DNA of 29,354 bases from a virus (Duplodnaviria; Caudoviricetes): the IMG/VR virus record IMGVR_UViG_3300032225_000733, positions 1 through 29,354 of that record, one strand, 5' to 3'. Positions 1 to 29,354 of the stretch are shown here, in pieces. The position numbers were made by a program, and so were the translations under genes. Under the pieces are notes generated by a model. The model searched no databases. It worked only from the letters and a program-made list of their open reading frames with translations, and was not told the origin of the DNA. Numbering within the stretch: the stretch's first letter is position 1; every line of letters begins with the position of its first letter.

Positions 1-1
1 T

Positions 2-79
2 AGTGACTTCAATGCGGCTGAAACCTACATTTTTGCCGCTTTTGCCGAAAACCCATTCAAGAATTCTTTAGCGAGGTAA
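2..79 (+). CDS. C-terminal end of tail fibre-like/virion protein (5'-truncated)
   Basis: Frame reads SDFNAAETYIFAAFAENPFKNSLAR*. The YI.(M/A)AFAE.PFK..AR ending is typical of aquatic phage tail-fibre-like proteins. Stop TAA is 3 nt before the next ATG. Confidence 0.65.
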   Translation, partial: SDFNAAETYIFAAFAENPFKNSLAR

Positions 80-82
80 TTC

Positions 83-562
83 ATGTTTTTACTCAACGGC
101 AATCCACTACCACTTGACACACCATTTGAAATAGATGGCACAAGCTATCCTGCAAACTGGCTACGTTTGACTTCTATTGAAGAAAAGAATGCTGTCGGCA
201 TCACAGAAGTGCCTGACACTACTGTTCATTACGATGACCGTTTTTATTGGGGTGTAGACAACCCCAAACAATTGGATGACATCACCGTCACTCCAGAACA
301 AGGTGAGCCATACACACAGCATGGCTTGAAGCATCAGTGGACGGCACAAGTTAAGGACACAGCAAACAAATTGCTGTCTGCATCTGACTGGATGATTGTT
401 CGCAAGGTTGAACGTAACGTAGACATTCCTGCCGCTACGGTTACATATCGGGCCGCAGTGATTGCTGAATGCACCCGCCTTGTCACTGAAATTGCTGCTT
501 GCACAGATGTTCCTGCGTTGATTACAGTCGTAACAACACAAGAATGGCCTGTAAATGGATAA
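83..562 (+). CDS. tail fibre-associated / tail fibre assembly-like protein
   Basis: 159 aa. YPANWLRL...DDRFYWG and L..SDW.IVRK.E....IP.....YRA motifs resemble tail-fibre chaperone-like proteins. Follows the fibre gene. Confidence 0.6.
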   Translation: MFLLNGNPLPLDTPFEIDGTSYPANWLRLTSIEEKNAVGITEVPDTTVHYDDRFYWGVDNPKQLDDITVTPEQGEPYTQHGLKHQWTAQVKDTANKLLSASDWMIVRKVERNVDIPAATVTYRAAVIAECTRLVTEIAACTDVPALITVVTTQEWPVNG

Positions 563-749
563 TTTAGAAAAAGAATTTGCCGTGCATGAGGCTATTTGTG
601 CCCAACGGTATGAAGCTATTCAAAAGTCATTGGCTGATGGGGACAAGCGCATGACCAAGATTGAGTACCTTTTGTACGCAGTCATGTTGTGCGTTCTGTT
701 TGGCCCAGGCGTGGCGGCTGACTTTGCCAAGAAACTTTTGGGGCTATAA
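555..749 (+). CDS. small membrane protein (XhlA/holin-like)
   Basis: 64 aa. HEAICAQRY..I coiled segment followed by one C-terminal hydrophobic helix (YLLYAVMLCVLFG). Start of the lysis region. Confidence 0.6.
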   Translation: MDNLEKEFAVHEAICAQRYEAIQKSLADGDKRMTKIEYLLYAVMLCVLFGPGVAADFAKKLLGL

Positions 750-1418
750 ATTGACCCGATCAGCATCCTCCTCATGGCAAAGGCGTGTGCCACTGCTATC
801 AGAGAAGGAACTGCTCTTTACAAGTCAGCCAAAGAATCGTTCATGGAGGTCAAATCCTCTGTTGACGAAGCTGTTGGTGTTGCCAACGAAGTCAGAGGAT
901 TTTGGGCCAAGCTCTTTGGAACAGCGCCCAAGCCTGTGGCGCAAGCGACAAGAAAGAAAGAAAAGTTTGTTGCTGTAGACGAAACAAAAGTCATGTCCGA
1001 CATCGTTGCTCAATTGAGCAATTTTTTTCGGTTACAGGAACAATTGGCAACGCATATCAGGGAAGAAGAAGAGCGTTCAAAGAACGTCTATGACCCTGAT
1101 GCCAACTTGATGGAAGCGGCATTGAAGCGCACGATGGCGATGGATCAGATGGCGCTTTTGGAGACAGAAATCCGTGAGGCAATGGTTTACCAAGCCCCGC
1201 CTGAGATGGGTGCGCTATGGTCAAAAACCAACGCCATGCGTGATGTGATTGAGGAAGAGCAACAGAAAGCCAGAAAGAAAAGAGATGCTGAAGCATGGCT
1301 ACGAAAGGAACAAGAGCGCCTACAAAGAGAAAAGGTAACGTACCTGATTATCAGTATCCTGTTCCTCGCCTACCTGTGGATTCTGATAGTGTTCCTCGGC
1401 AAGATTGGGAAAGCATAA
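750..1418 (+). CDS. coiled-coil protein with C-terminal TM helix (start ATT750 proposed; first ATG at 774)
   Basis: Open frame begins immediately after the TAA at 747-749: (I/M)DPISILLMAKAC... The C-terminal YLIISILFLAYLWILIVFLG is a TM helix. Confidence 0.7.
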   Translation: MDPISILLMAKACATAIREGTALYKSAKESFMEVKSSVDEAVGVANEVRGFWAKLFGTAPKPVAQATRKKEKFVAVDETKVMSDIVAQLSNFFRLQEQLATHIREEEERSKNVYDPDANLMEAALKRTMAMDQMALLETEIREAMVYQAPPEMGALWSKTNAMRDVIEEEQQKARKKRDAEAWLRKEQERLQREKVTYLIISILFLAYLWILIVFLGKIGKA

Positions 1419-1675
1419 TGGGATGGATCGCGGCCTGTGTTCTGTTCATATTGTTGTTGCCCTTGAATGCAATGCTTCTGCTGGATGTGCTAGAAGCCAA
1501 GCATGAAGTGAAAGCACAAGTTGAGAAAGTTGAGAAATTAAGACGGGATGTCGAAAGGAGCAAGCGTGACAAAGATCGTAGCAATATTTCTGATAACCCT
1601 GTTTTTGATCGGGTGCGAAGACCGGTACAGGTATCCGTGTCAAGACCCACAGAATTGGGGAAAACCAGAATGTGA
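1418..1675 (+). CDS. N-terminal TM + coiled-coil protein (i-spanin-like architecture)
   Basis: TAATG overlap with the upstream stop. MGWIAACVLFILLLPLNAMLLL TM is followed by a charged helix (EAKHEVKAQVEKVEKLRR). Confidence 0.55.
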   Translation: MGWIAACVLFILLLPLNAMLLLDVLEAKHEVKAQVEKVEKLRRDVERSKRDKDRSNISDNPVFDRVRRPVQVSVSRPTELGKTRM

Positions 1676-1760
1676 ACCACCTGCTTGTGAAGCATCAGGC
1701 ACATGTACTAAAGACTTGATTCCAAAGGATATTTATGACAAATTCAAAAAGAACTCCTGA
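1566..1760 (+). CDS. lipoprotein (lipobox LIG-C), Cys-rich
   Basis: GTG1566 preceded by AAGGAG (1555-1560). MTKIVAIFLITLFLIG|CEDRYRYPCQDPQNW...C...C...C. Confidence 0.75.
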   Translation: MTKIVAIFLITLFLIGCEDRYRYPCQDPQNWGKPECEPPACEASGTCTKDLIPKDIYDKFKKNS

Positions 1761-2082
1761 AGATTGGCACGCTCTCTCTCAATTTGTCACACAAATCAGC
1801 TTCAATATTTGTCTAATAGGTGCTGTTTTTGGTGTGTTGTATTGCTTCATCTTTGTCACCCAGCCTATGGTTGGCCAAGCCAAAAATGATGCAGTCTTGT
1901 TTGAGATTCTCAAAACTGTGCTCACAAGCATGATTTCCATCATTGGTACTTTGATGGCTGTTGGCCACGGCAGTAATGCAACCGCCATGCCACCCAAGCC
2001 ACCGATGCCGCCCGTGCCTCAAGTGCCTACCAGACCGCTGAGTGCCAATTTGCCACCTGCTAACACTACGGATGTGCCATGA
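1735..2082 (+). CDS. two-TM membrane protein, holin candidate
   Basis: Two hydrophobic segments (ICLIGAVFGVLYCFIFV; VLTSMISIIGTLMAV) and a Pro-rich tail. Located in the lysis cassette. Confidence 0.55.
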   Translation: MTNSKRTPEDWHALSQFVTQISFNICLIGAVFGVLYCFIFVTQPMVGQAKNDAVLFEILKTVLTSMISIIGTLMAVGHGSNATAMPPKPPMPPVPQVPTRPLSANLPPANTTDVP

Positions 2083-2564
2083 GTCTATTCAACCCATACG
2101 TCCTGTTAGGCATCATTTTGACCGTGTTGTCTGCCTTTGGTGGCGGGTATTACAAGGGTGGACAAGATGAATTGACTCGGCAACAATTGGAAATAGCCAA
2201 GCTCAATGCCGAAGCCAGACAAAAAGAACAAGCATTGACTGCTGCCGTGAATGCCCAAGCAACACAATTGATGAAAGCAAATCAAAATGCAAAGTTACTT
2301 CAAGAAAAGCGTAATGCTGACATTGAGTCTGGCTCTCTCAAGCTGCGGATTCCTGTCAAAGCCACCTGTCCCGCCTTACCAGCCGCCGCAGATACCCCCG
2401 TTGCCGTTGGAAGTGACCCTGGAACGGCATCAGCCGAACTTGACGGACAGACTGCTAAATCTCTTGTCGCCATCACAGACGAAGGAGACTCCGCAATCAG
2501 GAAGCTCAACACCTGCATTGCCCTCTACAACGAAGCCTACCAAACCCTGAAAGGTAAACCATGA
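2079..2564 (+). CDS. Rz: Rz-like inner-membrane spanin
   Basis: N-terminal TM, long coiled coil, LRIPV..C and AEL.......L..I..EGD.AIR.LN.C motifs typical of Rz. Contains an embedded +1-frame lipoprotein. Adjacent to the endolysin. Confidence 0.8.
   Translation: MSLFNPYVLLGIILTVLSAFGGGYYKGGQDELTRQQLEIAKLNAEARQKEQALTAAVNAQATQLMKANQNAKLLQEKRNADIESGSLKLRIPVKATCPALPAAADTPVAVGSDPGTASAELDGQTAKSLVAITDEGDSAIRKLNTCIALYNEAYQTLKGKP
2287..2550 (+). CDS. Rz1: Rz1-like outer-membrane spanin lipoprotein embedded in Rz
   Basis: MQSYFKKSVMLTLSLALSS|C lipobox, then a Pro-rich mature part (KPPVPPYQPPQIPPLP). Fully nested in Rz in the +1 frame, the lambda Rz/Rz1 layout. Confidence 0.75.
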   Translation: MQSYFKKSVMLTLSLALSSCGFLSKPPVPPYQPPQIPPLPLEVTLERHQPNLTDRLLNLLSPSQTKETPQSGSSTPALPSTTKPTKP

Positions 2565-2989
2565 ACTTGTCAGAAAACTTTACTTACGAAGAACTTACTC
2601 ACACTGACCACCGTGAGTTTGACAACACTCCCAACGAAGACGAAATGGCCAACTTGGTTCGTCTGGCTGCTTTCTTGGAAGATGTCAGGAACGTCTTGGG
2701 TGGCCGTGAGATTCACATCAATTCAGCTTTCCGCAGCCATGAAGTCAATACTGCCGTGGGTTCTAAAGATTCCAGCCAACACCGTCGTGGTTGCGCTGCC
2801 GACATCCGTGTGAAAGGTATGACTCCAGATGAAGTGGTGACTGCCATCATTAATTCTGGCTTGCCTTATGACCAGTGCATCCGTGAGTTTGACCGCTGGA
2901 CGCATGTCTCAATTCCCAATCATGAAGACATCCAGCCACGTAATATGGCTTTGATCATTGATAAAGCTGGGACTAGACAGTATGCCTAG
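2561..2989 (+). CDS. endolysin, peptidase M15A family
   Basis: NLSENFTYEEL start; SAFRS..VN.AVG...SQH..GCAADI and WTHVS zinc-binding motifs (H-x6-D, H). Confidence 0.9.
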   Translation: MNLSENFTYEELTHTDHREFDNTPNEDEMANLVRLAAFLEDVRNVLGGREIHINSAFRSHEVNTAVGSKDSSQHRRGCAADIRVKGMTPDEVVTAIINSGLPYDQCIREFDRWTHVSIPNHEDIQPRNMALIIDKAGTRQYA

Positions 2990-3212
2990 AAAAAAAGGCC
3001 CTAACTTATCTGTTAGTCGAGGAGAAAAACAGTCCGTTAGGGCAGGAGGTGGCTTGACTGCAAAAGGCCGTAAAAAGTATAACCGAGCCACGGGGAGCAA
3101 TCTCAAAGCTCCTCAAAAGTCCGGCCCAAGGCACAAGTCATTCTGTGCTAGAAGCAAGGGTTGGACAGGGGAAAGAGGCAAAGCAGCAAGAAAGAGATGG
3201 GGTTGCAGATGA
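2982..3212 (+). CDS. small basic phage protein
   Basis: 76 aa from ATG2982, K/R-rich. GGLTAKGRKKYNRATGSNLKAP...KSFCAR motif common in aquatic phages. Confidence 0.75.
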   Translation: MPRKKGPNLSVSRGEKQSVRAGGGLTAKGRKKYNRATGSNLKAPQKSGPRHKSFCARSKGWTGERGKAARKRWGCR

Positions 3213-3352
3213 AGACACCAAAAGCAAAACGGGGTTTGTACTACAACATCAACAAAAGACGCAAGGCTGGCAAACGTGCCAAGAAGCCTGGTCAAAGTGG
3301 TTACCCAACGGCAGAAGCGTTTAGACGTTCTGCAAAAACCGCCAAAAGATAA
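3209..3352 (+). CDS. small basic phage protein
   Basis: ATGA overlap with upstream gene. MKTPKAKRGLYYNINKRRKAG...PTAEAFRRSAKTAKR matches the recurring GLY.NI..KR...APT...F..SAKTAK phage motif. Confidence 0.7.
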   Translation: MKTPKAKRGLYYNINKRRKAGKRAKKPGQSGYPTAEAFRRSAKTAKR

Positions 3353-3360
3353 AAGGTTGT

Positions 3361-5109
3361 ATGGCAACGCAAGAACAGAAAAAAGATTACCACATCACCA
3401 AAGATTTTGATGGGGTAAACACCAAAGCAAATAGGACTTCTATCAAGGAGACTGAGTTTGCTTGGTTGGAGAATGCCATGCCTATTGGCCACGGCAACCT
3501 CCGAATTGTTCCTGCGCCCACTACAATAGGTGCTGTTACTTTTGGATCAACCGTCTACTACGCCCAGTATGGTGACATTGGCACAACCAACTACTACATT
3601 GCATTTCAGACAGATGGCAGATGTGAAGCCATCAACGTGGCAACAAATGCAAAGATCACCATAGGCGCAGCCGGTACGTTCTCATCATCCGGTGTCCAGG
3701 CCAGCCAGTGGAACAACACCCTGGTCATCATCATTGATCCAAACAACGGATATTTTCAATGGGATGGCACAAACTTAGTCAAGGTTGGATCGCTAACTTT
3801 TACTCTGTCTGGCACTGGCACTGGTTACACAACTGCCACAGCGTCAGTCGCTGTACCAAACCAGACTGGCGGCACAAGAGCCGTCATCTCTCTGACCACC
3901 AACGGCACAGCAATCACATCCGTGTCTGCCTACGGCACAGGACTTACAACAGGTACGGGTTACACAACAGTTCCTGCGGTCACCATCACTAGTGCTGGTA
4001 CTGGCCAGACCATTACCGCAGCTCTTGTCTCTCAGCCTGGTACTTGTATCGCATCATTCTCAGGCCGTGTGTGGATTGCTAATGGACGCACGTTGTACTT
4101 TACTGCCGCCGGTACAAACAATGATTTTTACAGTGCTACTGCTGGCAACATCATTTTTAATGATTCCACACTGATTGGAAATATTACTCAGTTGGTGTCA
4201 GCCAACAATTTCTTGTACGTATTTGGCCCAGATAGCATCAACGTAATCTCAGATGTGCGTATTAGCACTAGCACTGGCACAACTTTGTACACCAACACCA
4301 ACATCAGCGCCAGCGTGGGTTCTGACCAGCCCTACGCCATGATGCCGTACTTCCGGTCTATTGTGTTCATGAATCGGTACGGTATATACGCTTTGGTTGG
4401 TTCAACAACATCAAAGATCAGTGACGCACTAGATGGATTATTTCCGTTCATTGACTTTACAAAAACAGTCAGTGCTGGACAGGTATTGATCTACAACATT
4501 TTGTGCGCTTGCTTCAACTTTTACTACACAGGTACATCTGGAACACAAGGCGCAGGACAGTGGATTCAAGCCGTTTTCTTTGACAAAAAGTGGTTTTTTA
4601 CCTACCAAAATGCAATTACTTATGTAACGTCTATACCGGTAAACGGTGCAGGAACACTGTACTCAACAACTGGCAGCGACTTCCAATTGATGTATCAGAG
4701 CAACACCGCTGCACTGCCAACAAGAATTCAGTCTGCTTTGATGGGCATGGGCAACATCATCCGTGACAAAGTTGCGCTGAAGTGGGGCGTTGAGGCAGTC
4801 CTTGGCGGGACAACAGGTAACAATTTGAACGTCACAATTGACAGTGAAAACGCATCTGCTGTCACGACAACCAATACTGTCAACAACTTTACCCTGGTTA
4901 CTTGGGTGAACAACGCAGGTAGAACAGTCACGTGGGTCAATAACAGTATTGCAACTGTTACTTGGGGCAATGCAACCTCTGGTTACTATTTGTACAAGTA
5001 CGATGCACAGATGTGGGGCAAGTACATTGGCATGACAATCACCAGCACCAGCCCAAATTACACGGTTGCCGGTATGCAATTTGAAACAGAGATGAGGGCT
5101 AAGTTCTAA
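3361..5109 (+). CDS. tail hub / DNA-stabilisation protein (P22 gp10 / tail tubular B-like)
   Basis: 582 aa. Starts F.GVNT...R..I...E...LEN..P. Beta-propeller-like repeats, with a Thr/Gly-rich GTGYTT insertion. Lies directly before the ejection-protein cluster. Confidence 0.65.
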   Translation: MATQEQKKDYHITKDFDGVNTKANRTSIKETEFAWLENAMPIGHGNLRIVPAPTTIGAVTFGSTVYYAQYGDIGTTNYYIAFQTDGRCEAINVATNAKITIGAAGTFSSSGVQASQWNNTLVIIIDPNNGYFQWDGTNLVKVGSLTFTLSGTGTGYTTATASVAVPNQTGGTRAVISLTTNGTAITSVSAYGTGLTTGTGYTTVPAVTITSAGTGQTITAALVSQPGTCIASFSGRVWIANGRTLYFTAAGTNNDFYSATAGNIIFNDSTLIGNITQLVSANNFLYVFGPDSINVISDVRISTSTGTTLYTNTNISASVGSDQPYAMMPYFRSIVFMNRYGIYALVGSTTSKISDALDGLFPFIDFTKTVSAGQVLIYNILCACFNFYYTGTSGTQGAGQWIQAVFFDKKWFFTYQNAITYVTSIPVNGAGTLYSTTGSDFQLMYQSNTAALPTRIQSALMGMGNIIRDKVALKWGVEAVLGGTTGNNLNVTIDSENASAVTTTNTVNNFTLVTWVNNAGRTVTWVNNSIATVTWGNATSGYYLYKYDAQMWGKYIGMTITSTSPNYTVAGMQFETEMRAKF

Positions 5110-5447
5110 TGAATATGGACGCACTCTCAATTGTTCGTCATGGCGACACAAACAGCTTGCAAGCATTCATTTTTGAGAATGGTGTGCAACATAAGACGTT
5201 TGCAGAGGCTTTGATGGATCAAGACATCGTAATACCCCGTTTTCCCCTTATGGATGCCAATCCTAATGACCTGGAAGACTGGCTTTTAGCGCACCAAGTT
5301 GAGCATCAAGCCATGTCTTTTTCGCTTGGTTTGAGCAATCCAATCAACCTTTTAGATACAAATTGGAACGATGAATCATCTTTTTACGACTGGTTGAGTA
5401 CTCACCTTTCGCTTCATCAACAAATCTTAGCTGCACTGGGAATTTAA
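5109..5447 (+). CDS. hypothetical protein (acidic, His-containing)
   Basis: 112-aa ORF, TAATG overlap, in the structural operon. Confidence 0.7.
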   Translation: MNMDALSIVRHGDTNSLQAFIFENGVQHKTFAEALMDQDIVIPRFPLMDANPNDLEDWLLAHQVEHQAMSFSLGLSNPINLLDTNWNDESSFYDWLSTHLSLHQQILAALGI

Positions 5448-5448
5448 T

Positions 5449-5757
5449 ATGGAAATGCAAAACCCCGCCCCCCCACCAAAAAATTCTCAAATTTCCAAAC
5501 CAGAAATGACTGAGATGTTTAAACAAGCAATCCAGCAAGCTGGCAATCTTGGTGTGACCCCAGACAAATTTGTGCAGATGGGTAATTTTGCGATGCAAGT
5601 TGTAAAAGATAAAAGTCTTTACCCAGTTTTTACTCAAGCATTGATAGACAACAAGTTAGCTTCTGAAGAAGATTTGCCAAAGAGCCCAGATTTAAAAATG
5701 ATTGGTTATTTTGTAATGCTTGGCAAGGTGGCAAAACAAATGATGGAAGGAATGTAA
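5449..5757 (+). CDS. hypothetical protein
   Basis: 102-aa ORF tightly packed (1-nt gaps) in the operon. Confidence 0.7.
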   Translation: MEMQNPAPPPKNSQISKPEMTEMFKQAIQQAGNLGVTPDKFVQMGNFAMQVVKDKSLYPVFTQALIDNKLASEEDLPKSPDLKMIGYFVMLGKVAKQMMEGM

Positions 5758-5758
5758 T

Positions 5759-6700
5759 ATGAGTTTTGGATCATGGTGGAATCAGCATGTCACACAGCCA
5801 CTGAAAAGATTAGCTCCTATCATTATTCCGGTGATTGAGATTTTTGCACCAGAATTTATTCCTTTTGTTGGTACAGCTCTGGGTGCAACCACAACTGCTG
5901 GCGCTATATCTGCTGGTACTGCCGCAATTTCAGCGGCAACAAGCGCTTTATCTGGAGCATCCCCAGAACAAATTGCAAAAGGGGCTGTCCTTGGTGGTAT
6001 TGGAGGCGCTGCCGGTAGCACTGCTCAACAAGCGTCTGGTTTGACAGGTGCAGCCGGTGCTGCTGTTGGTGGTGCTGCAAGTGGTGGAACAACTGCCGCC
6101 TTGACCGGCAAAGATGTGGTCTCTGGCGCTCTAAAAGGTGGCGCTACTGCTGGATTATCAAAAGGATTGCAAGAAGGTTATCAGTCTTTGCTCACTCCAA
6201 CTACTGATTACAGCATCGTCCCGCCTGACAGCAAATCTGGTTTGGGTCTGAAAGCATCTACTGGCACAGGAACGGACTTGTATGCTCCCACAGGGTTTAC
6301 TGCCGGAGAAAGTAATATCACAGCTCCATCTACTGATACATCTAGCACTGGAATACAAACTTCTGGCTTTTCTAGCGATACGCCAATTTCAGAAACACCT
6401 GGAATTTCCGCTACTGACAAGAAGATTGCTGATTACATAGCCAAATATTCAGTCAACAAGTTGTCTCCTGCTGGTTCAACTGCCGGTTCTCCTGCTGGTC
6501 AACCCGCTGGTGGACAGACATCTGATGTGGCTACAGGTTCACAATCATCTCCACAAGCCGCTGGCGCTGCTGATATTGCTATCTTGGATACCGCAGGGCC
6601 AGAAGGAATCAGTGGCAAAGCAGCTAAAAAAGGTGGAAAATACCCCTGGGGTGACCCCGAAGGCACAACCGCATTGAAGCAAGAAGGGCAGGTAATCTGA
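5759..6700 (+). CDS. putative internal virion / DNA-ejection protein
   Basis: 313 aa. Gly/Ala-rich hydrophobic glycine-zipper N-half and low-complexity Ser/Thr C-half. Typical podovirus position after the tail hub. Confidence 0.55.
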   Translation: MSFGSWWNQHVTQPLKRLAPIIIPVIEIFAPEFIPFVGTALGATTTAGAISAGTAAISAATSALSGASPEQIAKGAVLGGIGGAAGSTAQQASGLTGAAGAAVGGAASGGTTAALTGKDVVSGALKGGATAGLSKGLQEGYQSLLTPTTDYSIVPPDSKSGLGLKASTGTGTDLYAPTGFTAGESNITAPSTDTSSTGIQTSGFSSDTPISETPGISATDKKIADYIAKYSVNKLSPAGSTAGSPAGQPAGGQTSDVATGSQSSPQAAGAADIAILDTAGPEGISGKAAKKGGKYPWGDPEGTTALKQEGQVI

Positions 6701-7764
6701 TGGCGACACTGGCAAAACTGTTGCAAGTAGACATGGGCTTGCCTGACATGGCAAAACGCCTTGCTGCCGCTGGCCGGGGCAAAGACTCCATCCTTGCTCA
6801 CATCAATCCCAAAGAAGCCAAATTGCTGAAGAAACATGGCGGCAGTGGCAAGATCAATCCAGAAACCGGCATCATGGAATTTGATGATGGTGACGGTGTT
6901 TTTTCTACACCTGATTACTCTTCTTACACTCCACAAGAAACACAAGCAGCAGAACCAGCTCCTGCACCCGTGCCAGAACCATCTGCACCAAGCGCAGGTT
7001 TCCGTCCTGGCCAAAGCACAATTACCAATCCCTCTGTAGCACCAGTAGAAGCTCCTGTGCCTCAAGGTGGTCAACAATTCGGTAGCACGATCAGTGGTGT
7101 TGCAGGTGGGCCTCCTTTGCCTATTCAACCTCAACAACCCCAACAACTTGCACCAGGGTTTTTTGATCAATTAAGCGGTTATGCAAAACAAGCCGAAGCA
7201 TTGAACAAAACGCTTACTCCTTTTGCCCCATACGCCAAATTAGCTGGTCAATTAATTGGTGGTGCAAGAGGATTGCAAGCATCCAACCAGGCCCAAGAAC
7301 AAACTGTTGCCAATGAAGCTGAAATCAGAAAGCTGGCAGAACCTTACCGTGCTCAAGCCCAGCAGATTGCTCAACAAGGTCAGCAAATGTTGACCATGGG
7401 TCAGCAAGGTGGCTTGACCGCTGACCAACAACAAAAGTTAGAGACCCTGCGAGCACAAGCCATGCAGCAACAAGCTCAAGCCGGTATTACTGGTGGCACG
7501 GCTGCACAGCAAACAGAAGCTCAGATTCAAAGGGTTGCACAAGAGTACGCTCAAAACAACATCACGCAAGGATTGGCCTTGATCAATCAAGCTCAAGCAA
7601 TTTCTGGCACTGCTGACAAATTGATTCAGAATGCAATATCCACAGGATATTCACAGAGTGCTGATGCTTCAAAATTGGCAAATGAGTTCTATCAGGCGTT
7701 AGGTTTTAGTTTGCCTGAGACTCAAGCCAAAGCGCCAGCACAAGCCGGAGTACCAAATGCCTGA
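6700..7764 (+). CDS. putative internal virion / ejection protein
   Basis: 354 aa. GRGKDSILAHINPKEAKLLKKHGGSGKINPETGIMEF motif recurrent in podovirus internal proteins. Gln-rich helical C-half. Confidence 0.6.
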   Translation: MATLAKLLQVDMGLPDMAKRLAAAGRGKDSILAHINPKEAKLLKKHGGSGKINPETGIMEFDDGDGVFSTPDYSSYTPQETQAAEPAPAPVPEPSAPSAGFRPGQSTITNPSVAPVEAPVPQGGQQFGSTISGVAGGPPLPIQPQQPQQLAPGFFDQLSGYAKQAEALNKTLTPFAPYAKLAGQLIGGARGLQASNQAQEQTVANEAEIRKLAEPYRAQAQQIAQQGQQMLTMGQQGGLTADQQQKLETLRAQAMQQQAQAGITGGTAAQQTEAQIQRVAQEYAQNNITQGLALINQAQAISGTADKLIQNAISTGYSQSADASKLANEFYQALGFSLPETQAKAPAQAGVPNA

Positions 7765-9472
7765 TACAGCAGAAGCACAACCGTATGTTGACCCTCGCCG
7801 TTTAGGTGAACCACCTCCTATGGCGCAACAGATTGCTGCGTTGAAACAACCGTCAGCAGTCAGACCAGCACCTTTGCCTATTGCGAAACAACCAAAACCG
7901 GCTGCTGCTGCCCCAGCACCACAAATTCCTACGCCAGAAGCGATGGCCAATGATCAAGGTTTTGTCCAGGGTTTGGGTAAAGCAACTCCTAAAGACTTGC
8001 CAACTCTTAGAGCAGAACAATTGTCTCTGGCCACAGCCGGTGCTAAAGAAGAAGGTCAAGCCAAAGTTGACGAAGCTACTGCGCTTGCCCGTGGTGAAAA
8101 ATCTCGCACAGAATTAATGCAAGACATGGCACAGCAACAAAAAGCGGCCATCGAACAGCACAAGAAAGACATTCAAGAGGCTTCTCCGTTTGCCCCATCA
8201 CCTGAAACCGCCAAAGACATTGCTGGATTGTTTAGTTTGATCAGCGTGGCGGCATTTGGTTCTGGCGGTAAGGGTAGATACGCTGGTATGCAAACTCTTG
8301 CTAGTTTGACTGGAGCAATGAAAGGCTACCAGGCTGGCCGTCAAGATGTGTATGAAAAAGACATTAAAGCATTTGAAGAAAACCTCAAAGTCTTGAAAAC
8401 ACACAATGACAAGGTAAATGCTTTGTTTGAAGATGCCATGAAGTTAATGGCAACTGACAAAGAATTAGGATTGCAGAAGATTCAACAAGTCATTGCTGAG
8501 GACAACACCGGCATAGCTGCACGTTTGGCACGTTCTGGCCAATACAAAGCATTGGGCGAAGCACTCAACACAGTCACTACTGCCTTGCAAACAGCGCAAG
8601 ACAAAATTGATCAACGCAAATTTGAATTTTCTAAGATTGATTACCAACAGAAAAAACAATTAGAAACATTTAGAGAAGAGAAAAAGTACGAAAAACCAGA
8701 ATTGTTATTTAATGATGCTGGTAAACCTTTCTACATTGATCCGTTGACCAAGAAAGTTGTTCCTTTTGAAGGCGGCATGGAAGGCATGAGAAAAACTCAA
8801 GCCAAAGCAACAGGGCCAATTGGCCCATCCGCATTCTTAAAAGACACCATTGGTAAATCATCTGGAGATGCCAAAACAGATAAAGAGATTGTTGGTCTTG
8901 CTAATGGCGTGTCTCAGATGGATCATGTCATTACCTTGTTTAGAGACCCAGATGTAAGAACTGGTGTGGTTTCTAAACTTGCTTCAATCAATGAAAAACT
9001 TAAATCTCTTGGTGACAATAATCATGAAATTTCTGATGAAGAGTTGAACAGTATTATTGATGGTTCAATAAGCCCACAAGCCAAAAATGCTGTTGCTCAA
9101 AAAGAAGCATTGTTTGCAGCATATACCGCAGAAAGAGAAATTGCTGGTGGACGCTTGTTGGTGTCTGTGGTCAAGCAAGCTGGTGGTGCATTAGACCCTA
9201 GCAACTACGAAAAACAAGGTTACCTAAATTTATTGTCCAAAAGACGCAATGAGATGGTCAAAGGTTTGCATGGTCAGTTAATATCTGATTCAGAAATTGC
9301 AAAGATGACTGCAAAAATAAATGATTTCAGAGCAGCAACTGGTGCGGTTCAACCTGTTGCCGAATCAAAACAAAAAGCAACGCCAGAAGAAATTAAAGCG
9401 TATGCTGATGAACATTTTCAAGGCAACCAAGAAAAAGCCAAATCCGATCTGAAGGCGAAAGGGTTTTTGTAA
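7757..9472 (+). CDS. putative internal virion / ejection protein
   Basis: 571 aa, helical A/K/Q-rich, with a short hydrophobic stretch (IAGLFSLISVAAFG). Operon position. Confidence 0.55.
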   Translation: MPDTAEAQPYVDPRRLGEPPPMAQQIAALKQPSAVRPAPLPIAKQPKPAAAAPAPQIPTPEAMANDQGFVQGLGKATPKDLPTLRAEQLSLATAGAKEEGQAKVDEATALARGEKSRTELMQDMAQQQKAAIEQHKKDIQEASPFAPSPETAKDIAGLFSLISVAAFGSGGKGRYAGMQTLASLTGAMKGYQAGRQDVYEKDIKAFEENLKVLKTHNDKVNALFEDAMKLMATDKELGLQKIQQVIAEDNTGIAARLARSGQYKALGEALNTVTTALQTAQDKIDQRKFEFSKIDYQQKKQLETFREEKKYEKPELLFNDAGKPFYIDPLTKKVVPFEGGMEGMRKTQAKATGPIGPSAFLKDTIGKSSGDAKTDKEIVGLANGVSQMDHVITLFRDPDVRTGVVSKLASINEKLKSLGDNNHEISDEELNSIIDGSISPQAKNAVAQKEALFAAYTAEREIAGGRLLVSVVKQAGGALDPSNYEKQGYLNLLSKRRNEMVKGLHGQLISDSEIAKMTAKINDFRAATGAVQPVAESKQKATPEEIKAYADEHFQGNQEKAKSDLKAKGFL

Positions 9473-11481
9473 TGGTTGATACATCTCGCTTTGGCAAACC
9501 AGAATCTAAGCCTGATACTTCAAGGTTTGGTAAACCTGATACTTCTAGATTTGGCAAACCCAAAACTAAGACAGAAGAACCTGGACTTGGTGAACATTTG
9601 TATGGTGGTGCGGTTGGTCTTGCTTCTGGTTTGATGGGTATTCCTGGCGACATTGAATCTCTAGGTACAACAGAAGAAGCAACTCCAGAACTACAAGCCC
9701 GTAGACAAATATTTCCACCGTCTTCTTACATAAAAAAACAATTTCCAGCACCAGCGCCTGGTACAGAAGCATCAGTAACTCTTGGTGAAAACATACCAGC
9801 AATTGCAAGCGGCGCAGGATTGGTTAAATCTCTTGCTGGGTACGGAGCAGGGAAATTAGCACCTTTGGCAAACAGACTGCTTGGTAAAGAATCGGCTGCG
9901 CTTGGTAAAGAAGCAGAGGCTTTAGGCCAAAAAGTCAAAGGACAAACTGCTGCTAGTGTTGCTGAAAGAGCAGCTGCTGAAACAAAAGCAGCCGAAGAAT
10001 CAGCCGCTAAAGCTAGAGAATTGCAGTCTCCCAAGAATGTAGAACTGCAAGCACAAAAAGATATATCAGAAGCAAAAGCTGCTGTATCTCAAAAACTAAT
10101 TGCTGAAAAGAATAAGACAAAAAAAGCAACAGACGATGCTTTGTCTAAACTTGGCAGTAAAGCCAATACAGAAGAAGAAGTGGGTGGTTTGATTCAGCCG
10201 CTTGGTAGAAGCAATGTAAAAAAATTGTCTGAAGTTAGGCAAGAAGAAGCCATTACCAAAACAAAAGACCCTGCTTTTGATAGAGCAAGAACTAAAGAAG
10301 CAGAAGGTCAACATATTGCTACTGATCCAAAATCACAGCCAATTTTGGAATCTGCATTTGCTGATCTTGAAACACAAATAAATAGAACAACTGAGCCTTT
10401 CAGAAGTCAATTGAAGGCAAGGTTACAGTCTTTAAAAGGTGAAGAAGTTCCGTTGTCTAAGGGCGAATTGAATGTCGAAAAGTTAAGAGAGACATCAATA
10501 CCTGGGTATGTTGCCAAAACAACCAAGCAAGAACCCATGACATTGGATCAAGCAGAGTTCATGAGAAGGATGCTGACCGACAAAAATTTGTCTGAGTCCA
10601 CTGGATTTGCTGCATTAGACATAGGCCGAAGAACAGACATTGCAAAAAAACTGTCTGCTGCCATGAAAGAATTTGAGCCTGGTGTTGGCGAGTATTTGAC
10701 AAAATACCAAGAAAGCTCTGCTCCCATCACAAAAGCATTGACAGGTCGTGGCGGTCAATTGACTGAAGCACAACAACTGGCAGAGCAGGAAGTTTTGTTT
10801 TCTGCCGACAAATCGGCTACTGCAAAGTATTATTTGGATGGAAGTCAAGAAAGAGCAGAACGCTTAATTGACCTTGTTGGTGGCAAACCTAAAGAATTGG
10901 TTGATTCAATTGCTGGCCTTGTGCGTGGCAAGATGGAAAAAATGAATGCCCAGCAAGCTGAAGAATTTATCAATCAAGGATTGTTCAAAGTATTTCCTGA
11001 GTTAAAAGCATCTGCAAACCAAGTTCTCAAAGCCAAGCAAGCCGAAGAAAAAGCCGCTTCATTGTTGAGCAAACAGGGTGCTGTAGGTGCAACTGGCGCT
11101 ACTGGACGGCTGGGGAAAGCTCTTGGCACTGAATCAAGCCTACAACAAAGATTGGCAAAATCATCCGAAGCCGCAGCAACCACTGCTGAAAAAGCACGGG
11201 AGTCTGCTACAAAATTTGAATCTTTTAACACCCATCTAGGCACATTGTCTGGCGAAGATTCTTTACGGCAGAGCAAACAATTTCTTACCGACATGGCCAA
11301 AGAAGGCAGAATTCCGCAAGACGCATACCAAAAATCTTTGCAAGAAATTCAACAAGCAGAAGAGGCTTATAAAAAGTACAAAGATGCCGATGCGCTAAAA
11401 AATAGTTTGCGTAGGGCTTTGACTTACAAGGCTTTGGCAACCACTGTTGGTGGCGGCACTGCTTACTATTTCACCCATTGA
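9472..11481 (+). CDS. putative large internal virion / ejection protein
   Basis: 669 aa, A/K/E-rich helical. N-terminal DTSRFGKP repeats. Last of the large cluster. Confidence 0.55.
   Translation: MVDTSRFGKPESKPDTSRFGKPDTSRFGKPKTKTEEPGLGEHLYGGAVGLASGLMGIPGDIESLGTTEEATPELQARRQIFPPSSYIKKQFPAPAPGTEASVTLGENIPAIASGAGLVKSLAGYGAGKLAPLANRLLGKESAALGKEAEALGQKVKGQTAASVAERAAAETKAAEESAAKARELQSPKNVELQAQKDISEAKAAVSQKLIAEKNKTKKATDDALSKLGSKANTEEEVGGLIQPLGRSNVKKLSEVRQEEAITKTKDPAFDRARTKEAEGQHIATDPKSQPILESAFADLETQINRTTEPFRSQLKARLQSLKGEEVPLSKGELNVEKLRETSIPGYVAKTTKQEPMTLDQAEFMRRMLTDKNLSESTGFAALDIGRRTDIAKKLSAAMKEFEPGVGEYLTKYQESSAPITKALTGRGGQLTEAQQLAEQEVLFSADKSATAKYYLDGSQERAERLIDLVGGKPKELVDSIAGLVRGKMEKMNAQQAEEFINQGLFKVFPELKASANQVLKAKQAEEKAASLLSKQGAVGATGATGRLGKALGTESSLQQRLAKSSEAAATTAEKARESATKFESFNTHLGTLSGEDSLRQSKQFLTDMAKEGRIPQDAYQKSLQEIQQAEEAYKKYKDADALKNSLRRALTYKALATTVGGGTAYYFTH
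9478..9561 (+). repeat. coding repeat, 3x DTSRFGKP
   Basis: gatacatctcgctttggcaaacca / gatacttcaaggtttggtaaacct / gatacttctagatttggcaaaccc: identical peptide with divergent synonymous codons. Confidence 0.9.
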
Positions 11482-11488
11482 GGATTGC

Positions 11489-11701
11489 ATGAGCAAGAAA
11501 AAACAACTTGGTATTGATCCTGCGCTTGAAAAAGCCATTGCCAAACTGCTGGAAGAAACGATCAATGACCAGACTGCCAGCTTGACCGACAAGATGAAGA
11601 TCATCGACCGCAGTTTGAAATTGGAAGCTCTGAAGCTCAAAGTCAGCGATGACGCATGGGGCAGCGGCTTCTTTGGAGAAGATGACGATAGTGAAACATA
11701 A
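11489..11701 (+). CDS. hypothetical protein
   Basis: ATG11489 preceded by GAGGA. 70 aa with an acidic tail (GSGFFGEDDDSET). Confidence 0.7.
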   Translation: MSKKKQLGIDPALEKAIAKLLEETINDQTASLTDKMKIIDRSLKLEALKLKVSDDAWGSGFFGEDDDSET

Positions 11702-11728
11702 CGATATACTCAGGCTTTTTTAAGGGGG

Positions 11729-11983
11729 ATGATCATGGAACAAAAAGTAGCTGCTCTTTTATCGTTGGCGTTAGCGGTAATTACCGACAGGTTGTTGACA
11801 ATCGTTGCGTTAGGGATGACATTTGCCCTGGCAACATGGATAATGAACAATCCTGACTGGTTAAGACTGTGCGCTTTTGGATTCTTCTGTGTCAGTGTGT
11901 TTCTGCCTGTTCTATACAAGGAGCGTAAACGTGAACAAACTATTCCAAACCCAGTGCCTGTACAAGGAAATGACGCATTCTAA
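11729..11983 (+). CDS. small membrane protein (2-3 TM)
   Basis: AAGGGGG upstream. Hydrophobic segments LLTIVALGMTFALATWIM and LCAFGFFCVSVFLPVLY. Confidence 0.7.
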   Translation: MIMEQKVAALLSLALAVITDRLLTIVALGMTFALATWIMNNPDWLRLCAFGFFCVSVFLPVLYKERKREQTIPNPVPVQGNDAF

Positions 11984-12194
11984 GGATGCAACTTTTCGTG
12001 CCGGTGATAACCGTGTTCCTGTAGACGGCACACTTCAATACCGGTGGGCTGACAGTATGTCCACCCTGCGCCCTGAGACTGGCCGCAACTTCATGGAAAC
12101 CAAGGGTGTCTTCAAAGACAAGCACCCCACCAATCCAGATGCCAGCCCGTTCTACATGACCGGCGGCACAAAACGCAGCCATCCGCAGGAGTAA
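11970..12194 (+). CDS. hypothetical protein
   Basis: ATG11970 preceded by AAGGA. 74 aa. Ends 3 nt before the next gene. Confidence 0.6.
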   Translation: MTHSKDATFRAGDNRVPVDGTLQYRWADSMSTLRPETGRNFMETKGVFKDKHPTNPDASPFYMTGGTKRSHPQE

Positions 12195-12197
12195 TCA

Positions 12198-14843
12198 ATG
12201 GCAAATATTACATCTTTTGCTCCCGCCCCAATCAGCCAGGCCAATGGCCAAGCAATAACCCAAGCCAACCAACGCTCTGGTGCTTACGATGCTGTGGACA
12301 AGCTGCGGGTCAGCACACCCCAATCTCTGATCGACACTGACTTTGAATATGGTCAACAGTCCTCAAAATGGGAACAAGTTGCGCTGCAACAAAACCGTCA
12401 GTCCTGCTATTACCTGACCAACACGCCTTTGCAAGTCACTGCCATTGCTGGCAACCAGACAAACAAGTATCAGTTGGTGATCACTACCAGTAATAACACT
12501 ACGATTCCTACAGGCACACCCATTTTCATTCAAGACCCGTTGGATGCCAATGCCGGTGGTTGGGGACTTGTGACCACTGCTTCTAGCGCCAGCACCACAT
12601 TCACGGTGACAATGGGTTCACAGACCACAACGTCAATTTGCTGGTCAGCCACTGCCACTTACGTGTACCAAGGCTATTTCTATAGCCAGTGCGGCATCTC
12701 TTTGGGCATCACCACTGCATTCACATTCACTGGCTCAACAGTAACTTGCGTGACCGCATACCCGCACGGTCTGTCTGTTGGTTCACTCATCTTTGTGACC
12801 GGCACAACAGGGCCATCTACTGCCACACAGATCAATTCACCGCAGACCGTGGCAACTGTGACTGATGCCAAGACATTCACGTTCACCAACGTCAATGGCA
12901 CACCGTCTACAACCATTACCAACGTGGCCAACAACACCACGCTGTATGCCCGTCCTGCTGGTTTTGTGGACTGCCATGCTTATGATGGCTCAGTCAACTT
13001 TACTGCTGGCGCTGCTGTGCCAAACTCAATCCTGTTCCGTCAGACTCGCCGGTATTTCCGCTACCAGTCTGGCAAAGGCATTCAGTTCTCGACCGGCTCG
13101 ATGTTGGCTCCTCAGATTCAAACACCGACTCTGACAGCCTCTGGTTACACGGTTACAGTGACGACCAAGACACCACACTTGTTGGCCATCAACACGTATG
13201 TCAAAGTCACTGGTGCTGATCAGACCATCTACAACGGCACATTCTTGGTTCAGTCTGTTCCCTCTCCCACAACCTTTACCTACTTCACAGCAGGTAATGT
13301 CGTGCCAACAGTGACAACTGAAACGTCTACAACGCCCAATATCTTGCACGTTAGCCCTATCAATTGGTGGGGAAGTAGCAACAAGATTGGTTTTTTTGAC
13401 CAACAAAACGGCTTCTTTTTTCAGTACGATGGCCAGCAGTTGTATGCGGTCTTGCGTAACAGTATCAACCAAATCACCGGCACAGTATCTGTGACCAAAG
13501 GTGATGCCACTGTGACCGGCTCTGGTACACAATTTACAACCAATCTTTTGGTTGGCGATTACATTGTGATTCGTGGCCAGTCTTACAAAGTGTTGACCAT
13601 CACAAGTGACACGCAACTCTATATCACTCCTGAGTACAGAGGCGCAACGATTGCCAACGCCATTGTGTCCCGCACTATTGATACCAAAGTGCCGCAGTCT
13701 CAGTGGTATGACACGTTGGATGGAAGCAACAGTTTTGCCAATCCATCTGGTTATGCGCTTGATCTGACCAAAATTCAGATGTGGTACATCGACTATTCTT
13801 GGTACGGTGCTGGCGCTGTCCGATTTGGTATCCGTACTGTTGGCGGTGCAATTAACTATGTCTACACATTCCAGAACAACAACGTGCAGTACACGGCTTA
13901 CTTGCGTTCTGGTAACTTGTGCAGCCACTATGAACAAAACAATGAAGTACCTGTGACTAACCTGTTAGCAAGCATTGGAACAGGCGATTCAACACTTTAT
14001 GTCGGCAGCACACAGAGTTTCAACCCTGCTGGTGGCTCTGCGATCATTCGTGGTAACGGCACGGCTGGTGTGGTCGAGTACATCAAGTACACAGGACTGA
14101 CTCCTACCAGCTTGATTGGCGTGACCAGAGGACAGACTGGTGGTGCGGCTGCGACTGCATTCACCTATTCAGCTACTGCGCCTGTGACAGTGGAATACTC
14201 TTCTCCTGACACGGCAGCACTGTTGTCTCACTGGGGTTCGTCAGTTGTGATGGATGGAGGCTTCACAGCAGATGCGTCAGCCATTTACAACTACGGCATG
14301 ACCACTGCGTTGACCAGCCCGAACTCTACGGCTGCTGTGCCGATCATGGCCATCCGTCTTGCTCCATCTGTGGACAACGGCACGACTGGCTTGTTTGGTG
14401 TCAAAGAGATCATCAACAGATTGCAGGTTCAGTTTCGTGAGATTGCTGTAGTGACCAACGTCACATATTTGATTCAATTGATTTTGAACGGCGTACCGTC
14501 AGGATTTTCTGGATCGTTTGGTAACGTGGCTCAATCAGGTACAACCACAGATTCGATTTCACAAATAGCGGTGAACACTACAAACACAATAACGATCACT
14601 GGTGGTACATCCATTGCGGCTTTCTACAGCAACACTGGTGGGCAGACCACGTATGACCTGTCATACATTGCGCCAACAGGTAATGCGGCTTTGGGTGGCG
14701 GTACGTCTAACACTGTGCCAACCAGCCAAGCTAACTTCTACCCTGATGGTCCTGACATTGTGTATGTGGTTGCTAGCTCAACAATTGCCGGTGCGAGTAA
14801 TACAGTTCTTGCTCGTTTAAACTGGGTGGAGTCTCAAGCATAA
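12198..14843 (+). CDS. large beta-rich virion structural protein (tail fibre/spike-like)
   Basis: 881 aa, Thr/Gly-rich. KLRVSTPQSLIDTDFEYG.Q..KWE start, repeated T..PHGL..G..I.V.G modules, RQTRRYFRYQSGKG and IDYSWYGAG motifs seen in phage structural proteins. SD AGGAG upstream. Confidence 0.65.
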   Translation: MANITSFAPAPISQANGQAITQANQRSGAYDAVDKLRVSTPQSLIDTDFEYGQQSSKWEQVALQQNRQSCYYLTNTPLQVTAIAGNQTNKYQLVITTSNNTTIPTGTPIFIQDPLDANAGGWGLVTTASSASTTFTVTMGSQTTTSICWSATATYVYQGYFYSQCGISLGITTAFTFTGSTVTCVTAYPHGLSVGSLIFVTGTTGPSTATQINSPQTVATVTDAKTFTFTNVNGTPSTTITNVANNTTLYARPAGFVDCHAYDGSVNFTAGAAVPNSILFRQTRRYFRYQSGKGIQFSTGSMLAPQIQTPTLTASGYTVTVTTKTPHLLAINTYVKVTGADQTIYNGTFLVQSVPSPTTFTYFTAGNVVPTVTTETSTTPNILHVSPINWWGSSNKIGFFDQQNGFFFQYDGQQLYAVLRNSINQITGTVSVTKGDATVTGSGTQFTTNLLVGDYIVIRGQSYKVLTITSDTQLYITPEYRGATIANAIVSRTIDTKVPQSQWYDTLDGSNSFANPSGYALDLTKIQMWYIDYSWYGAGAVRFGIRTVGGAINYVYTFQNNNVQYTAYLRSGNLCSHYEQNNEVPVTNLLASIGTGDSTLYVGSTQSFNPAGGSAIIRGNGTAGVVEYIKYTGLTPTSLIGVTRGQTGGAAATAFTYSATAPVTVEYSSPDTAALLSHWGSSVVMDGGFTADASAIYNYGMTTALTSPNSTAAVPIMAIRLAPSVDNGTTGLFGVKEIINRLQVQFREIAVVTNVTYLIQLILNGVPSGFSGSFGNVAQSGTTTDSISQIAVNTTNTITITGGTSIAAFYSNTGGQTTYDLSYIAPTGNAALGGGTSNTVPTSQANFYPDGPDIVYVVASSTIAGASNTVLARLNWVESQA

Positions 14844-14973
14844 AGTTCTTACTGTCTGCGAATCCTGCGTTGTACCCAGCAACGTAGGCTTCAGTCACGA
14901 TACGTCTAAAATCCTCAAGACGTATTTGTTGGTCTTGGCTGATTTTCTCCAGCCCCATATCTGAATTCTCCAT
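14773..14973 (-). CDS. possible small hypothetical protein
   Basis: EAYVAGYNAGF motif is typical of small phage proteins, but the ORF overlaps both neighbours. Confidence 0.3.
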   Translation of the reverse strand: MENSDMGLEKISQDQQIRLEDFRRIVTEAYVAGYNAGFADSKNFMLETPPSLNEQELYYSHRQLLS

Positions 14974-15215
14974 CCTGCTTCCCTTACTTTTGGCAGCAAA
15001 TCGCTGGCCATAATCTTCTTGAGTCGCTCTGAAACCCCGCTTGCAGTTGCCTGTATAGCGAGGGTCTCATCCCGTTTGATTGCCAGGATGTCGATAAAAC
15101 CAAACAAGTCTTGTCTGATCCTGGCGTGTGGATTCCATTTTTCCACGATTGCCACGGTGTAGCCCTGCTCTCGCAGGACTTCCAACGTACGGCTGGTGGG
15201 AGACTCTTTAGCCAT
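14895..15215 (-). CDS. PD-(D/E)xK nuclease (Holliday-junction resolvase / VRR-NUC-like)
   Basis: LREQGYTV.IVE.W...R.DLFGFIDILAI.....AIQAT. Located at the end of the recombination operon. Confidence 0.7.
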   Translation of the reverse strand: MAKESPTSRTLEVLREQGYTVAIVEKWNPHARIRQDLFGFIDILAIKRDETLAIQATASGVSERLKKIMASDLLPKVREAGWRIQIWGWRKSAKTNKYVLRILDVS

Positions 15216-15556
15216 CAGAACGGCACATCGTCATCGTCAACACGAATCTTGCTGTGCATCGGGGCAGGTTTGTTAAGGCCAAAGGTGCGAGGCTGGATTT
15301 CCTTTGGTCTGTCCTTTTCCTGCTCCTTGAGTTCATTTTGCTTCTTACTCCAGTTGTCCTCACGCAACGACAGCAGGGTAAAACCAGATGAAGTCTCCTT
15401 CGTCCAGATGCCAAACTTGACCTTCTCACCGGCTTTGTAATCCATCTCCAAGGTGATGAATCCTGTGTACTCAGGTGCTTTGTCTGACCTGCGCTTCTCT
15501 GGTGGATCGTAGTATGCAACACCTGTGCCTGGTCTTGGTTGATGTGGGTCTGCCAT
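15215..15556 (-). CDS. putative single-stranded DNA-binding protein
   Basis: K.SDKAPEYTG.I motif and an acidic SSB-type C-terminus DDDDVPF. Confidence 0.65.
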   Translation of the reverse strand: MADPHQPRPGTGVAYYDPPEKRRSDKAPEYTGFITLEMDYKAGEKVKFGIWTKETSSGFTLLSLREDNWSKKQNELKEQEKDRPKEIQPRTFGLNKPAPMHSKIRVDDDDVPF

Positions 15557-15558
15557 GA

Positions 15559-16080
15559 TTACTCCTTGATTTTATTAATGTTAAATGTGTCAGACATTAT
15601 TTCGGCATAGTCAAAATGTTTGCCAAAGCAATCTGAGAAATGGATTTCTTCAGCAGAAAATCCCTCTATCCCCTTATCATATACAAAGCATTTTTTAGGA
15701 ATGCTGATCTGATTTTTAAGGAATGATATGCCTTTGCTGGTGACTTGCCATAGACCATCTGACTTCTTTGTCTTGTCTTCAGACTTGTCTACCTTGACGA
15801 TCAGACCCCAGTGCTGCAGGGCAGGGTAAGTTCTGCTCTTGACGATCCACAGGGGTGCGTTGTCAGTGATCTTCACAAACCCGTTGTCGTTGACTGGCTG
15901 GCGGGAAAGCCACAGCAAAGACAGCGCCATGTTCTCAGTCAGGCTGACAGCATTGATCTTGCCCCAACGATCACAGCAAGGGCAGTGGCCGCCTTCGTTC
16001 TCAATGGTTGTGCGCCAATTGCTGCGAATTGCATCCAGCGCCGCCTCCCCAAAAAAATCCAGTTGTTTCATGAAGCTCAT
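15559..16080 (-). CDS. hypothetical protein (CPCC Zn-knuckle + winged-helix-like)
   Basis: Start MSFMKQ in ATGA overlap with the upstream stop. GGHCPCCDRW and L.HWGLI...SDGLWQVTSKG. Confidence 0.65.
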   Translation of the reverse strand: MSFMKQLDFFGEAALDAIRSNWRTTIENEGGHCPCCDRWGKINAVSLTENMALSLLWLSRQPVNDNGFVKITDNAPLWIVKSRTYPALQHWGLIVKVDKSEDKTKKSDGLWQVTSKGISFLKNQISIPKKCFVYDKGIEGFSAEEIHFSDCFGKHFDYAEIMSDTFNINKIKE

Positions 16081-16838
16081 GGCTGCACCTCCACAGGGAT
16101 GAGTTTGGCCAACAAGGTAGCGTTGCACTCCTCAAGAGACAAGATACGCTCTTCTTTGCCTTCTTCTGTCAGCTTGGGAGACTTCTGAATCTTCTCCAGC
16201 ATTGCGTTGAAACCATCCAGCCATTCCTCCATCGTGGCGTAGCTGGCATAGGCTTCCTCTGAACCTGGGATCATCAAAGGGTATGGCAGTTCTTTAGGGA
16301 TCGGTGCGTCCTCAACGTGTAGTACTGTGTCCACCCGTTCCGCTGTACCCATGTGTTTCGTCTTTGGTTCAAAATCTTGTACCTCTTCTGGCGTGTAGAC
16401 ACCGACGACACAGCCTGGAAACACGGCACGAATGCCTTCCGATATAGTTCTTGCACGTAGCATTGCTCTTGGATACTTCGACCAATTGTCCTTGTTGGCA
16501 ATCCCGATCCTTTTAGCTTGAGCAAGAGACCAACCGAGTTCAAGTGTGCCGCCTTGCGGGTGGCTGAATACCCCTGTAACTTGTTCATCTGTGTATTCCT
16601 TCCAAACTACTGAACCACCGGCTGCTTGAAACCTGGCCAGCATTGCGTCTGCTTTGAGGGCTGGGCGGCCTTGGATGACATGGTAGTCACGCATGGCCAC
16701 GGCTGGGTGCATGTTCTCGCCTTGGCACAAAAGCATGATTGCCAGTGCTTCTTGCGTGTTCTTGAAGCCAAACATCTTGGAGGATGCTGCGACCTCTGCC
16801 ATCTGCTGCATGTCGTTGTAGGGGATGATGTTGCTCAT
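16077..16838 (-). CDS. RecT/Redbeta-like ssDNA annealing recombinase
   Basis: HVIQGRPALKADAMLA, A.RIG...KDNW.KYPRAML.AR.IS.GIR.VFP....GVYTPEE motifs. Downstream of YqaJ. Confidence 0.8.
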   Translation of the reverse strand: MSNIIPYNDMQQMAEVAASSKMFGFKNTQEALAIMLLCQGENMHPAVAMRDYHVIQGRPALKADAMLARFQAAGGSVVWKEYTDEQVTGVFSHPQGGTLELGWSLAQAKRIGIANKDNWSKYPRAMLRARTISEGIRAVFPGCVVGVYTPEEVQDFEPKTKHMGTAERVDTVLHVEDAPIPKELPYPLMIPGSEEAYASYATMEEWLDGFNAMLEKIQKSPKLTEEGKEERILSLEECNATLLAKLIPVEVQP

Positions 16839-17068
16839 GATGTGCCTTTCATTGGTTTGCGACCAGGCTTTTGGCGTGGTGTCCCGTCTTGGTTGAACCC
16901 GTAGCGTTCATCTGTTTTCATCTGACGTACGTCTTTTTGCAAGTTCTTGAAGTCAACATGAGTCAGTTGGTGTAAACGCATCGTCTGTATTTCTAAGCGC
17001 TGGTTCAACCGTTCAACAGTAAATCTTAATTGCTCAAGTTCTTGTTTGTGTTTGCTTGTGTAAAACAT
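16835..17068 (-). CDS. hypothetical protein with AT-hook-like tail
   Basis: 77 aa. Coiled coil followed by YGFNQDGTPRQKPGRKP. Confidence 0.65.
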   Translation of the reverse strand: MFYTSKHKQELEQLRFTVERLNQRLEIQTMRLHQLTHVDFKNLQKDVRQMKTDERYGFNQDGTPRQKPGRKPMKGTS

Positions 17069-17071
17069 TAC

Positions 17072-17974
17072 TTATCCTTTGATTAAGAATCTGCGGCTAC
17101 CAGCCTTTTGAACAACAAACTTGTCGTAGATGTCTGGCATGGCTGACTGGAACAGCTTGCTGTCAAAGCCCATCGTAGGCTTGGCAGACTTCCATGTGGC
17201 GAGGATTGCACCGTCGATAGCTACCAGGCTGTCAGCATCTTGCATATAGCCTTGGATGAGGGTCTGTACCTGCTCTTCTTGCTTCTCAAGTTCCTTGATC
17301 TTGGCCTTGAGATCAAAGAGCATTGCACAGGCTTGCTCAACGCTTTGGGAGGCCATTTTTGCTGTGCCGGATACAGATGCAGGGTAGAGCAGTTTTGTCT
17401 GCTCTAAGTCCTCTGGCGGCAGTGTTGTGCCGTTTTGCACATGCGTCCAGATTTCTGACAAGGTGCGGATATGTTCTGCCTTCATCTGGTCAGTGACTTC
17501 GACAGGGATGATGACCAGTTCCTGACCACCAAAGAGGACAGCCAGGTAAACCTTGGAGACACCGACAACTGTTGCTTCGTGGATACACTGGGCAAGATCA
17601 GCGGCTGGCATCATGCCTGTGTCTGCATCGTACTTAGATCGCACGGCTGCGTTGTAGTTTTTGCACTCGACCAGGATGCGGTGAATATCTTCATAGCCAC
17701 CAAAGTCAACGTGGGTCTTTAGCCAATCATGTTCTGGGTGCGTGTAGGCTTCCTCATACTTGGTGAGCAGGATGTTTAAACGCTTCTCTGCCAGTTGACC
17801 GATGACCGGCTCCATGACATGACCCATCTGGACAGATTCTATGCCGGACAGATCGGGGATGGGCATCTTGCCGAGTTTGGTGAGAATGACTTCGTTGGCC
17901 TTGCCGGATGCAATCCTGCGAGCGTCACCACTCCACATGGCAGAGTTACGGGTTTCTGGGGTGAAATCACTCAT
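17072..17974 (-). CDS. YqaJ-like (lambda exo family) viral recombinase exonuclease
   Basis: Start MSDFTPETR after AGGAGA. Motifs R...WSGDA, GHVMEPVI, HPEHDWL..HVDF, VECKN, Q..HE..V.G....YLAVLFGG and C-terminal SRRFLIK. Confidence 0.88.
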   Translation of the reverse strand: MSDFTPETRNSAMWSGDARRIASGKANEVILTKLGKMPIPDLSGIESVQMGHVMEPVIGQLAEKRLNILLTKYEEAYTHPEHDWLKTHVDFGGYEDIHRILVECKNYNAAVRSKYDADTGMMPAADLAQCIHEATVVGVSKVYLAVLFGGQELVIIPVEVTDQMKAEHIRTLSEIWTHVQNGTTLPPEDLEQTKLLYPASVSGTAKMASQSVEQACAMLFDLKAKIKELEKQEEQVQTLIQGYMQDADSLVAIDGAILATWKSAKPTMGFDSKLFQSAMPDIYDKFVVQKAGSRRFLIKG

Positions 17975-18230
17975 GGCGAATGTCTCCTGCGAGCAGTTCT
18001 GCCTCTTCTTCCACAGAGAGGGGCGAGGGGATAGGGGCATAGTGATCGCCTGTGGGTTTGCAGTTACCGTGTGCTCGCCGTTCATGCTCGGCAAAGGGTA
18101 GCTCTACGATGGGTTTGGGGTCACCAGATACAAGGCTTATAGGGCGCTCATAGCCACAACGGGACATTTCTAAGTTGTGGGGTGCAGCTTCAGAGAGAAG
18201 CATGTGGATACAGTTTTTACAGAGTTTCAT
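17967..18230 (-). CDS. hypothetical Cys-rich protein
   Basis: MKLCKNCIH...C...SLVSG...ERR..G.C.P.G after leader AAGGAAGTTATCC. Confidence 0.7.
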   Translation of the reverse strand: MKLCKNCIHMLLSEAAPHNLEMSRCGYERPISLVSGDPKPIVELPFAEHERRAHGNCKPTGDHYAPIPSPLSVEEEAELLAGDIRHE

Positions 18231-18272
18231 GGATAACTTCCTTTTCGGTTGATGCACAAGATTGTGCGAGAG

Positions 18273-18282
18273 AATGATAACA
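18273..18282 (-). promoter_or_regulatory. putative extended -10 promoter for the recombination operon
   Basis: Minus strand TG-T-TATCAT about 45 nt upstream of ATG18230. Confidence 0.4.
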
Positions 18283-18285
18283 CTA

Positions 18286-18465
18286 TTACGACATTGTGTA
18301 TTTCTTGATCTTCTTTTCCTCCTTGGTTGTGTTTGTTTGTTTACTGGGGTCTGTGTATGCACCCAGTTTGCCTAGTACTTCACGCCAGGCTTTCTGGGCA
18401 GGGATGCAAATCTTCTCTCCAGCTTCTTCTCTGGCTTTTAGTTTGAATGCCCATTCTTTACTCAT
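18286..18465 (-). CDS. small hypothetical protein (59 aa, not in ORF track)
   Basis: MSKEWAFKLKAREEAGEKICIPAQKAWREVLG... ATGA overlap with upstream mini-ORF. WA..LK.RE..GE......Q..WRE.L is a recurrent phage motif. Confidence 0.6.
   Translation of the reverse strand: MSKEWAFKLKAREEAGEKICIPAQKAWREVLGKLGAYTDPSKQTNTTKEEKKIKKYTMS
18351..18366. promoter_or_regulatory. putative LexA (SOS) box
   Basis: CTGTGTATGCACCCAG = CTG-N10-CAG, about 70 nt upstream of the putative recombination-operon -10. Confidence 0.45.
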
Positions 18466-18524
18466 TGGGACTCCCTGTGTAGCTTGGCGAGGTTGTGTCT
18501 CTTTCTGATTGCTCTGACCTTCAT
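18462..18524 (-). CDS. 20-aa basic mini-ORF
   Basis: MKVRAIRKRHNLAKLHRESQ*. GAAAGGA upstream. Stop is coupled (ATGA) to the next gene. Confidence 0.4.
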   Translation of the reverse strand: MKVRAIRKRHNLAKLHRESQ

Positions 18525-18525
18525 T

Positions 18526-18823
18526 TCACATTCCTTTCGGCAATACAAGGGCTACGATAGGGATGATGATTAGTAGCATCCCTACTTTCACCCTGTTGGG
18601 TGTCAGCATTGGGGTTTGACCCTTAATGCCGTCTACTGCTTTATTTATCGACCCAGAGAATTTGTCTCTGCAACAATCCATCAGCCTATTTAGTCGTTTA
18701 TCACTTGGGGTAGAACCCTCGTGCAGCCGTCCCCCTTGGGTCAAGCTGATCCGCTTTCCTCCCTCGCTGCCACAGACATGGGCACTTAATATCGCTAGGG
18801 GTGCGGTTGACGTGAAAGGGCAT
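18526..18823. other. structured non-coding tract (hairpin array)
   Basis: Inverted repeats at 18558-18584, 18589-18602, 18606-18629, 18654-18670 and 18708-18718. No convincing protein. Confidence 0.5.
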
Positions 18824-18925
18824 AAAAAAAGCCACTTAGCTCTACCCTCGGTGGAAACCCAGAGGTAAAAACCAAGGGCGAGAGTAGAATTAAGTGGCCT
18901 CAATTGATTGCTTTCCACGGCAACG
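18824..18925 (-). ncRNA. putative ~100-nt structured leader/small RNA ending in an intrinsic terminator
   Basis: 5' hairpin GUUGC-CGUGGAAA-GCAAU. 20-bp stem GCCACUUAAUUCUACUCUCG/CGAGGGUAGAGCUAAGUGGC with two G-U pairs and one mismatch, followed by U7. Loop UUUCCAC is complementary to GUGGAAA. Confidence 0.6.
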
Positions 18926-18931
18926 GGATAG

Positions 18932-18961
18932 ATATTAACTCAGGATTAGAAGTACTGTCAA
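18932..18961 (-). promoter_or_regulatory. sigma70-type promoter
   Basis: Minus strand TTGACA (18956-18961), 18-nt spacer, TAATAT (18932-18937). Predicted TSS ~18925 coincides with the 5' hairpin. Confidence 0.65.
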
Positions 18962-19108
18962 GAAACAAACCACAAAAAACCCTAAGAGATATAAGACTAC
19001 TTCATGCAAGGGCATGGGCTTTTGCCACTGGGGTGCTTCTGGGAATGCTTCCATCAAAGTCCTTGGAAACTGTTTAAACGTGTCGTCGTGGTGTTTGAAT
19101 TTGATCAT
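18935..19108 (-). CDS. small membrane protein (57 aa, not in ORF track)
   Basis: MIKFKHHDDTFKQFPRTLMEAFP...VVLYLLGFFVVCFLTVLLILS*. PRTL.EAF motif and C-terminal TM. ATGA overlap and AGGAG SD. Confidence 0.65.
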   Translation of the reverse strand: MIKFKHHDDTFKQFPRTLMEAFPEAPQWQKPMPLHEVVLYLLGFFVVCFLTVLLILS

Positions 19109-19329
19109 GCTGTTTGCTCCTGGTTAGATTGTTTACGGGTCTTGCGTACTTTATCGGCAACCATCTTGCGAATCAGTAGGGACTGGCTGCACCTATGCGA
19201 GGGTACAACCCTAAACAACATCACGGGGTGATCTGGTCTGGTTGCTAGATTCTCTGGCAGTTGCCATAAGTCTTTAAGCACTGCAAAGGTCTTGCAATGC
19301 ACGTTATAAACTGTTTGATATGCACTCAT
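19105..19329 (-). CDS. hypothetical protein
   Basis: 74 aa. Leader AAGGTGACAGC ATG. Confidence 0.55.
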   Translation of the reverse strand: MSAYQTVYNVHCKTFAVLKDLWQLPENLATRPDHPVMLFRVVPSHRCSQSLLIRKMVADKVRKTRKQSNQEQTA

Positions 19330-19338
19330 GCTGTCACC

Positions 19339-19593
19339 TTATCCTTTCACAAACACGTGGCAATACCCTGCATTGTTAGGCAATGAACCTTGGGCTAATT
19401 TGCCGTAGTGGTCATCGTCCCATCCCAAGTGTTCGACCAGCTTATACGCTGCGTCTAGGTGTGTTCCTGCATCGTCTTTGTCGTATGTGTAGGGGACAAT
19501 GACAGCATCAGCATCACACCAGGCTTTTATACGTGCGCCTCTGTGGTCTGTTGCTGGCATGTATTTGGTTTGTATTGCTTGATAGGTTTTCAT
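19339..19593 (-). CDS. conserved phage early hypothetical protein
   Basis: MKTYQAIQTKYMPATDHRGARIKA matches the recurrent QAI.TKY..PT..RG.RIKA family. Leader AGGAGAGTTATCC. Confidence 0.75.
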   Translation of the reverse strand: MKTYQAIQTKYMPATDHRGARIKAWCDADAVIVPYTYDKDDAGTHLDAAYKLVEHLGWDDDHYGKLAQGSLPNNAGYCHVFVKG

Positions 19594-19672
19594 GGATAAC
19601 TCTCCTAGTTGGTTTTGACTGACAACATTATCAATCCACAAGCCCACATGATGAGCTTGTAGGTGACACTGT

Positions 19673-19837
19673 TTAAACGGTCTGTGCTTTGTTGTGTTGG
19701 TATTGCTGTTCTGCCCACTTGTCCACAATCATTACTTCATGATCGTATTCTGCTTGGGTGATCTTGCTTTGCATGAGTTGTGCGTCCAGTTTGTCTATTG
19801 CTCGCTCTACTATGATTTCAATTTGGGTTTCGGTCAT
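19673..19837 (-). CDS. hypothetical protein
   Basis: MTETQIEIIVERAIDKLDAQLM...ITQAEYD. Leader AAGGTGACATC. Confidence 0.65.
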   Translation of the reverse strand: MTETQIEIIVERAIDKLDAQLMQSKITQAEYDHEVMIVDKWAEQQYQHNKAQTV

Positions 19838-19848
19838 GATGTCACCTT

Positions 19849-20001
19849 TTAAATGAAAGATAAACCTGTAATTCGAAAGCATTTGCCCGAATCAGTTTCA
19901 ATATCAATAGTGCCGAATGGATGCACAGCAAGCACAGTTACTGCCTGTGGTTTGCCATACACGTGCAGTGTGATGCGTTGACCTACTTTTGGTTTGTTCA
20001 T
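19849..20001 (-). CDS. small hypothetical protein (50 aa, SH3-like; not in ORF track)
   Basis: MNKPKVGQRITLHVYGKPQAVTVLAVHPFGTIDIETDSGKCFRITGLSFI*. Leader AGGAGAGTTATCC. Confidence 0.7.
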   Translation of the reverse strand: MNKPKVGQRITLHVYGKPQAVTVLAVHPFGTIDIETDSGKCFRITGLSFI

Positions 20002-20045
20002 GGATAACTCTCCTTTGTGTGAATGATACGATTATATAACGATTA

Positions 20046-20073
20046 GGGGATACTGCCCGTTGACAATATCCCC
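20046..20073 (-). promoter_or_regulatory. intergenic hairpin next to a putative -10 (TATAAT at 20031-20036)
   Basis: Minus-strand GGGGAUAUUGUC / GGCAGUAUCCCC, a 12-bp stem with G-U pairs. Confidence 0.5.
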
Positions 20074-20083
20074 ATTCTTTTTT

Positions 20084-20266
20084 TTACTCTTTGCCCAATT
20101 CAATTGAAAGCTGTTTAAACACTGTCTTGCGATTGCCTTGATAACCCATTCGTTTCAATGCTTTGTAGCAGCCAGTAATTAGTCCTGTTTCAATTTCCAG
20201 CTTCAAACCTCTCCACAATGTGAGCATTCTGAATGCTTGGATGTTGTCCTGGCCTGTGATGATCAT
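20084..20266 (-). CDS. hypothetical protein
   Basis: MIITGQDNIQAFRMLTLWRGLKLEI... Leader AGGAGAGTTAACC. Confidence 0.7.
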   Translation of the reverse strand: MIITGQDNIQAFRMLTLWRGLKLEIETGLITGCYKALKRMGYQGNRKTVFKQLSIELGKE

Positions 20267-20346
20267 GGTTAACTCTCCTATTGATTGATTGAAATTGATT
20301 GTGCGAATCACAATCCAGCAGGCCACTGTCACTGGCCTACTAGGTG

Positions 20347-20913
20347 TTACTCTGCCTGCATCATGCCGTGTTCTGGGCAGTGTGGCGCACCCATCTCATC
20401 CAGCCACTTGCCAGCCACTCGCACGGTATAACCACATTCGGTGCAGTAGCATTTCAGCATTCTGGTTGTCTGCTTCTTTTGTGCGTTTGAGGGGATAAGA
20501 TCGGCGTGAGGATATTGGCCTAGGCGCTCGATCACTGGCGTTGCCCATTCGATAAACTTAGGGCCAGCGATAGTGGCTGTCATCTTGCCCTCGAGACCGA
20601 TAGCAGTAGCAGTGCGTTTAAACAGTTTACCGTGTCCATCACCGGGATGACATGCGTGAACCAGTTCATGCGCCAGTATGTCGAGCACTCGCATCGAATC
20701 ACTGATAGTAGGTGAGATAAAAATCTCAGCATGTTTGTCAGCAGATGCCTTAGCAGACCAGCATTCACCAATACGTCGATTCTTGTTTGACAATGCTGAT
20801 TTACTTGGAAAACCACAGCTAGAGCGCACTTCTAAGGGCAGATCAACGCCATGCTGTTTAAACAGACTTCTCAATTCATCTGTTGCATTTGATAACCATT
20901 CTTCTCGTTTCAT
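20347..20913 (-). CDS. SprT-like zinc metalloprotease-domain protein with C-terminal Zn ribbon
   Basis: IGECW, LAHELVHA (HExxH), HGKLFK and C-terminal KC.C.ECGY.VR....W....GAP.CP. Confidence 0.75.
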   Translation of the reverse strand: MKREEWLSNATDELRSLFKQHGVDLPLEVRSSCGFPSKSALSNKNRRIGECWSAKASADKHAEIFISPTISDSMRVLDILAHELVHACHPGDGHGKLFKRTATAIGLEGKMTATIAGPKFIEWATPVIERLGQYPHADLIPSNAQKKQTTRMLKCYCTECGYTVRVAGKWLDEMGAPHCPEHGMMQAE

Positions 20914-21054
20914 GAGTAACTCCTCTTGATTGTCGATAGCACTATTGCTAACGATGAGTATATAACGTGATAGACCCTAGATGCGTTTACACGGTTTACA
21001 ATTTATTTTGTTGTAATTTTACCAATGTAAGTTTCTGTAAGGGTTATACTATTA

Positions 21055-21074
21055 TACTGGTTTTGCATACAGTA
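21055..21074. promoter_or_regulatory. LexA (SOS) box
   Basis: TACTGGTTTTGCATACAGTA = TACTG-N10-CAGTA. Abuts/overlaps a minus-strand TATAAT (21051-21056) and plus-strand TATACT hexamers in the divergent intergenic region. Confidence 0.7.
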
Positions 21075-21117
21075 TCGTTTATATCATGCTATTGACTTCA
21101 TAGTCATTAATTGATAG

Positions 21118-21126
21118 TTATCCACA
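21118..21126 (+). promoter_or_regulatory. DnaA box (perfect consensus)
   Basis: TTATCCACA in an AT-rich non-coding region. Single copy. Confidence 0.45.
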
Positions 21127-21375
21127 ATGGTCAACATGGGGTAAGGATGAACGTCAATCACCTTAAGCTCACAGTAGATAAGCATAATCCATGCCTGCTA
21201 GGGCGCTATGTGATGCTATACGTGTATAGACCGCAAATCCCGTAATGGATTGGCCGAGTGAATGGGATGTCAGCTCTATGTGGTGTGACCCCCACATTGC
21301 TCCCACCCCCAAAAAAAATACTGGTATTGGCGGTATGTGTTAATATCTGTACATGTGTGTATTAAGGGATAGACC

Positions 21376-21594
21376 ATGTTAGAGATTACTATAGAGAAGA
21401 GAGTACCTATACCGGCGTTACGTAAGGTGTATGCGTATCCTTATGAGAAGATGGCTGTGGGGGATAGCTTTACTGTTCCTTTGTCGGACAGGGCTAAGGT
21501 ACTGAATGCCAACTGGAGGGCTGGTAAGCGGTTGTTGATAAAGCTATCTGCCAAGACCCAGGGGGATGTGGTGCGTACTTGGCGTATTGAATGA
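21376..21594 (+). CDS. small putative DNA-binding protein
   Basis: IEK.VPIP......YPYEKMAVGDSF.VP...VRTWRI is a recurrent phage family. AAGGG SD. Confidence 0.7.
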   Translation: MLEITIEKRVPIPALRKVYAYPYEKMAVGDSFTVPLSDRAKVLNANWRAGKRLLIKLSAKTQGDVVRTWRIE

Positions 21595-23342
21595 AGTTTG
21601 ATCTAGACCGGTTCTATCGCTTCTGTGCTCAACTCAAGATTGAGTCTAAGGAAGACGGTTTGATTCCTATGGTCAAGCCCTTGGGGACTCAGACGTATGT
21701 GATGAATGAGATAGCAAAGGGGTTAGACGATGACATTCACTTCTTCGTTATTCTCAAGGGTCGGCAGTTGGGTATCACAACCATATCACTGGCTCTTGAC
21801 CTCTACTGGCAATTTACTCACCCCGGATGGCAGGGTACGCTGGTGGCGGATACAGAAGAGAACAGAGACATGTTTCGTTCAACACTGGGGATGTATATGG
21901 AAGGACTTCCCAAAGAGTTCAAGATTCCCTTGGTGGCCCATAACCGTAACCAGATGGTACTCAAGAACAGAAGCCGCATCTTTTACCAGATTGCTGGAAA
22001 TAAGTCTCGTCTGGGGCAGGGTAAAGCTATTACTTATCTTCACGGCACAGAAACAGCCTCCTGGGGTAATGAAGAAGGACTTGCATCCCTTTTAGCTTCT
22101 CTTGCTGAAAAGAACCCAGAACGCCTGTACATGTTTGAAAGCACCGCCCAAGGTTTCAACATGTTCCACGACATGTACAAGACCGCCAAGTTTGCCAAAA
22201 CACAGAAGGCCATCTTCTGCGGCTGGTGGCGTAATGAGTACTACATGGTTGATGCTGACTCATCTATGTACAAAGTCTACTGGGATGGCAAACTGACAGG
22301 TGAAGAGAAAGAGTGGACAAAAGATATTAAGAAGCTGTACGGCGTAGAGATCAACTCTCGCCAAATGGCGTGGTGGCGCTGGAAGATGGCAGAAGGTATT
22401 AAGGACGAAAGCCTGATGTACCAAGAGTTTCCACCCACTGAAGACTACGCATTTGTGATGACGGGGACTAGCTTCTTCTCAAACAGCCGCTGTACAGATG
22501 CAGCCAAGGTTGCCAAGAAGACAGTACCCGACTGTTATCGCTATACCTTTGGCCAACACTTCCAAGATACACAAGTAATCCGTTCAACAGAACGACTGGG
22601 GACACTGCGTATCTGGGAAGAACCAGACGATAAGGGATACTATGTTATTGGCGCTGACCCTGCTTACGGCTCTTCTGATTGGGCTGATCGCTTTTGTATA
22701 CAGGTGTATCGTTGCTATGCTGATGGACTAGACCAGGTAGCAGAGTTTGCAACCGCTGAGATGAACACCTACCAGTTTGCGTGGGTCATCGCCCATCTTG
22801 CAGGTGCATATAAAAACTCAACCATGAACCTGGAAGTCAACGGCCCTGGACAAAACGTCATTGCCGAGATCAGGCGGCTGCGAACATTGGCAACCTCCAT
22901 GACCAACCAAATGGGACGGGACTTGCGAGATGTGCTGGGCAGTATGCAAAATTACATCTGGCGCAAGATGGACAACATGGGCGGCCTATCTAACAGCATA
23001 GGTTTCATGACCACCCACCAAACAAAAGAGCGCATGATGAACTACATGAAAGACTTCTTTGAGCGTGGGATGATGAATGTCTACAGCATGGACTTGCTGG
23101 AAGAGATGAAGACCATCGTGCGTGAGGACGGATTCTTGGGAGCACCTGGGCGCAGCAAAGATGACCGTGTGATTGCTTCCGCACTGGCAACCGTGGCGTG
23201 GGCAGAGCAGGTACAGCCTAGACTCATTACCAACTACATCACCCGTGAAAAGCAAGCCAAAGACGCTGTGCTGCCAGAAAGTGACCTGTATGTGGGCAAG
23301 GTAGCAGCCAATTACTTGGCCAGAATAGGACTACGGCAATGA
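21591..23342 (+). CDS. terL: terminase large subunit
   Basis: Walker A ILKGRQLGITT, Walker B-like YLHGTE, coupling motif ESTAQG, nuclease IGADPA...D, LEVNGPG and C-terminal DDRVIA. Confidence 0.93.
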   Translation: MKFDLDRFYRFCAQLKIESKEDGLIPMVKPLGTQTYVMNEIAKGLDDDIHFFVILKGRQLGITTISLALDLYWQFTHPGWQGTLVADTEENRDMFRSTLGMYMEGLPKEFKIPLVAHNRNQMVLKNRSRIFYQIAGNKSRLGQGKAITYLHGTETASWGNEEGLASLLASLAEKNPERLYMFESTAQGFNMFHDMYKTAKFAKTQKAIFCGWWRNEYYMVDADSSMYKVYWDGKLTGEEKEWTKDIKKLYGVEINSRQMAWWRWKMAEGIKDESLMYQEFPPTEDYAFVMTGTSFFSNSRCTDAAKVAKKTVPDCYRYTFGQHFQDTQVIRSTERLGTLRIWEEPDDKGYYVIGADPAYGSSDWADRFCIQVYRCYADGLDQVAEFATAEMNTYQFAWVIAHLAGAYKNSTMNLEVNGPGQNVIAEIRRLRTLATSMTNQMGRDLRDVLGSMQNYIWRKMDNMGGLSNSIGFMTTHQTKERMMNYMKDFFERGMMNVYSMDLLEEMKTIVREDGFLGAPGRSKDDRVIASALATVAWAEQVQPRLITNYITREKQAKDAVLPESDLYVGKVAANYLARIGLRQ

Positions 23343-23716
23343 TTCTGACAAAAGATGAGTTGATGCGCCAGGTAAAGAAGTTCTTGCGTGACCCTGACAG
23401 AGGCATATCCCACAAGATGTTTGCCCAACTCTGCGGTGTAGACATGTGGCACATGCGGGATGTGTTCCTGTATGAGGAGAAACCACTGTCTGAAACCATG
23501 CAAATCAGGGTCAACAAGGGGTATGAAGCCTGGAAACAGGGGTTAATACGCACTATGAAGCGCCGAGATAACACAACATTTGTCGATTACAGGAAGGTTG
23601 CTGAACCTTTTATAGCGCCATCTATGGGTTTGCAGATGAAAAATGGCAAGATTGGTCTACGCATCGGCATGGTCAACCGGCGAGATTATTCACAACGTGA
23701 CCTAAATGGGGAATGA
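23339..23716 (+). CDS. hypothetical protein (possible HTH)
   Basis: 125 aa, ATGA overlap. GISHKMFAQLCGVD...MRDVF is HTH-like. Confidence 0.7.
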   Translation: MILTKDELMRQVKKFLRDPDRGISHKMFAQLCGVDMWHMRDVFLYEEKPLSETMQIRVNKGYEAWKQGLIRTMKRRDNTTFVDYRKVAEPFIAPSMGLQMKNGKIGLRIGMVNRRDYSQRDLNGE

Positions 23717-23717
23717 A

Positions 23718-24146
23718 ATGGCAGTATTAAACGATTACAAGTGCTTGGCACACGGGTATTTTGAGGCTTGGGAAGCCAAATGTCCCAAAGGTTGTGACGG
23801 TGAAGCCGTGGTCAAAGTGTTCTTGCAGCCAGTTGGAATGCGTTCTGACTCCACAAAACACGCTGATACCACCTTGCAAGGATTGGCAAAAGAGTACGGG
23901 ATGTCCGACATCAAGTCAGTGCGAGAGGGTGAAGCCCAGCCAGCCAGGTTTGGCCAACAACAGCGCCAGCAAAATCCTTTTGCCGTGCAATGGGGCGACC
24001 CTAGACAAATCTCTGGCTACAACACTGCCCCTATTGCAGACGAATCTGTTAACGGTCTACAATTGGCCAGGGATACTGGTAGACTCAATTCGCTCAAACC
24101 ATCCGTGGTACAGCATGATCACGAAAACCTTTCAATCCAGAAATGA
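23718..24146 (+). CDS. FmdB-like zinc-ribbon protein
   Basis: MAVLNDYKCLAHGYFEAWEAKCPKGC...VVKVF. Position between terL and portal. Confidence 0.65.
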   Translation: MAVLNDYKCLAHGYFEAWEAKCPKGCDGEAVVKVFLQPVGMRSDSTKHADTTLQGLAKEYGMSDIKSVREGEAQPARFGQQQRQQNPFAVQWGDPRQISGYNTAPIADESVNGLQLARDTGRLNSLKPSVVQHDHENLSIQK

Positions 24147-24154
24147 TATAAATT

Positions 24155-25774
24155 ATGCGTATACCAACCGCACATGATGCACGGGAAGAGTTTTACATCG
24201 ACCTGATGAAAAAGTGTCTGGTGTCGGTTGACCAACGCAAAAATCAATACAACATCCTCAAGTGCTTCTTTTTGTTTGGAGCAGCACCCGACGATCCTCC
24301 GGCCTTGTACAACAAGATTGCGCCGCATATTGATCAACTGAATTCTTTCCTGTACTCATCTGAAACAACAAGATTCAGCATCAATATCGGCGCATCCGTT
24401 GACAAATCAGAACACACCAAGATTCCCGTCTTGACCCGTGCTCTCAACGATGAGTGGCTTAACAGCAACACTGACCAAGTGTTCTCCACCGCCATCAACT
24501 GGTCACTGGTCTACAACTCCACGTTTGTCAAAGTGGTCATGGGCAAGAACGGCAGCATCCAGCCCTACGTCATTGACCCTGGAACAATTGGCGTGTTGCG
24601 AGAAGATCGCCCATACACTGACCAACAAGAAGCAATCTGCCACAAGTACTACATGACCAAGAGTGAGTTGTACACCCGCTTGTACGCACACCCTCAACGT
24701 GACAGTATCTTGCGCCGTGTCTTTGAAGCACCGCCTCCTCAAGAGGAAATGCCCAACGCCATGAACCGGCTGGCTTTCTCCCAGACTCAACCCACCATTA
24801 CCGGTAACGTGGCGCTCTCACTGGAAAGCATGGGACGCTATCAAGCTATTCTTGGCGAGCAAGTGGTTGAGATGGTTGAGATGTGGGTCTGGAACGATGA
24901 CACCTCTGACTACCAAGTGGTCACGATGGCCAGCCCAGACGTTGTGATCTATGACCGCAGCGGCGAATCCATGTTCTTAAAAGGCGAATGCCCGTTTGTT
25001 CAGATCAGCCCTAACCCGCTGTATGACTATTTCTGGGGTCAGTCAGAAGTAGAAAAACTTATTTATCTTCAAGAACTTAGAACAAAACGTGTGGGTGAAA
25101 TCTCCATGCTGTTGGCCAAACAAGTCAACCCGCCCAAAGCGTTTTCTGGATTTATGGGGATTACAGATGAGAAAGCATTTGCCCTTAACTCTCCCTCATC
25201 ATTCATTCTGTCAGACACGCCTGGCGGCAAAGTTGAAGAACTTGCCCCCAAAATGCCGGAAGACTTATTTAAAGAAATTGCCGAGATAGATGCCATGTTC
25301 GCCGAGGCCAGCGGCATCTCCTCTGTCTTGCAAGGCCGTGGCGAGACTGGTGTTCGCTCTGCCGGCCACGCATCCCAGCTTGCCCGTCTGGGGTCAAGCC
25401 GTGCCAAGAAACGTGCGCTGATCATTGAAGACAGTTTGGAAAAGTTGGCTACGCTGTACTTGAAACTCATGCAAGCGTATACCGAAACCAAGTTTGAAGA
25501 CGAAAACGGTATGGCATTTATTGCCGAGCAATTTACCCAAGATTACGTGGTCAAGGTAGATGCTCACAGTAACTCACCAATTTTCATGGAAGACAGCCGA
25601 GATTTGGCGTTCAAGCTGTTTGAGGCAAAGGTCATTGACAAGAAACGTTTGATTGACCTGGTTGACCCGCCCATGAAACAATTGCTCAAAGATGATTTGG
25701 AAAAAGCTGAGAAGAAAGCTGCTATGCAGCCGCCTCAGCCGCAGGGTAAACCCGAGCAACCCAAGGAGAAATGA
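24155..25774 (+). CDS. portal protein
   Basis: 539 aa between terminase and scaffold/capsid. YNKI.PHID.L.SFLY start, PFVQ..PNP..DYFWG.S and SGIS.V.QG......RSA motifs of P22-like portals. Confidence 0.85.
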   Translation: MRIPTAHDAREEFYIDLMKKCLVSVDQRKNQYNILKCFFLFGAAPDDPPALYNKIAPHIDQLNSFLYSSETTRFSINIGASVDKSEHTKIPVLTRALNDEWLNSNTDQVFSTAINWSLVYNSTFVKVVMGKNGSIQPYVIDPGTIGVLREDRPYTDQQEAICHKYYMTKSELYTRLYAHPQRDSILRRVFEAPPPQEEMPNAMNRLAFSQTQPTITGNVALSLESMGRYQAILGEQVVEMVEMWVWNDDTSDYQVVTMASPDVVIYDRSGESMFLKGECPFVQISPNPLYDYFWGQSEVEKLIYLQELRTKRVGEISMLLAKQVNPPKAFSGFMGITDEKAFALNSPSSFILSDTPGGKVEELAPKMPEDLFKEIAEIDAMFAEASGISSVLQGRGETGVRSAGHASQLARLGSSRAKKRALIIEDSLEKLATLYLKLMQAYTETKFEDENGMAFIAEQFTQDYVVKVDAHSNSPIFMEDSRDLAFKLFEAKVIDKKRLIDLVDPPMKQLLKDDLEKAEKKAAMQPPQPQGKPEQPKEK

Positions 25775-25938
25775 TGGCAACAGATCAAGGCATGACCAGA
25801 GGGGTGAGCAACCCCAACAATGAACCCAGATACATGGGATCAAAAGATGTTGCAAGAAAAGAACAAATGTCGTATAAACGCAGTAACGTGAGTGGACAAT
25901 CTTCTAAAAGAGATCAACGCTCTGCAAAAAGAGACTGA
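25771..25938 (+). CDS. small basic hypothetical protein (55 aa)
   Basis: ATGA overlap with the portal stop, AAGGAG upstream. MMATDQGMTRGVSNPNNEPRY...SKRDQRSAKRD*. Confidence 0.55.
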   Translation: MMATDQGMTRGVSNPNNEPRYMGSKDVARKEQMSYKRSNVSGQSSKRDQRSAKRD

Positions 25939-26009
25939 ATTCGGGTAACCGGGTAGGGTATGGCTGCATTCCCTTTCAAAATGTGGCCGCTGTTCAAGGA
26001 GTCATTAAC

Positions 26010-26057
26010 ATGGCACGCAAAGCACGCAAAGGTATGCGTAAATCTAAGCGCAAGTAA
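26010..26057 (+). CDS. 15-aa Arg/Lys-rich micro-peptide
   Basis: AAGGAG SD 8 nt upstream. MARKARKGMRKSKRK*. Confidence 0.6.
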   Translation: MARKARKGMRKSKRK

Positions 26058-26149
26058 TTAAGGGTCAAACCTTAATCTTGTGTGGATTTACCACCCATCA
26101 TTGGCTGTTGGATGGAAACTAACAGCCGCCAATTAACAAAGGAATTGTT

Positions 26150-26584
26150 ATGCCGATGGAAAAGATGATGGAATTGATTCAGCAGGGCCAAGCTCCTGAG
26201 AATACTGACATTCCAGCACCAGATGCAGCCGGTGCAGGGCCTGACGCATCAACACCTCCAATGGCTTCTCCCATGTCTACACCAGAACCAAAGATGGGTA
26301 GCAAGGCAGCAGCAAACATCAATATCCAAATGGCGATGGATTTGCTAGAACAATCCCTCCCAGCATTGGGTAGTGAATCCGAAGAAGGCCAGCAGATCAT
26401 GAAGTCTCTGGCCTCTTTGCATAAGATGTTTGGCAAACGTGAATCCAAAAACCGTGAACTCATGCCAGCCGAAATTCTTCAGATGATTCAAACCCTGCCG
26501 CAAGCAGGTGGCGCATCACCTGAGCAACGCAGCATTGCCCAAGCACCCATGCCTGGTATGCAACAACCTCCACTTCCAATGTAA
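26150..26584 (+). CDS. hypothetical head-module protein (Pro/Gln/Met-rich)
   Basis: 144 aa, AAAGGA SD. Between portal and scaffold. Confidence 0.75.
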   Translation: MPMEKMMELIQQGQAPENTDIPAPDAAGAGPDASTPPMASPMSTPEPKMGSKAAANINIQMAMDLLEQSLPALGSESEEGQQIMKSLASLHKMFGKRESKNRELMPAEILQMIQTLPQAGGASPEQRSIAQAPMPGMQQPPLPM

Positions 26585-26593
26585 GGAAATCAA

Positions 26594-26788
26594 ATGGATA
26601 TTTTGAAACCCCGTGGCTCTTTGCCAATCCGCAAACCCACTGACAACAACATGCAACATGGCGCAGTGTTTAACCCTCCCCGTTTCTCACAATTCGGTGG
26701 CGGCAAAGACGGCACAGCCATCAACAGCCAGATGTACAAAAACAAAATGACGCTTGAGAAACCAGGCGGCACTAAGAAAGTCATCTGA
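26594..26788 (+). CDS. hypothetical protein
   Basis: 64 aa, AAGGA SD. NPPRF..FGG motif. Confidence 0.7.
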   Translation: MDILKPRGSLPIRKPTDNNMQHGAVFNPPRFSQFGGGKDGTAINSQMYKNKMTLEKPGGTKKVI

Positions 26789-26790
26789 TC

Positions 26791-26850
26791 ATGAAAAATC
26801 CATATACGCCAAAACAAAAGCGTAGCTCTGGTCGCACACGCCGTTATTAA
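26791..26850 (+). CDS. 19-aa basic micro-peptide
   Basis: MKNPYTPKQKRSSGRTRRY* fills the gap between two genes. Confidence 0.4.
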   Translation: MKNPYTPKQKRSSGRTRRY

Positions 26851-26867
26851 CATTCTTGGGGATAGCT

Positions 26868-27395
26868 ATGAGTTTAGAAGATATGTCTTACGAAGATCGG
26901 GAAATGGCAAAACTGGCTTACCAGTTAAACCAAAACCCATCCACACGTTCTGCTTTTTTGCAATTGACAAGACAAGTGCGGCCAGATGTGGCTATGCCTG
27001 AGTTGGAAATTGAAGAGCGCACCAACAAAGCTCTGCAACAAGCTGAAGCCAGAGTCGCATCTTTAGAAGCCAAGTTGCAAGAGAAAGAATCAATCAATGA
27101 TCTGGAAAACAGACGGAAAAACTTGATGGACAAAGGGCTGGTTCAAAGCCGCCAAGAAATCCAGCAAGTAGAAAAAATAATGTTGGAAAAAAACATTGTT
27201 GATCATGAAACAGCGGCTGAGTATCATAATTTTATGAAACAAGCCGCCGTTCCAACACCAAGTGGCTACAATCCCAACCCAATGAGGCAGTTTGACTTAA
27301 AGGCATTCCACAAGAATCCTATTCAAGCTGCACGGGATGTGGCTGCACAAGCGATGAGCGAAATTCGTAAACCTGTCAGACCAATCGGTTTGTAA
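26868..27395 (+). CDS. putative capsid scaffolding protein
   Basis: ATG26868 after GGGGA. Charged coiled-coil protein directly upstream of the major capsid gene. Confidence 0.65.
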   Translation: MSLEDMSYEDREMAKLAYQLNQNPSTRSAFLQLTRQVRPDVAMPELEIEERTNKALQQAEARVASLEAKLQEKESINDLENRRKNLMDKGLVQSRQEIQQVEKIMLEKNIVDHETAAEYHNFMKQAAVPTPSGYNPNPMRQFDLKAFHKNPIQAARDVAAQAMSEIRKPVRPIGL

Positions 27396-27434
27396 GGTAG
27401 TTTGGTAAACAGGGGATTTTTTTAGGAGTCTTAA

Positions 27435-28451
27435 ATGGCTATTGGCGGCGGTATCATTCCAAGCACTGGCAGTAGCCAGTACACCGAACTCTCATACGTA
27501 ACCCGTAGAGCGTTCATTCCTAAGTTGGTTGTGCAACTGTACAACTCAACACCCCTGTTGGCTGCTCTTCTGAGCAACTCACAACAAGCATCTGGCGGTG
27601 TGTCCTCTGTGACCGCCCCTGTGCAGGGTTCACAAATGATCACTTCACAGTGGTCAGACTACTCTGGTTCATTTGCCCAGCCTTCCGTCCAGGTCGGCGT
27701 GACAAATGCCGAGTTCAACTTGAAGCTCATGATTGCCCCCGTGCCGTTCCTCGGTATGGAAGGCGCAGTGCAGCAAGACTACGCAGTCATCCCGCTGATT
27801 GAAGCTCGTATGAACGATGCAACAAACAGCATGATGGACAGCATGGCCACTGCCCTGTACAACAACACCACCAACACCCAACAATTCATCGGCTTGCCTG
27901 GTGCTGTGGATGACGGTACAACCTTGGCCACATACGGCAACATCAACCGTACCAGCAACACTTGGTGGAAATCCAAGCTGTATGCAGCCGGTTCTGTTAA
28001 CCCCACTCGTCAGAACTTGTTGCAATACATCAGCGGTACTGTCAAGAACGCTGCTGAAGTTCCAACATTTGGTGTCTGCGGCTTTGGTACATGGACACTG
28101 TTAGCTCAAGACTACGTTGGTCAAGAGTCATACGTCATCACCCCAGGAAAAGGTGTTGGTTTTGACAATGACTCAGACGGCCCTCAATCTGGTTTCCGTG
28201 CCTTGATGGTTGCTGGCGTTCCTATCTATCCTGATCCCTACTGCCCAGAAGGTACAGTGTATTTGCTCAACAGCAACTACATGAGTCTGTACATCCATGA
28301 GCAAGGTTCATTTGCCTTCACAGGCTTTGAGTCCACTTTGGCAAACTTCCAAGTCGGTTATGTTGGCGCTGTGCTGACCATTGCCGAACTGGTGGTGACT
28401 AAGCCTAAAGCAATGACCAAGGTCACTGGCTACAACTCGCTCACCATCTAA
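27435..28451 (+). CDS. major capsid protein
   Basis: 338 aa after scaffold, AGGAG SD. TRRAFIPKLVVQLYNSTPLL, GL...VDDGT....YGNINR....WW and GVPIYPDPYCPEG.VY.LN motifs consistent with an HK97-fold MCP. Confidence 0.88.
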   Translation: MAIGGGIIPSTGSSQYTELSYVTRRAFIPKLVVQLYNSTPLLAALLSNSQQASGGVSSVTAPVQGSQMITSQWSDYSGSFAQPSVQVGVTNAEFNLKLMIAPVPFLGMEGAVQQDYAVIPLIEARMNDATNSMMDSMATALYNNTTNTQQFIGLPGAVDDGTTLATYGNINRTSNTWWKSKLYAAGSVNPTRQNLLQYISGTVKNAAEVPTFGVCGFGTWTLLAQDYVGQESYVITPGKGVGFDNDSDGPQSGFRALMVAGVPIYPDPYCPEGTVYLLNSNYMSLYIHEQGSFAFTGFESTLANFQVGYVGAVLTIAELVVTKPKAMTKVTGYNSLTI

Positions 28452-28462
28452 GGAGAAAATAA

Positions 28463-29354
28463 ATGTTCAATCAAATCGGTTTTGGTGTACGTGGCACTAA
28501 CTGGCCTAACACCCCAATCAATCTTCCCGCTGGTGCGGTCTACACTATTCCAAGTGGTCAGTATTCTGCTCACCTTGGCCCGTACACCGCCATTCAGCAA
28601 TATGATGGCGTTTCACAAATTTGGCGCTTTGTAGAAGCATCTACACAATCTGCTCCTGTTCTTATTTCTTCAGACGGCTTCAACGTCCGCTTGATCAATA
28701 TGACCAGCACAGTGGTTGGCACTGTTATCACAACAGCCGGTTCTGGCTACACCAACGGTATCTACCCCGCTGGTACAGGCTTGGGTACTGCCGCTTCTCC
28801 TACTTGCACATTTACAGCAGGTGGCGGCACAGTGTTGGCAACTGGCAACGTGATTGTCGGTGGTGCTATCAACACCACAGTGACTATCACTACAGCCGGT
28901 AGCAACTACACCAAAGCACCTATCCTGTTGATCTCTGCTCCTCCTGCTGGTGGCGTTCAAGCAACTGCAACTTGCACCATCTCTGGTGGCGCAATCAACG
29001 CAGTGACCGTTACCAACCAAGGCGCTGGTTACACAGCCGCACCAACCATCACTGTGGTCAACGCCAACGGCGACACCACTGGTTCTGGCGCAGTGTTGAC
29101 TGTTAACTCAACATTGGTCGGCTCTGGTACTGTTACCGCAATCACCATCGCCAACAACGGCGCTGGTATGACTTCTGTGCCTACCATCAGCTTTAGCCCT
29201 GCATCAACCACCGCAGCAACTGCTGTGATGTGTTTGGGCATGTTGACATCTGCCACAACTGGCGGCACTGGTTACACCAACGCTGCAACCGCACCGTTTG
29301 TTGCAACATCCAACGTCACTGCTGGTTCATCTGTGTTGACCAACCCAGCGATCA
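28463..29354 (+). CDS. virion structural protein, Thr/Gly-rich (3'-truncated)
   Basis: AAGGAG SD. MFNQIGFGVRG... appears open to the window end, with repeated T.TN.G.GYT.APTI modules. Confidence 0.7.
   Translation, partial: MFNQIGFGVRGTNWPNTPINLPAGAVYTIPSGQYSAHLGPYTAIQQYDGVSQIWRFVEASTQSAPVLISSDGFNVRLINMTSTVVGTVITTAGSGYTNGIYPAGTGLGTAASPTCTFTAGGGTVLATGNVIVGGAINTTVTITTAGSNYTKAPILLISAPPAGGVQATATCTISGGAINAVTVTNQGAGYTAAPTITVVNANGDTTGSGAVLTVNSTLVGSGTVTAITIANNGAGMTSVPTISFSPASTTAATAVMCLGMLTSATTGGTGYTNAATAPFVATSNVTAGSSVLTNPAI

Follow-up and report, generated by a model that had tools for sequence, protein, structure and literature searches.

A tailed phage (Duplodnaviria; Caudoviricetes) carries, on the minus strand of its early region, a cassette in which a conserved promoter is followed by a ~100-nt terminator leader and a ~265-nt multi-helix element. 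The tract is non-coding, and the element is, judged by comparison with its relatives, real, structured and uncatalogued. We propose that the cassette would act as a transcription-dependent origin of replication in place of the origin-binding half of an O-type initiator, a role to which we give about an even chance; all support for a function is genomic association. The window, by which we mean the whole 29,354-nt stretch analysed, is the linear IMG/VR record IMGVR_UViG_3300032225_000733, which is 82% complete and whose genes include those for terminase, portal, major head, lysis, RecE-like and RecT-like proteins. PHROGs and Pfam detected no polymerase, primase, helicase or initiator among its 44 ORFs, bearing out the first-pass annotation's account of an early block devoid of a recognisable replication gene, and none was found in the complete relatives of the same subtype. 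A hidden initiator was sought among the early genes that the complete subtype genomes have in common. These encode RecE, RecT, two small proteins of a DNA-metabolism type and a fifth product, and no initiator-like one is among them; the 173-aa ORF at 15559, considered for the same role, is not common to these genomes and matches only unnamed clusters. The locus comprises the following features.

18932..18961, minus: sigma-70-type promoter (TTGACA-18-TAATAT), -35 at 18961-18956, -10 at 18937-18932
18907..18924, minus: leader hairpin 1 (predicted fold), its loop 18918-18912 being the 5' partner of the pseudoknot
18824..18898, minus: terminator-like hairpin 18898-18831 and T7 tract, with a 3'-side bulge (18857-18851) exactly complementary to the hairpin-1 loop
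18744..18811, minus: family-defining 5' module (model R1, 50.9 bits, the window being within the training set), with stem 18800-18797/18764-18761, a conserved 9-nt bulge and hairpin 18784-18781/18771-18768
18546..18738, minus: 3' domain, closed by a predicted long-range helix of 18738-18728 with 18556-18546
18635..18727, minus: inner junction, with helices 18727-18723/18639-18635 and 18696-18692/18653-18649 and hairpin 18722-18703
18572..18631, minus: three tandem hairpins, 18631-18604, 18602-18589 and the variable 18586-18572
18526..18918, minus: 130-codon open frame, judged spurious (no third-position bias)
18286..18465, minus: 59-aa coding ORF, residues 3-32 matching the C-termini of proteins encoded after O genes
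16077..17971, minus: RecE-like exonuclease and RecT-like annealing genes, downstream of the cassette (context)
20914..21375, no strand: divergent intergenic region, in which lie the 250 nt of the window that are richest in AT

Promoter, leader and folded element

The consensus promoter reported at first pass is present at 18961-18932 on the minus strand. Single matches of this type are not above chance (4 found, 9.6 in shuffles); such a promoter occurs in 25 of 35 homologous leaders, always 7 nt before hairpin 1, as against 0.7% of shuffles. No plus-strand promoter was found in 14000-22000. As a separate observation, ATCATCATC, invariant in the window (18540-18575) and its homologues, makes up with the element's 3' end a weak opposite-strand promoter with a 19-nt spacer in 18 of 42 homologues; this promoter is absent from the window, and any such site occurs in 2 of 100 members of the wider family.

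The leader (18930-18815) has a folding energy of -42.6 kcal/mol (z -5.2), which none of 200 shuffles matched, and its fold is directly followed by a T7 tract at 18830-18824. The structured leader with its terminator, described earlier, is confirmed; a simple terminator scan had missed the terminator, its loop limit being 8 nt. The 'attenuator' of the first pass contains a predicted, hypervariable 7-bp pseudoknot that had been overlooked. Parsing gave 35 distinct leaders out of 46 with sufficient upstream DNA, and in 33 of the 35 the hairpin-1 loop is perfectly complemented over at least 7 bases at the 3' bulge of the terminator stem, and in the window bulge 18857-18851 is the exact complement of loop 18918-18912. 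The pseudoknot 7-mers fall into 18 different sequences, and only 6 of 1122 non-self pairs reach seven matches. This leader is not exclusive to the element, since locus L039 has one of the same design ahead of a full-length O-type gene; a generic detector found it in at least 82 of 115 carriers and at least 1 of 39 full-length loci, counts that are lower bounds because the L039 leader was itself missed. Leaders of this kind were also seen before full-length O-type genes at L039:2800-2935 and in L300, and the pseudoknot-terminator leader may on its own be a widespread, unlisted phage replication leader. No terminator-like site lies 3' of the element in the window.

The tract beyond the leader had been described as a ~300-nt hairpin array. 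Its inverted-repeat count does not exceed chance (4 perfect hairpins of at least 5 bp, shuffled mean 2.1, 50 of 300 shuffles as high) and the tract 18820-18520 folds with z -2.4; what stands is a structure conserved by covariation. Protein and motif searches returned 53 distinct matches of the window's subtype, 43 of them full length, and an alignment of 42 was made by leaving out 10 partial rows and one chance match, the window replacing its own copy. The stems are kept by compensatory change in these 42 homologues: two-sided changes affect 20 of the 51 pairs in the consensus fold, and 98.0% of 2139 cells are paired, counts that lean towards the fold in that it was derived from the same alignment. 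None of 500 shuffles was as good, slid controls were 29-44% paired, and all 500 shuffles were beaten on four of five measures, the exception being further pair types. Across 58 diverse sequences the 5' module is 98.8% paired and two-sided change is seen in 100 cells, the search motif itself having fixed a portion of the 5' arm. Hairpin 18722-18703 and helix 18696-18692/18653-18649 covary, and hairpins 18631-18604 and 18602-18589 keep their shape despite different stem letters; the long-range closing helix is nearly invariant, so that no two-sided change supports it. The mean folding z of family bodies is only -0.7 (30 members).

The G-tracts noted earlier are present, although not as unpaired loops. 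ColE1-type origins use an unpaired G-stretch for persistent hybrid formation, whereas the window's subtype lacks a free G-loop and its G-runs are predicted helix strands: GGGGGACGG is predicted to pair with 18556-18546, and GAGGGAGG belongs to the 5' stem, at a place where G-runs are missing from most of the family. In another subtype, a hairpin with a G-run is found at the 3' end. Loop classes are enriched over shuffles on the sense strand (GNRA 14 vs 3.5, UNCG 4 vs 0.8) and not on the reverse strand (2 vs 1.1 and 1 vs 2.0), GNA triloops number 2 of 85, and G-U wobbles occur on the sense strand; wobble pairs and loops together favour the sense strand acting as RNA. Inserts of 100-170 nt were observed within one hairpin loop of the element (L079:2826-2941, minus strand; L109, L078 and L127); that of L079 scores as a tRNA at 33.7 bits, and ARAGORN called no tRNA among the tRNA-like inserts. 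Likenesses to hammerhead, group I and group II introns were considered and rejected, the motifs varying among homologues and having no Rfam match. No iteron-like direct repeats were found in 17800-19600.

The view that the tract encodes no convincing protein was upheld, and no codon-level conservation of the 130-codon frame was found. Third-position bias is absent (entropy 0.28, 0.38 and 0.23 over 116 gap-free subtype columns), and 8 synonymous stand against 55 non-synonymous variants (8/63, or 13%, vs a random expectation of 26%); in RecE and the 59-aa ORF, by contrast, the third-position bias is clear. The frame is broken in most family members, remaining open for 70 codons in only 23 of 115, and the stop frames at the 3' end differ. 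It stays open in 27 of 42 close homologues, which is not fully explained. As to the 59-aa ORF, previously likened to the C-termini of replication-associated proteins, the C-terminal match holds, but to the products of genes lying directly after full-length O-type genes and not to initiators, and the ORF is likely a remnant of the gene that follows O-type initiators. A large protein search found no relatives of greater length; the same small gene lies downstream of O/P in L039 and of the element in L049, and the six O/P phages related through the 59-aa motif have no element. A 20-codon basic ORF (18462-18524, minus strand) was also noticed 3' of the element and ahead of the 59-aa ORF; its codons overlap those of both neighbours, and L003-L006 conserve it.

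Distribution of the family

A 22-nt motif from the 5' end returned at least 120 loci, from which about 300 IMG/VR stretches are estimated; the 5' module is common to 122 distinct sequences whose bodies differ, and its motif is single copy in all 29 matching records of the 39 searched. Two loci, L189 and L216, were rejected as chance pattern matches. The only named phage matching the window's element is MW202753.1, a complete circular genome with a 69% match over exactly the element tract, a RecE 46% identical to that of the window and the 130-codon frame annotated as a hypothetical protein; the single named-phage match of another subtype (27 nt, E 0.3) was discarded. With two subtypes as queries, 72,556 plasmids gave no match beyond E 0.9, and the 37-nt matches at that value were inspected and judged to be chance. 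Rfam 15 has no match at gathering score on the element core in the window and 56 family and slot loci, where the only Rfam matches were tRNA and RF02932. No published description was found; the alignments of PMC10690425 and the supplement of PMC5737381 lay outside the search, so an earlier listing there is possible.

Six matches to the family's 5' motif occur in GTDB genomes, all metagenome-assembled: an uncultured Burkholderiales bin has two, a 187-kb Sulfuritalea contig one, and bins of other groups three. Two different subtypes were seen on separate contigs of one Burkholderiales bin (L272 with L271), and at L187:1380-1510 the 3' end of one subtype directly precedes a full element of another. 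No RNA run was among the sequencing runs listed. Four contig sets mapped at 85% likeness gave high leader depth in two runs of one study, which says nothing on expression because the runs are probably DNA and depth is high over a conserved part of RecE too.

The place of the O-type initiator

The cassette was thought to occupy the slot of a replication gene, and that slot can now be described as the usual place of the first (5') half of the gene for an O-type initiator. A replication-type gene lies no more than about 3 kb away in 39 of 87 carrier loci, the genes being 15 stand-alone initiator C-terminal domains, 14 primases, 9 SF2 helicases, 6 primase-helicases and 4 copies of the 59-aa remnant. 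PHROG scans of 16 further genomes, covering 339 of the 344 cluster representatives of at least 120 aa, gave initiator matches to the C-terminal part of the profile only and no DNA polymerase. When 38 carrier records were searched in six frames with 47 initiator N-terminal queries, no convincing match to the origin-binding N-terminal domain emerged, two partial matches being marginal (E 1e-4 and 5e-4) and five of five controls being found. Seven of these records had been chosen through their truncated initiator; among the other 31, none has a convincing full initiator. The 38 divide into 13 with the C-terminal domain only, 14 with a primase or helicase and 11 with no replication gene detected, the last including four window-subtype records that are 92-100% complete. 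The expression 'initiator-free origin' is too strong for the family as a whole, in which 27 of 38 carriers keep the C-terminal domain or a primase/helicase and two phages have the element beside a full O/P module. At L247:6914-7486 (genome G016), just behind an element, we observed an initiator C-terminal domain fused to a ribbon-helix-helix-like N-terminus that falls below the Pfam cut-off.

Loci were also fetched by the initiator C-terminal domain alone: of 80, 11 duplicates or short flanks and two intermediates were dropped, leaving 28 truncated and 39 full-length loci, which were scanned with a 5'-module covariance model trained without two overlapping contigs. Of the 28 truncated loci, 13 have the element at a distance of no more than 2.5 kb, in every case upstream and in the same orientation, as against none of the 39 full-length loci; over whole records, 1 of 38 full-length ones contains it. 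Fisher values overstate this association, because habitat and host differ between the sets and the truncated forms are few lineages, and it is confounded, truncated proteins having supplied the query and other habitats being represented in the full-length set. The 13 loci form 6 clusters at 70% identity, and a single origin of truncation is possible; on a quick tree the full-length label needs 5 changes, of which well-supported branches force only 1. RF02932, the Betaproteobacteria-1 RNA, which we take to be that of Weinberg 2017, occurs in 8 of the other 15 truncated records and in none of the 38 full-length ones, with no overlap with the element's 13 (p 0.002). Near-identical truncated initiators carry one RNA or the other, and the two are interleaved in two clades of the poorly resolved quick tree.

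Two carriers combine the element with a full-length O-type initiator and its partner gene: in G093 it lies 4.4 kb upstream of a full DUF1376-type initiator and heads a recombination operon, and in L043 a full O/P pair is followed 1.9 kb downstream by the element, which has a promoter of its own. Some carriers have the element in a structural operon, before the major head gene or after the terminase gene. Conversely, both initiator and element are absent from two complete relatives, G001 and G002, so replication in the window's clade is possible without the element. These two genomes contain tracts that are very rich in AT and dense in palindromes (minimum GC 0.13 and 0.20) and are mostly absent from the clade's carriers; L009 has two DnaA-box-like 9-mers beside such a tract, and these tracts could be a third origin type. 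In the window, the divergent region 20914-21375, with one DnaA-box-like 9-mer at 21126-21118, is a rival origin candidate outside the cassette. RecE relatives were seen to hold in the slot a different ~200-nt non-coding tract with repeated GATAAAC, in either orientation and without an Rfam match. Promoter-leader-tract cassettes of other types were found by eye upstream of truncated initiators in L283, L291, L292, L294 and L328; the four scanned have no Rfam match.

G001:9537-10275; G002:31500-31845 and 29656-30147; L009:3100-3400; L021; L025: extremely AT-rich, palindrome-dense tracts, all in relatives lacking both initiator and structured element
L015:480-720; L016; L017; L018; L019; L026; L028; L029: GATAAAC tract, reverse
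L030:1-130; L008:4250-4440; L048:30-260: GATAAAC tract, forward

Candidate mechanism, alternatives and known systems

In the mechanism that we propose, host RNA polymerase would start near 18925 and most transcripts would stop at the T7 tract, giving a ~100-nt RNA, the pairing of the hairpin-1 loop with the terminator bulge setting the level of read-through. The read-through RNA would fold and remain on its template as an R-loop, with an RNA-DNA junction predicted near 18545, supplying a primer or a displaced strand at which host restart enzymes (Pol I, PriA, DnaB) or a leftover phage loader, primase or helicase would act. The 18 pseudoknot 7-mers would be specificity groups through which a short RNA could exert copy or superinfection control in trans. 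An RNA-primed origin had been suggested at first pass, and the non-coding, covarying tract in the initiator slot speaks for it; of the ColE1 features, neither a free G-loop in the window's subtype nor a conserved antisense RNA I promoter over the 5' end was found.

Unlikely in our estimate, though carrying appreciable weight, is a free-standing, trans-acting phage ncRNA with a non-replication job such as host take-over or counter-defence, its link to truncated initiators being shared ancestry. Such an RNA would suit the element's own promoter, its mobile position, structural operons included, its coexistence with a full O/P in two phages, the RNA-type loops and tRNA-like insert, and the few independent lineages behind the initiator association. 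It fits poorly with two unrelated RNAs that swap at one slot between close relatives and never occur together (28 records), with a window that has no terminator-like site after the element and with the absence of a convincing full initiator from all 31 carriers not picked by way of a truncated one.

It is rather improbable that the same origin role is exerted by single-stranded DNA instead of RNA, transcription displacing one strand and so exposing an ssi or primosome-assembly-type signal; the element's purine arm may resemble a PriA primosome assembly site. The sense-only G-U/G-T wobbles fit the non-template strand as well as RNA, the element lies directly 3' of primase genes in several carriers, and, according to Weinberg 2017, such motifs may act as ssDNA. 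The enrichment of GNRA and UNCG but not GNA loops, the tRNA-like insert and the tight tie to promoter and leader all point away from DNA.

An RNA acting in cis as an antiterminator or leader, and so controlling the early operon that follows, has a slim chance. HK022 put is an example of such an RNA, and the element does head the early transcript, follow a terminator switch and end about 20 nt before the next start codon, just as it heads the recombination operon of G093; however, the genes downstream vary widely and are sometimes convergent, and the loss of the initiator's N-terminal domains would be left unexplained. That the 130-codon frame is a real protein to which structure is secondary is very improbable and largely refuted, for although it is open in many close homologues, is annotated in MW202753 and is kept by 16 of 18 length variants of one segment, it has neither the codon signature of RecE and the 59-aa ORF nor an open frame across the family.

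For the transcription-dependent origin, several known systems offer comparison. In the lambda-type O/P module (PHROG replication-initiation families 270, 9474 and 9327) a Cro-like gene, promoter, leader and replication functions follow one another as they do here, and remnants of both genes persist downstream of the element; unlike lambda, the origin-binding N-terminal domain is replaced by a folded non-coding element with no iteron-like repeats. The immunity RNAs P1 C4 and P4 CI resemble the leader: they too are short, terminated phage RNAs that stand first in an early operon and carry hypervariable segments for pairing. Here, however, the two complementary segments belong to one and the same leader, and no second target that covaries was observed further downstream. 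The RF02932 RNA shares the slot upstream of truncated O-type initiators and is mutually exclusive with the element, but differs in sequence and fold: model R1 has no match at RF02932 loci, and the RF02932 covariance score did not exceed 49.4 bits in the window or in any of four window-subtype carrier records.

Among plasmid motifs, ARRPOF, PAGEV and GEBRO are 220-350-nt covarying motifs tied to replication regions (PMC5737381); the region of ARRPOF supports rep-independent replication, which makes it the nearest precedent for a covarying motif in such a region. The element differs from them in residing in phages and in its lack of an Rfam match; ARRPOF, PAGEV, GEBRO, C4, GOLLD and ROOL do not match it at Rfam gathering score. 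The ColE1/pMB1 origin, with its RNA II pre-primer, RNA I, RNase H, Pol I and PriA-type ssi, uses a promoter-driven folded RNA and has no origin-binding initiator (PMC5935869; PMC3167613). The cassette, in which a promoter and a covarying fold are observed, would use a pre-primer RNA in the same way, and specificity could come from a short accompanying RNA whose pairing letters vary. Yet the element has no sequence likeness to plasmids, its control is a same-strand pseudoknotted terminator leader and not an antisense RNA I, and it resides in tailed phages that often keep the initiator C-terminal domain or a primase/helicase. Lacking homology, an antisense RNA I and a free G-loop, it is not a member of the ColE1 family and would, by analogy, work like RNA II.

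More broadly, and at somewhat less than even chance, we suggest that non-homologous, interchangeable RNA origins (the element family, Betaproteobacteria-1 and further slot occupants) replace the origin-recognition half of the initiator in many uncultured tailed phages, gated by a pseudoknot-terminator switch whose 7-mer would set incompatibility, and that in the window's clade RNA and host enzymes may suffice. If true, this would explain how DNA is copied in many 35-kb phages that have no recognisable replication gene and would extend RNA-primed initiation from ColE1 plasmids to a widespread group of phages with new folds. The orphan Rfam motif RF02932 and several unnamed RNAs would then gain a common function that is directly testable.
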